In this document: in pieces, positions 1 through 64,000 of the stretch
Layout of the letters: each line of letters begins with the position of its first letter
Position numbering within the stretch: the stretch's first letter is position 1
Source: Prasinococcaceae sp. CCMP 1430
Lineage: Eukaryota; Plantae; Prasinodermophyta
DNA: 64,000 nucleotides
Assembly (NCBI GenBank): GCA_013416795.1
Contig: RQSC01000012.1
Location: 258,527-322,526 of the forward strand
Reading direction: 5' to 3'
Position numbers and translations under genes: made by a program
The notes under the pieces: model-generated
The model's database searches: none
What the model was told of the DNA's origin: nothing
Seen by the model: only the letters and a program-made list of their open reading frames with translations

Positions 1-2530
1 GGAGAGAGATCGAGCGCGCGCACCTTTGCACCCGATGCTACCTTGTTGGCCTTGCGCAGGGGGGCCGTGGCAGCGACCTGCAAGGGACTGGGCGGGCTGA
101 TGTCCATCGCAGCCGCGCCTGCCGGGCCCATTTTCCCACCAACGGCAATGGTCGGGCGCTGTGCGCTCCCGCCCATCCTTCTCCCAATCACGCCGCCACC
201 GCTGTCGGCCACGCCGTCGTTCATGTCAGGCATGACGGGCGCCTCGTGCGCCGCCGCGCGCTCGGCCTTGCGCAGTTTGACCATGTACTCCTGCACGTCG
301 TCCTTGCGGCCCATGTCTGTGCAAATGTGCACCAGATAGCGCAGGCACTCAACGTCATCTGGGTGGTTGACGTGGATCTTCTTGTACTTTTCGAGAGCCT
401 CCGGGTAACGCCCCACCCGCCGCAGGCAGCTGGCCACCATGAGCTGCCACTTGACCTCCGCGGGCTGTATGCGCGCGGCGAGGTCGAAGTAGGGCATCGC
501 CTCCTCATACACCTCCGACTTGACGTGGAAGGCACCCAGCCACGAGATGACGTCCATGTTGACGGGAAAGACGCGATGCGCCTCGCGATAGTAATGGAGC
601 GCCTTGGCTTCGTCGCCGTATTTTGCATGCGTGGACCCCAGCCGCGCCAGCACACCCGGGTCGTTCACCACGCGCGAATTGAGGTACTCCATCGTCTTGA
701 TCGACTGTCTGTAGTTGCCCGTCGCGTCGTAGCACGAGGCGATCTGGAAGATGACCTCCTGGTTCTCCGGCACGATCCCGTTGAGTTTCTTGAAGGCTTG
801 CAGCGCCTCGGCATATTGGCCCAGCGCGCGGTTTGCCATGCCAAGATTGTAAATGGCCTCCACACAGTCCGCCTCGGCGCTCACCGCCTCCTGATACGCC
901 GCCCTCGCGCCCTCGTAATCGCCGCGTCCGTAGAGGCAATTGCCGCGGTTGACGTGCGCGGATGCGTTGTAGCGGTCGTTGGCGACGGCCATGTCGGCGT
1001 ACTCCATCGCATTGTCGAGGTCACCCTCCAGGAAGTATATGAAGGAAAGGTTGGTGGCCGCGCGCGCCTTGAGGTGCTGCTCCTTGAGCTCGAAGCCCTT
1101 GAGCACAGCGATGGCTTTCTCGAACTCGCGCAGGGCCAGGAACGCTGTCGCCTTGTGCATTTCCACCTCGTTGGCAGCGGCGGTGAGGCCCTGCGAGTTA
1201 AGGGCCTCCGCACAGTACGAGAAAACCTCGAAAACGTCGCCGGCGATGGCCGGCGCGATCAGGCGCGCGGCCATCGACACGTAGCGGTCCGACGCGCGCT
1301 TGCGCTCGCGCAGCTCGTCGCGCAGGCGGTCGGAGTCGGCCGCCTGCGCGAGCACCGCGCCCGCGCTACCGCCCGCTGCGCCCGCCGCGGCGACGGCACC
1401 TGCAGTGGCAACGCCCTCGGCCTCATCTTCCTCCTCCTGCTGGTCGTACTGTCGGATGGCCATCAGCCGTGAGAAGGACTTCTTCATGTTGTCGCTCGAG
1501 CCCATGGCGAAGTAGCACACCACAATGTTAAAGGCGGTGGGGTAGTCCGGCGCGCCCTCCATGATGCTCTCGAAGGCGTTCACGGCGTCCTGGTAGTTGC
1601 CCAGCCGCACGAATGCCAGGCCGATGTTGCGCATCACGCGGAAGCGCGCCTCCTTGCACGCATTCGGGATCTGGTCCAGCGCCATGCGATAGTTCTTGAT
1701 CGCCTGGGGGTACTTCTCCTGCTCGAAGTAGATGTTGCCCATGTTGACGCGCAGCCGCCCCGCGTGCGCGAAGGCCTTGTTTTTGACCACCTGCATGTAG
1801 GCGTTCATCGCCTCGGGGTACAGTCGGTTCTTCTGCAGCTGGAGGCCCAGGTTGAAGCACACGGCGAAGGTGAGGTCGACGTTGATCTGGTCGCCCATGT
1901 CGTAGCCTTCGCGCAGCTTGCACAGCGCGCGCTCGCGGCGGCCGGCCTCCTTGGCGCGTTCGAGCGCGCCCGTGAGGTCGCCAGAGGCGCTCATCGTGGC
2001 GCTCTCCTCGAGCAGCTCGTGCACCTTGAGCTCGGCGGCCTTGCACTCGAAGTCCGGCCCGTGCTCGCGCTGGCGCTGCACCGGCGCCGCGCCGACGGCC
2101 GTGCCGGTGCCCGCCGGATCCAGGGCGCTGCGTCCGCCGGCACCGCCCGTCGCGCTGGAGTAGCCCGCCGCCTTGTTGGACGTCATGGGCCTGGCGGTGC
2201 CCGGCGGCGGCGCGCCTGCGCCCATCGCGGTGCCCATCGGCGCTGACGCGCCGTAGCCCATTTCAGGCGCGGGCGCGTCATACGCTTCGCCGCCGGTGTC
2301 GTTGAAGCCACTGTACAGGTCGTCGTCCGCCGAGGGCTGCGATGTGGCCGACGGAGGCGCGAGAGCGGTCAGCTGGCGCACGCCAGGAAAGAAGCAGCCG
2401 CGGTAGACGACGGTGCGCGCGCATGGCGCGCGCGCATGCGTGTATGTGCGTGCGGAGGCGCTTGCGCCTGCGCTTGCTGCGCGTGAGCGCGCGAGGTGGC
2501 GTGGGCGCGACGCGCTCGCACCACGTCCAT
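1..2530 (-). CDS. IFT88: Intraflagellar transport protein 88 (TPR protein); 3' end runs off the window
   Basis: Proposed exon 1 is ATG GAC GTG (2530-2522), then intron GTGCGA..CAG (2521-2337). The long exon reads PSADDDLYSGFND..ARPMTSNKAAGY..INVDLTFAVCFNL..GRLRVNMGNIYFEQEKYPQAIKNYRMALDQIP followed by many TPRs. A GTGCGC donor lies near position 24. The ORF track misses this frame. Confidence 0.93.
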
Positions 2531-3680
2531 GGCCGCTCGCGCCGCCCGGCGCCGCCCGGCGCCGCCCGCCCGCGCACGGCACTCTGGCGCACCCAAGCCC
2601 CTCCCCTTCGTCCCAGTTGACGATGGCCCCTGCCAACGCCCGCGCTCCGCCCGCGCCCGGTGGCCCCAGCGCTCGCCCTCCCTCGTCCCCCGGCGCGCAC
2701 ACGCGCCGCAGTCGGGGAACCGCTTTCGAATGCGCATCCGCAGGTCAAACGGAACGCGCGAACCGCGCGGCCCTGAAACCCGGGCCGATTGCGAGCGCAC
2801 CTGGCCCAGCCAGGTCAGAACTGAATTGCATACCTGGGAAGTCCGACGGCTACCAGCGGTCGGACCGTGGACAGACCGGGGGTGTGCGAGGGCCTGGACG
2901 CTTGTGTGCCCGGAATGTGAATTCTGGACTCTAACCCTGATATCTAACCATAAATGGGGCGATCTCACAGATGCACGTGCACTCTCGAGCTCACGCGCGC
3001 CCGAACCTCAACCATTTCTTGCAATTGAAGAAATGGATCCATCTGATTCTGATGGCATCTTCCGTCATCTGACTGACTGACGTGCAACGGTCGGGTCGCC
3101 TGTCGATGGCCGATTCGGTCGGCGGTGCTCGTGACGACAGAGGCGCGCGCGTCGCTCGCCAACGGGCGGATGTTTTTCGGGGTGTTTTTGGCCGTTTTGA
3201 ACTCGTTTGGTTTCGTTCGATCGGCGGCCGGCGGCGCGGCCGCGGCCGGGCGCTCGCGGCGCCACAGCGCGCGCCCGCGAGCGCGCGAGAGAGGTGGTGG
3301 GTGGGGGGGGGAGGGGCGCCGCGCGCAGTCGGCGCGCGCGCTCCGCTCGGCGCGCGGTCGATTCGACTACGTGGGACCCAGGCCGATCCGCCGCGAGAGG
3401 CGCGCAGGGCGGCACTCCCGAACCGCCGGTGACGCCGCCGGGCCCTGCAGTGGCGGGCTCGGTGCGCGAAGCTGCCGCGACAGCGCGCCGCAGAGCGCGC
3501 GGGCCGTCCCTCCCTCCCCTGGGACGTGAGGGGAAGGGCGCGGGCGCACGCGCGCTCGTAGCAGGAGGGACGTGGCGGGGTGCTGCCATAGCTCCCCCTC
3601 CCCCCCCTCCCCCCCTTCTGTACTTCACGCGCAAGAAGGCAGCGGCAGAGGCGGCGGTGGCGCCAGTAGCAGCGAGCGTG

Positions 3681-4618
3681 ATGGTCAGCGCAGAGCGAGA
3701 GGTATGCGCGCGCGCGCGCTAGAGCGCTCGCTTGGAGGGGGAGTGCGCCCGCGAGAGTGCGTGCGTGCGGGGTGTTTGCGGCCCAGCCCGCCCATGTGGC
3801 GGTACGCTCGGGATCCTCGTGTGCACAGGGGTGGCCTGCGCGGACAGGGCGGTCCTGTCCGTAGCGCGGCTGCGCTCGACCGCCCGCTCGACCACCAGCG
3901 CTGCGCTGCGTGGCATCCTCCCACAACGACAGCATGCGCTGACGATCGCGCGCGCGCGGCCTCGCGATCGCAGCTTTCCATCCGCGCGCGCGTGGCCAAC
4001 GTGTACAATCGCCCCGAAAGCGACTTCCCAACGCGCGATGAGTACAATGACTATCTCGAGGCGGCCGAGGATCTCATCTTCGAGCTGATCAGCGACGACC
4101 AGGAGGTGGCCAAGGCCGCGGAGAGGCGGTTACGAGAGTACCAGACGGATAACCGCGAGGCCATTGCCATCTACGCGGCGCAGCGCGCGGAGGAAGAGCG
4201 CGGGGAGCGCGACGCTCTGCGCGCCGAGGAAGAAGCCCGGCGGGCGCGCGAGGGCGGGGCGAGTGACGTCTCGATGATGCACACGCCGGCTGCGGCACGG
4301 GAGGGCGCGCTCTTGGCAGGTATGCCGACATCACACAGTGGCGGCTCGGGGCCTGGGCCGCGCTCTGAGCAAGGCACCGACGGGGGCGGCGGGCGCTCCC
4401 GGCCGATGTTGTACACGCCAGCAATGGCCGCCAACCCGCTCGCGCCGCTCGTGCAGCCGACGCCGGTGCAGGATGGGGTGAACAACGGTGGCATGATCTC
4501 CAGGTGGGAGGACTTGCATGGGCCGCGAAAGGAGGCCGCCGTGCGCGCCAGCGGCTGGTCGTACGCGCTCGTCGAGCAGCGCGCCAGGGACGAGCTCCTC
4601 GGTCTGCTCATGGTGTAG
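3681..4618 (+). CDS. MAT1: CDK-activating kinase assembly factor MAT1, plant-type without RING finger
   Basis: Exon 1 MVSAERE (3681-3701), intron GTATGC..CAG (3702-3973), exon 2 LSIRARVANVYNRPESDFPTRDEYNDYLEAAEDLIFEL, the MAT1 central-domain motif. Confidence 0.85.
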
Positions 4619-4871
4619 CGGCGTGTAGTCACTAATAGCGGTCGGAGTAATACAGTACATTCAAGTGCGATAGCCCCCGCGGAGCTACACGCGCCGTCGC
4701 GCGCTGCGACACGCGGCCGGGGCGCGCTCGCCCTAAGGAGTGCCGTCGTACATCGCACAACGAACTTTACACTCGCGCGCAGCGCCTGCGTGCTTCCTCG
4801 GCGTACCCGTACCGTGCAGCGTGCGCCCGCTCTCACCTCCTCGGGGCATGGCGCAGCCCCGCGCGCGGCGC

Positions 4872-5402
4872 TCACCGGCCGCCCTGCCTCTTCTCGCGGA
4901 AGACGATGCGCCCCTTGGTGAGGTCGTAGGGCGAGAGGTCGACGCGCACCGTGTCACCCGCGAGAATGCGGATGTGGTTCTTGCGCATCTTGCCGCTGAT
5001 GTGCGCGAGCACCTCCACGCCATTCTCCAGCTCGACCTTGAACTGCGCGCCGGGCAGGGTGTCCATCACAGTGCCGGCCATCTGCGGCGCACGCGTCGAG
5101 CGGATGTGGGTGGCCGAGGCGGCGCGTGTCAGGGCGCGCGAGGGCAGCGAGCAAACCAGGCTGCAACCATCACGCTATGTGCTTGCGCCGCGCGTTCGTC
5201 GCGCGCTTGCACGCTCCCTCGCGGCGCGTACCTGGAAGGTGCCCTCGTCGTTGGCGGAGGCGCACACGCGGCGGTTGCGCACGCCGCTGCACGCGCCGGC
5301 GCCGTAGCCGGCGTGCGCGCCGCGCACGCGGCGCGCGGAGGCACCCACTCGCAGCGGAAGCGACACGCGGGCGCCTTTAGGCGGGGCGTTAGGGATGGGC
5401 AT
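4872..5402 (-). CDS. infA: Bacterial/plastid-type translation initiation factor IF-1 with a putative transit-peptide exon
   Basis: Exon 2 (5081-4872) reads [62 protein letters not shown]. The upstream exon [40 protein letters not shown] is Ala/Arg/Ser-rich and ends at a GTACGC donor. The IF-1 core is certain; the exact start is less so. Confidence 0.9.
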
Positions 5403-6321
5403 GCCGCAGGCAGGCGCCGGGTGCCGCGTCAGTGCATGCGAGGCCACAGGCGCGACGGACGCACGCTCCTCTCGCCGGCCTGCGAGGGCGGTGCGCTGCG
5501 TGACGCCCAGGCGCAGCAGCTGCGCGTCCGCGCCCGCCGCGCACGCCAGGCCCCTCCACAAGCAATGTGCGGGTGAGGCGTGCGCCTCCTGCCCCGCCGC
5601 CCCTCTTCAAGCACGGGCGCCGGCGCCCCCCTCGCGCCCGGCCCGGCCCGGCCCGCCACTGCCTGCGCAACCCTATCCAAAACCCCGCCCCCCGCGCGGC
5701 GCGGCTGCGCACGCACCTGCGAATGACGCCGCGGCGCGCGACGCCATCTCTGGTCCGGTCGGCGCGGGGGCAAAAAAGGGGGCGCCGGCTGCGCGCTGTG
5801 GCGCCCGCGCACCGCACCACTCGCATCCACGCCGCCGCACCGCACCGCACCGCCGCGGTCGCGCCACACAAAATTCGCGGCAATGCGCGCAAAAAACGCC
5901 CACCAAACCGGCAAAATCGCCCCGACGGCGCGCGGACGCCCCTCGGAATCGCTCGGGAGAAATCGCGGGCGAAAACGCAGCGCCGCGCATCCGAATCGAT
6001 ACGAGATCCAGCCACCGAAAAAAAAAGCTTGCTTTTCTTTTGGTTGTGCCCGGCAGAAAATACAGAGGTCATCAAAAAAATCGTTCGCCTCGCCAGGCGG
6101 ATTCACGCCCGCCTAAAAGTCGTTCCAGCGCGCGCCGCTTGGCCAGGGCGCCGAATTTTACCCGCGCTACTCATAGAGACTTTCCGCGCCCCCGCCGCTG
6201 CAGCGAGGCGCCGTCGGCGAGGGGTTCGGAGCGCTCAGGGCAGGTGCCTCCGGCAAAGCATAGCGTCGGATGGCCAACGACGACTGATCTCTCTTGCGCA
6301 GTGGCCAGGCGAAATGTACCA

Positions 6322-9300
6322 ATGGCACGGGCCGAGCGGCCGGAGTTTCTTCGCTNCCTCGGCGGCACGCCGCGCGCTCGGACGTGGGGCGCGGGCGCGC
6401 CGGCGCACGCGCCCGGCGGGTACAGCTACGAGTACGAGTATGAGCGCGCGCGCGTGCGCGCGGCGGCGCTCAGCGCCCGCGGCGCCTACGCGGGTGACGT
6501 CGAAGTCGACGCGAGCGCTTACGCGGCTGGCGACGACGGCGACGTCGACGCGAGCGACGCGGCCGTGGAGCGCGCGAGGCGTCACGCGGAGGAGGTGCGA
6601 AGTGGTCGCGTCCCCAGCCCTTCGCCGCGCGCGCCAGGGCTCGGCGGAGACACCGGGAGTGGTGGCGTGGCCGCGCCGAGCGCGCTGCTAAGCGCGGCAC
6701 TGGGAGGCAGCGCGGCGGAGGTGTCTGCCGACGAGCTCGCCGCGCTCAGCGGCGCATACGAGCGCATGATGGAGGAGGAGCAGAAGGAGAGGAAGAAGAC
6801 CGTGTCTGCCGACGAGCTCGCGGCGCTCAGCGGCGCATACGAGCGCATGATGGAGGAGGAGCGAAAGGAGAGGAAGAAGACGGCGGACGTCGCGGCGGAA
6901 GGCGCACCGGACGTCGAAGCGGAGGACGTGGCCGTCACGGAGGAGGCCGTCGCCGCCGCGTCGGCTCGGGCGCGGCGATATGCGGCCGAGGAGGCCGGCG
7001 TGCGCCCGCACCTGCTACCCGAGGCCAATACTGTCGACGCGCTTGAGCGCGCAAAGGCGCTCACCGCTGCGGCGTACGGCAAGCTGCCCGACCTGACCTT
7101 CGGCCTGCCCGGTGCGGGTGAGGCTCCGCCGCAGCAGATGGACACGAGCAACCCGACGCTGAGCGCAGCCAAGCTCAGCGAGGCTCATGCGCGCATGGCG
7201 CGCGAAATGGCCGGCATGCCACTCGTCGGGGGCGAGGGGCCCGTGCTGGCAGTGCAAGCGGGCTCGGGCGCGCTACTCATGGGGTCTGGCGGCCGCGTGC
7301 CGACGTACCCCTACCATCCGGACGAGCCGCTTCAGAGTCAGCAGGAGCTCGCCAGCAGCGTGAGCACGGGCAATGTCGCGCGCGCGCGCGCCCCCACGGG
7401 GGGTGCACGCCGCGCCAAGCGCACCTACAAGCTCGCGCTGCGCACCGGCTCGGCCGCGGACGCCGGCACCAGTGCTGTGGTGAGCGTGTGCTTGCGCGGT
7501 GCGGGTGGGCGCACGTCGGGCATGCGAAGGCTGCCCAGCGGCGAAGGCCTGTTCGTGCGCGGCAACACCGACGTGTTCTGGCTCGACGCGCCAGAGCTGG
7601 GGCCGCTCGAGGCGCTCGAGGTTTCACACGACGGTGGCGGACACGCGCCTGGTTGGCAGCTTGCCGGCGCGAGTGTGGTGGACGTCAGCACCAGCATCGA
7701 GGTGGACTTCCCCGCCGGCGTATGGTTCGACGCCAAGCGCGGCGACGGCGCGACGAGCCGCACGCTGTTTGCATCGGGGCGGTCGGGTGCGCAGGCGCAG
7801 CATGCGGGCGCCGAGGCAGGCACTGCTCCGTTGGTGCTGACGCTGTCGACAGCTGATGAGTACGGATCGGGTACGGACGCCGACGTTGCTGTGGAGGTGT
7901 GGGGCAAGGTTCGAGGCGTGCCTGCGTCATCGGGCATGTGGCGGCTGCGCAACGATGGTCGCAACTTCTCTCGCGGCGCAGTGTCGAGCTTCGTTCTCAC
8001 GGGACTGCCACGCCTCGACCGCGTGACAAGCGTAAAGGTCGGGCTGGAGCCCGCCGGCGCGGAGCCCCGCTGGCGCTTGGATCGCGCGAGCGTGCTCGAT
8101 GCCGACAGCGGCACGGAGACGACATTCGCATTTTCTGCGTGGCTCGATCGCCGCGCTGGGCTCGTGGCAGAGCTCGCCGATGGCGAAGTGCTGGCGCACC
8201 CCAAGCAGCGCAAGGTGCCCACTCGTCACCCGGTCGTACAGCAGCCAGTGGTGACCAAGGCTGAACGCGAGAGGCCAAAATACGAGGGGCTCCCCTCTGA
8301 TCCCTTGGCGCGCCGGACGGCCTCAACGAAGGCCACGCGGCCGGCCAGCGCTGGGGCGGCAGGTGGGGCGGTTGCCGTCCCCACCGAGCTTCCCGTGACA
8401 CCCGCAGTGGCTGCCGCTTGGACATACTTGCCACCACAGGTGGCCAAGGCGCTCGAGGGTGACCCGTTCTCAGCGACACTGAGCTTTGTCGACGAAAACG
8501 CGCCGCGGGTCGCGCGACTCTTCGCCGACCGCGACATGCGCATGACAGTCGCCGAGGTGGATGAAATGCTGCTCGCGCGCGCGCGGCCGCGCGCGGCGGC
8601 GCGCGAGCACTCGCACTTCCGCGCCATGCTCGTCGCGGGTGCGCGAGGCGATTTCAGCGAGAAAGAGCTACGCACCGCCCTCAAGGAGTGCTCTGACACT
8701 CGCAACATGGTGCGCCGCGGCTTGGATGGCGGCGGCCGTGGCGAGCGCGCCGCCACTGAGATCCACGCGGGCGAGGTCCTCAAGCGCCTGGGGCTCTTTC
8801 TCACTCATGGGGAACACGCGGAGCGGTCTTTTGGCAAATTCGACGCGGACCGCTCGGGCTACCTCGAGCCCGTCGAGCAGCTCGCGCTCATCAAACACGT
8901 CATGCCCAGCCTTGCCCCGGGCATACTGCGCTATGTCATGGCGTACCTCGACAGCCTCGACGCGGACGGCGACGGCCGACTGAGCTTCCCAGAATTGCGC
9001 GCCGTGGCGACGGGTGAGCGCGGTCCCAAGGTCGACCGAAGCGCGACGCAGCTGCAGCCGATGGCGATTGTGCCACAGGCCTTCCCGGTCGCGGCGGATG
9101 GCGCCCTGCCCATCAACATGGTGACGATCGAGCCCACGCTGCAGCCACTTCAGGACGCGCGCGCCGCGGGCAGCGGCGGAGAGCTGCCGAGCGGCGACGC
9201 CACGATGCAGCGCATGAAGCTCGCTGGCGCTGCGGAGGCACACGAGGCGCTCGTGCACGCGGCGGCTGCGGCCCAAGCTGCGTCGCGCGCGGCATCGCTC

Positions 9301-9783
9301 GCAAGCGGCGCAGGGAGTGCCTCAACGCGCCTCGCACAGCCGCAGCTGCACGAACTGCCATTGCACGAGCGCGCGGCGGCGGCCGCTGCGCAAGCGGAGG
9401 CCCTGGTGGGTGCTGCGAGCCTCACAGCCGAGGCCACGGCGGGCGGCGGAGCCGAGGCAGTGGCTCGCCGCGTCACACCGGCACCAAGTGCGAGCAACGC
9501 GGTGGCCGCGATGAGCGTGCCCCAGGTGGCCGCTTTCGTGCGATCGCTCGAGATGGACGACACACTCTGGCGCGAGAATTCAGTGAGTGGCAAGGACCTT
9601 CTCGGGCTCAGTGACGGGGACTTGAAAGAGCATCTTGGGCTCACCGCGCTGCAGGTGCGCAAATTGCGGAGGGAGCTGGCGCAACGTTTGGTGGCGGGTA
9701 GCGAGGCGGTGGCCGCGCCCTCGCAGGCCGAGACGACGCAGGCAGGGGGCGCGGGCGTGGGAGCGGCGCCCACGCCCGGGTAG
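6322..9783 (+). CDS. Multidomain protein: 2x PLAT/LH2, EF-hand pair, C-terminal SAM domain
   Basis: PLAT1 TYKLALRTGSAADAGTSAVV..LGPLEALEVSHDGGGHAPGW (~7420-7770). PLAT2 STADEYGSGTDADVAVEVWG..EPRWRLDRASV (~7830-8175). EF loops DADRSGYLEPVE and DADGDGRLSFPE. SAM MSVPQVAAFVRSLEMDDTLWRENSVSGKDLLGLSDGDLKEHLGL. The start is uncertain because a single-N join lies at 6356. Confidence 0.8.
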   Translation: MARAERPEFLRXLGGTPRARTWGAGAPAHAPGGYSYEYEYERARVRAAALSARGAYAGDVEVDASAYAAGDDGDVDASDAAVERARRHAEEVRSGRVPSPSPRAPGLGGDTGSGGVAAPSALLSAALGGSAAEVSADELAALSGAYERMMEEEQKERKKTVSADELAALSGAYERMMEEERKERKKTADVAAEGAPDVEAEDVAVTEEAVAAASARARRYAAEEAGVRPHLLPEANTVDALERAKALTAAAYGKLPDLTFGLPGAGEAPPQQMDTSNPTLSAAKLSEAHARMAREMAGMPLVGGEGPVLAVQAGSGALLMGSGGRVPTYPYHPDEPLQSQQELASSVSTGNVARARAPTGGARRAKRTYKLALRTGSAADAGTSAVVSVCLRGAGGRTSGMRRLPSGEGLFVRGNTDVFWLDAPELGPLEALEVSHDGGGHAPGWQLAGASVVDVSTSIEVDFPAGVWFDAKRGDGATSRTLFASGRSGAQAQHAGAEAGTAPLVLTLSTADEYGSGTDADVAVEVWGKVRGVPASSGMWRLRNDGRNFSRGAVSSFVLTGLPRLDRVTSVKVGLEPAGAEPRWRLDRASVLDADSGTETTFAFSAWLDRRAGLVAELADGEVLAHPKQRKVPTRHPVVQQPVVTKAERERPKYEGLPSDPLARRTASTKATRPASAGAAGGAVAVPTELPVTPAVAAAWTYLPPQVAKALEGDPFSATLSFVDENAPRVARLFADRDMRMTVAEVDEMLLARARPRAAAREHSHFRAMLVAGARGDFSEKELRTALKECSDTRNMVRRGLDGGGRGERAATEIHAGEVLKRLGLFLTHGEHAERSFGKFDADRSGYLEPVEQLALIKHVMPSLAPGILRYVMAYLDSLDADGDGRLSFPELRAVATGERGPKVDRSATQLQPMAIVPQAFPVAADGALPINMVTIEPTLQPLQDARAAGSGGELPSGDATMQRMKLAGAAEAHEALVHAAAAAQAASRAASLASGAGSASTRLAQPQLHELPLHERAAAAAAQAEALVGAASLTAEATAGGGAEAVARRVTPAPSASNAVAAMSVPQVAAFVRSLEMDDTLWRENSVSGKDLLGLSDGDLKEHLGLTALQVRKLRRELAQRLVAGSEAVAAPSQAETTQAGGAGVGAAPTPG
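6721..6882 (+). repeat. In-frame 81-bp tandem duplication (VSADELAALSGAYERMMEEE[Q/R]KERKKT x2)
   Basis: Two near-identical units at 6721-6801 and 6802-6882. Confidence 0.95.
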
Positions 9784-10268
9784 GCACTTGCGCCAGAACC
9801 TGTGCAGCCCGCGCCCGGACCGACACCCGCGTCCTTGCCGCCCCCCGGTCCCGGCAAGACGCCGTGACCCCCCTTCCGCTGCCGCGCGGCGACTGCGCGT
9901 AGCTGATTAACAAACACGCAGATGGTGCCAAGCGCGTGGAGGCGACTGCCCCCTCTCGGTCTTGCGCGCGGCGCAGCCTAGCAGCGGGCCGGCCGAAGCT
10001 GCCCCGAGCGCGCGCGCTCTGGCTCACGCCCTCTGCCCGCCGCACTCTTGTGCCCGGGAGGGACACGCCCGGCCCGCCGTCTCCCGCCTGCCTGCGCCTC
10101 TTAGCCTACCTCTCACTCGCCTGCCCCCGCGGGAAAGCAACATTGCGGAGCGGTAAGGCGCACATGCGCGCACGCTGCAGCGACTGGGCTGAGGAATCCT
10201 GTCTAACCGTCAGACAATGCAGGGAGGCACAACGCACGCCGCGCACGCCGCGCGCTCGCGTCGGGGCA

Positions 10269-10931
10269 ATGTCGCCGCCAGGGGGCGAGGGCGACGAGGA
10301 GGAGGCGAGGTATGACGACGTGACGGGCGCGCCGCTCAACGCGCGTGCGCGCGCCATCGTCGAGCGCGCCGCGGCCGACGCGCGCGCTGCCGAAGCTGCG
10401 GCGGGGGGCAGAGGCGAAGGTGGCAGCGGGGACGGTGAAGGCGCAGGCGAGGGTGGCGGTGCAACGGTGGGCGGCGCATTCGCTTCCATTCCGCGCGTGA
10501 TACTCGAGGAGGGCACGTGGAAGTACGTGCAGGTCGAGCTGAGCGCTCCGGGGGAAAAGCGCATCAAGGTGCGAGGCTGCTCAAGAGGCGCAGCGCTCGC
10601 TGCTTTGTGCGCTGTGGCCGCGGCCTTGCGTGCCCGCAGCTCACACAGCCGCGCGTGGCGGCGCCGCCAGGTCGTGAGGTCCGCGCGCGTGTCGTACCAC
10701 CCCGAGGTGTACGAGCTCCTCATGAATGAGCTCTGCCGCACGCACCCAAGCGTGCGCGGGCGCGTCGTTGGCGGCGGGAGGATCAAATACGACGCACAGG
10801 CAAGGACCGTCAGCATCTACGGCTACAGCAAAAGCTTCGGCCGCGCGCCAGGCTGCAACGAGCGCAGCGCGAAGATGGTCTCCAAGGCGATGCCCGATGC
10901 AAAGGTGGAGTGGTCCGACACGGGATATTGA
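10269..10931 (+). CDS. Janus/Ocnus-family 14-kDa phosphohistidine phosphatase (PHPT1-like)
   Basis: IPRVILEEGTWKYVQVEL, then intron GTGCGA..CAG (~10570-10670), then SYHPEVYE..GRVVGGGRIKYDAQARTVSIYGYSKSFGRA..KVEWSDTGY. Confidence 0.88.
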   Translation: MSPPGGEGDEEEARYDDVTGAPLNARARAIVERAAADARAAEAAAGGRGEGGSGDGEGAGEGGGATVGGAFASIPRVILEEGTWKYVQVELSAPGEKRIKVRGCSRGAALAALCAVAAALRARSSHSRAWRRRQVVRSARVSYHPEVYELLMNELCRTHPSVRGRVVGGGRIKYDAQARTVSIYGYSKSFGRAPGCNERSAKMVSKAMPDAKVEWSDTGY

Positions 10932-11177
10932 CGCGACGCGCGAACTATTGAAACTCGCAGGCGAACGAATTGTATCATACAGGCGCGGCGCCCGGCTCTG
11001 CGCGCGCGCGCGACGGCGACTACTAAGAGAGGAATGGCGCTCTCACTCAGTACCCCTCGGTTGCTCCGTGCGCCAGGTCTTACACGTCGCAATGTTCGCA
11101 TGTCCTACCAGCGACACGTTGGACGGGGCAGCACTCGCTTCCGCTCACGCCTGGAGCTCGGGGTCCGCTTGCCCGCC

Positions 11178-11936
11178 TCACTGGGCGGTCGGCGCCGCGT
11201 CGGACACTCCCGTGGAGCCATAGCCACCGGCACCGCGTTCCGTCTCGTCGAGTCCACCCTCAGCGACCTCGACGACCTCGGGCGTCGCGATGCGCTCGAG
11301 GATGAGCTGCGCCACGCGGTCGCCCGCGGCCACCTCGAAGTCCTCGGTGCCGTGGTTGAAGAGCACGACGCCGACCTCGCCGCGATAGTCGTAGTCGACG
11401 ACGCCTGCGCCGGTGTTGATGCCCTTCTTCACGGCAAGGCCTGAGCGGGGAGCGATGCGCGCGTAGGTGCCCTCCGGGATGGCGATCGCCAGTCCCTGCA
11501 GCGGCGTGGCAACCAAGGCAGTTAGGACGCAGCACATGACGATGGGAGCAAGAGCGGGAGCGCGAGGTGGCGTGAGAGCTGCTCGCAGGCGAGCTCGCTC
11601 GCGCAGCTGCGCCTTCTCCGACCCGCAATTGGCCCCGATCGCGCCGGCGCGGGGCTGTCGCGCTCCCAGGGGCGGCCCCGGTTCCCGCGTGCGACTGGCA
11701 GCGCACGCCAGTGCGCGATCGAGGCCTGCAGCATCCCGACACGCAGGCGGCAAACGCACCGTCTTGACGATGCCGCGCCCGCCCGCGGCAATCGTGGTGG
11801 GCTCAGCAGCGGCGAGGTCGTAGCCCGCGGCGCCCTTGGACCCCCGCACCGGCAGCTTGGCCTCGGGCCGCAGCCTGTGCACGCGCATTGCCTGCTCGAC
11901 GCGGGCCTTCTTCGCGGTGGCGCCGTCGACGGCCAT
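11178..11936 (-). CDS. DUT: dUTP pyrophosphatase (trimeric dUTPase)
   Basis: All five motifs are present: [43 protein letters not shown]. One intron follows GIVKT. Confidence 0.97.
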
Positions 11937-12497
11937 CGCCCGGCGGCGCGCCGCCCAGCAGGTGCGCGCGAGCGCGCGCGCGGGCCGAAAAAGCGCGACT
12001 GCCGTGGCGTGCGTCCGCGTCGCCTCCAACCACCCTCCGGCGCGCCAGCCGTGCACCTCTCGCGGGGGGATCGGCTGGCGAGTGCGCGCGCTGTGGCGCG
12101 CCGCGCGCGCCGCGCGCCCCCGGGCGCATCCATTCTCCGCCGCGCACCCATTTTCGTCCCCGACGACCGCCGTTTCCCCTCGTCGTTTCGAATTGATATT
12201 TCGCGGGACGCTTCCCCCCGCGAATTCGAAGCGCCGCCGGGCCGAGTTTCAGTTTTGCACGCCCGGAAACGCCCCGTTGCCGCCGAAACGCGCACCGCAC
12301 CGGCCCGGCCCGGCAATCAAAACGCACGCGGGACGAAAATCTTGTGAACCCTACAAATAAACCTCAAAGGTATGATACGTACCATGATGGTACTGTCCAT
12401 CATGATGGTTGAACATCTTCGTGATCGTAGATCAACGTGCATGTGAACAGGTTAGGGTTATGCGCTCCCGGGCCGGGCTTCGAAAATCTTTTCGCGG

Positions 12498-13895
12498 GTG
12501 GTCGCGCGGCGCGGCGCCGGCGCTGCTGCTGCAGGCGCTCAGAGGCTGCCGCCGCCGCGTCTGCGCCGTCACCGAGCCGCAGTGCGCGACCGAACGCAGT
12601 GGCCACCGCATCAGAGGCGGCAGAGGGAAGCTGCCCGCGCGTGTGCTTCGCGGGATGGCCTTGCGCTCGTGTGCACGTGCGCGGGGGCGCGCAGGTGGCC
12701 GACGCTGCGTGCGCGCCCCCATGTGGTGCGAAGTGTGGCTGCAGCAGCCACGCGCGGGAATGGAGGTGACAAAAACGGCAATAATGGCAACAGCAGCAGC
12801 AGCGGCGTAGCCGGGGGCGGCGGCGGCGCAGACGCGGCGGCGCTGGCGGCACTGCGGAAGGCGGCAGACGAGGCCGCCTCCGGCGGCTCGCGCAAGCCTC
12901 TCGAGCGCACGCGCTTTCGCCGGCCAAAATCGCAGTCGCCGGCGCAGCGAGCAGCCGCTGCGGCATCGGGCGGCGATGGGACGTCGGCGACCGCGTCTCT
13001 GCCCAAGCGATCGTCACCGGTGTCTGCGAGCGCTGCAGGCGACGTGCACGTGCTGGTGGACGGCTACAATGTCATCAATGCCTGGCCTCGCCTGAAGCGT
13101 CTGCTGCGACGTGGCGAGCTCCGCCAGGCTCGCGAGGAGCTATGTGTCGACCTGTCAGCCTACGCCGTCTTCTATGGCGTCCGTGTGACGGCCGTCTTTG
13201 ACGCGGCGGGCGGCGGAGACGAAACGCGCGTGAACGCGCGCGAGCAGGGTGGGGTGACGTACTCGGGCGTCGACGTGGTGTACCCCTCGACGCTGCGCTC
13301 AGACAGTGCTGACTCGTGGATAGAGCGCCGTGCAGAGGAGCTCTTCGAGGGCGGTAAGCGTGGCAAATCGGCTAAGGGAGGCGACGGGGACGGCGACAGC
13401 AGCACGCGCGTGGTGGTGGTCACAAACGATAGCGCGGTGCGGGATGCTGTGCGTGGCGCGGGAGGCACCGCCTGGTCTACCTCGCAGCTCAAGGCCGACA
13501 TCAAGGCCGCGTCCGAGATCCTCGAGGAGCAAGCTCGTGAGATGCCCGGGGTCATCTCGCAGCGCTACGATCCGAACGCACCCGGCGCGCTCGCGCGCTC
13601 GCCCGCTCGCCAGACCGCGACGCTGCAGTATGGCCTTGACCTCAAGGAGCTCTTCGCGCTGGAAGACGAGTCGGCCAAGGCGCGCGCACGGGAGGCAGCC
13701 AAGCTCAAGGCTTCGAAGGAGCGTCGCGTGAAAAAGCTCTTCGAGAAAAAGCCCGACGATGCGTCGGCTATGGCCGACGGCGGTGGAGGTGTGGGCGAAG
13801 ACGGGGACACCTCGTCGTCCTCAAGCGACGGTGAGGCCGCCGACGGCGGCGGACCGCCGCGGCGCAAGCGGAAGAAGTTTCGCTTCAAGTCATGA
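12498..13895 (+). CDS. YacP/Rae1-like NYN-domain ribonuclease with N-terminal extension
   Basis: VLVDGYNVINAWPRL..VTAVFDA..SADSWIERR..VVVTNDSAVR: the conserved acidic NYN motifs of the YacP family. The true start is unresolved; an ATG at 12460 lies in another frame and may splice in. Confidence 0.85.
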   Translation: MVARRGAGAAAAGAQRLPPPRLRRHRAAVRDRTQWPPHQRRQREAARACASRDGLALVCTCAGARRWPTLRARPHVVRSVAAAATRGNGGDKNGNNGNSSSSGVAGGGGGADAAALAALRKAADEAASGGSRKPLERTRFRRPKSQSPAQRAAAAASGGDGTSATASLPKRSSPVSASAAGDVHVLVDGYNVINAWPRLKRLLRRGELRQAREELCVDLSAYAVFYGVRVTAVFDAAGGGDETRVNAREQGGVTYSGVDVVYPSTLRSDSADSWIERRAEELFEGGKRGKSAKGGDGDGDSSTRVVVVTNDSAVRDAVRGAGGTAWSTSQLKADIKAASEILEEQAREMPGVISQRYDPNAPGALARSPARQTATLQYGLDLKELFALEDESAKARAREAAKLKASKERRVKKLFEKKPDDASAMADGGGGVGEDGDTSSSSSDGEAADGGGPPRRKRKKFRFKS

Positions 13896-14421
13896 GGGCC
13901 CCGTCCGCTGCTCCTTGGGCCGCACGGATCGTCAGCCACGCACTTACTGGCGCCGGTGTCCTCCCCCATGCCGCGCGCGGCTTCTACGCTGCGCCCACGG
14001 CCCGCGGCCGGAAGCCCCATCGCAACCGCCGCTCGCTATCGATACCACGCGCGCGCGCGCGCGCGCGCGCATCGGGATGTGGGGCGGAGTGCCCTTTCCT
14101 TTTTTTGGAGGCTGGTCTCCCGCGGATTTGTTGCGCATATTTCCGTAATTTGTGTGCTAATGTAATATTCCTCTTGTTTCCTGATTGAATCCCGGAGTAC
14201 GGTGGATTCGACCCTGCGTTTTTGGCGGTTGGCTCGGTTGCACGCCGCGGCCGCCGTCGCGCCCGAAAGAGTACGTGCGCGCGCGAGCAGTGCGCCGACG
14301 CGTGCCGCGCTTGCACAGGGCGCACGCTGCGCGGGGCGCGCCCGGCGCGAGGGGCGCGCGCGGCGCGGCGCGGCGCAGGGCGGGCGCGGGCGGTGCGAGT
14401 GAGGGCGCGGGCGCGGCGAGT

Positions 14422-16324
14422 ATGGCAAAGAAGCGCGAGAGGGACGGCGCGGGCAAAGAGGTGGGCGGTGAGAGGGAGAAGAAGGCCAAGTCGGCAGCGG
14501 TAGGGCGCCACATCGGCGCGGTCGACGCGCCAATCGCTGACGTCCCGTTCACGACTGGCGATGCGCAGCTGGCGCTGGCTGGCAACGCGGCCCCAGCCGG
14601 AGCGCACTCTCCCAGGCACGCGCGCGCAACTTCGCGCTTTCGTGGCGTGACACATCACGTGCGCACGGGGCGCTTCGAGGCCTACTGCTGGGCCCAAGGG
14701 AGTCAGGTTTACCTGGGTGGCTTCGCCGAAGAGGAGCAAGCGGTGAGTGCGTGTGCGATGCAAGTCCGCGCGTGATGCCCTTGATGATGAAGCTAGTGCT
14801 TCGATGTGCTCGCTTTCTGACGCACCATGCCATGCCCAGGCCCTCGCCGTCGACATCGCGATGGTCAAGTTCCGCGGACTGGCGGAGGCAGCAACCCGCA
14901 CAAATTTCGACGTCTCAGGCTTTGCTGATGAACTCGGCTCGCTAGACGGGGTATCCAACGATGAGCTTGTACTTTTCCTGCGCAGGCAGTCGAAGTGCTT
15001 CGCCGCATCCCCTGCCGCGGCAGCCGCGGAAGCGGCGAGAGCAGCGTCCGCAGACGCCGATGCTTCCGGCGATGCACGCGCTGCCGCCGTGGATGCATCC
15101 GCAGGCTCCGAGACACTGGCCGGAGGCAGCAACAGCAAAGGCCTGTACGCGTATCGTGGCGTGCACCGCCTCAGCAGTGGCAAGTTTGAGGTGAGCACTT
15201 CTTGTCGCTCCTATTGCGCTTAGACCAGCCGCTTTCCCGCAGCCTTGGCGCCGCCGGTCGACCCGTTGCTGACATGTGAATCACCCCACCAACGCACATG
15301 CTACACATTGCTCAGGCGCGAGTAAGCGTCAAGGACATCACGCGCCCGATGCGCCTCAGCCGAAGGACTGTGAAGAAAAAGGGCAAGGCGAAGGCCGGAG
15401 GGAGCTCTACGGAGCGCTCGACCCCAGCCTACACCTTGCCAGTCTCGAAGGGTAGCCATGTCAAGCTCGGCACCTTTGACACGGCCGAGCTGGCTGCCAG
15501 CGCATATGACAGGTGCGCGGGGTGGAGCTGTTCGTACGCGCGCGCGCAGCGGGGGCACCATGGCACAGTCGCTGACAGAGCGCTCATCGCATCTCTCCCC
15601 CGATTCGCATCGAAGGGAACTCGTTCAGCAGCGCGGGCACCACGCGTGCACCAACTTCGGCCTCACCAACTACGAGGCTGAGATGCGCGAGCACAATCAG
15701 GCGCAACGTGAAGAGGCGGCGGCGGCCACCGCCGCGGCGAGCCTCGAGCTGATCGCCGCCGGTGGGGCACCTGACCCCAGGGCCGACCATCTCACACCCG
15801 AGGTCGGCAAGGGTCCTGGAGCGATGCACGCGGTCGAGACGGCGAAGACTACTACACTCGCGGCATTCGCATCGCCGGCCCCGTCGCCGAGCACGCCCGC
15901 CCTTTCGATAGCGCCCACACTCGCCCGCCCCAGTGCCGGCCCACAAGCGCCGCCTCTCACGTGGGCGAGCATAGGGACGACGGACGTGCACGCACAAGCA
16001 CAGCAACCACAAGTGGCACAGCTGCACGCCAAACCTGTCGCCTTCGGCGCGCACCCCAGCCATAGGGCACCGACCCAACCCCACGCCCTCGCCCACGTGC
16101 TAGCGCCTCAAGTGCGCGTCCGGGTGGACGTGTCACCCTCACAGCACCAGCCAGTACATGGCGGCACAAAGTCGGCGGCCAGTGCGAGCGCGGCAGCTGG
16201 GGGCGTGGGCCTTCCCACCGCTTCGGGCTTCGGCGACGAGGTCGATTTCGGCCTCCTGAGCGCGCTCCTGGACGACAACAGCACGCACAATAGCCCGCCG
16301 GCGGGCGCGCACACCGGCCGGTGA
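14422..16324 (+). CDS. Double AP2-domain transcription factor (AP2/ANT/WRI-like), three introns
   Basis: R1 SRFRGVTHHVRTGRFEAYCW..QVYLGGFAEEEQA|ALAVDIAMVKFRG..TNF. Linker ELVLFLRRQSKCF. R2 YRGVHRLSSGKFE|ARV..KLGTFDTAELAASAYDR|ELVQQRGHHACTNF. Confidence 0.88.
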
Positions 16325-16539
16325 AAGATGTGGATTTCAAGCGGGACAATGCCAAAATGCACTGCTGCGAGCCCGGCACACCTCGAGGCGCTGGTCGCCG
16401 GCTTCGGGGTGCATAGCTGACGCCGCACGGCGCGCGTCCAGTAATGCAATACAAGCAGCACACTGATTCAGCGCGTGTCACGCACGGTGGGGGGCAGATG
16501 CAAGTGCTCGCGATGTGCAATGCGCCCCGCCTTGAATCC

Positions 16540-17066
16540 TTACTCGACTCGGATGATGATGTGGCTGCCCGAATCAGAGTCCACGATGTCGCTGAGCTGG
16601 CCCACGTTGAGCGCAAAGCTCGCGCTCTCGAAGGCCGGTTGCATCTTCCCGCGCGCAAAGGAGCCTAGGTCACCGCCCCGCTGCGCGCTTGAGCAATCGC
16701 TGTACTTGGAGGCGAGCGCCTCGAAGGCGCGCAGGGTGTCCTCGCTCGCGCCGCCGCCCTCGGTCAGGATCTGCTCGCGAAACGCAGTCAGGAGCTTGTG
16801 CGCCTCGTCCTGTGCGCAGCAGCAGGCAAAGGGGCCGATGTCGACGGCAGCAGAGACCAGGTGAGTCGTCGCGGGCCGTCAGCGCGGGGCGCGCACATCT
16901 GACGGGGTGCGATCGTCGGATCGCACGCGTCAGGCCAGGCCCGCAGCGGCGCGCGCACCTGCGTGCGCTTCTTGATCTCGGCACCTTGCGGATCGCGCCA
17001 GCTCGCGGGCCTGCGCGAGCCCTGGTGCTTGACCAGCAAGTGGGAGCAACGCACAGAGTCGGGCAT
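16540..17066 (-). CDS. PIN1: Parvulin/Pin1-type peptidyl-prolyl isomerase, no WW domain seen
   Basis: VRCSHLLVKHQGSRRPASWRD, intron, then ASKYSDCSSAQRGGDLGSFARGKMQPAFESASFALNVGQLSDIVDSDSGSHIIIRVE* (stop at 16542-16540). An extra 5' exon is possible. Confidence 0.93.
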
Positions 17067-17583
17067 GACCCTCTGCGGAAGCACGTGTGCGCGTCAGCGC
17101 GCGGTGGGCTGCGCATGCCTCGCCCGCCCTCCAGCATACCCACCAAGCGTACACGGTCCACTCGCTCGCTCGCTCGCGCGCTCGCTCGCTCGCGCGCTCT
17201 GCCGTCCGGCCGCCCTCGCACCCACCCGACGCCACCCGACCCGATTGCCGTCGCGCACGCACCTCGCGGCCCTCGCCCGCCCAGCCCGACCCTCGTGCTG
17301 AGTGGCGCGCCGCGTGCGAGCACCGCGTACCGCGCTCAGCGCGTGCCGCCCTCCGTGACACGCCCCGCGCGCGCGCTCCCCTGCGCGCTGTTCGAACGGC
17401 GCTTTGCGTCTGGATCGGCAGCTGCGCGAATTGTGAACGAGTGCACAAATCCTGGGCTGAAGAGGGAACCTGACTCTACGGTAAACCTCAACATGGGTTT
17501 GGGTTCAACATAATGTACCGCATGGGAAACGCCGACCACGCGTGTGCATCGGGTTGCTGCTTGAGGGCGGGCGAGCGCTTCGC

Positions 17584-19425
17584 TCAGCGGCCGAGGCCGA
17601 GCGCCCTGCAGGCGGGCACCTCCCACACCCGCGCGAGGGTGTGTGCCTCGCCATTCTCGCCAAATGCGTCGAGGCCCGCTCGCACGAGGGTCTGCCGCAC
17701 GCGCGCGCAGTAGAGGTCACCGACGGCGACCCCGGCGTCAGCCATTTTCTTGTCAGCCACGGCGGAGTAGGTGCACGGCACGCCGCTGGCCTCAAGGTCG
17801 CTGGCGAGCTCGTCGTAGTTGGCACCGGCCTCATCGCTCCACACCGGAAAGATGAGCGGCACGCCGAGGCGGCCGAACGCCTCCTCGCGCCACTGTTTGA
17901 TGTGCACGAGGTGCAGGTCGCCGCAGGCGATGTCCCGGACGCCGCCGGGCAGTCGCCGCCGCGCCAGCGACAGCGCACTCGCGAGGGTGCTGGTGTAGTT
18001 TCCTCCACGATGGAGCGGAACGCCAAGGAGTGGCAAGCCCAGGTGTGCCGCCTGGCGCTCAACGTCGGCGATGGGAACCTCCTGGTGGGCGATGCGCCTG
18101 CTTGCGGCGTCAAACGTGGTGAGCAACGCCAGCTGGTGCAGCGGTCGGCCCGAGCGCACCAGAGCGCGAAGCGCCAGGAACGAGTCCTTGCCCCCTGACC
18201 ACATGAGCAGCGTCGTGCCCCCCCCCTCGCAGCGGCCGCCGGCTCCATCGCCCTCCGAGTCGCGGACGGGCGTGAGGAAGGCCGGCTGCTGGATTCGCCC
18301 TGCCTTGTCCTTGACGTTGGCGTGATCGTAGGGGCAATGGCGACACCCCGAGCCGCAGCACCTGCCGCGTGCCTCGTGCTTCAGTCGCGTCATCACGCTG
18401 TATCCAGTCTCGGGGTCGACGTAGGTGAGCTCCCCCGCCGCACACGCGCGCTCGTGGAGCGCGTGCCAGTCCTCAATGTCACCCACAGGCCCCGCATCGC
18501 AAGCGGAGCGCGGTGGCGGCACGTCAGCTCCAAGCCGCACCCACGCCTCGCCCTCGCGTGGCAGGAATGCGCGTGTCGCGGCTTGGATCGCCTCGACCGC
18601 CGCATCGTCGCCGTCCCACACGCATCGCGCCGCGAGGGCCACCCCGGCTGCGAGACTCGGCCCCGGCCGCGCGAAGTAGCGGTTCCCATCGACGGCGTAC
18701 ACCCGGCCGTCGCGCCACGCGCGCAGGCGGGACAGCGTGCCCCGCCCCGCCGCCGCGAGGGCGTCGGCGGTGTTGCGCTCGGTCCCGAAGCCACAGCACG
18801 CGACAAGCACGCAGTCGGGGTCGGCCTCCTCCACCTCATCCCAGCCCCGCGCGCTGCTCTTCGCGCCCGGTCGCGGCTGAAGCGCCGGTTGGGTGCCGCT
18901 GGCGAGCTCGAGCATCTCCGGCGTCCAGTGCCCCCCGTCGAAGGGAGGGTCGAGCCACTCGAGCAGCAGGACCGAGGGTGTCGACCCCCTGAGAGCGCCC
19001 GCCCGATCGACCGCGTCGGCGACGGCGGCGACGCGCTCGTCGAATTCGCGCCGCAGCACCGCGCCGCGATCGGGCACGCCGAGCGCCTCAGCAATTTCCT
19101 CGAAGCTCCGCGCGACCTCGGCGAGCGTGGAGGGCGACGTGGAGACGACACGCGCGCCCGGCACGCTCGAGCACGCCGCGGTGGCTGCGGCACCGCCGGG
19201 TGCGCACACGGCGCACAGGTCTTGCGTGAGTACCACGGTGGGTTCGGTCCGCGCGAGCGCCTGAGCATCGAGCGGGTAGAGGCGCTCCCCGGCCCCCTCC
19301 GCTGCGGCGCGCGCCACGGCGTCGTTGATGTGAGCCTGCGAGGCGCTCGTGTCGAGCCCCGCGCGCGTCACGCGCCGCACGCCGCGCCGCAAAGCGCAGC
19401 GCAAGGCTTGCCTCCGGACTGTCAT
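17584..19425 (-). CDS. Three-domain fusion: BtuF-like Fe/B12 periplasmic-binding domain + DUF5522-like Cys domain + Dph6-like PP-loop ATP pyrophosphatase
   Basis: Binding domain: PTVVLTQDLCAVCA, LEWLDPPFDGGHWTPEM, DPDCVLVACCGF, VYAVDGNRYFARPGP. Cys domain: HERACAAGELTYVDPETGYSVMT..RGRCCGSGCRHCPY. ATPase: WSGGKDS..GDLHL..FGENGEAHT. It is one uninterrupted frame, but the N-terminus is incomplete. Confidence 0.85.
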   Translation of the reverse strand: MTVRRQALRCALRRGVRRVTRAGLDTSASQAHINDAVARAAAEGAGERLYPLDAQALARTEPTVVLTQDLCAVCAPGGAAATAACSSVPGARVVSTSPSTLAEVARSFEEIAEALGVPDRGAVLRREFDERVAAVADAVDRAGALRGSTPSVLLLEWLDPPFDGGHWTPEMLELASGTQPALQPRPGAKSSARGWDEVEEADPDCVLVACCGFGTERNTADALAAAGRGTLSRLRAWRDGRVYAVDGNRYFARPGPSLAAGVALAARCVWDGDDAAVEAIQAATRAFLPREGEAWVRLGADVPPPRSACDAGPVGDIEDWHALHERACAAGELTYVDPETGYSVMTRLKHEARGRCCGSGCRHCPYDHANVKDKAGRIQQPAFLTPVRDSEGDGAGGRCEGGGTTLLMWSGGKDSFLALRALVRSGRPLHQLALLTTFDAASRRIAHQEVPIADVERQAAHLGLPLLGVPLHRGGNYTSTLASALSLARRRLPGGVRDIACGDLHLVHIKQWREEAFGRLGVPLIFPVWSDEAGANYDELASDLEASGVPCTYSAVADKKMADAGVAVGDLYCARVRQTLVRAGLDAFGENGEAHTLARVWEVPACRALGLGR

Positions 19426-19450
19426 CAATCACCACCAGATACGTCCGCAT
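19370..19450 (-). pseudogene. Fragment resembling the N-terminus of an alphaproteobacterial universal stress protein (USP)
   Basis: MRTYLVVIDDSPEASLALRFAARRAAR (27 codons), preceded by a purine-rich GAGGGTCGGGGCG. The frame degenerates immediately afterwards. Family similarity is recognised from memory, not by search. Confidence 0.65.
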
Positions 19451-19579
19451 CGCCCCGACCCTCGCTATGCTTTTCGTGAATGGAGAGTGCGTCACATTCG
19501 TATGAACTGCGGGCGGAGCGCACCCGCGCAAGCGGAGAGCCTAGGCAGCGACCCGCTGCGCAGCGGGGCGCTCTTCCGC

Positions 19580-22495
19580 ATGGCGAGCCCCGCGCCGCGG
19601 CTCCTCAAGCCGGCGATCGCGACGCAGCTCCGACAGCAGGTGCCAAACCACTACCAGCAGCCGATGGCGCCACCGTCATCGCAGCCGACCTCGCCCGCCG
19701 CGAGGCGGGCGCCGGTGGCAGCGTCTCCGGGGGGGTACTCGTCCATGGGATCTCCCGCGGCGCCCACCCGCCCCACGGCCGTGCGCGGGGACTCGCCGTA
19801 CAAGCTGGCGCCCGCCGTGCGCTCCACGCCTGCGCGTTCGAACGCCGGGGGCGCGATGGCGGCGGCTTCGCCCACGGCCGCAGCCTTACCGAGTTCCTCT
19901 CCGGCCGCCGCGGCCGCAGCTGCAAGCGACGAAACCGGGGCGACCGCATTGCCGGGCCAAGACTCAGCGACGCGCCCGGCTTCATTCCTGTCCCCGCTGG
20001 CGCGCGCCTTCTCCTCGGAGGCGCTGCAGATCCGCAAAAGCTTCCAGGCGCTCGTGCGAGCGTCCCCGGCACCACGCATGCTCTCGGCGATCAGGGCGGG
20101 GTCGAGGTCGCAGGCTCCGCAGCTCGAGCAGCAACCCGCCTCACCTGCGCCGCTCTTTTCGTCTACGCCGCGCACTGGCGCACTCGCTGGGGCGCAGACC
20201 GCACAGGCTGGCGCGCCTGCGGGCACACCTGCGGACCTGCTTGGCGGCCTGATTCCGGGCAGAGCGACCAGGCCGCCCACCCAAACGCACGTATCCCCGA
20301 CTGTCGTGGAGGAGGCATCCACTGAGGTTGACGCGGAGGATACGACTGGATCTGACGGAGACGAGGAAGCAGAGGTTGTCCCTGGAGGAGCAGCGCTGAT
20401 GGCGAAAACCAGCGTGGGCAGAGGGGGGGGTCGCGAGGGGAGAGGCGGTGGCCGCGGTCGAGGCCGCGGCGGCGGCCGCGGTGGCCGCGGCAGCCGCGGC
20501 GGCCGCGGTGGTCGTGGTGGTGGTCGCGGTCGAGGCAGTGCCAGTGGCTCAGGCGTGAGCTCCCCAGGCGCGCAGGTTCAGAAGTCTCCAAAAAAAGCGG
20601 CGGGAAAGGTGAAGCCTGTGCCTGCGAAAAAACCCAAGCAAGGAAAGAAGCAGGCGGTCAAAGAAACACTGGTGTCAGAGCCCGATCCTGAGAGCGACGT
20701 TGCCAGCGAGGCAAGCGAGGACGAGGACGTCGACAACACGGATGCGCCTTCCGAGGCTCCCGCGGGTGCCGTGTGCGAATTGTGCGACGGCTCACCCTGC
20801 TGCGATCCCTCCTCATCCACTGCGGACAACAAGCTCGTGTCGGTCGACGGGCGATACGTGCACGAGGAGTGTGCGGTGTGGTGCCCCGAGGTATATTACA
20901 GCCCCACGGGGGCACTCGTGAACGTGGATGCCGCCCTGCGACGAGCACGGAGGTTGCGCTGCGCGCACTGCGGCGCGCCTGGTGCGGCGGTTGGCTGTCA
21001 GGTGGGGAAATGTCGAAAGACGTACCACCTGCCCTGTCTGGCCGCGAGCGACGCCCAGGTCGACGAGGAGACTTACGCCGTGCGGTGCCCGACGCACGCG
21101 CTCCCGGCCGAGGGCGCGGGCCCCAGTAGTGGCAAGGGCAAAGGCGCGAGCAAGGGCGGCACGGCGGCGACGAAGGCGGCGCCCAAGGAAGAGGCGGCTA
21201 ACGAGGGCGCGGCCGGGACGCGCGAAGTGACGGCCGTGCCTGCTCCTAGGTCGCTCGAGCCCACCACAGGGCGCACACGCAGCGGGCGCGCAGTGATGAA
21301 ACCGGTGGCCTATTGGGAGGGCTCGCGCGTGGAGAAGGACCAGGCCGGGCATGTGCTTGGCGTGCGGCGAGGAGGTCTGAGTGATCTCACGGGGAACTTC
21401 AAGTCGACCCACTGGAGCTCGCTGTCACCCGCTTCCAGCAAACCACCCTCCGGCGCGAGAGCGGGTGCGCAGCGCGGAAAGAAGGCGGCGCCAAGCACGC
21501 CCTCCGAAGCGACGCCGCTAACAGGGAAGCGCAAGGGACAAGGCAAACTTACAGCTGGTGGGAGCGCTGGTGGCGCTGGCAAGCCCGGAAAGCGTGCGCG
21601 GAAGACGCAGGAGTCCCCCGTGGCGTCGCTCGCGCCCGTGGCTGAGGAGGAGCCTACGCCGCACGGAACTGAGGCTGCCGGGCTGCTAAAGGACAGCGAT
21701 GGCGACAGCGAGGAGGAGGAAGAGGAGCAGATGGATGAAAGCGGGTGGCGCGTGTCAGAAGTCGAGGCTCTGTACGCCGCTCATGCGCGCATCAAACCTA
21801 CCGCGCCAAACTTCTGGCAGAAGGTGGCCAAGCACGTCCCCGGGCGCTCGTCGAACGAGTGCTTCACACGATTCTTCGCGACGCACCCGACGCCTGCCCC
21901 CGCAGGTGCGAAAGCCAAAACAAAGACCAAAGCGAACGGCGATGGTCGCGATGGCGGCTCGGCCGCGCGCGGTGGGCGCGCCTCCGATCCTCCCAATCCG
22001 GCCGCGGCAATCGCAGCGGCCGCGCCGCCGCCCCCGCGCGGTGGTCGCGGCACGACGGTCACCGCGGTGCGCAAGCGTGCGCGTGAGCTCCACGAGGAGA
22101 CTCGCGCTGCTGACGCAGCCCACGCGGCCGAGGTGCTCGGCCCCGCCGCGGCGCGAGGCGCAGAGGGCGGGGGCGGGGCGGTGACGCTCTCTGGCTCGGA
22201 CGTGCTGCGGCGACCCGAGGACCGTTCGAACGCCAACGCCTACATCGAGGGCTACCTCAAGCGCACCGCGGCTGGCAAGCGCAAGCAACAGCGCGCGGCG
22301 GCGGCGGGCGGCGCGGGTGGCAGCGGCGGCGCGGCCAGCAGCGCCAAGGGCGGCGGCGGGCAGCGCTTCAAGGACATGGCGGCCATCCTGGCGGCGATCC
22401 GCTCGGCTGAGGGAGAGAAGAAGGCCGCGGAGGACGCCGATGAGGACGCCCTCAACGAGGACGAGGACTACTACTTCAGCGACGCCTCGGAGTAG
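19580..22495 (+). CDS. Chromatin/centromere protein: RGG tract, extended PHD finger, CENP-C-like motif, SANT/Myb domain (KNL2/M18BP1-like)
   Basis: ePHD CELC..YVHEECAVWCPEVY..RCAHCGAPGAAVGCQVGKCRKTYHLPC..CPTH (~20770-21095). CENP-C-like RTRSGRAVMKPVAYWEG (~21270-21325). SANT WRVSEVEALYAAHARIKPTAPNFWQKVAKHVPGRSSNECFTRF (~21745-21880). Confidence 0.8.
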   Translation: MASPAPRLLKPAIATQLRQQVPNHYQQPMAPPSSQPTSPAARRAPVAASPGGYSSMGSPAAPTRPTAVRGDSPYKLAPAVRSTPARSNAGGAMAAASPTAAALPSSSPAAAAAAASDETGATALPGQDSATRPASFLSPLARAFSSEALQIRKSFQALVRASPAPRMLSAIRAGSRSQAPQLEQQPASPAPLFSSTPRTGALAGAQTAQAGAPAGTPADLLGGLIPGRATRPPTQTHVSPTVVEEASTEVDAEDTTGSDGDEEAEVVPGGAALMAKTSVGRGGGREGRGGGRGRGRGGGRGGRGSRGGRGGRGGGRGRGSASGSGVSSPGAQVQKSPKKAAGKVKPVPAKKPKQGKKQAVKETLVSEPDPESDVASEASEDEDVDNTDAPSEAPAGAVCELCDGSPCCDPSSSTADNKLVSVDGRYVHEECAVWCPEVYYSPTGALVNVDAALRRARRLRCAHCGAPGAAVGCQVGKCRKTYHLPCLAASDAQVDEETYAVRCPTHALPAEGAGPSSGKGKGASKGGTAATKAAPKEEAANEGAAGTREVTAVPAPRSLEPTTGRTRSGRAVMKPVAYWEGSRVEKDQAGHVLGVRRGGLSDLTGNFKSTHWSSLSPASSKPPSGARAGAQRGKKAAPSTPSEATPLTGKRKGQGKLTAGGSAGGAGKPGKRARKTQESPVASLAPVAEEEPTPHGTEAAGLLKDSDGDSEEEEEEQMDESGWRVSEVEALYAAHARIKPTAPNFWQKVAKHVPGRSSNECFTRFFATHPTPAPAGAKAKTKTKANGDGRDGGSAARGGRASDPPNPAAAIAAAAPPPPRGGRGTTVTAVRKRARELHEETRAADAAHAAEVLGPAAARGAEGGGGAVTLSGSDVLRRPEDRSNANAYIEGYLKRTAAGKRKQQRAAAAGGAGGSGGAASSAKGGGGQRFKDMAAILAAIRSAEGEKKAAEDADEDALNEDEDYYFSDASE

Positions 22496-22708
22496 GCGGC
22501 ACACCGTCAGGGGAGCTGCCCGCGCTGCACCGTGAAGCGATGCCGAATAAGAAAGGCCTACATTCACGCGCGGCGTTTCGCCCTTCCCCCTCCGGCCTCT
22601 CCGCAGAGCTCGCGCAACAAGGGTGAAGGCGCGTGCGTTGCGTTTGCGTGTGTGCTGGACGGATGGTTTTTACATACAGTAGGGGTCTGCGTCGCGGACG
22701 TATACAGG

Positions 22709-24388
22709 TCAGGCGGTGTAGTCGTTTGGACCCAGGTCGAGGGCGGAGGGGCTGTCGCGACCCGCCTGCTCCTGCCTGGTCTCCTCGAGCTCCTGCTCTC
22801 GGCCGGAGAGGCTCGCCGGCAGGATGCGCGTGAGCCGCGTGGGCGAGCTCACGCCGCGCAGCGTTTGCTCGCCCATGTCGGCGAGCGTCATGCCTCGCAG
22901 CACGTCGAGGCCCGTCTTGTTGTCGAGGACGCACGCCTCGTCGCGCGCGGCGGCCTCCAGGCCGCACAGCAGCGCCGCGGTGGTGCACTCCGACGCCACG
23001 ATCTCCCCGCCGAGCGCCTTGTCGCAGATCCTGCTGGCGACGTTGACGTCGGGGCCGAGGTAGTCCATGCGCTTGGTCTGCGCCACCATGTTTGACAGCG
23101 GGTTTCCAATGTGCAGCCCGACGCGCACGCGGGGCCCGCGCCAGAGCAGCTTGCCGGAGGACGAGTAGCGCGTGGCTGTGCTCTTGCGGTCGTCCACGCC
23201 GTCGGGCCACGCCGCCTGGAGCAGCTCCTCCTGCAGGGTGAGCGAGAAGCGCACCGCGTCCTGCGGCTCGGCGAACGCGATGAAGAAGCCGTCGCCGCCG
23301 CCCTTGACCTCGTAGCCGTTGAAGCGGGCGATGCACGAGCGCGTCACCCAGTCGTGCACGCCGATGGCCTCCTGCATGAAGTCGTGAGCGTCCTCCCACA
23401 GCTTGGTGGAGTCCTGGATGTCCGTGAAGCAGAGGACCATCCAGCCCGACGGCGGCTGCCCCGCCGCGCTCGCGTGCGCCGTGCCGGCGCCCGTCACGCC
23501 GTGGCCGTGGTGGTCGTGGTTCGTCACGCCCCCGTCCAGCGGCTGTCGCGCGCGCCGCGGCATGCGCCCGCTGGTGTTGGCGTTGCTCGGCATGGCGGCC
23601 TCCTGTATCTGCTCCTGCAGGCCCAGCCACTGCTCCTCGGCCCCACCGGGCAGCCCCCGCACGACGAAGGTGTCCACCGCGCGGCCGTCGTCCTCGGTGC
23701 GCACGTTGGCCTCGAGGATGTCGCAGCCGTTCTGCGCGAACACGTTGGCGATCTTGGCCAGGAGGGCGGGCGTGTTCGTCGCCGTCACGCGCACCTCCAC
23801 GGCGGGGGCGCCGTTGTGCGACACGTGCCGCAGGCGCACCTGGCAGTCCACCGGCCGCGGCGAGGGCAGCAGCGCGACCTCCAGCTGCCGCCGCAGGTCG
23901 GACCAGCGCGACTCGGGGAGAGCGCGGTTGTCGCCCAGCGTGGTGACGGTCAGGCTGCAGCGCGTGGCCCCGGCGCTCTGGGTCATGTCCGCCTCCATTA
24001 TTTCCAGGCCGTTTCGGGTGAGGATCGCCGTGAGCTTGGTGAGCAGCGTCGGCTCCACGCTCGGCGTGGCCGCCTTGATGAGCGTGGCCGCACCGCTCGA
24101 GCTGTTGGTGAACTTCACCCCCATGCCGGCGTCCACACCGCTGCTGCCGTCGCCGCCGGCGCCGGCGGCGACGTCCTTCCTCACCTTGACCTTCTTCTGC
24201 AGCGGCTTGGGCAAGCCCATGGCGTCCTCAAAACCGCTGTCCGAGTCGTACCCGCTGCCGGCGCCGGCGCCGTCCGAGTCGGCGGCGTCGTCGGCGGAGC
24301 TGCGCTGCTCGGCCGGGCCCACCACCGCCTGCGGACGCGGGAGAATCTCCCGCCCACCCCCGCCCCCGCCGGCGACGTGGCCGGCCGC
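22709..24388 (-). CDS. ACT-ACT-class III adenylate cyclase; N-terminus in gap
   Basis: ACT1 TLLTKLTAILTRNGLEIMEADM. ACT2 TNTPALLAKIANVFAQNGCDILEANVRTEDDGRAVDTFVV. Cyclase CFTDIQDSTKLWE..YEVKGGGDGFFIAF..RGPRVRVGLHIG..RMDYLGPDVNVASRI. Confidence 0.88.
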   Translation of the reverse strand, partial: AAGHVAGGGGGGREILPRPQAVVGPAEQRSSADDAADSDGAGAGSGYDSDSGFEDAMGLPKPLQKKVKVRKDVAAGAGGDGSSGVDAGMGVKFTNSSSGAATLIKAATPSVEPTLLTKLTAILTRNGLEIMEADMTQSAGATRCSLTVTTLGDNRALPESRWSDLRRQLEVALLPSPRPVDCQVRLRHVSHNGAPAVEVRVTATNTPALLAKIANVFAQNGCDILEANVRTEDDGRAVDTFVVRGLPGGAEEQWLGLQEQIQEAAMPSNANTSGRMPRRARQPLDGGVTNHDHHGHGVTGAGTAHASAAGQPPSGWMVLCFTDIQDSTKLWEDAHDFMQEAIGVHDWVTRSCIARFNGYEVKGGGDGFFIAFAEPQDAVRFSLTLQEELLQAAWPDGVDDRKSTATRYSSSGKLLWRGPRVRVGLHIGNPLSNMVAQTKRMDYLGPDVNVASRICDKALGGEIVASECTTAALLCGLEAAARDEACVLDNKTGLDVLRGMTLADMGEQTLRGVSSPTRLTRILPASLSGREQELEETRQEQAGRDSPSALDLGPNDYTA

Positions 24389-25864
24389 NNNNNNNNNNNN
24401 NNNNNNNNNNNNNNNNNNNNNNNNNNNNNNNNNNNNNNNNNNNNNNNNNNNNNNNNNNNNNNNNNNNNNNNNNNNNNNNNNNNNNNNNNNNNNNNNNNNN
24501 NNNNNNNNNNNNNNNNNNNNNNNNNNNNNNNNNNNNNNNNNGCCGGCCGCCTCCGTCCTGACCCCCCGCCTCCCCCCCGCGGTGCTTTCCCGCCCGCTCG
24601 CGGGCCGCGCAAATAAATGGGCCGCCAAACCCGCGCGCGGCGTCGCGGAATCCGGCACCCGAAATCCCCCTGGCGCGAAACCCGCCGAGCCACCGCCGCG
24701 CACCCGGCCCGGCCGCGCCAAACCGCGGATCGCCCGCGGGCGAAAGCGTGCGCGCGCGGGGAAAAAGCCGCGGGCCGAAATGGGCGCGCTTCCGGAAAAG
24801 GCGCATCGGCGCCCCCTTCGGACCGCCGCGGGCGCCAAAGGAACAACGGCGAAGGGCGGCGCAGCGAAGCGCGTTTTTTTTTTTTTTTCTCCCCGGCCAG
24901 GCCGGCCTCTTCCGTTCCCGCGTCCTTTCGCGGCGCCGGGGCGCGTTTTCGGGGGGGCGAAGAGAGGTGGATTCGCACCCGGAAACGCGCGGGGCCCGTT
25001 TCCCGCTGCGGCGACGAATGGAAAATGGCCGCGACGCCGCGGAAGTGCGCGCACAGGGTAACGCCAAAGTTTCCGTTTTTTTTTTTTTGGACTTCGGAAG
25101 CACTTTGTATGGCGTCCGGACGGTAACAGCCGCGCGCGCACGCACCGGCATCCTGCCAGCTGGGGCTGTGCTCAGCGCTCGGCCCCCGCGTCGGAACGCG
25201 CGTCGCGTGCGGGCCCTGAATTCGATTGCGCGCGCGCGCGCGCGCGCGCGCCGACACCTCGCCGGCGACGTCCGGTCAACACGCGCCGCCTCAGCCTCAG
25301 CCGAGCCCGCACCGGGCCCGGGGGGCCAGAATGCAGAACCAGAATTACTAAACCCTAACCCAAACCACCGCCTCAGTGCCGACCGCCTCAACCCTAATCC
25401 CGTGCCGCAGAGCTTGTCTTGCTTGTTGTGGGTTGGGTGGTGGGCGGCAGCATCTGGCTCCCTTCCGAGCCGGGGAGGCGCGTGCTGCCAGTGTATGCCT
25501 CCGGTGCTCGCGCAGATCCCTCCGACCGGGAATTTCATCCGGAAATGCGCGAGCGGCGCGCCGGCATCTTTCATGAACGGCTCATCAACAGTCGTCGACC
25601 AACGCCACGAGGAGAAACTGGCGGCCCCAAAAACGCGCGCGCGCGCACGCTCGGCGGCCTCATCCGCCGCGCGATCGGAGGCGCCCCGGCGAAACTTCGC
25701 CCGGCGTTTGCCCCCCTGCAATGCAGGCGCTCGACCATTCGTCGCGCGACCCTCCGTACTTTCGGGAGCGAAATTGGCGCGCCTCCGCGAAAGCGACCCG
25801 GCGGCTCTCCGGATGCGCGCGCGCGCGCCGGCGCTTCTCGCGACGAGCGCCCCTCTCTTTTTCG

Positions 25865-25895
25865 TTTTATTTATTTATTTATTTATTTATTTATT
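25865..25895 (+). repeat. (TTTA)n microsatellite
   Basis: ttttatttatttatttatttatttatttatttt read directly. Confidence 0.9.
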
Positions 25896-26438
25896 TTACG
25901 TAAGGTTGCGTTTTCGCGCGGCGCGTCCGCGCGCTCGCCCCACCGGACGAGTGCCGGGCCCACCTCGCGCCGAAAACGCGGGGGGGAGCGGCGCGGGGAG
26001 ACGGCGCCGCGTTTCGGCGTCGCCGTCCAAAAAAAAAAAAAAAAAAGATGGGAGCGAGGCGCGCGGTGTTATGCTGCGGGCACGCGCCCGCGCGCGCGCG
26101 CGCGTGGGCGCGTCACAGCGCGCGCGGGGAGGGGGTTGTGGGAGCGCCCCCGTTCGCGGCGCCCTCGCGGGGAAAGGGGGGCGGTGGTGGCGGGGAAGCG
26201 CGCGCGAGCGGGAGGGGCAGGGGTGTGTGGGGGGTGGAGCGCGGAGAGAAGCTCGCGCGCGTGCTTGCGCTCGCTCGCTCGCTCGCTCGCGCGCGGTCGC
26301 GGTCTCGCCCGCGCGGTCGACGTGCCGGCGGCGCGTCGGAGTCCGCNNNNNNNNNNNNNNNNNNNNNNNNNNNNNNNNNNNNNNNNNNNNNNNNNNNNNN
26401 NNNNNNNNNNNNNNNNNNNNNNNNNNNNNNNNNNNNNN

Positions 26439-28239
26439 CGACGACGCCGGCGTCGTCGCGCCAGCCGCCGCGGCCGTCGCGACGAAAAACTCGGCCGGCG
26501 GCGTCGGCAAGAAGGCGGAGAGGGAGGCGCAGGCCGGCCCGGCGCCGTGGGAGCGCGCCGAGGCCGAGGAGGCGGCCATCAATGACGTGGAGAAGCGCAT
26601 GGGTGATGCCGCGGCTCGGGAGGACTTTGCGGAGGCCGCGGCGCTGCGCGACGAGGCCGCCGCGCTGCGCGAGGGGGACCTCGTGGGGAAGGTGCTCGAT
26701 GCGTCGGAGCGCGCCGTCGCCGAGGAGCGCTACGCGGACGCTGCGGCCCTCCGAGACGGCGGCGGCGCGGGGCTGGTGGGATGGTGGGCGGCGGACCGCG
26801 CCGCGGACGGCACGAAGCTCCCCTCCGGCCACGTGCTCTGCATCACCGCGCAGCACGGCAGGCTCGTCGGGCGCACCGTGCGCCCAGTGGACCTCGCCGA
26901 GGGCGCCGACGGCGCGCCCGCGCTGGAGTTCTTCCCGCGCGAGGTGGGCGAGGGGCGCTACGAGCTCGACACGTACGCCATTGGCGACCCGGTGGCCGAG
27001 GAGGCGGAGGACGCCGAGGCCGAGGGCAGCGCCGGCGAGGGCGGCGCCGAGGCCAGTGCGCCCGGCAACATCTGGGCCGAGGCGCAGGAGCAGCTGATGA
27101 ACGTGCTCAGCATGAGCCAGGGGGGCGCGCAGTCGCAGACGCAGTCGCAGCCGAAGGAGCAGGAGGGCGCGGAGGGGGGGGCGCGCGCGGCGGCGTCGGC
27201 GCCGGCGGATGAGTCCGCCCGCGACGGGCTGGCGAGCGTCGACGGCGACGCGCTCGTCAGCGACCTCCTGCGCGCGGAGCTCGCGGCAGGCGCCGCAGGC
27301 GCGGGCGAGGTCGAGCTCCAGCGCCACCCTGCCAAGGTGGAGTGGCAGAGCGGACCGGGCGCATTTTCCCTGCGCGTGGACGGCGCCGACGCTGCGGCCG
27401 TCGCCGCGTGGCGCGACGCGCAGCTGAGCAAGGACGCGCTCATGTCCGCGGTGGACGTCGGCCTGCCCGACGCCGACACGGAGGGCGGCGTCGTCACTCC
27501 GCTGCGCGACGCCCTCGGCGAGCTGAGCTCGGCGACAATCGAGGACATTTCGAGCACCAAGGGCGCCAGCGCCGACATGGTTGTCGACGATGAGAATGAG
27601 GACGATGAGGAGGGCCGCGCGGTGGAGGAGCAGATGCGCATGATCCTCGAGTCGGAGTTCGCGCGCATGCAGGGGCGTCTCAGCCAGGCGCCGCCGTCGG
27701 CGCTCTATCGCCGGCTGGACACGTCGGCCCGCGGCACGATGCAGGGACTCTTCATCGGAAGCTTTGGGCCTCACGGCCCCGAGGCGGTGCAGCTCGTCAT
27801 GGATGAGGCCAGTCGCATCTTCCACGACGACGACGACGGCGACTTCGCCAAGGACCCCAGCGAGCTTTGCGTGATGGCGACCAAGGTCACCGGCGACAAC
27901 AATGTGCACGCCGGCGAGGTGACTTTCCGCGCGCGCGTGGGGCGTGGCAGCAAGCTTGACCCGCGTGAGGTCTTCCCCGACGACTTGGGCGTCACGGCGA
28001 GGTACCCGGGACAGGGGCGCGTGGCGCAGGCGGGGTTCACCAATCCGCAGTGGGTCGATGGCGAGCTCCTCGTTTTCGACTCGCGCGGTGCTGAGATGAC
28101 CGGTGGCGCCGAGCTCGGGTTCGTTTGGGCCGTCCCCGGTGAGCGCCGCTTCCTGGTGCTCTTCAATCGCCTGGTGGCGGCCAAGGGTGACGCGCGCATG
28201 GACGTGCTCGTCAAGGGCGTCAGCGCGAGCGCGCAGTGA
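26439..28239 (+). CDS. EXECUTER 1/2-like plastid protein (UVR repeats + DUF3506); N-terminus in gap
   Basis: UVR-like AREDFAEAAALRDE and AEERYADAAALRDGGGAGLVGWW. C-domain GLFIGSFGPHGPE..ATKVTGDNNVHAGEVTFRARVG..YPGQGRVAQAGFTNPQWVDGELL..LGFVWAVPGERRFLVLFNRL. Confidence 0.88.
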
Positions 28240-29308
28240 ACACTGAGCTCGCCCGGCCAGTGCAGCGGCGATGCGGCTGCGGCGCCTCCGCGCCAGCGCC
28301 GAGCAAAACCAACGCGGGGTTTGGTACCTGTGCGACACCCAAGGCCGCCTTTTTTTCGCAACGAGCGAGCAGACAAGGGATGTGGCGCGCCCGCGGCCCG
28401 CCCACCCCAGCTCGACGCATTGCGCTCGCCGCACACTGCGGCGGCGATATATAAGACTGAGAAAGTTGAAGCAGTGCACCGCGACCGCCCCCTCCGCAGC
28501 CTGAGACCCGCGAATGAATGTCCCTCGGTCGAGCGCGCGGTGCGCTAGAGCGAGAGCGAGAGCGCCGTCCACACGCCCCCCCCCCCTTCCCCTTTTCCAT
28601 GCGCTGGTCCCGTTCCACGCACCACGTGCATGCTTGAGGTTTCACCACTGGATCCGGGTCGAGTGAGAACAGCCATCAAACCAATCGGGCTCGATCGATG
28701 CGCAAATCGAACCCTAAAAATATTTTTGGTATTTTGCTCGCAAACGCAGCAACCCAAGTCGTAAGTTGACGCAGCCGAGCAGGCCCGCATCATCAGTCAG
28801 TCAGAGGGCAAGCCTTGATTGGTTGGTTGGTTGGTGGTCTCGGTCGGTCGGCCGGCCGGTCGGTGGCCCAAGCACACCGGCCGGCTGGGTGCCGCGCCGC
28901 GCCGCGCCGCGTCCGCTCGCGCTGCGTCCGCTCGCGCCGCGAGCGGTGCCTGAATATGTGCCCCCGCGCAACGCCGCGCGGCCGCGCCTCTATTTCTCTG
29001 TGTTCTGCTGCCGTCCGCGCGCCGCCGGTGCCACCAACCAGCCATCCAACAACGACAACAACAGCCAGCGACGGTCTCTCGCGCATGCGCACGGTGGATG
29101 GATCGATCGACGATCGCCCAGGCTGATACGCGTACGCGTGCACGTGCCATGCGCACCTGGGTCTGTCGCGCTCGCGCGGGCTTACTGATCCGGCGGCGGG
29201 CACGCGCCCTCGGTCGGTCGGGCTCTCATCACGCCACCAACCACCAACCAAAACGCAGGCCGTCGCGCCGTCGCCCCGCGGCCGGCGCGGCGCGGCGCGG
29301 CGCGGCCG

Positions 29309-29400
29309 ATGACCATGTCGGGGGTGCCGGCGGGGCTGGGCTCCAGCATGCCCAATCCGGACGAGCTCGCGGACTTCCTGGAGCAGGTGGACTCCGTCTC
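29309..29400 (+). CDS. Possible first exon of a gene cut by the single-N join at 29401 (weakly TTC12-like N-terminus)
   Basis: MTMSGVPAGLGSSMPNPDELADFLEQVDSVS, with coding-like codon usage inside otherwise intergenic DNA. It ends at the N. Confidence 0.3.
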
Positions 29401-29849
29401 NGCGTAGGGACGCCCCGACGAGGGCAGGGGGCGGCGTTGGCGCCGCCTGCTCCAACGCCGCCGTCGGCGCGGCGGTGACTTGGCGAAAAAGCGCGCCCAA
29501 AACGCCCGGAGCGCCGGCGCTTGCGCGCGCCGCGCGCGCGCAAAGGAAAAAAAAAACGCGCGCTGGGGGAACCGGACCCCATCAGTTCGCACCGCCAACG
29601 CGCGCGCGCCAACCGCCGCCCGCCCGCAAAAAAAAAAAAAGCTGGGATTTCCGCTCTGCGATTCTTCTGCTCTGCGGTTTTCACGGTTCCCTAACCGGCC
29701 GCGGCGCAGCTGGGCAGCGGGGCGCGGCGGGGGGCGGGGGAGCGAGGAGGGGAAGAGGCCGCTGATCGGTCAGCGCGCCCTACGCGTCTTCGCCGGGCCA
29801 AGCACGGGGGCGGAGGGGGGATAGGAGGGGCCGGTCTGCGAGAGCGGCG

Positions 29850-32800
29850 ATGGCGGGCGACAGGCCGAGGCGCAGCGTGGCGTCCGCCGCGGGTGCAACC
29901 GACGAGGCGGCGCCCGCCGCGGCCGCCGCGGCGAATAGGCGCATGTATTCGGGCACGCCAACGCGCATGTGCATGGCATCCGTGCACGCGGCGGCGCGCG
30001 CGAGGCAGCGCTCCGCGGCGGCGGCGGGGCGCGTCTCGGCGGTGGAGGCAGCCACGACGCCTGAGGGCGCGGCGGAGGAGGCGATGGGTGCGGTCGGGCG
30101 GGCTGCGTGGGAGGAGGTCAGCCTCGCGAGCGTGCCGGAGGATCAGGCGGAGGGCCTGCGCGTGCGCGTGTGGTCGCCCGCGCGTGGACGTTGGGTGCCT
30201 GGCCGCATTGGCGGGAGCGCCGGAGAGGCGCAGCCGAGGCAGCAGCAGGGCTGCGGCAGCGAGGGCGGCGCCATGCACGTCATCACGTACTCCGACGGCA
30301 GCGGTGAAGGTGTGATCGACTTGGACACCGATCGCGTGCAGATGCGCCATGGCCATGCGCCTGCTGCGGCGGCACCAGCCGTCGCCGCAGCTGCGCTGCA
30401 GCAGCAGCCGGTGCACGCGAGCGCGCCAGAGGCGCGGCAGGCGCAGGGCAAGGCGAGCAGGATTCGGAAGGCGCAACCCAAGCCGACAAAGCCCGCGATG
30501 AGGGAGGCCAAGAAGACGGCGGGCGCGACCAAGGGGGCCGCACGATCGCTGGCTGCCGGCACGGGCGTCGGCAACAGGCGCAAGACACCCGCCGCGCCCG
30601 GCGCCGCGGCCGTCGCGGCCGCCAGCGACAAGCAACCCAAGGCAAAACGCCCGCGCTCCAGGCCGTCGAAGCGCAGCAAGGCTGCTGCTGCGGCTGCCGC
30701 TGAGGCGGAGCGCCTCGCCAAGGATCCTGCCGAGGCTGAACGCCTTGCCAAGGCGGCCGCCGAGCTCGCAGCCAAGTATCCACCGCCCGTCGAGAGCGAC
30801 CCCGCCGAGAAGCAGGTGGGCGCGGTGCTCGCCATGACGCTGGCAGGCGTGCCCATGCCCACGCTGCCACCGACCATGAGCAAGCTCGCGGCGCACGCCA
30901 TCGCCACGATGGATCAGCGGACGCTTCAGCGGCGCTTCCGCATGATCTACGGCACGCCCACGGCGTCCAACAACAACGTGTGGCTGCGTCGCAAGCTGGC
31001 CGAGGCCGTCGGCCTGCGCCCACCACCACCGGCACTCTCGAAGGGCCGCCCGACCGTGCACTTCGTGCGCGAGAGGCCAGCGCTCTGGCTGGCGGTCTGT
31101 TTGCACATGGAGCACCTGCTCACCGATACTGATGCGGCCGCGCTCAAGCGCTGCGAGCTCGACCCGCCCGACCTGCCGGTGCCGCGCGTGGCCAAGCCCA
31201 AGGCGGCGAAGGCGGACGGCGCCAAGGTGGCAGCAGCGCGCAAGCGCAAGCGCCCTACGGCTGCTGAAAAGCGCATTGCGAAAGCAGCCAAGCTCGCCGC
31301 AGACGGCGGTGCCGGCGGTGCAGTGGCTGTAGCCGCCGCCGCCGCGGCTGCCGACAAGCTGCTCGCGCGTGCGCAGCAAGGCAAGCTGGCTGGCACGGCA
31401 GCCAAGGCCAACCGCGCGGCGCAGAGAGCTGCTAAGGAGCGCAAGGCTGCGGCTGCGCGCCAGAAGGCGTGCGACAAAGCGTGGGACGCCGCGCTCGCGG
31501 CGCCTGAGACGCCAGCCGAGTCGCGCATTCTTAAGCGCCTCGCAGCTGAGAGCGCCGTCGCCACCGACATCAACACGCCTGGCTTCCGCGAGCTTACGCC
31601 CGAGGAGCGCGCAGACAACGACAACGTGTCCGTCTCGCTGCCCAGGGACCGGTACGTGGTGTCAGCCACGGAGCGTGAGCGCCCCAGTATGGTGCGCAGG
31701 CCCGCCGACCAGCTCTACTCAGCCGACGCGGAGCTTCTTGGCGGCAGCGATGACGGCACGCGCGCGGCTTATCGAGCGCCGGCGCCGACATATGACTGTG
31801 ACACCGACGACGAGGCGTGGCTTTCTGCCGAGGCCGACAGCCTCTGCGTGGGCGCAAAGGATACGCAGGACGTGGCGCAGACGTACGAGACATTGATCGC
31901 TCTCTTCGACATGGAAGCAGACGCGTCAAAGAGGAGCGGCGTGCTGACATCCGGTGAGGACTCAGACAAGGGCTCCGAGCAGGGCGACGCCAAGGACAGC
32001 AAGGACAACTCCATCGAAAGCCTGAGCGGCGACGACAGCGCCAACGGCGAGTCGGACAACGCCAACACGCTGCGCGCACCGACCAGCAAGAAGGGCAGGG
32101 GAGCGGGCATGTCGACGTCGTCGTTGTGCGTGGAGGGCGCCATGGCCGTCGCAGCGAGCGCAGGGGTGCATGCAGCAGTGGACTTCGTGCGCGCGGTGTA
32201 CGAAAGATGGCAGCGGCGCAGGTCAGACGGTGGCATGCCACTGTTGCCGGCGCTGCGTCCTGGACCGCTCCTCCCGGTCGCACCCGGAGACCGCAGCGGC
32301 GAGCGCGTGCGCGCGTTCTCCGGCCAGCGGCCGCAGCTGAGGGCATCTCGCATGCGCAAGGGCAGCAGCACAGGAGCGCTGCGCTCCCAGTCCGGCGCGG
32401 ACGCCTCTGTTGCGGATCTGCAGAAAGCCGGGACAGCCGGCACGGGCCGCGCGGGAAAGCGAAAGCGTCCTGCAAAGGCGACCCAATCAGCTCGGCAGTC
32501 GAAGAGTGCAGCTGCGCTCAACGAGCTGGACGCCTATGTTCCGCTCGACGTTGACCGCATGGATTTTACAGATAGCCTCGTATCCGCCGACAACGAGGGG
32601 ATGGCGAGCCTGCTGAGCGGCGACGCAGATGGCAGCCCAAGCGAGCAGCCGCTCGCAGTTGCCGGCGCCAATGCTGGCGCCGGCGGCGGAGATGAAGGTC
32701 TCCTGCTCACTGTGCCTGTCCTGGACGCCGACATGTTCGATGCGCTCGACCCCAGCTCTGGGCTGCAGAGCCCTGCGCTCACGATGTGTGACATGCTCAT

Positions 32801-32918
32801 CGGGGATGCTGCGGCCGCGACGAAGGCAACGAGCATGGTGGCGTCGCTGAGCAGAGGAAGCGGCTTGCCGCAGGCGCCAGAGACGCTGCTCCAAGCGGGT
32901 GTCGATATGTGGGGCTGA
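29850..32918 (+). CDS. Tudor-like + Enhancer-of-polycomb-like (EPL1) chromatin protein
   Basis: Tudor-like VRVWSPARGRW..HVITYSDGSGEGVIDL. EPL-type PTYDCDTDDEAWL..YETLIALFDMEA and VRAVYERWQRRRSDGGMPLLPAL. Single 1022-aa frame; start uncertain. Confidence 0.65.
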   Translation: MAGDRPRRSVASAAGATDEAAPAAAAAANRRMYSGTPTRMCMASVHAAARARQRSAAAAGRVSAVEAATTPEGAAEEAMGAVGRAAWEEVSLASVPEDQAEGLRVRVWSPARGRWVPGRIGGSAGEAQPRQQQGCGSEGGAMHVITYSDGSGEGVIDLDTDRVQMRHGHAPAAAAPAVAAAALQQQPVHASAPEARQAQGKASRIRKAQPKPTKPAMREAKKTAGATKGAARSLAAGTGVGNRRKTPAAPGAAAVAAASDKQPKAKRPRSRPSKRSKAAAAAAAEAERLAKDPAEAERLAKAAAELAAKYPPPVESDPAEKQVGAVLAMTLAGVPMPTLPPTMSKLAAHAIATMDQRTLQRRFRMIYGTPTASNNNVWLRRKLAEAVGLRPPPPALSKGRPTVHFVRERPALWLAVCLHMEHLLTDTDAAALKRCELDPPDLPVPRVAKPKAAKADGAKVAAARKRKRPTAAEKRIAKAAKLAADGGAGGAVAVAAAAAAADKLLARAQQGKLAGTAAKANRAAQRAAKERKAAAARQKACDKAWDAALAAPETPAESRILKRLAAESAVATDINTPGFRELTPEERADNDNVSVSLPRDRYVVSATERERPSMVRRPADQLYSADAELLGGSDDGTRAAYRAPAPTYDCDTDDEAWLSAEADSLCVGAKDTQDVAQTYETLIALFDMEADASKRSGVLTSGEDSDKGSEQGDAKDSKDNSIESLSGDDSANGESDNANTLRAPTSKKGRGAGMSTSSLCVEGAMAVAASAGVHAAVDFVRAVYERWQRRRSDGGMPLLPALRPGPLLPVAPGDRSGERVRAFSGQRPQLRASRMRKGSSTGALRSQSGADASVADLQKAGTAGTGRAGKRKRPAKATQSARQSKSAAALNELDAYVPLDVDRMDFTDSLVSADNEGMASLLSGDADGSPSEQPLAVAGANAGAGGGDEGLLLTVPVLDADMFDALDPSSGLQSPALTMCDMLIGDAAAATKATSMVASLSRGSGLPQAPETLLQAGVDMWG

Positions 32919-33104
32919 TCACCCAATCGACGTCGCCGAGAGGGGCGTGTCAAGGTGTCGGCTCGATATCCGCGTCCTTTACAATATAGAATGCATGCCA
33001 CGCTAACAGTAGTAGACGATTCGTGGTGTCTGTGTAACACCACAAAGACTTTTTGTGCCTTGGCAGCAGTACCGGGTAGGTAGTCTACCGCTTTCTAGCT
33101 ACCC

Positions 33105-33155
33105 GAGAGAGAGAGAAAGAGAGAGAGAGAGAGCTAGAGCTAGAGCTAGAGCTAG
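33105..33155 (+). repeat. Compound microsatellite (GA)n-(GCTAGA)n
   Basis: gagagagagagaaagagagagagagagagctagagctagagctagagctag read directly. Confidence 0.9.
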
Positions 33156-33285
33156 TTAGGTGACCAGCGACTCTGGCTGCAGAGACAGAACTGTAGATTA
33201 CGTCCGGCTTAGGATTGCACGCGCGCGCCGCGAACGCGCGCGTCGGTGTGTCTATGCCAGATGCGCACAGAGCCTGCAGCGACCG

Positions 33286-36200
33286 CTACGGGCTGCCCAC
33301 CTCCCACATGGCCACCTCCTCGCCCGCGGCGCTCATCAGTCTAAAGCCGCCCCGGATGAAAGTGACGCATTCGACGCTGTTTGAGTGAATCAGGTAGTCC
33401 TCCCACGTGGCATCCTCGAGGCCAACGAGCCGCACGAGCCTGTCGGGTGTGCCGACAGCCAGATGTGTGCCCGCGGGGGAAGCGGCGATCGACCTGGGCA
33501 CGCCCGTCAGGGCGAGCCTGCGCGTGATCACGTCTGATGCGTAGTCCCAGAAAGTGAGCTCGTGCTTGGACGTGTTTGCGTAGACAAGCGTGGAGCGCGC
33601 GGCGCTCGCGGGCAAGAATGTCACGAGCCCGCGCCCGCCGCACGGCTCTTCGAAGGAGCGGCAGATGCCACGCTCGAGCGTGCCTCCACAAAAAGGCGCC
33701 ACGCAGGCCGCGCCGTCGTACCCCACCGCGAGCAGCCGCGAGCTCGCATCGGCGATCGCAGAGTGCGCTTGATCGCCACCCTTGATGCCCTCGAGGCGAA
33801 GCACCGAGGATCGGTCGATCGGCGCGAGCGATGACGCGTCGAGGACGAGCGCATCGCACGCCGCATCCACCGCCAGCAGCAGCTCGTCCTGTTGTATCCA
33901 GGACAGCGCGACGACCGGCGCGCTGCCCATCTCGAGCATGGCATCCATCACACCTTCGCGCACGGAGAACGAGCGCACCACACCGTCGACGTGCCCCGCG
34001 AGCACCTGGTCGCCGCCAGCGCTCGCGAGTACCGAGGTGACCGTGGCCGAGCTCGCGTTCGCTAACTCAATTTCGACGAGGCGCGTGAAGTTGTCGCTCG
34101 ACCACACTGCCACGGCGCCGCTTGCGAGGCCGGTGACGATCGCACCCGCGGCAGACGCCTCATGCACGCACGTCACCGCCGAGGCGTGCCCGGCGGCCAG
34201 TGGCACGGCAGTGCCTTCGAGCGCGTTGAGGTACAGCACGGTGCCCGCGGTGGTGCCGACCACGCCCTCCACGCAAGCTGAATCCATCACCATCGCTACG
34301 ACCTGCGCGCCCACGTCGACGGCGGCGGTTCCCTCCCACGAGTCCGCCCCCTCCTTTCGCGTCCAGATGATGACGCGGTCATCCGCGCCTGCGGCGAGCA
34401 TGATGTGGCCAAGCACGGTCAAGCAGCCGATCTCGCCATTGAGCACCTCCAACATGTTCTGGCAAACGGCCGACACGCCGAGCTCGAGCTCCCACACGCA
34501 GCCCTCCGAGTCTCCCACGAAGAGCGTGCCAGACTCATCAAAGGTCAGCGCGGTGTAGGAGCGCGCGGGCTCAGTGATGCTAGCCGGCGGCGCCAGTTCG
34601 CATACCAGGAGGTCACGGTCCCCGTCGTCGGCAGCCCCTTCCTCACCGGGCGGCAAACGCCACAGCGACAGCGCGTCTCCGCCCACAGTGACGAACTCCG
34701 GCACGCGCGAGTCCGCGCGCCAGCAGGCAGCATGCACTGGCGCCGGTGCCTCGGCGCGCGCAATCTCGGTGCCGGTTGCCACCGAGTACACTGCCACAAC
34801 AGCCTCGGGGCTTGTGCCCGCACTCAGCAGCAGGCTGCCGTCGGGGCTGAAGCAGATCGTCTGCACACCCGAAAGGTGCGCGTCGATGATGGCCGTGCAC
34901 TCGCGCTTTCCGACATCCCACAGACAGACGGCTGCAGGCGAGCCCAGCGCCCCAACGTGACCACTCGCGAGCGTGCGTCCATCGGGGGAGAGAGCCAGGG
35001 TGGTGATGTCTGCCTGAAGCTTGCACATGAAGCTCTGAGCGCGCGTTTGCAGGTCCTCGATCACCACCGATGCCGCGAAGCTGTACGCAAGCACGCCTAC
35101 GCCGGGATGCCAGAGCACGTTATGACGCCCCGACCCGTTGTAACCCACAACCTGGCACAGCTCCATCTTCGCGGAATCTGGCGGCGCTGCGTAATGCACC
35201 GCCGGATGGGGTGCCTCCGCCTCGGCGCTCGCGGCCTTCACCAACGCCTCAGTCGCGAGGCGTTCGGCGAGCGCTTCGATGGGCGCGACGGCGGCACCAC
35301 CGTCTCCCACGTCCTCCTCGATGGGGCGCAGCCAGTCGATGACCTCACGCGCGCTGCTCGCGTCCGCGGCAAGAGGCGAGTCCTCGGCGCGCAGCTCGTC
35401 CTCGAGCTCTTCAAGATTACCCCCCTCAGGCAGGGCACCTGACAGATCCATCTGCTGCAGCGCCGAAGCGATGGCTGTGTTCAGGCCCCCGTGAGGGCCC
35501 TCCTCGCCGTTCTCGAGCAACTCAAGCGCACCTGCATCCTTCGCGGGCATGTCGGTCGGCTCGATGGCCATGCCTCCCTCCGTCCGTGGGGGGTTGAGCT
35601 CTGGGTCAGAAGCAAGAAAGCTCCACACGTATATGGAGTCGCAACCACCCACAGTGACGATGCGCTTGCTGTCTGGGGAGAATCTCAGCCGCGTGATGTA
35701 GTCCACGTGCCCCACGAATACTTGACGCGGCGGGAGGCTGTTCCGACCAGCACCCTGCGGCGCGAGCGAGGCTTCGTACACGTGCACCGCACCGTCGGCG
35801 GCGCCAACGGCGACGAAGCGCCCGTCCGGGGAGACGTCGAGCGTTTCAAGTGTGGCGGCGTGCAGCGGCGGCGTGCTGGCGAGGATCGCGCCGGTGGCCA
35901 CGTCGAAGCGCTCGAGGCGCGCATCGGCGGTGGTCGCGATGACCTCGCGGCTGTCGGGAGTGAAGCGCAGCGCGACTATGCCTGCGTGGGAGCCAAACAG
36001 TTGCGCGCGTGGCGTGAGGTCACCGGCGGAGAAGATCAGGACAGTGCCCACATCTGGGCCTGCCGCAGCCAGGAGGAGGCTGTTGCTGCTCACGGCCATG
36101 GACATGCGGCACATCGAGGGGAGCCTGCCCGTTGACGCGTCCATCGCGGACGTAGCCACGAACTTGGTCGGCAGGTAGCCCTGCGCCACCGTGAACACAC

Positions 36201-38520
36201 AAACGTTGCCGTCGGCGCCAGCGGAAAGCATGTAGCGAGCGTCGGATGTGAAAGCGATATCCACAACGGCTGCGCGGTGCTGGTGATGCTCCTGCACGAG
36301 CCCTGTGGAGGGGATGTCGAAGACGCGGGTGACGCCGTTGTCGAAGCCGACGCCGATGCAGTGTTGCGAGGGATGATACGCGACGCAGGATGCCAACTCA
36401 TCGGGCGCGTCGAACTGGTACAGCTGCTCCATGGCATCGAGCGCCCACACGCGGATCGAGCCGTCCGCCGACACGGTCGTGACCTCGTTTCGGTTGGGAT
36501 CCATCGCCACGTCGAAGACTGAGTCGGTGTGCGAGCGCAGCAGGGTGCGATAACGGTGCGACGGAACATCCAGCACGCCCACCGATCCGCCCGCGGTGAG
36601 GGCGGCGATGGCGAGCCCGTCGGGCGTAACGCCAACGGCAGTGACGGGGGTTTCATGCTCGGCCTCGAGGAAGTAGTCAGAGAAGTCGACCGGCCACATG
36701 CGGAGGTATCGATCATCGGAGCCCGTGATGCAGAAGCCCTCGTTGACGATGATCGAATTGATTGGCCCGTTGTGCAGCTGGAAGACAGCTTCGAGCGTGC
36801 GGCGGCCGTAGTTGACCTGGAAGACAGCGCCGCTGGCCGACGCAACAAAGCAGTGACGCTCCTCGACTTTTTCGAGCCCATAGTCCACCTCGAAGGCGAT
36901 GTCAGTGAAGGTGTTGTGCGTGGTACCTGGCGGCAGGCTGGCGCGCGCCTCGGGGGCCACTTGGCGGTGTTCTCCGAGGTTGATGCTGCAGCCGCGCAGC
37001 CGGCCGTTTTTGAGGCGGTAGATGCGGATCGAGTCGCGGCCGCAGGTGACCAGATGGTCCTCTTCGAAGGGTGAGAACTTGATCGAGAGCACGCTGTACT
37101 TGGTACTGTGGCGCACGACCACGGGCGCCTCACTGGTTTCGAGCACGCGCGTGATGTCCCACACCACGATCGCCTGCCGGCCCGCCTTGTCAAGGCCCAC
37201 AGCCGTCAGGCAGCGCCCGTCCGCCGAGATGTGCATCGCTGCGATATCTCGTTCGTGGCCCGAGAGGATGCCAACACACGCTCCGCCTTTGAAATCCCAC
37301 AGGCGGATCACTGCCGGACGGCCCTCCTCGGCTGTTGCGAGCAGCGTGCCGGCGGAGTTGAAGGCTGCGGAGCAGATGCCGTTGGTGTGACCCATCAGGA
37401 AACGCTGCGCGCCAGAGGTGGCGTCCAGCACCACCACTGTGCTCGCCGAGCCGAAGACGAGCGATTTTCCGTCGGGCGCGCACGCGAGGTTGCGCGAGCG
37501 CTCGCCCGAGCAGCCGACGATGCGCTCGAGGGACATGATGGGGTCTGGACGCAGAGACGTTCCTTCGTATGGATCACCACCGGCGCCAACGAGCGCGGCC
37601 GCCGGTAGCGCCGCGGGGACTCTCTGGGTGGCGTAGATGGCATCGACTGCAGCGGGCGGCTTTGCCTTGGGTCCCTTGACATGGCGCTCCACACGCACCG
37701 CCTCACCCGCGTCCAGCGCAAGCGCGGCCTTGATGGGCGACATCGCGATAGGAGACTGGCGCGGCACCTCCGGCTTGCGTGGCAGCGGCTCAGGCTCAGC
37801 CTCCTCCGGCGAGTCCTCGGGCTCGCCCGGCAGCCATACCCACCCGTACGCGCTCTCGTGGGGCTCGCCGCCCACGCCGTGCATGGACGGCACCACCATT
37901 TCCCTGGGTACATCAGCGGGCGAGTACTTGTTGTCGCTTGTAAACACGCTACGCACGGACATGGCGGCGCAGAACTGCACGGCCTTGAGCGTCGCAAAGC
38001 GAGCTCCATTGCCGACGTGCTCGCGCAGGATCCCGGCGAGGTCGAACGCCACCACCTGCCATCGGCCGTAGCCCGTGCCTGCGTCGAGCGGCAGACGCAC
38101 AGCGCCGCCAGCCGAGCGCGCCGCAGTTTTGTATAGGTTGCTCACCGACACGCGCACGGTGTTCCCGTGCTCGCACGCGCAGTCCAGGTGGAACGCGTAG
38201 TAGCTTCCTGGCGTCAGCCTGCATTCGACGTACGCATAACGCCCGGTGAGGCCGAGGCCCGCGCCGCCACGCGCCTTAGGCAGGCGAAGGTAGTTCGCCG
38301 CGGGGACGCTGCCGCCCATTCGCCACGTCCACTTGGCGATGGCAGGGTCAGGCACCATCTTGACGTCGCCCGCGATGGCGCCGTTCTTGGGCGCGCCGCC
38401 CTTGGCGCCCGTGCCATCTGAGTACGCGCCGCAGAGCTTGAACGCGTCAACGAAGGGTTTCTGCCACAACCCCTCCGCGACGGGCTTCGCCGCCGCCTTG
38501 ACCGCGGCTGCCAACGCCCT
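33286..38520 (-). CDS. WDR90: WDR90/POC16-like centriolar protein (CFAP20/DUF667 domain + WD40 arrays)
   Basis: N-domain LWQKPFVDAFK..GSVPAANYLRLPK..LGLTGRYAYVE..VRVSVSNLYK, then many WD40 repeats (GHTNGICSAAF, SHTDSVFDVAMDP, GHVDYITRLRFSPD). About 5.2 kb with no intron. Start codon not resolved. Confidence 0.88.
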   Translation of the reverse strand, partial: RALAAAVKAAAKPVAEGLWQKPFVDAFKLCGAYSDGTGAKGGAPKNGAIAGDVKMVPDPAIAKWTWRMGGSVPAANYLRLPKARGGAGLGLTGRYAYVECRLTPGSYYAFHLDCACEHGNTVRVSVSNLYKTAARSAGGAVRLPLDAGTGYGRWQVVAFDLAGILREHVGNGARFATLKAVQFCAAMSVRSVFTSDNKYSPADVPREMVVPSMHGVGGEPHESAYGWVWLPGEPEDSPEEAEPEPLPRKPEVPRQSPIAMSPIKAALALDAGEAVRVERHVKGPKAKPPAAVDAIYATQRVPAALPAAALVGAGGDPYEGTSLRPDPIMSLERIVGCSGERSRNLACAPDGKSLVFGSASTVVVLDATSGAQRFLMGHTNGICSAAFNSAGTLLATAEEGRPAVIRLWDFKGGACVGILSGHERDIAAMHISADGRCLTAVGLDKAGRQAIVVWDITRVLETSEAPVVVRHSTKYSVLSIKFSPFEEDHLVTCGRDSIRIYRLKNGRLRGCSINLGEHRQVAPEARASLPPGTTHNTFTDIAFEVDYGLEKVEERHCFVASASGAVFQVNYGRRTLEAVFQLHNGPINSIIVNEGFCITGSDDRYLRMWPVDFSDYFLEAEHETPVTAVGVTPDGLAIAALTAGGSVGVLDVPSHRYRTLLRSHTDSVFDVAMDPNRNEVTTVSADGSIRVWALDAMEQLYQFDAPDELASCVAYHPSQHCIGVGFDNGVTRVFDIPSTGLVQEHHQHRAAVVDIAFTSDARYMLSAGADGNVCVFTVAQGYLPTKFVATSAMDASTGRLPSMCRMSMAVSSNSLLLAAAGPDVGTVLIFSAGDLTPRAQLFGSHAGIVALRFTPDSREVIATTADARLERFDVATGAILASTPPLHAATLETLDVSPDGRFVAVGAADGAVHVYEASLAPQGAGRNSLPPRQVFVGHVDYITRLRFSPDSKRIVTVGGCDSIYVWSFLASDPELNPPRTEGGMAIEPTDMPAKDAGALELLENGEEGPHGGLNTAIASALQQMDLSGALPEGGNLEELEDELRAEDSPLAADASSAREVIDWLRPIEEDVGDGGAAVAPIEALAERLATEALVKAASAEAEAPHPAVHYAAPPDSAKMELCQVVGYNGSGRHNVLWHPGVGVLAYSFAASVVIEDLQTRAQSFMCKLQADITTLALSPDGRTLASGHVGALGSPAAVCLWDVGKRECTAIIDAHLSGVQTICFSPDGSLLLSAGTSPEAVVAVYSVATGTEIARAEAPAPVHAACWRADSRVPEFVTVGGDALSLWRLPPGEEGAADDGDRDLLVCELAPPASITEPARSYTALTFDESGTLFVGDSEGCVWELELGVSAVCQNMLEVLNGEIGCLTVLGHIMLAAGADDRVIIWTRKEGADSWEGTAAVDVGAQVVAMVMDSACVEGVVGTTAGTVLYLNALEGTAVPLAAGHASAVTCVHEASAAGAIVTGLASGAVAVWSSDNFTRLVEIELANASSATVTSVLASAGGDQVLAGHVDGVVRSFSVREGVMDAMLEMGSAPVVALSWIQQDELLLAVDAACDALVLDASSLAPIDRSSVLRLEGIKGGDQAHSAIADASSRLLAVGYDGAACVAPFCGGTLERGICRSFEEPCGGRGLVTFLPASAARSTLVYANTSKHELTFWDYASDVITRRLALTGVPRSIAASPAGTHLAVGTPDRLVRLVGLEDATWEDYLIHSNSVECVTFIRGGFRLMSAAGEEVAMWEVGSP

Positions 38521-39684
38521 GGCCGCCTTCGCCGCCGGCTCGGCGCGCACGCGCGCCGGTGCGCATGCGCTGTGTGACCGACCACAGGAGCAGCCGCCGC
38601 CAGCGCGCCAGCGCTTGCGCGCGCTTTCGCGCCTCTCGCCCCAGGTGCGCTGATCGGCCGGGGAACGCGCGCGCGCGCGCTGCGCCTTTTCGAACGCCGC
38701 GGGCGCGCGACACCGCGCGCGACCGCGCGCGAGGGAGGGCGAAAAATGTCCATGTGCAGCGGGGTCAGAACGCCGATCCTGGCGCCGCGAGGCGCCGCAT
38801 GGGGAAGGCGAGACCGGGGCGCACATCCGCCCGGCGAGGGACGCCTCTCTCCATTTGCTAAATCCTTCACCACAAAATATTTAAAAAAAAAAAAAAACAG
38901 AAAAAGTCGCCTCGGGTGCGTCCGTCGGTCGGTCGCGCGGGCACACGGTGTGCGCGCACGCGCTCGGCATCGCAGCAGGCGGAGGGCGCTCGCGCGCGGC
39001 TCCTCGCCGCCGCTCTCGCCGCGGGGGAGGGCGGGGGGTTCGCGAAGTCGGCGGACGCCCTCGCCTCGGCCTCCGTCCCCCTCGGCGGAGGCCGCCGATC
39101 GCCGATCGCCGCCCCGCACCCCCGCGCGGCCCGTGCGCTCGCTCCGCCCTCTCCCCCACCTCCCGACCAAAAAAAAGAACAAAGGATGAAGTTCGCAGTG
39201 CTACAATTTCATCCACGCGCAGCGATACGGTGTCCTTTTCTGTCCCCGCGACGTGCACCGATTCACCGAGGAATGTATCCAATCCCGCGATCGCGCTCCG
39301 ACCGATGTGACGCTGCGGCGCGCGCAACAGCACCGCCGATGACAGGCTTGCTCGCCGGGGCTCGGCCTGCGTCAGGCAACGCATATCAAAACGCATGCGC
39401 GCGCAGGCGCGACGCCCGCACGCTTCTTTTTCGGCACCGGGGCGGCGGGCGGAGTCGTCCCGCCGCACGCATGACGCCGTGCGCCCCTCGCTTGATCGCG
39501 CTGCCAGGGGGGTGGGGGGCCGGGGCCACAGCGCGCGAGAGGGGCGCCCCCGCCCCCGCCCCCGCACCCCGCGCGACACGCGCACGCCGAGGCGCCAGCA
39601 GGAGGGAGGCGCGCCGCAGCAGGGGGAAGTTGCCCCTCCGCCCCTCCCGGCGGACGGCCCGGGAGGGCGGACGTTGCAGCGGTC

Positions 39685-40389
39685 ATGTCGGGCGTGGTCG
39701 TGCCGCGCTCGTTCCGGCTGATGGACGAGCTCGAGAAGGGCGAGAAGGGCCTGGGCGATGGGTCCGTCTCGTACGGCCTCGCGGACGGCGAAGACGCCGA
39801 GCTCAGCAACTGGACGGGCACGATCATCGGCCCCGGCGGCACGCCCTTCGACTGCCGCATCTACTGCCTGCGCGTGCACTGCGGCGAGCGGTACCCCGAA
39901 TTCCCGCCCGAGGTGCGGCGTGCGCCCCCGCGCGGGCGTCAGTGGCGCGGGGTGGGGGGTATGCCGGTGTGCGCGCGTTTCGCGCCGCGAGCAGGGCTGG
40001 GCCGGCCTCGGGGCGCGAAGAGATTGGAGGGGGTTGCGCCCCCCTTGGGCGCCACGGCTGGGACGCTTGCGGCGGCTGCCGAGCGCTCCCTTTTCTTGCT
40101 GCGGCGCGATCCTCCGTTGCGCACGCTTGCGGTGCCTTGTCGCGCTGACTGTTCTGCCCCGTGTGCACGCCTCTCTTCTCACACACCCTGATAGGTGTCG
40201 TTCGTCACTCGCATCAACCTGCCATGCGTGAACTCGTCGACTGGTGCGGTGGAGCCGCGGGCGTTCCGCACGCTTGGCAGCTGGAACTCGTCGTACTCCA
40301 TCGAGACGGTGCTCACTGCCCTGCGAACCGAGATGTGCTCGGCGGCGGCGCGCAAGCTGGCGCAGCCGCCTGAGGGCTCGGAGTTCTAG
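39685..40389 (+). CDS. UEV1: Ubiquitin-conjugating enzyme variant UEV1/MMS2
   Basis: [43 protein letters not shown] (exon 39685-39912), then [25 protein letters not shown] (exon 40195-40389). Confidence 0.96.
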
Positions 40390-40598
40390 GCGCGGCGCGC
40401 ACGCGTGGTGTAGGGCCGCACGCCATTGGTACTGACTGTCTCCTGGCGTCCGCGCTCGCGTGCGGTACTGAACAGCGTGTGGAATTTGTTACAGGAGTTG
40501 TCGTGAGAGTCTCCAGCGAGCTAGAGATGCTTTGCCGATGATTCGTCGGGACATCCAGTAGCCAGCGCGCGCGTGGCCTGACCGTGTGCCCTCACTTG

Positions 40599-41777
40599 TC
40601 ACAAGGAGCCCTCGCCCGCTTCTATCGCCTTAATGACGGCTGGCAGCTCGAGCACCGTCTTGACGACGAAGTTTGGCGCGTCGGCTCCGTCGGCCGGTGC
40701 TGCTTTTCCGGAGGCGTTCACCCACACACTCGCGAGCAGACCGGCGCCGTTGGCACCGGCGACATCGGCCGAGAGGCTGTCCCCCACGTGGATCGCCTCC
40801 GATGCAGTGACAGGACCGGCGCACCTTCGCAGCGCAGTCTCGAATATGGATTTGGAGGGCTTGTTCTCAGGCTGCTCGCCACTCACGATCGTGTGGCTCT
40901 CCGGGATGACAGAGGACATGCCCACGGCCGCGAGCTGCAAGAGCGCGAGTCAGCCCGGGCGCGCACAAGAACACACGCACGTGAGTGCGCGCACTCGAAA
41001 TTGGCACACCCGATGGTGACACACCACTCACAGCACATGGGCACCGAGTGCGGCCAGGGAGTGTGTGTATGCGCGTTCGCAAGGCAGGGGAAGATAGGGG
41101 TGCGCGCATCGGCCCGGAACGGCGCGCACCTTGTCGCGCTGTATACGCGATTCGCCGTTGGTGATGATCACGAGCTCGCGCCCTTGTGCCCTGAGCTCCG
41201 CGCACATCTCACTCACGCCCGGCAGCAGCTCCATTGCCGCCAATCGCGCGCCGTCAAACGCAGCCTGTATCCGCGCGCCCGCAGCGTCGGTGCGTCCGTC
41301 GTCCGATGTGGCTCCCTGCTCGCGCAGTGCATCGGCCCAAAAGCGGGCCCGCCATGTGTAGATGTCAACACTGCCGGGAGGGGGGAAGGGCGCTGCCTTC
41401 AGCTGAGCCTTGTAGGATGCCAGGAGCGCGCCGCGGTCAAGCGCGGGCAAGCAAGCCTCGCCGGCTGCAGGCGCGGAGGGTGAGCGTCAGCGCGATCGCG
41501 AGCGCGTTCGGATCGCGGGCAGACGCGCATGCGCGCAGGCGCGCATACGGTGCCCGCCGTGCGGACGCGACTCGGTCGCCTGAGCACGGAGCGCGCGAAC
41601 TTGGGGGGGGGGGGGGGCTGCGAGACCGCGCCCAGCGCGGACGCGGAGAATTGCGCCGTCCTCCCGCGCACCTGCAACGTCGATGGCCATCTGGTATGCA
41701 GGCCCATCAAACTGGGACGTGAGGCAGAGCGTGTCATCGAAGTCGAGGAAGATGGCGCGCACGCGCGGTGTTGACAT
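40599..41777 (-). CDS. HAD-superfamily hydrolase (NANP/HDHD4-like phosphatase), two introns
   Basis: Motif I FLDFDDTL, motif II IITNGESRIQRDK, motif III/IV ENKPSKSIF..IHVGDSLSADVAGANGAG. Confidence 0.9.
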
Positions 41778-42181
41778 GGCTCCACCGCACGCGGGGGGCT
41801 TGCCCGCGTGCGGTGTGACAGCTCTGCCAGTGCGCGACCACCGTGCTCACTTGAGCGCTAAGGCCAGAGCGAAATCCTCATCCACCAGGCGCCGCAAAGA
41901 AACCACGCCCTTCCCAGCGATGCCACGCAGCAGCGAGACGCCCTCGCTCGCGACGAGCGAGAGGAGCTCGGTCGCAGCTACGGGGCAGGAGGCGCCCGGG
42001 GCGGCGGCGGCGCGCTGTGTCCCCAGCACGCCCCGACGAAGGAAGGTTTGCGGAGCCGAGGCGCGGGACACGGTGGCACGTCGCACCCACGGCAAGCAGC
42101 ACCGTCGGGCGCAAGGTGTAATAAGACAAGGGAGTGTCTTTTATGGGGAACAAAAAATCGCGCCTCGTGCGCGTGGGCTGC

Positions 42182-43716
42182 TCACTGCTCCTTCGCGGCC
42201 AGGAAGGACGCGGTGTAGTTCGTGTAGAACTCCTTGAGCTTCGCCTCCGTGGCGTCGGTGATCTCGCCGTCCTTCTTGATGGTGTCGCAGATCGAGGGGT
42301 CAACCTTGGCGAGCGCGCCTTCCTCGAACGCAGCGATGTCGCTGATCTCGACGTTGTCAAGGTAGCCGCGCACGGCGCCGTAGATGACCACCACCTGCTG
42401 CTCGATCGGCATGGGCACGTACTGGCCCTGCTTGAGCACCTCAGTCAGACGAGCGCCGCGGTTGAGCAGGTACTGCGTGGCAGCGTCGAGGTCCGAGCCG
42501 AACTGCGCGAACGCCGCGACCTCGCGGTACTGGGCGAGCTCGAGCTTGAGCGAGCCCGACACCTGCTTCATGGCCTTCATCTGGGCGGCGGAGCCGACGC
42601 GGGACACGGACAGACCGACGTTGATCGCAGGGCGGATGCCGCGGTAGAACAGGTCGGTCTCGAGGAAGATCTGGCCGTCAGTGATCGAAATCACGTTGGT
42701 GGGAATGTACGCCGACACGTCACCGGCCTGGGTCTCGATCACGGGCAGCGAGGTCAGCGAGCCGAGGCCAGCCTCCTCCGACATCTTGGCGGCGCGCTCC
42801 AGGAGGCGCGAGTGCAGGTAGAAGACATCACCAGGGAACGCCTCACGACCGGGCGGGCGGCGCAGCAGCAGCGACATCTGGCGGTAGGCGACCGACTGCT
42901 TCGACAGGTCATCGTAGATGATCAGCGCGTGCTTGCCGTTGTCGCGGAAGTACTCGCCCATGGCGCAGCCGGAGTAGGGCGCAAGGAACTGCAGCGGCGC
43001 GGGGTCCGACGCGGTGGCCGCCACGATGGTGGAGTACTCGAGGGCGCCGGCGTCACCGAGCACCTTCATGAGCTGCGCCACGGTCGAGCGCTTCTGGCCG
43101 ACGGCCACGTAGATGCAGTACAGCTTCTTGGACTCGTCGTCGGTGTTGTTGACCGACTTCTGGTTGAGGATGGTGTCGATCGCAATGGCGGTCTTGCCGG
43201 TCTGGCGATCGCCGATGATCAGCTCACGCTGGCCACGGCCGATGGGCACCAGCGAGTCGACGGCCTTGAGGCCAGTCTGCATGGGCTCGTGCACCGACTT
43301 GCGCGCAATGATGCCCGGCGCCTTGAGCTCGACACGGCGCTGCGTCACGTCGCTGAGCGGGCCCTTGCCGTCAATGGGGATGCCGAGGCCGTCCACCACG
43401 CGGCCGAGCATGCCCATGCCCACCGGCACGTCCACAATGGAGCCGGTGCGCTTCACGACGTCGCCCTCGTTGATCTGGGTGTCCGAGCCGAAGCACACCA
43501 CACCGACGTTGTCGTTCTCCAGGTTGAGCGCCATGCCCTGCACACCCGACGCGAACTCAACCATCTCGCCGGCCTGCACCTTGGACAGGCCGTACACGCG
43601 CGCGATACCGTCACCGATCGACAGCACGCGGCCCACCTCGTCGACGTCGAGGCTGTCCTTGTAGTTCATCAGCTTCTCCTCGAGGATCGAGCTGATCTCG
43701 GCGGCGCCGGCGAAGC
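42182..43716 (-). CDS. atp1: Mitochondrial-type F1 ATP synthase alpha subunit, nuclear copy; presequence exon upstream unresolved
   Basis: Full alpha subunit with [33 protein letters not shown] and the mitochondrial-type [32 protein letters not shown]. It is preceded by a branch point GCTGAC and acceptor CAG at 43719-43717. Confidence 0.95.
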
Positions 43717-44881
43717 CTGTCGAGTCGAGCGTCACAGGCGTCAGCGCGGCCGTCCGCATGCGGAAGCGCGTCGCAAGCGCGCGGCGCAGGCGGTGCGCGC
43801 GGCGCGGGCGCGGGTGCGGGCGGAAGCGCTTTTAGGTTTGGACTGTTGGCGCCCGCGACGCCCGCGGCACTTGCGCGCCCCAGCGCCGAGATCGCCCGGG
43901 CGCGCAGGCGACGACCTGGGCTCCCTCCACGGTCGCGCGCCGATGCGCTCAAGGGCAGGGCCGCGCCGCTGGTCCCCGCCCACCCGCCGCCGCCCCACGC
44001 GCTCGGGGCTCCTGCCCCAAAATACTCGGGTGTGCCCGCGCGCAGAAAATGCGCCGTTTAGGGTTGGGACATGTGCCCGCTGCCCCGCACGACGCTGCGC
44101 GCGGCGGGCGCAGCGGCGCCTCGATGCAGGCATCGACGCGCGCGGGAGGCGGCACCAAGGGCGATCGAAAGCGGCGATGCGGCGCTGCCCTTTCCTCACT
44201 CCCGCGCACCCCGCCCTCGGACGCGCACACACACTCGCAGGCCCGATGCGCGCACGCGGCGCGACGCACCGCGCGAGGCCGCCACGGGCGCTGCTGCTGC
44301 AGCGGCGCCGNNNNNNNNNNNNNNNNNNNNNNNNNNNNNNNNNNNNNNNNNNNNNNNNNNNNNNNNNNNNNNNNNNNNNNNNNNNNNNNNNNNTGTGCCA
44401 GACGCGCGCGGCGCGCGCGCGGCGGGCCCGGGGCCGCGCGACGTCCATACCCCGGTCAGACCCTCGATCACACCCGGTCACCGCGGACGAAACGGGCTGC
44501 ACGCGCCTTCGAGCGCGCTCAGACCGGGGTGAGAAACCCCTCACACCCGGCGGGGACGACGCAGCGGCTCGCCCCCGCCGCCCGCCGCTCTTTTTGTTTG
44601 CGCGAACCTTTCCGCGGTTAAAATAAAAATAAAAATCTAAATCTAAATCGCCCCTTCCCTCGCCGGCAGCGCCGCGCGCGCGCGCCGCCTCGGCCGCCGA
44701 AGCACGGCACGGGTTCGTTCCGGAAGATGCTCGCGCGCGGTCGTTTTCGGCGGCGCGGGGCGGATCCGGATCGGGAGCGGGGTTCCGGAGCGCGTCCGGC
44801 GGCGGCGCCGCCNNNNNNNNNNNNNNNNNNNNNNNNNNNNNNNNNNNNNNNNNNNNNNNNNNNNNNNNNNNNNNNNNNNNN

Positions 44882-46822
<1,941 letters not shown>

Positions 46823-47046
46823 AGCACCTGCTGCCTGAGCGGTGGTAGGTAGGGGCGGGGTCGCACATTGGTGCCCCGCCCTCCCACCACCGCGAACGCA
46901 GCGGGACGCCTGCCCGCCAGGGTAGGCCTGCCTGGCCTCGCACCACACACAGCCCCCGACGCAGGACACGCCCCCGCCGCCCGCCTGACACTGCGCGCGC
47001 CGACGAGAGTCGGCGCTGCGCCGCAGCAGACGAGGCAGCGCGAACC

Positions 47047-47110
47047 AGCGCAATGACGGCCGGCCCCAAAACGCGTATGCGTGGGGACATGCGGCCTGAC
47101 AATGTGAGCT
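47047..47110 (+). promoter_or_regulatory. SECIS element (form 2) in the TrxR 3' UTR
   Basis: ATGAC (47053-47057), GGCCG/CGGCC and CCCC/GGGG helix II, unpaired AAA (47068-47070), ACGC/GCGT mini-stem, 3' TGAC (47097-47100), and a short helix I. It lies ~230 nt after the stop. Folded by eye. Confidence 0.85.
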
Positions 47111-47314
47111 CGCGACGCTCACGCTGGACTCGCGTGCGGAAGATCTCCTGGACGTGGGACGCGCCCCAGTGCGGTGCGCGCGCGCGCGCGCGCCGCCCAC
47201 TTGAGGTAACCCCTTGTTTCGCTTGTATTGGACGGCCGAGCTCCGCGCGCGCGTGCTTGCTCGCATAGGGAGTACATGTTTTGATACAGGAGGCACGAGC
47301 GCGCCGAGGCGCCC

Positions 47315-47786
47315 CTACGTCACGGGCGAGGTGTCTGTGAGCTTGACGTCGTCCCCCAAGAGCTCCGCCTGCAATGCGCGCACCTGCGCCGCGAGCGCCG
47401 CCCTGCGTTCGCGCAGCGGGCGCACGCCGGCCTCGATCGCCGCCAGCGTGGTCAGCTCACCGCCCAGCGTGTCTGCGTCCACCAGCTCCCTCTTGCCCAT
47501 GCCCCACTGCTTGACGCTGCGCACGAGCTCGTCGGCCTCCTGCGGGCTCGCGCACTCATAGGTGATCGTCTTGAGCACTGTGAGCGCGAGCGCGCGGCCG
47601 CTGTCCGACGCGTCTGCCCGGTACACCTCCGCGGAAGGGACGAACCAACCCCGCGCACCCCCGCCTTCGCAGCGGATGCCGTCCACAGACACCGTGAGCT
47701 CGCGCGGGCGCGGCTTGCTCTCCCCCTCCGCCGCCGCGCCCGCGCCCGCGCGCGCCGCGGTCACGCTGAACGTGCGCGCCGTCGCG
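47315..47786 (-). CDS. Hypothetical protein, C-terminal part (beta-rich segment + coiled coil); 5' end cut by the single-N join at 47787
   Basis: RELTVSVDGIRCE..ALTVLKTITYECASPQEADELVRSVKQW..LRERRAALAAQVRALQAELL looks coding, but I recognise no family. Confidence 0.45.
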
Positions 47787-48267
47787 NCCGTCCGTCGCAG
47801 GTGTGAGAGATTGAGTGTGGTCTCCCAAATCAAACTCCGGAACACATTTTTGGCTTTTTTTCCTTTTTTTTTGTTTTGCCCGCGTGGTGGTCGTCGGCAG
47901 GGCGGGCTGTTGCCGCGCGAACGGCGCTGCCGCGCTGCGCCCCCCGCCGCTGCGCCACAGAGCGCGCTCGGCGCGCGTGCCGGCGCCTGTCCGCCCCGCC
48001 TCGCTCGCCGGGATCCAGCGCGGAGGGACGGCGAGGGAAGAGGGCGGTGTCGGAGACGAGGGGGAAGTGGGGCAGGCGCGCGGCCGCGTGCGCCGCGCCG
48101 CGAGGCACCCGGGCGCGCGGAGAGGCCGGCGGCGCCAAGGAAGGGGGCCCGACTTGGGCAGGGAGGGGCGGGCGGGCATCGAGGCAGAGATCGCGCTGTG
48201 GTTTGGGGCTGTAGAGGGTTTGCGGACCAGGGTGAGGGTGGGGGGCTAATACTCTGCGACTGCGTCA

Positions 48268-48980
48268 ATGGCGGACGTTGAGGCGAGCGAACCGTTTGGG
48301 CCCCCGCTGGCCAGCGGGGAGCAACAGTCTGAGGGGCAGGCTGCGCAGCAGGCGAAGCAGTCGGCGCACCCACGCGTGCTCATGGCCCATGTGGTACGTG
48401 CGCGCCCTCAATGTCGCTGGCTGGACGAGCGGCGTCACTGCGCTCCCGCGCGCGGCGCTGACAACAGCCTGCTGCGCCGTGCTGCGCTGCGTCGCGCCTG
48501 TCGCCCGCGCAGCTGTTCAAGGGCGCCGCGCTGGCGTTCTACCTGCTGGGAACTCTGCTCTTTTCGTCCTACGTCCACGCCTTCGTGCTCGTGGGATTGT
48601 GCATGGGTGCCGACTTCTGGGTGACGCAAAATGTGAGTGGACGGCTGCTGGTGGGGCTACGCTGGTGGAACGAGGTCGCGGAGGATGGCTCGAGCGTATG
48701 GCGGTATGATTCGCTCAGCGACATGGGTCGGGTCAATTCGTATGACTCTACCGTGTTTTGGTGGACGCTGTACCTCTACCCCGGGGCGTGGATCGCCCTA
48801 TCGCTGATGGCGCTGTTCGGCCTCAAGTTTACGTGGCTGCTCATCGCCATGCTTGGCGTCATGCTCGGCGCCGCAAACACGATCGGATACACTCGGTGCT
48901 CCCGCGAAGCCAAGCAGCGCATCTCCAACCTCGCGAAAGAGACCGTCGTGTCGGGACTGCAAGCCGCGTTCAAGGGCTGA
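48268..48980 (+). CDS. TVP23: Golgi membrane protein TVP23/ECHIDNA (DUF846)
   Basis: SAHPRVLMAHV|LFKGAALAFY..ADFWVTQNVSGRLLVGLRWWNEV..FWWTLY..AANTIGYTRC. Confidence 0.95.
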
Positions 48981-49079
48981 GCAGCCGCGCGCTGTGGAGG
49001 TGCATGTATTATGTACACGCACACATACATGGTCGATTATACACAGGCGCGAGCGCCCACGGGACCGCGCTCGCGCCTG

Positions 49080-51420
49080 CTAGGCGCGCCGATCCCTCGG
49101 CGGCAAGGCCGCCTTCGGAAACGCGTGCGGCCTGCCCCGCGTCGGCACCCAGACGAAGCCCAGCTCGTCCAGCGCAGCACGCTCCGCATCGCTCAGCGTC
49201 CCCGCCTTGGCGCGGTCGCGCTGGTACTTGCACCAGCGCCCAAGCCTCGGGGTGGTGCTGGGCACGCGCGCGTGACCGTAGAGGTCACGAAACTGGCGCA
49301 GCTCCTTGAGCGAGCTCAGCCAACGCGCGGCGTCGGGGTCGAGCTCCGCGCCAACTGCGGCGAGCGCGGCGGCCTTGTCTGGCTTCAGAAGGCCAGCACG
49401 GTAGTCGTGGCGCATGCGCGCGAGAAAGGACGCCAGCTCTGGATCCTGTTTTTGCGTCACGAGCGTGTCGCCATGGCGCTCCCTGTAGGCGCGGAGCTCG
49501 TTGAGCCTGTCGCTGAAGGAGACCCACGTCCTTGTGCCGCCGCCCACTCCCTCGGGCATCTCTCGGCCGTGCGCTGCGTCACTCTTGCTGGGGCGCCCCA
49601 CCCTGCGCGCCGCGGCCCAGTCGTATCCCAGCGCGTCAAGCGAGGTCTTGCGATGCGTCGGCAGTCGCCCGGCCCTGTAGTCGCGTCGCATGCGCAGCGC
49701 CCAGCGTCCGATGCGCTCGGTGGGCGGCGGCAGCCCGGCGCCGGCAGGCGCGCCTGCGAGCCACTCCCGCAGTTCATGCACGCGACCCTGGAAGTGCGCT
49801 TCCGACGGCTCGGTCGACACGTCGATCCCCACACTCTTGAGCACGGGCGCCAGCAGTGCGAGCCGCACGGGGCCGAGGGTCGCCCTCCGCGCCGCCAGGC
49901 GGTTCGATGCCAGCCACGCGCTGAGCGCCTCCTGCTCTGCCGCCATGCTTATGCTCCCGGTGGCCCGCACGTGCGCCCTGAGCGCGTCGAGCCTTTCGAG
50001 CCACAGCTCGGCGTTGCTCATCAGGTAGAAATGGAGGTTCATCTCGGAGAGCAGCTCCCGCTTGGCGGACAGCTCCATGCCGGCGAGCGAGCAGTCTGCC
50101 TGCGCCTGGCCATCGGCGTCGGAGTCCACGTCGGACTCAGACAGCTCGACGCTACGCCGGAGGCGGAAGTACTCCTCGCGCGCGTCCGGCAGCAACGAGG
50201 CAATGGATGTCCACGCCATCTGGACCGACGCACTTCCGGCCGACGCGACGTCCGCGTACGAGGGTGGCACGCCCTCGCGCTCGAAGAACGCGTGCGTCCA
50301 CGGCCCCAGCCGCCGCAGGCTTGCGCGAAGCCTACCCCATCGCGCAGCCGCTTGCGCGTACGAAGCTTCGCCCTCCAGCGGCGATTGCTGCGAGGCGCGC
50401 TCGGGCGCGCCGGCGGGCCCGCCCCCTCCCGCGCTCGCCCGCGCTCGCGCATTCGGCGCCGCGTCGGAGGTGTCGACGGCGCCATCTGTTCCGGGACCAC
50501 CACCCGCGGCGGCAGCCGGAGGCGTGCTGCGGGCGGGGGGCGGGGCTCCTGCATCGCCGTCGCGGACCCTCCCGTCGCCGTCGCCCCCACCGCCAAGCTC
50601 ATCGAGCTCCTCGAACATGCCATCGATCCCCACGTCGAAGTCGAGCTGCTCCTCCAGCTCGTCGTCGGAGAAGAAGCCATCCTCGTCGTCGAAGTCGAGG
50701 TCGTCGTCGTCCTCCTCCTCCTCCTCCTCCTCCTCCTCCACGCCGGCATCGGCCACGCCGACACCACCAGCGCTGGCAGCGGCCGGGAGGTCGTCATCGC
50801 CGCGCGTTTGGGGCAGCACGCCCGCCTCGCGCAGGAACGCCTCGGCCGCCAGGCCGCTCGTGCGGATGCGCTCGCCCCTCGACGCGCTCCCGCCGCGGCT
50901 CGCGACCGCCGTGTGCATGAGGTACGTCACGAGGTCCAAGTCGAACGCCGTGTTGCTCCTGTGCACGTGTGAGAGCTCGAGCGCGCGTGCGATCTTGCGG
51001 CGCGTCTGCGGCGGCTTGGGGCGGCTGGCGAGGCGCCGGCGCTCCTCCGTCGCTCGCCTGCGCCGCTGCAGCAGCTCCTCGCATTGCTCGACCTCCCACG
51101 GGAAGTTGAGCTCGTCGAGCGCGGCCGCGCGCTCGGGCGCCAGGCGGCCCGCCGACCGTGCGTCGAGCTGGCGGCGGCACCAGCGCCAGAGCGGCGTGCC
51201 GCGCGGGGGGGCGCAGTGCCCGTGCTCCTCGCGGAACTCGCGCAGCTCTGCGAGGTTGCGCGCCCACCGCTCCTCGTGCGCGTCCCAGACGAAGCCGAGC
51301 GCGTCGAGAGCCTCGACCTGCGCTCGCGACAGCGCCCCGCGCTTGCGCGCACGGCGCTGCGCGAGCACCCATGCGGCCAGAGGGCTGCCCACGGGCGCGC
51401 GGCGCGGCGCTCGACGCCAG
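49080..51420 (-). CDS. Helicase-associated (HA) domain repeat protein, no helicase core
   Basis: About six repeats of the type W..Q R..G.L..ER..ALD.LGF.W / W...L.EL..F...HGH..VP, split by an acidic linker. The 5' end is unresolved. Confidence 0.8.
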
Positions 51421-53644
51421 CATCTGTTATTGCAGACTTTATCACATATCACAAAGTGGGTGGAAGCCCGTCCGCGCCGGCGGCCAGGTCGCGTGCCCGA
51501 GCAGTCCACGAGAGCCGCGCAGCATCAATTCCGCTGCGCGTCTGCGCGGCGCAAGCGGCGAGCGCGCGCCTCGCACAGTCCCGCTAGCACGTGGCGAAGC
51601 TGCGTCCACGTGCGGCGGCGCGTTNGGGGGGAGAGAGAGAGAGAGAGAGACGGCTGGAGGAACGGCAGCTCGAGGGAGGGAGGGAAAAATGGAGGGAGGG
51701 AGGGAGCTCGCGCCCCGCCAAGTCACCCCCTGCCCCCCTCCGCGCCCGACGGCGGCGCGGCGTGTGCCCTCCTGCAGTGCACTGCGCAACGGAGATGCAG
51801 CATGCCTGCATGCACCTCGGGTTTTAGGGTTTAAATCCCTCACCCTAAACCATGAACCCTAACATGGGGTCGTGCCGGCGCTCGCCGACCGCGACCGGCG
51901 CGCAACGCACTGCAATCGCATGTGAATGAACCGAAAGCTCTCCCGTGGGGTAGTTCAAAGAGCGCGTGCTTTGGGGGCGTTCGCTCCCAGCCTCTCGCAG
52001 CCTCCCGCGCTGCGCGTCGGTCACGGTGGTTGGTGGGTCGGTGGTTGGTGGGATCAATCCGCTTCGATCAATCAATCATCAATCATTGCGTCGATTTGAC
52101 TTCCGGACAGATGTCACAAGCAGCTCGCACGTTGCGGATGTTTCGCCTGCCAAATCCGGGGCGCCCGCGAACGCGCGCGGCGCGGATAGACGATATCGGC
52201 GCGCCGCCGTCGACCCCACGGTCTCAGTCCCAAGCGACCCCGGTCTCACGGAGATATCACGGTAAATCATCGGGATATGCCCAAAAGACCAGGTTCGAAG
52301 GCCGATCCTCGCGGATTGCCCCGAGTGCGCGGCGGTCGTGTGGGTGTGTGATGTACGTTGTACAGTATGTGCCAGGTGCCATGCGTGTGACTGTCTTCTG
52401 TGCGTGTGTGTCGGTGTCCGCTCTCTCTCCGCCGCGCATGTACGTCTGGCTGAGGATTGTATCCTCCGATGATTCAAAACTGGCTCTGAATGGATGTGCG
52501 TTGTTGCGTGAGCGGCTGGGATCCGGATCGGATCCTCCCTCCGCGTCGGTCGCCGGCCGCGGGCCGCTGATCCGCTCCTGGCCTGGCTGGCGGATCGCAG
52601 CGCCTGCCCTCGTTTCTGCGCACGCGCGCGCGCGCACAGGGGCGGCGGATCGCGGATCGCGCGCGGGCCGCTGCCTCGNCGGTTGTGCGACGCGGGGCCG
52701 CCACGCGCCTGCGTGCCAGGCGCGCGCGCGCGCGCGCGCGCAAAAGATCCCGCCGGCGACGGCCGACGCGCGCGAGGCACAGAGGCCCCGAATCGCCGCG
52801 CGCCACCCTCCGCGTGCACACATTCACCCACGGGAGACACTCCCCACGCGCCGCGCGCCCGTTTACGATTCGCATTGGCGGCAAACAGCGTCTCGCGCGG
52901 TCGCTTGTTTTCGGGCGCCGCGGGGGGGCGGCGCGCGCGCGGAATCCGATCCCGTGCGGGCGCCGAACCCGGTCTGAACCGGGGCTCTGACCGGGTTCGA
53001 TCGAAGGGCGCGCGCCTCCCGCCGTCGATCGATGGGAGGAGGCCGCGGGATGTGGCTCGCGCCGCCCGTCGCGACCCACATCTGGATCCGACACCCGCAG
53101 TCCGTCGCGGGCGGGTCGGAGGAATCACGCGAAGGAGGAGCAGATCTCATCAGTCTCTGCACGGACAGTAGTACTACTGACAAACAAACGATGTGCCCCG
53201 CACACCGCCCTATGAAACCCGGTTCGCTCGCGCGGTCGAACCGGGTCTTTCGGCGCTTTCCGCCGCCGTCCGAAGGAGCACACGGATTCCATTTTCCGGG
53301 GGTGGCGTTGGGATTCCGCGGGTGGGTTCCGGGTTCGGCGCGCGCGCGGCCCCCGCGGGTGACCAAAGCAGCCGACGGCCCGCGCGCGCGCGCGCGCGCG
53401 CGCGCGCGNNNNNNNNNNNNNNNNNNNNNNNNNNNNNNNNNNNNNNNNNNNNNNNNNNNNNNNNNNNNNNNNNNNNNNNNNNNNNNNNNNNNNNNNNNNN
53501 NNNNNNNNNNNNNNNNNNNNNNNNNNNNNNNNNNNNNNNNNNNNNNNNNNNNNNNNNNNNNNNNNNNNNNNNNNNNNNNNNNNNNNNNNNNNNNNNNNNN
53601 NNNNNNNNNNNNNNNNNNNNNNNNNNNNNNNNNNNNNNNNNNNN

Positions 53645-54626
53645 GGCGACGCGGGCGCGCCCGCGAGCGCCGTCCCCGCAGGCGACCAGCGCCCGTCCCG
53701 CGTGCTGCTCGTCGACGCGGAGGGCGCGGCGCGCGACGAGCTGCACGGCCTGCTTCGGAGCTGCTCGTACGCGAGCGTGCCCGTCTCGACCGCCGACGAG
53801 GCCGTCATCTTCCTCGCCTCGGGTGTCAACTTCGAGATCATGCTCTGCAGCACGGCGCTCGGCCAGGACTGCGTGTTCGACCTCATCAGGCGAGTGCGGG
53901 CCATGGACAACCACAAGGGGTGCGTGCGCGAGCGAGCGAGCGAGCGAGCGAGCGGGCGGGCGGCCGAGCGTGCGCGGCAGCGCGCGGCGCCCAGCCGCGG
54001 CGTCAGGGGAGGGGGAGGGGAGCGTCTGGAAGCGCCTCGAGTCCGCCCGCTGACAGCCGCCCTCGCCGGCAACGCGCGCGGCGCGCAGGCTGGCGATCGT
54101 GGTGATCGGCACCACGGAGGGCGTCAACGTCGCCGAGGTCACCGCGGCGCTCGACGCGGGGGCGTGCGAGTTCCTGTCCAAGCCGCTGGTACGCAGCGTC
54201 GTGTCCAACCTGTGGACGCACGCGTGGCGCAAGCAGCGCGAGGTCGCCAAGGATGAGGGCGGCGCGCGCGCGGGATTGGGCGCGGCCGGTCCCGCCGCCG
54301 GCGCGCCGACCGGGAACGGTGCCCCGCCCGCCAACGACGACAGCGAGAACACACACGAGGACGCGGCGGCGGGGGCGACCGCCGCCGCGGGCAACGCTGC
54401 TGCGCGCGGCACGAAGCTCGCCGTCTCGAGCGGTGCGGGCGGCGTCCTCGGGAACGGGCATGCGGCGAGGGCCGAGGGCGCGGGCGCGGGCTCGCGCTCG
54501 GGCGCCAGGCGGGCGGGCTCCAGAAGTGGGAGGAGAAGAAAAAGCGGCAGCGGCGCCGACGGTGGGGGGAGCGGCACGAGCATCGGCACTGGCGACGCGT
54601 CGGGCGCGGGGATGGCCGCCGTGCGG

Positions 54627-54658
<32 letters not shown>

Positions 54659-55412
54659 ACATGCGCAGGGCCACGCGGCAGCGCTCGCCGCCATGGGGAG
54701 CGTCCTTCCTCATCACATGGCGGCCAACGGTGCGCACGTGCCGCCGCACCGCCCGCCGGCCCGCGCCATCGGCAGCCACTCGGCGTTTTCGGCGTTCAGT
54801 GCGCCGCGCATCGCGCTCTTTGGGGGCGCGAGGTCCGGCGCCACGTCCTCAGCGTCCGTCCTGCAGGCCCCGGGGGGAGGCTCTGCCACGCCCGGCAGCA
54901 CCTCCGGCTCGGGCGAGGCGGGCGGGGTGGCCGGCAGCCAGGCGATGACCGCCCAGGCGCACGCGGGCTTCGCGGCGGCGCAGGCGCAGGCGGCGCACGC
55001 CAACGCGGGCCATGCGTTCGTGCAATGGGGCGCAGGCGGAATGGGTGCGGGTTCGATCCCCCCGGGGGTGGCAAGTGCCGCCGCCGTGGCCGCCGTGGGC
55101 AGCGAGGATCCCAACATGCAGCCCGCGGCGCACATGCGGCGCCAGGCGATGCAAATGGCGCGGAGTGAGGCGGCGGCTGGCACCGATGGGTGGAGGCCGG
55201 CGCTCGAGGGCCCCGCCAACGATGCGGGCGGAGTCGCTACCACAGACACCGTCGCGGCCGCACGGAGAGTGCGGCTGGAGGCGCTGCGCAAGTACCGCGA
55301 GAAGAAGAAGACGCGCAGCTTCAACAAGAAGGTCCGCTACGAGAGCCGCAAGCGCGTGGCCATGAATCGCCCGCGAGTGCTTGGCAGGTTCGTCAAGGTG
55401 GCCGGCGATTGA
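53645..55412 (+). CDS. Pseudo-response regulator with CCT domain (TOC1/PRR-like); N-terminus in gap
   Basis: Receiver RVLLVDAEG..EIMLCST..|..ALDAGACEFLSKPLVRSVVSNLWTHAWRK. CCT RLEALRKYREKKKTRSFNKKVRYESRKRVAMNRPRVLGRFVK. One intron ~53901-54088. Confidence 0.92.
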
Positions 55413-55933
55413 GTCGGGGCGTAGCGCCCCACTGCCGACATCAACCGTCCACCGACAGTTGTGTTCTACCGGCCCCCAGAGGGTCTACGTCGTGCGCACG
55501 ACGTCTCCAGAGAGGGCGACGTGCAGTACCTGTACCACCAATCTCTGATGTGCCACTACATATGCAAGGCGGCGGCGGCGGTGGCGACCACGGCAGCCGG
55601 CCGACCGAGAGACTTTTTGACATCCACGAACCCCGCCCCCCAGGACGTGTGTCGCGCTTGTGCGCGCACAGACTCAGGTGGGGCGCGGAGGCACACGGAG
55701 GCATGCGGGGGACGCATCGAGGCACGCGATGTTGCGACGCGTGTCGGCCCTGAGAGGACCCCCCATGTGCTTGTAAAAAATGCCCGGTATCCAGGTCGCG
55801 GGCGCAGAGCCCGCGCGACGCGCGTCAAGCTTCCACAGTGACACACGCACGCACACACCCGTCCTCCCGTGCGCGCGCGCAAGGTGGTTGCGGTGTCCGC
55901 GGGAGGCGCGGGAAGAAAAGGCGAATCTGTGCT

Positions 55934-56741
55934 CTACAAGAACAAGTCGGCCTGCTTCGCCACGTCCTTGCTGCTGCTGTCGCCCGCGCCGCTCGCTGCG
56001 GCCCCCGCCTCCGCCGCCTCAGATCCCTCCACCAGCGCCGATCGATCCTCGCCCGCTGCCTCAGCCCTGGGTGCTGGAGCGCCCCCCTCGATGAGGTCCA
56101 CTTGGGCGCGCGCCTCGACGAGGATGTCGGCGGGAACAGTCGCGATGACCTCGTCGAGCGCGGAGACGGTGGACTCGAGCAGCTCGAGCAGCTGTGGCTT
56201 GGTCTCGTCGGGGCTCTCTTCGCGGCTCGTCTGGAGCAGGGCGCCGTCGAACGCATCGAGTGCGGCGAGCGCCGCCTCGACGAGTTTGTCGGCCGCGCTT
56301 CCCGGATCCGCCTCAAGCGCGTACGAGGCGACGGCGCGCATGTCCGAGCGCAGCGAGCCAATCACGCCCTGCCGCATCCGCGTGCGCACCTACCGTGCGT
56401 GCAGGCGGGTCGCACGCCGTCAGAAACACGTGCCACGCTGTGCAAGCCTGGGCGCGCCGCCATCGTGCGCCGTTCGCACGGGTTGGCGGGTCGCGCACGC
56501 ACCAGATAGATGTCGTACCCCTCGTTGGCCGAGTCGATGCCCTGTGCGAGCGCCTCGAGCCGCGAGCGCGACAGCAGCAGCGCGGGCACGTACGTGTCGA
56601 GCGAGTCTAGCGGCTTGCGCTTGATGAACGCGTCAAACACCCCCGCGTGAGCGGGCTGCGAGTCCGCCGGGAGCGACAGCAGCGGTGCCGCCGCCGCGAG
56701 CGCCGCGAGCATCTCGCGGCGCGCCGGCCGCGGCGCAGGCG
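55934..56741 (-). CDS. Putative thylakoid-lumen helical protein with twin-Arg signal; transit peptide in gap
   Basis: RREMLAALAAAAPLLSLP..PAHA (Tat motif + AxA cleavage site), then KRKPLDSLDTYVPALLLSR..|..SLRSDMRAVASYA..LDEVIATVPADIL, which resembles a conserved plant chloroplast protein of unknown function. Confidence 0.7.
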
Positions 56742-56907
56742 NNNNNNNNNNNNNNNNNNNNNNNNNNNNNNNNNNNNNNNNNNNNNNNNNNNNNNNNNNN
56801 NNNNNNNNNNNNNNNNNNNNNNNNNNNNNNNNNNNNNNNNNNNNNNNNNNNNNNNNNNNNNNNNNNNNNNNNNNNNNNNNNNNNNNNNNNNNNNNNNNNN
56901 NNNNNNN

Positions 56908-57467
56908 GCTGCGCGGGCAAGTCGCGCTTCGGCGGCGGCGCGGGCGCGGACGGCGGCGCCGCGGGCAAGGGCCCCGGGTCTTCGCCCATCCGGTACGAGT
57001 CGATGGAGCAGCGCAAGTCCGACCGCGAGTTCGAGCGCGGCGGCGGCGGCGGTGGCGGCTACGACGACTACGACGACGGCTACGGCGGCGGCGGCGACGA
57101 CGAGGGCTCGAGCAACAAACAGTTGATTGGCCTCGTGGCTCTCGCGCTCATCGTTGTGTGGGCGTACAGGTGAGAGCGGCACGAGAGGCTGAGCGCACAG
57201 CGTGGCGCGCGAAGGTGGTGCGCGCCGACGCGCCATCGCTGTCATGCGCGCCACCCACCTCTGACCCGCCGTGGATGTGCGCCGCCCACTGCCCCCCTCG
57301 GCGCGCAACACGCGCACGCGGGGCATGCCGGCGAACGCAGTGAGGCGAAGAAGAGCGAGGAGCGGGCGCAGGCGGCCAAGGCCGCCGCCGCGAAGAAGAA
57401 GAAAGCGGCGATGAAGAAGAAGCAGCTAGCCACTGACGACGACGACGACGACGACGACGACTGGTGA
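56908..57467 (+). CDS. Small single-pass membrane protein, C-terminal part; N-terminus in gap
   Basis: ..DDEGSSNKQLIGLVALALIVVWAY, intron GTGAGA..CAG (57170-57340), then in-frame SEAKKSEERAQAAK..KKKQLATDDDDDDDDW*. Confidence 0.6.
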
Positions 57468-57692
57468 TCTAGGGATCGAGCGACCCGCCGCCGAACCGCG
57501 CGGCCTCGCTCACCGGCGCCCGAAAAGGAGCGCAGAGCGGAGGAGCATCGTCCGCGCGCGCGCACGTGCGCCCATCTGCGCGCGCCCACGCGCGCGCGAG
57601 GCGCATGTCGGGCGGTGAGCGTGTACAAAATCCGGTTCCCGCTCTACATCGGCGCGGCGCAGCGCGCGCATGCTCGCGGCGGAGTTTGAAGC

Positions 57693-60445
57693 CTAGGCCG
57701 CGACGGCCTCGACCTCCGCGCCCTCGGCGCCGTCCTCGTCCTTCTCCACCCAGCGCCCGTGCTCCTTGATGAGCTCGATGAGCTCCTGGGTGGCGATCTC
57801 CTGCGGAATGCCCCTGCGAACGACCTCCTTGCCCACGTACAGGTCGATCTTGCCCGGCAGCGAGCCAACATAGCCGAAGTCGGCGTCGGCCATCTCTCCC
57901 GGCCCGTTCACGATGCAGCCCATCACCGCGATGGACACACCCGGCAGGTGGCCAGTTTCCTGGGAGATCTGCTCGGTGACCTCCTGCAAATCGAAGAGCG
58001 TGCGACCGCAGCTCGGGCACGAGACGTACTCGGTTTTCACGCTGCGCATGCGGCTGCCCTGCAAGAGGCCGAACGACGCGCGCACGAGGTCGGTCTTGGA
58101 GAAGCCCTCCGCCTCGATCATCGCGCCATCGCCGAGCCCATCGCACAGGAGCCCGCCCGCGAACATGCCCGTCTTGATGAGCAGGTTGTTGGAGTCCATC
58201 GCGCCGAACGTCAGATGGTGGATCACCGGGAAGTTCAGCTTGTCGCGCGCGAGGAACTCGAACACGCGGCGGCTCGCGTGCACGCGGCTCACGCCGTCGT
58301 TGCACTTGATCATCAGGAAGATGGCGTCGAGCTCCTTCAGGCGACCGAGGGTCTCGTCGTCCTCCTCGGCCGTCAGTGTGACTACCGAGCGCAGCGCGCC
58401 CTCGGGCAGCCCCTCGCCGGCATCCTTGGCGGCCAGGGCCTCCTCGATGGTGTACAGCGCGATGGACGCCGGCACCGCGCACGCCTTCAGGTCGGCCACC
58501 GGGGCGATCACGCCGAGGCCGGCGTCCTGGAGGCGCTTGAGCGTGCGGCGCGCCTCTTGGTCGTCTGCGGGCGGCACCTCGTCGAGGATGATCGAGTCGA
58601 CCGTCGCGACGTCCTTGAAGGGCATGCCCACGGCCAGCTTGCAGCCGAGCTCCACGTAGAGGGCCTCCGGGCTGCGCAGCTCCTCGAGCGACACGCGCGC
58701 GAGCACCGAGCCGTCGCGGTGCAGCACCTGGCGCAGGTCCACGGTGTCATCCTCCTTCTGCGTCACCAGGTCGCCCTGGCGGCGCTCAAACTTGAGGTAG
58801 TCGCGCACGGTCTCGGTGAAGGACACCGGCGACTGCCACGGTACGGAGAACGCCAACGAGCGCGCGGGGGGGCGCAGGCGGCTTGGGTCAGCGCGCGCAT
58901 GGAGGCGCGCCATGGCGGGCACGGTCGAGTGCTCAGGCTAGGAGGGCACGCGAGCTCAGTTTATGGGTGGTGGTCCAGATGGTATTGTCTGCAAGGTTGG
59001 GGCTGGGATTGGTGGGTCCCTTCAAGACCCCCGCCGTTCGGACGAACGAGACTACTGGAAGCATCCTCGTCGCGTGATGCGCGGGTGCTGGGCATGGGCA
59101 AGCCGCGCGCGGCGCGGACGCGGCCACACCAGGGCGGCGCGGCGCCGGGCGCACCTTCCATCCCTCCTCGGCGGCCATGGTGCCCAGACTGCCGAGCGTC
59201 GAGCACGGCTCGATCTCGAACTCAGGGTCCTCTGTGAGCGACACGCGGATGGTGTTGCCGATGCCGTCGGAGAGCAGCGAGCCGATGCCGATGGCGCTCT
59301 TCATGCGGCCGTCCTCGCCCTCGCCAGCCTCAGTGACGCCGAGGTGGACGGGATAGTCCCAGCCCAGCTTGTACATCTCAGCGACCAGCAGGCGGTAGGC
59401 CTGCACCATCACAAGCGGGTTGGACGCCTTCATGGAGAAGACAAAGTTGTGGAAGTCGTGCTTGCGGCAGATGCGCGCGAACTCGAACGCCGACTCCACC
59501 ATGCCCGCGGGGGTGTCGCCGTAGTACGACAGCGTGCGCGCCGACAGGGAGCCGTGGTTGGTGCCGATACGGATCATGCGGTTCAGCTCCTTGCACTTGA
59601 GCACGAGCGGCGTGAAGGTCTCCTCGATGAAGTCCAGCTCCTCCTGGTAGGCCTCGGGCGAGTCGTAGTTCTTCTCCTCGAACGTCTTGCGGCCGTCGGC
59701 GTAGTTGCCAGGGTTGACGCGGATCTTCTCCCACGACTCGGCCACGAGCAGCGCCACCTTGGGCGCGAAGTGGATGTCGGCGCACAGCGGGATGTCGTAG
59801 CCGTCCTCCCAGAGGCGCTCGCGGATCTCCTTGCACGCCTTGGCCTCCCGCATGCCCTGCACGGTGATGCGCGCGAGCATGCCGCCGGCGTCTGCAATGC
59901 GCTTGACCTGCGCCACAGTGGCCTCGACGTCGCGGGTGTCGGTCGTGGTCATCGTCTGCAGGACGATGGGGTGCTCCGAACCCATTGGCACGGGACCGGC
60001 CCAGCATGTGCGCGTCTTGCGGGTCTTTGTCTGCGTCGGGTCGATGCAGTACTTGCCCTCAGGAACTGCGGGGCGGGGGCGGGGAAGGGGGTAGGAGCGG
60101 TGAGAACAGGGATGGTCCGGCGTGTGTGCCGAGGGTGATGGGAGGGGAAGGGGCGGGGGCGGCGGAGGAGCGTGTGTCAGCATGCAGCCAAGGGTGCTGA
60201 GACACCACATCACCGAGCCGAGCCGCGGCGCAGCGTCGTCGGACACCCGCAGGCAAAACAAAGCCGCAACACTGGCGTTGCTTTCGCAGCGGCCGCCGCC
60301 GCTCAGCCCGCCCACGGCCCGTGCGGGGTGCTCCTCGAGCGGCCCCCGTGGGACGCGCTACGACCGTGAGGCCACCCCCGCCGCGAGCAGCGCCGGACGC
60401 GGTGCGGCACGCCGCGGCGTTGGTGGTGCATGCCCCGTCGCACAT
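57693..60445 (-). CDS. ispG: (E)-4-hydroxy-3-methylbut-2-enyl-diphosphate synthase, long plant-type IspG (MEP pathway)
   Basis: KYC..RKTRT..GSEHPIVLQTMTTTDTRDV..ADIHFAP..IRVNPGN..IGTNHGSLS..HLGVTEAG, and C-terminal CPSCGRTLFDLQ..VMGCIVNGPGEMADADFGYVG. At least two introns; first exon and start uncertain. Confidence 0.96.
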
Positions 60446-61819
60446 AGGGTTTGCTCGTGTTTTTCCCCCCTTTTGAGTTCGCGGACCCGCCGCGCTCCGG
60501 CGAGCGCACCCAGCGTGGCGCCGCCGGCCGCTGCGTCGCGCGTGCGNNNNNNNNNNNNNNNNNNNNNNNNNNNNNNNNNNNNNNNNNNNNNNNNNNNNNN
60601 NNNNNNNNNNNNNNNNNNNNNNNNNNNNNNNNNNNNNNNNNNNNNNNNNNNNNNNNNNNNNNNNNNNNNNNNNNNNNNNNNNNNNNNNNNNNNNNNNNNN
60701 NNNNNNNNNNNNNNNNNNNNNNNNNNNNNNNNNNNNNNNNNNNNNNNNNNNNNNNNNNNNNNNNNNNNNNNNNNNNNNNNNNNNNNNNNNNNNNNNNNNN
60801 NNNNNNNNNNNNNNNNNNNNNNNNNNNNNNNNNNNNNNNNNNNNNNNNNNNNNNNNNNNNNNNNNNNNNNNNNNNNNNNNNNNNNNNNNNNNNNNNNNNN
60901 NNNNNNNNNNNNNNNNNNNNNNNNNNNNNNNNNNNNNNNNNNNNNNNNNNNNNNNNNNNNNNNNNNNNNNNNNNNNNNNNNNNNNNNNNNNNNNNNNNNN
61001 NNNNNNNNNNNNNNNNNNNNNNNNNNNNNNNNNNNNNNNNNNNNNNNNNNNNNNNNNNNNNNNNNNNNNNNNNNNNNNNNNNNNNNNNNNNNNNNNNNNN
61101 NCGCCGCCGCGCGCGCGCGCGGCGGCGCCCCGCCGCGTCGGCCGGTGTCAGCCGGCGCATGCTTTCGGGGCGTAAATAGGGTTTAGTCGATAGTAGGGTT
61201 TGCACAATAAGGCGCAGCTCAGCTCCAGCGCAGTGCAACGTGCCCACCGCACGGCTGCGTACAATCAGATGGTACGGACACACAGACAGACTTTTGAGGA
61301 CAGAAGAGCTTTCGCGGCGCAACCTTTGCTTTTCGCAGCCGCCGCGGGCCACATGTTTTTTTGGAGGCGTTTTGAACTGTTTGCGCGTTCGCCGGTTCCC
61401 CGAAGGCGCGCGCGGTCGGTGCGCCGCCGGCGCGGCCGCCGGCACACCGCAGCTTGCGCGCTGCGCTGCGCGACGCCCAGCGCGCCGAACCGACGCACCC
61501 ACCTCTCGCGCGCGAGCGCACCGCACCGCGCGCTTCCGGCCGCGAATTACCCCCGTTTTCCCATCCGCAAAACCCCGCGCGTCGCCCTTCGCGCCGACCT
61601 CCGAAACGCGCCTCGCGGAACGCGTTTCGGCGCGCGCGCGCGACGCGCACGCCGACCCCGCGGATGGAGCGAGTGAGGGATGGAATGAGATCTCACCTCG
61701 CCGCAGCCCACCATCGGATCAGGTTTCGCAAGTCACTTTCACGTGGAGAAAACAACACTGCGGGATGCGCATGTGGTGGGCCCAGGGAAACCCGACCAAC
61801 GGGGAGTGACCACTCCGAA

Positions 61820-63302
61820 CTAAAACCGAACTGAACCGAACTGAACCGGACTGAATTGCACTGAACTGGCGCGCGCGCGCGCGCGCGCCTCACCGCCACC
61901 CACTTGCGGCCGGCCCAGCCGCCGCGGCGGCGGCGAGATCCCGAAAGCGGATCGGAAAGCGGCGGCCTCGCGAATGGACTCGATCCAGTCGAAGCCTCCG
62001 ATGGTCATCAGCGCGGTGACGCTCAGCACGGCGGCGATGGCGTCCTGCGTGAGGGCGGACATGCGCGGCGGCGGCGAGCCCTCAGGCTGGCCGCCGGACC
62101 GCCAGGCCTCCGTCCACTCCGCCGCCTCGTCCTCCGCGCTCATCGCCTGCGGAATTCAGAAGCGAGGGACGGGCGCGGCAGCGCGCCATCGTGCGCGCGG
62201 GCGGGGGTGAGCACGCGAGCGCGCGCGCGTGCGCGCGCAGCGCCAGGACACGGAGCAAGCGCCCCAACGCAGGTGCGCATCTCGTGCGCTATGGCAACCG
62301 CACGCACGGCGCTGCGCACGGCGCCGCGCGTGTACGCACCGGCATCGGGACGAAGCCCCGTTCTGCGAGCGAAGCGACGAGGTCTTCCATGTGCAGAACC
62401 CCGTACAGGAGCGCCGCCGAAGGCACCGCCCCCACTCCCGCTGCCGAACCTGCCGCGGACTGCCTCGCGAGCGCCGCGTCGAGCGTGCGCAGCGCGGCGT
62501 CGTTGCGCGCTCGAATGACCACCGCATCGGCGCGCTCGCTCTGGCCTGACACGACGAGCTGCGCGAGCGCGAGCCTGCGTGCGCCCTCCAGGTCGAGTCT
62601 CGCCGCTGCGCGCACCGTGGCCGCCAGCGCAGGCGCGGGTCGCCCTCCCTGCCACGACCAGTCGAGGCACAGCAGCGCCGCTTCCGGGGCCGGCGCCAGC
62701 CAGCACAGCGCCCGCAGCGCCCGCGCACCCGCCGTGGCGACCGCGCCAGCAGCGCGGCTCCCTGCCGCGTCGCTGCGCGAACTCGCGCCGGGCCCCGCCC
62801 AAAGGGCCGCCCACGCAGCCCCAGCCGCTCCGCCGCGATATGTGCTCGTCCCCCCCCGCCCCTGGTCGTCCTGCAGCGCGCCCAGCTCCGCCGCGCTCAG
62901 ATCCGCCACGTACCACCGCGCGGAGCGGTACGCCTGCTGTAGCGCATCGAGCTGCGCGACGAGCCCGTGATTCGCGGCGAGGCGCCGCTGCTGCGCGGTG
63001 GGGTACAGGTCGCACGAGAGCTGGCGCAGGGCCACGGGCGTCGCCTCGATCGACCACGTGAGGCTCTCGTCCGCCACCATCTCGAAGAGCGTCTCCCGCG
63101 CGCCCGCGCGGCAGCGGTCCGCCAGCGCGGCGAAATACTCGCTCGTGCCGACGTGCACGCACCCGACAAGCTCGACCCGCGCGCCATCATCGCGCCGCAC
63201 CAGCGTGCGCGCGCGCGTCTCGAGCACCCACGCCCCTCGCTCGGCATCCTCCAGCCGCAGGCGCACGCTCTGCCCCGCCGCCGCGCCCCCCGCCGCGGCC
63301 GC
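61820..63302 (-). CDS. Conserved uncharacterised protein, TraB/GumN-like fold by motif recall; 5' end cut at the N at 63303
   Basis: VLETRARTLVR..VELVGCVHVGTSEYFAAL..LFEMV..QLDAL..WYVADLS..VIRARNDAAL..ALLYGVLHMEDL..GFVPMP, intron (~62325-62150), then AMSAEDEAAEWTEAWRS and a hydrophobic segment. The 3' end may splice again at ~61889. Confidence 0.65.
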
Positions 63303-63303
63303 N

Positions 63304-63502
63304 ACCACAGTGTCGTAGACCGCAGGCACGGCCGCGTCGGACGCGCGCTGGCTGACAGGTGAGGCGAGGCGCGCTCCACGCTGCCCGAGTAGGCCGTCGA
63401 TCATCTGCTGGGCTGCTGCAACCTGCACAAGCGTGCCAGTCATTTCGACCATGCGCTTGGTGGCCCCGGGGGTGGCCTCATGCATCTTGACGCGTGCGCC
63501 CC
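63304..63502 (-). other. Isolated C-terminal half of a KH domain
   Basis: GARVKMHEATPGATKRMVEMTGTLVQVAAAQQMIDGLL is KH-like, but there is no upstream GxxG half and no ATG context. Confidence 0.5.
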
Positions 63503-63554
63503 GCCTCCCGCTCCCTCCGCCGCGGCCTCGCTCTCGCGCTCGCCCGGCGCGCAG

Positions 63555-63737
63555 GCCTTCTCCTCAAACACCCGCTACATGCTCGTCAACGGCTTCGAGC
63601 GCGTGGTCGAGGGCTCCGCGGTGGCGCAGGCGGTTCCCGCCGTCTCCAACGTGGCCACCGTGGGCGTGCGCCTCGCCAACAACATCGTCGGCGGCATGCA
63701 CTTCATCGACATGGCGCGCGACTTCGGCGTCCAGTAG
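63555..63737 (+). CDS. Terminal exon of a RETICULATA-related (DUF3411) plastid envelope protein
   Basis: After acceptor CAG (63552-63554): AFSSNTRYMLVNGFERVV..TVGVRLANNIVGGMHFIDMARDFGVQ*, matching the RE/RER C-terminal motif. No upstream exons are visible. Confidence 0.75.
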   Translation, partial: AFSSNTRYMLVNGFERVVEGSAVAQAVPAVSNVATVGVRLANNIVGGMHFIDMARDFGVQ

Positions 63738-64000
63738 CGGTGGTCGCGCGGCGCGCCGGCCGACGCCCCTTCAATCAACCACCGCTCAGCCCAACCAACC
63801 AATCAATTGCACCCACGACCAAAACCCTGCCGTGTCAAAACGCACCGTCCCCATCAGAACGCACCCGTTCGGCGCCGCGCGCTCGCGCCGCGCGGGTGCG
63901 CGCGATTGCGATTGCGAGCGCGCGCCCGAAATCGCGCGGGCGTCGCGCTTTCGTCCGCGCGCTTCCGCGAAGCCGCGCGCGTCTCGGCTGGTTGGGGTGA

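Follow-up and report, generated by a model that had tools for sequence, protein, structure and literature searches.

More than half of the surveyed algal species require B12 supplied by prokaryotes. A role in B12 salvage was predicted in 2012 for DUF71-B12, a non-Dph6 subgroup of the DUF71 PP-loop ATPases (de Crecy-Lagard et al., Biol Direct 7:32, PMC3541065). The signature of this subgroup is ENGE[F/Y]H188, in place of the EGGE/DxE188 of Dph6, in which the Glu is predicted to be catalytic, and its members adjoin B12 transporter genes (such as btuCDF) in 75 of 102 cases and cbiB in 18 of 102 (PMC3541065). In bacteria, DUF71-B12 shows a strict anti-correlation with CbiZ, and a role as a CbiZ replacement was proposed in the same work (PMC3541065). 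None of the algal genomes analysed contains cbiZ or cbiB, even though remodelling occurs in some of the species, and corrinoid-processing steps are thereby left without an assigned gene (PMC4850488). Our literature search yielded no experimental follow-up of the DUF71-B12 prediction, nor any paper on the fusion described here, on DUF5522 or DUF6580, or on diphthamide synthase together with cobalamin and phytoplankton. The B12 gene sets of recent surveys (CBA1, CBLA-J, METH, MCM, RNR-II and COBT/S/C) do not include the family either.

The gene under study lies in a window of 64,000 nucleotides of DNA from Prasinoderma coloniale, a B12 auxotroph that lacks the B12-independent methionine synthase (PMC7455551). 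The ORF list contained an uninterrupted single frame of 614 codons plus stop (17584..19428, minus strand), in which Pfam recognised three domains, each above its gathering score. From the N- to the C-terminus, these were Peripla_BP_2 (35.3 bits, cut-off 27.5), DUF5522 (PF17653; 78.5 bits, cut-off 25) and Diphthami_syn_2/DUF71 (37.8 bits, cut-off 23.2). A DNA contig with 0 mismatches covered positions 16800-19391, and RNA-type contigs covered 17474-19304. Both domain junctions were crossed by a single contig of the RNA-type run X15 (17883-18731, 0 mismatches), which runs from the end of the binding domain through the whole of DUF5522 and halfway into the ATPase. The three-domain gene is probably transcribed as a single unit rather than as separate genes. 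The original prediction of one intron-free frame that fuses prokaryote-type modules was thereby borne out at the domain junctions, and the motifs it had quoted were found where it had placed them (Table 1).

The fusion goes far beyond chance: a threshold of E ≤ 0.001 admitted 365 homologues, the top 120 of which had E values from 0 to 2e-129, and nearly all of those with a precomputed Pfam record carried Peripla_BP_2 and DUF5522. Many long spurious ORFs are expected from high-GC DNA, and the join at the 5' end of this ORF indeed has no support. However, hundreds of proteins of independent origin, including some from bacterial genomes, show the same domain order and junctions, and it is therefore exceedingly improbable that the frame is a chance ORF in DNA of 70% GC or that separate genes were joined by mis-assembly. 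Together with the contigs, this recurrence refuted an artefact at the domain junctions, the 5' join apart.

The single-frame claim did not hold for the 5' end of the window copy, which is not trustworthy. The Peripla_BP_2 match began only at profile position 83, and the first 13 codons of the ORF (TTG-ATG..., 19390-19428) fell outside the conserved protein. At 19391, the window diverged from the Tara scaffold L001, which matched it at 98.2% over 14247-19391 and not beyond (blastn), and from the annotated Prasinoderma coloniale protein P0121. The scaffold, six other environmental variants and P0121 all carried 63 extra N-terminal residues (MATAAGPPPD..RVASLLPAATEVV..THECDACPD..), which include SLLPAATE and HECD, and the 579 residues that follow them in P0121 agree with the window without exception. 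The supported coding part showed only three amino-acid differences from protein P0001. The 63 missing residues had no match anywhere in the 64-kb window, either by tblastn or by sensitive blastn, and an ordinary upstream intron with exon 1 inside the window was rejected on these grounds. In DNA run X1, the contig with 0 mismatches extended beyond 19391 by about 12 nt and the following contig did not begin until 19544, with a depth of zero over 19392-19505 according to depth arithmetic. The unsupported segment occupies the expected position of the true 5' end of the gene. The join at about 19391 sits in a shared GC-rich 20-mer, and another frame of 19373-19450 translated into a universal-stress-protein-like start (MRTYLVVIDDSPEASLALRFAARRAA). 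All 14 DNA runs together contained only 0.94 of the sampled words. As assembled, the window copy lacks a part of the binding domain, namely strand 1, helix 1, strand 2 and the HECD loop.

Table 1. Positions of the domains, motifs and assembly features of the three-domain gene in the window
Feature	Position	Strand	Remarks
Supported coding part	17584..19391	(-)	Intronless; ORF codons 14-614 plus stop (17584-17586); equals residues 64-664 of the intact protein
Class III (BtuF/haem-type) periplasmic-binding-protein-like domain	18532..19389	(-)	Pfam Peripla_BP_2, AF2 model, Foldseek, PDB profile; truncated in the window
TQDLCAVCA loop	19201..19227	(-)	Gln and CxxC pair invariant in fused and split homologues (alignments A1, A2)
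ACCGF loop, C-lobe	18787..18801	(-)	Second Cys nearly invariant (alignments)
DUF5522 mini-domain	18259..18468	(-)	Pfam PF17653; helix, beta-hairpin, helix, then Cys/His knuckle
CCGSGCRHC knuckle	18334..18360	(-)	C, C, C, H, C invariant in 57 diverse sequences (alignment A3)
DUF71/COG2102 PP-loop ATP pyrophosphatase domain, non-Dph6 type	17587..18222	(-)	Pfam Diphthami_syn_2 37.8 bits; Foldseek PH1257
PP-loop SGGKDS, ATP alpha/beta-phosphate binding	18181..18198	(-)	S, G, K, D, S invariant in 44 homologues (A1); first G nearly so
ENGEAH motif, DUF71-B12 signature	17641..17658	(-)	Family consensus ENGEFH; in place of Dph6 EGGE/DxE188
Unsupported segment	19392..19543	.	19392-19505 without read-contig support; 19506-19541 a 36-nt repeat match only (DNA run X1)

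The first domain had been assigned to the Fe/B12-binding superfamily in the original prediction. This assignment stood as regards the fold class, whereas the identity with BtuF was weaker, since haem binders matched at least as well. The AF2 model of an intact orthologue (pLDDT 89.4) placed a helix (residues 169-197) between two lobes, and Foldseek matched the domain to PhuT, RhuT, ShuT and BtuF with TMt values of 0.70-0.81. The best fold matches were the haem binders (PhuT, RhuT, ShuT and BhuT), ahead of BtuF (0.70-0.74 for BtuF, up to 0.81 for ShuT). The binding-domain profile retrieved 4m7o (9e-17), ShuT (2e-13) and Vibrio cholerae BtuF (3.5e-13) from the PDB, and a bacterial split orthologue scored 15.4 bits against the cut-off of 234 for the BtuF equivalog NF002894. 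The domain thus shares with BtuF and the haem-binding proteins of type II ABC importers (PhuT, ShuT, HmuT, RhuT) the two Rossmann-like lobes, the long backbone helix and the cleft between the lobes, as well as detectable sequence homology (profile E 1e-13 to 1e-7). In contrast to these proteins, it lacks both a signal peptide and a permease or ATPase to partner it, forms one chain with enzyme domains, and has an invariant His-x-Cys, Q-x-x-C-x-x-C and Cys in its cleft loops that are not found in BtuF and the haem binders. The position of the His-x-Cys, CxxC and Cys residues in the cleft is predicted from the order of secondary-structure elements and from the alignment to BtuF and the haem binders.

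The claimed absence of a signal peptide held at the true N-terminus as well, where strand 1 follows after a non-hydrophobic stretch of only about 20 residues. No hydrophobic N-terminus was present in P0001, P0121 or the bacterial split proteins, and the protein with its binding domain is predicted to be cytosolic. The claimed lack of a permease partner was also upheld, FecCD/ABC genes being absent among the recurrent neighbours of the bacterial loci. CBA1, which serves in algal B12 uptake, resembles the protein in its predicted BtuF-like fold, its occurrence in eukaryotic algae and its B12 connection. However, CBA1 has a signal peptide, associates with the ER and plasma membrane and contains no enzyme domains, and we saw no sign that the two belong to the same family.

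The DUF5522 mini-domain (AF2 model, pLDDT 78.5) gave no match when the PDB was searched by sequence and by fold. Its CCGxGCRHCP knuckle is present in the window protein and is presumed to be a metal site for Zn or Fe-S. The assignment of the third domain to the diphthamide-synthase-like PP-loop family was supported by the Diphthami_syn_2 match and by a Foldseek match to PH1257 (2d13; TMt 0.68, rmsd 2.8-3.2). Its SGGKDS and ENGExH motifs are both intact. The window protein has an Ala at the F/Y position of ENGE[F/Y]H and ends 16 residues past this motif, and the His at the position of Dph6 E188 is invariant in alignment A1. The domain resembles DUF71-B12 in its PP-loop, in the ENGE[F/Y]H motif replacing EGGE/DxE and in having members in bacteria. 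In the Erythrobacter-type loci described below, it is also physically linked to B12 uptake, through a cobalamin riboswitch, a BtuF-like protein and, in places, a TonB-dependent receptor. It differs in always following a DUF5522 Cys/His domain, in the fusion of this clade to a BtuF-like domain and in its occurrence in eukaryotes; the NCBIfam models of archaeal PAB0415 and TTX_0299 scored only about 20 bits. Neither the fusion nor DUF5522 nor algae are mentioned in PMC3541065. The original prediction of an undescribed system was only partly correct, the B12-salvage role of non-Dph6 DUF71 proteins having been predicted in 2012.

The similarity to Dph6 (PF0828, yeast YLR143W) extends to the fold, the ATP-binding residues of the PP-loop and presumably the first half-reaction, in which a carboxylate is adenylated. 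The Pycnococcus, Pseudoscourfieldia, Aureococcus and Chromera homologues bear the public name 'Diphthine--ammonia ligase', in UniRef as well as in several genome annotations, and the Pfam match is to Diphthami_syn_2. The score with TIGR03679 (NCBIfam Dph6_archaeal) was nevertheless only 23.9 bits against a cut-off of 197.3, the predicted catalytic Glu is replaced by the His of ENGEAH, and Pfam detected none of the C-terminal RidA/YjgF domains that many eukaryotic Dph6 proteins (e.g., of yeast and Arabidopsis) contain. The domain partners also differ, and the closest relatives are bacterial; to our knowledge, bacteria have no diphthamide. The possibility that the protein is the canonical DPH6 orthologue of the alga is thus effectively refuted, and we consider it most improbable. 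The database names 'diphthine--ammonia ligase' and 'iron complex transport substrate-binding protein' represent a spreading mis-annotation, which is corrected here.

Many eukaryotic lineages share the fused architecture (green algae, diatoms, Aureococcus and probably oomycetes), as do Myxococcota and a Proteobacteria MAG among the bacteria; all fused forms constituted one clade. The Rosetta-stone fusion is therefore not an alga-specific invention. Among the Thalassiosirales, members were identified in Thalassiosira sp., Skeletonema, Detonula and Stephanocyclus, and the sequence-cluster look-ups of the family returned no names from T. pseudonana or the Mamiellales. In other bacteria, the binding protein and the DUF5522-DUF71 protein are encoded by adjacent genes. 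The occurrence of the same pair as neighbours in some bacteria and as a fusion in others argues for a functional link between them.

In all seven of the scanned Erythrobacter-type loci (Sphingomonadales and unclassified MAGs), a cobalamin riboswitch in sense orientation (83-98 bits) preceded a DUF6580 membrane gene, the binding-protein gene and the DUF5522-DUF71 gene. A second riboswitch was located near the operon in L066 and L070, in the former ahead of a convergent gene for a TonB-dependent receptor. In an eighth locus (L064), the operon lay beside a riboswitch-driven BLUF gene, whose match to a B12-binding domain was weak and sub-threshold. No riboswitch reached the gathering score in eight Nitrospinota-type split or Myxococcota-type fused loci or in nine loci with stand-alone DUF5522-DUF71 genes. 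ORF clustering with Pfam searches on representatives indicated no recurrent btuCD or other btu or cob neighbours in 80 bacterial loci, and the neighbours were heterogeneous (multicopper oxidase, amidohydrolase, VWA/YfbK, cytochromes c, HipA and rhomboid). DUF6580 had no match in sequence and fold searches of the PDB. A BtuM-like nature of DUF6580 could not be shown, only automatic Atlas cluster names suggesting CbiM or ECF-S. Both DUF5522 and DUF6580 were flagged as B12-linked unknowns. The suggested corrinoid link was thus supported in outline by the riboswitch of the Erythrobacter-type clade, the ENGE[F/Y]H signature and the auxotrophy of the host, whereas most bacterial DUF5522-DUF71 loci had no B12 context.

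We tentatively regard the Prasinoderma coloniale protein as a member of a conserved, intronless, cytosolic three-domain family that acts as a corrinoid salvage or repair enzyme, a reading which falls just short of being probable. A general link of the family with B12 is rather likely, while the specific amide-forming chemistry is doubtful. The de-secreted binding domain, with the invariant His, Cys, CxxC and Cys of its cleft, would serve in the cytosol to capture a corrinoid that is incomplete, damaged or unsuitable. The PP-loop domain would convert ATP to AMP and PPi and adenylate a side-chain carboxylate of the corrinoid, as suggested by the precedent of Dph6 and other PP-loop enzymes. Ammonia or an amine could then turn the acyl-adenylate into an amide and restore a usable cobamide, for example by re-amidation of deamidated cobalamin or of a precursor of the cobyric-acid type. 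The DUF5522 knuckle may bind a metal in a structural or redox role. The combination of a cytosolic binding domain, a Cys-rich domain and an ATPase, with riboswitch-linked bacterial forms, makes the protein a good candidate for an undescribed algal B12 salvage or repair step. More concretely, a tetrapyrrole-type binder joined to an adenylating enzyme, the split form of which is under riboswitch control, is a candidate for one of the salvage, repair or remodelling steps without an assigned gene, and the fusion provides a first experimental handle on the 2012 prediction for DUF71-B12.

It is conceivable, though unlikely, that B12-using eukaryotes (algae and probably oomycetes) and some bacteria have in this family their missing enzyme for corrinoid editing in the cytosol. 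The BtuF-like domain would in that case hand a non-functional corrinoid, possibly pseudocobalamin, cobinamide, cobyric acid or deamidated B12, to the DUF5522/PP-loop module, in which a side-chain amide would be rewritten at the expense of ATP. Such an enzyme, if real, would explain B12 salvage and repair without CbiZ or CbiB and add a new step to cobamide metabolism. A rival proposal, which we judge quite improbable, keeps the link with B12 but reverses the direction of the reaction. The protein would replace CbiZ and use ATP to help cleave the amide of the nucleotide loop in pseudocobalamin or cobinamide, and would thereby perform the missing first step of algal pseudocobalamin remodelling. 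Activation of amide oxygens is within the reach of PP-loop enzymes such as QueC, but no PP-loop amidohydrolase is known. The proposal draws on the bacterial anti-correlation with CbiZ and the role suggested from it (PMC3541065), and on the algal genomes devoid of cbiZ and cbiB, some of them from remodelling species (PMC4850488). The gene is also present in Aureococcus, in which pseudocobalamin is used with DMB only at very high DMB concentrations (PMC4850488). However, re-ligation of the CbiB type would still be required after the cleavage, and the algae lack cbiB. Moreover, the family is wide in Thalassiosirales, yet T. pseudonana, which was not among the members named, does not remodel (PMC4850488).

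Another reading departs from corrinoids altogether and assumes that the ligand is haem, another tetrapyrrole, a metal or Fe-S. The PP-loop domain and its Cys-rich partner would then catalyse a different adenylation-dependent reaction, e.g., sulfur insertion of the TtuA or LarE type, and the riboswitch context in Sphingomonadales would reflect secondary recruitment. This appears unlikely as well, although several observations agree with it. The top fold matches of the binding domain are haem binders, and the cleft residues together with the C, C, C, H, C set of DUF5522 resemble ligand sets of metal or Fe-S sites. A cleft rich in Cys and a Cys/His knuckle would also be suited to an Fe-S or other metal site. 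The riboswitch link derives from one bacterial clade, and DUF5522-DUF71 is for the most part a stand-alone gene without B12 context, with multicopper oxidase, amidohydrolase or VWA genes beside it. A HupE/UreJ gene near the fused gene in L004 is a weak hint in the same direction. Against this reading, no recurrent sulfur-donor or haem-pathway genes were found in the neighbourhoods, and the protein has ENGExH in common with DUF71 genes found in clusters with btuCDF and cbiB. The preferred corrinoid enzyme is consistent with the fold of the binding domain, which belongs to the tetrapyrrole-binding (haem/B12) class of periplasmic binding proteins. The cobalamin riboswitch, moreover, was present on every Erythrobacter-type operon scanned, two of which had a second riboswitch and one a riboswitch-controlled outer-membrane receptor.

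The three-domain open frame is a real gene and a real fusion. Since spurious ORFs are plentiful in DNA of this composition (about 70% GC), the length of the ORF alone is no proof, and the conclusion is based on the Pfam domains, the motifs and 365 homologues with the same domain set, recovered by a word-indexed protein search. The best 120 of these 365 homologues (E=0 to 2e-129) comprised 477-854 residues, mostly about 600-780, and nearly all of those with a Pfam record contained Peripla_BP_2 and DUF5522. The noted motifs all lay in the frame, with coordinates verified by translation, and the original claim of one intron-free frame joining three modules was upheld, as all the Pfam domains scored above their gathering thresholds. 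The gene is intronless, since the near-identical Tara scaffold L001 holds the whole 664-codon CDS as a single ORF.

Locations of the three-domain gene, its flanks and features of the bacterial loci
Feature	Location	Strand	Remark
Three-domain frame (ORF list)	window 17584..19428	−	single open frame, 614 codons
Peripla_BP_2	ORF residues 94-247		35.3 bits; profile positions 83-232 only (Pfam)
DUF5522	ORF residues 325-371		78.5 bits (Pfam)
Diphthami_syn_2	ORF residues 406-598		37.8 bits (Pfam)
RNA-type contigs (X15, X16; RNA label presumed)	window 17474-19304		flanking intergenic DNA not included
One RNA-type contig (RNA label presumed)	window 17883-18731		spans the two domain junctions
152-nt stretch lacking support from read contigs	window 19373-19543	−	connects the truncated gene with the ePHD gene beside it
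Pin1-type parvulin gene	window 16788-17084	−	..SHLLVKHQGSRRPASWRD..
Short GC-rich motif	window 17134-17300 (core ~17161-17197)		dispersed short repeat
ORF with AP2/ERF-type motif	window 14747-15223	+	..YRGVHRLSSGKFEV..
Segment of lower GC	window 60001-62000		
BLUF protein gene	L064 473-1859	−	379 residues
Stretch in which DUF6580 comes first after the riboswitch	L066:9285-13984		

The 5′ end of the gene was missing from the window. The annotated Prasinoderma coloniale protein P0121 (EukProt PRCOL_00002510-RA) was identical to the window ORF across 579 residues after RRGVRRV, and its N-terminus, MATAAGPP..RVASLLPAATEVVGALGARDALVACTHECDACPDAAGMAAAV, was common to the L001 protein (P0001) and to P0122-P0126, five of the seven other members of the 90%-identity cluster of P0001. 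These extra 63 residues, which were absent throughout the 64-kb window in tblastn and sensitive blastn searches, hold strands 1 and 2 and helix 1 of the binding domain, together with its invariant HEC loop. The window and L001 were collinear at 98.2% as far as 19391, where they diverged at a GC-rich 20-mer common to both; because the join sits at this shared sequence, it looks like a misassembly or else a genuine rearrangement. A 0-mismatch contig from the DNA run X1 spanned 16800-19391 and stopped about 12 nt beyond, the next contig began at 19544, and depth arithmetic for this run gave zero depth at 19392-19505, although a gap in read contigs alone does not prove misassembly. All 14 DNA runs together contained 0.94 of the sampled words. 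In another frame, the unsupported segment encoded a universal-stress-protein-like start, MRTYLVVIDDSPEASLALRFAARRAA. We conclude that the window is misjoined or rearranged at 19391 and that codons 1-13 of the reported ORF lie outside the true protein. The gene is probably transcribed as one unit, as one presumed RNA contig runs across both junctions between domains, which speaks against separate transcripts.

The structure of the binding domain was examined in the AF2 model of an intact orthologue (mean pLDDT 89.4), in which residues 20-349 formed two alpha/beta lobes with a long linking helix (169-197). Foldseek matched this region to the haem binders PhuT, RhuT, BhuT, ShuT and HmuT, as well as to BtuF of V. 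cholerae and E. coli (TMt 0.70-0.81, E 1e-10 to 4e-7). Sequence comparison with the PDB, by a profile built from the fused and split homologues, yielded 4m7o (9e-17), ShuT (2e-13) and V. cholerae BtuF (3.5e-13). As both approaches recovered the same set, the model and profile place the domain, within class III PBPs, in the tetrapyrrole-binding branch; the predicted fold fits haem and B12 alike, with no discrimination between them. The alignments revealed invariant H48, C50, Q119, C122 and C125 and near-invariant C262, W208, W218, W246 and R304-P305. All these conserved His, Cys, Gln, Trp and Arg-Pro residues directly followed beta-strands and, by analogy with the ligand-contact loops of BtuF, would belong to cleft-lining loops. 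In agreement with the original observation, no form of the protein had a signal peptide, and the domain has a binding fold of the tetrapyrrole type, cytosolic in location, with a cleft predicted to be lined by Cys and His. The DUF5522 domain (residues 371-440) consisted of a helix, a hairpin and a helix, followed by a CCGxGCRHCP knuckle, and its H, Y, D, T, C, C, G, G, C, R, H and C residues were invariant among 57 diverse sequences. Its own model (pLDDT 78.5) had no PDB match in either Foldseek or VIA-align (best Z 2.5). Residues 453-664 matched PH1257 (2d13; TMt 0.68, rmsd ~3 Å).

The fused form was found in green algae (Prasinoderma, Pycnococcus provasolii, Pseudoscourfieldia marina, Chlamydomonas sp. 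UWO241), the pelagophyte Aureococcus anophagefferens, diatoms (Fragilaria crotonensis, Thalassiosira sp., Stephanocyclus, Skeletonema potamos, Detonula), probably oomycetes (an Atlas cluster whose commonest phylum was Oomycota) and bacteria (Polyangiaceae, Myxococcales, one Proteobacteria MAG). Three layouts occurred among 80 bacterial loci: fused; split, with the binding-protein gene directly upstream of DUF5522-DUF71 (Nitrospinota-type MAGs; Erythrobacter, Sphingomonadales); and DUF5522-DUF71 alone (Erythrobacter paralogues, Gemmatimonadota, Verrucomicrobiota and others). The modules are therefore linked both by gene fusion and by adjacency. In a maximum-likelihood tree built quickly from the DUF5522-DUF71 portion (66 rows, with six motif-less loci excluded, midpoint root only), all the fused proteins formed one clade (SH-aLRT 97), so the fusion had a single origin and the already fused gene passed between bacteria and eukaryotes, in one direction or the other; the fusion is not an invention of this alga. 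Within this clade the eukaryotes formed one group (SH-aLRT 91) beside the bacterial locus L004 and a mainly Myxococcota group, the relative branching order of the three being without resolution. A Pseudomonadota cluster of the ESM Atlas (~562 residues), for which Peripla_BP_2 and the N and C domains of Diphthami_syn_2 are listed and DUF5522 is not, may have joined a binding protein to DUF71 in a second, independent event. Eukaryotes also had DUF5522-DUF71 proteins of two domains, lacking the binding domain (P0223, P0230, P0250 and P0285, from Chromera velia and MMETSP transcriptomes), their UniRef name being diphthine-ammonia ligase.

Rfam scans of 32 bacterial loci for the cobalamin riboswitch (RF00174) detected it on the sense strand, at 83-98 bits, in all seven Erythrobacter-type operons with the binding protein (L022, L026, L028, L029, L034, L066 and L070; Sphingomonadales and unclassified MAGs). 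Some 40 nt separated the end of the riboswitch from the likely start of a DUF6580 membrane gene, which was followed by the binding-protein gene and DUF5522-DUF71. L066, from Novosphingopyxis baekryungensis DSM 16222, and the similarly arranged L070 had a second riboswitch at a matching position, in L066 upstream of a convergent TonB-dependent receptor. Another locus of the clade, L064, carried a single riboswitch (123 bits) on the opposite strand, driving a BLUF protein gene divergent from the DUF6580/binding protein/DUF5522-DUF71 operon; the BLUF protein matched the B12-binding domain weakly, below threshold (19.9 bits, cut-off 32.1). L027 yielded none and is uninformative, being a short contig with just 491 nt upstream. 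The B12 gene context sought for the family is hence present as cobalamin-riboswitch control in one bacterial clade, where the evidence is strong, and absent from the eight Nitrospinota-type or fused loci and the nine stand-alone loci (as well as from L015, L016 and L075, whose contigs are short or partial); no btu or cob genes recurred among the bacterial neighbours. As all riboswitches came from one clade, they amount to about one evolutionary observation. The DUF6580 protein (~175-210 residues), whose L070 representative scored 92.7 bits against PF20221, had no PDB sequence match and is a candidate inner-membrane corrinoid transporter, its Atlas cluster names being CbiM family and ECF S component.

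The ATP-binding and ENGExH motifs were intact in the ATPase domain. The protein scored 23.9 bits against the archaeal Dph6 equivalog model (cut-off 197.3), contained no RidA domains in Pfam and carried the C-terminal motif ENGEAH (ENGEFH in the family consensus, with E, G, E and H invariant), which matches the DUF71-B12 signature; by this signature the ATPase is of the DUF71-B12 type rather than DPH6, and DPH6 identity, which was rejected, is scarcely credible. The archaeal PAB0415 and TTX_0299 models gave only ~20 bits each, so the family is at least a distinct clade. DUF5522 accompanied almost all the nearest relatives of the domain, making DUF5522-DUF71 the core unit. In the DUF71-B12 subgroup, 75 of 102 genes adjoin B12 transporter genes, e.g., btuCDF, and 18 of 102 adjoin cbiB; the role put forward in 2012 by de Crecy-Lagard et al. 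was pseudo-B12 salvage, possibly in place of CbiZ (PMC3541065). No later experimental test of this proposal was found in the literature searched, nor any mention of DUF5522 or DUF6580.

Some B12 role of the three-domain protein appears moderately probable. P. coloniale is a reported B12 auxotroph, owing to the missing B12-independent methionine synthase (PMC7455551). The binding domain would take a corrinoid as its ligand, DUF5522 may hold a metal, and the ATPase would adenylate a corrinoid carboxylate for subsequent amidation, in repair or salvage; this amide-forming role has a little under an even chance. A CbiZ-like remodelling variant seems decidedly unlikely. In algae, cbiZ and cbiB occurred in none of the genomes analysed by Helliwell et al., who tied remodelling to COBT, COBS and COBC (PMC4850488), and for Chlamydomonas a 2026 preprint still gives no enzyme that removes the lower ligand. 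A ligand other than a corrinoid, or a non-corrinoid chemistry, is unlikely. An artefactual frame, for all the spurious ORFs of GC-rich DNA, is barely conceivable against 365 homologues, mostly with the same domains. The finding was anticipated in outline by the 2012 DUF71-B12 prediction; new is a eukaryote-containing, DUF5522- and BtuF-fused version of that predicted kind, missing from a 2020 diatom HGT preprint and a 2024 algal B12 gene survey. The protein is a concrete candidate for a step of algal B12 metabolism without an assigned enzyme.

The published model of P0121 (797 aa) is wrong at its 3′ end, as it leaves the ATPase at ...FGEN, before ENGEAH, and splices into the downstream parvulin gene, merging two genes. 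At the short GC-rich motif in the 3′ flank, many X1 contigs stopped and the summed contig depth reached ~2100, versus ~150 in its flanks. No RNA gene was found by Rfam in the whole window. The ORF with the AP2/ERF-type motif probably belongs, as one exon, to a gene for an AP2-domain transcription factor, and the GC content of one segment dropped to 0.50, versus 0.62-0.74 elsewhere in the window.
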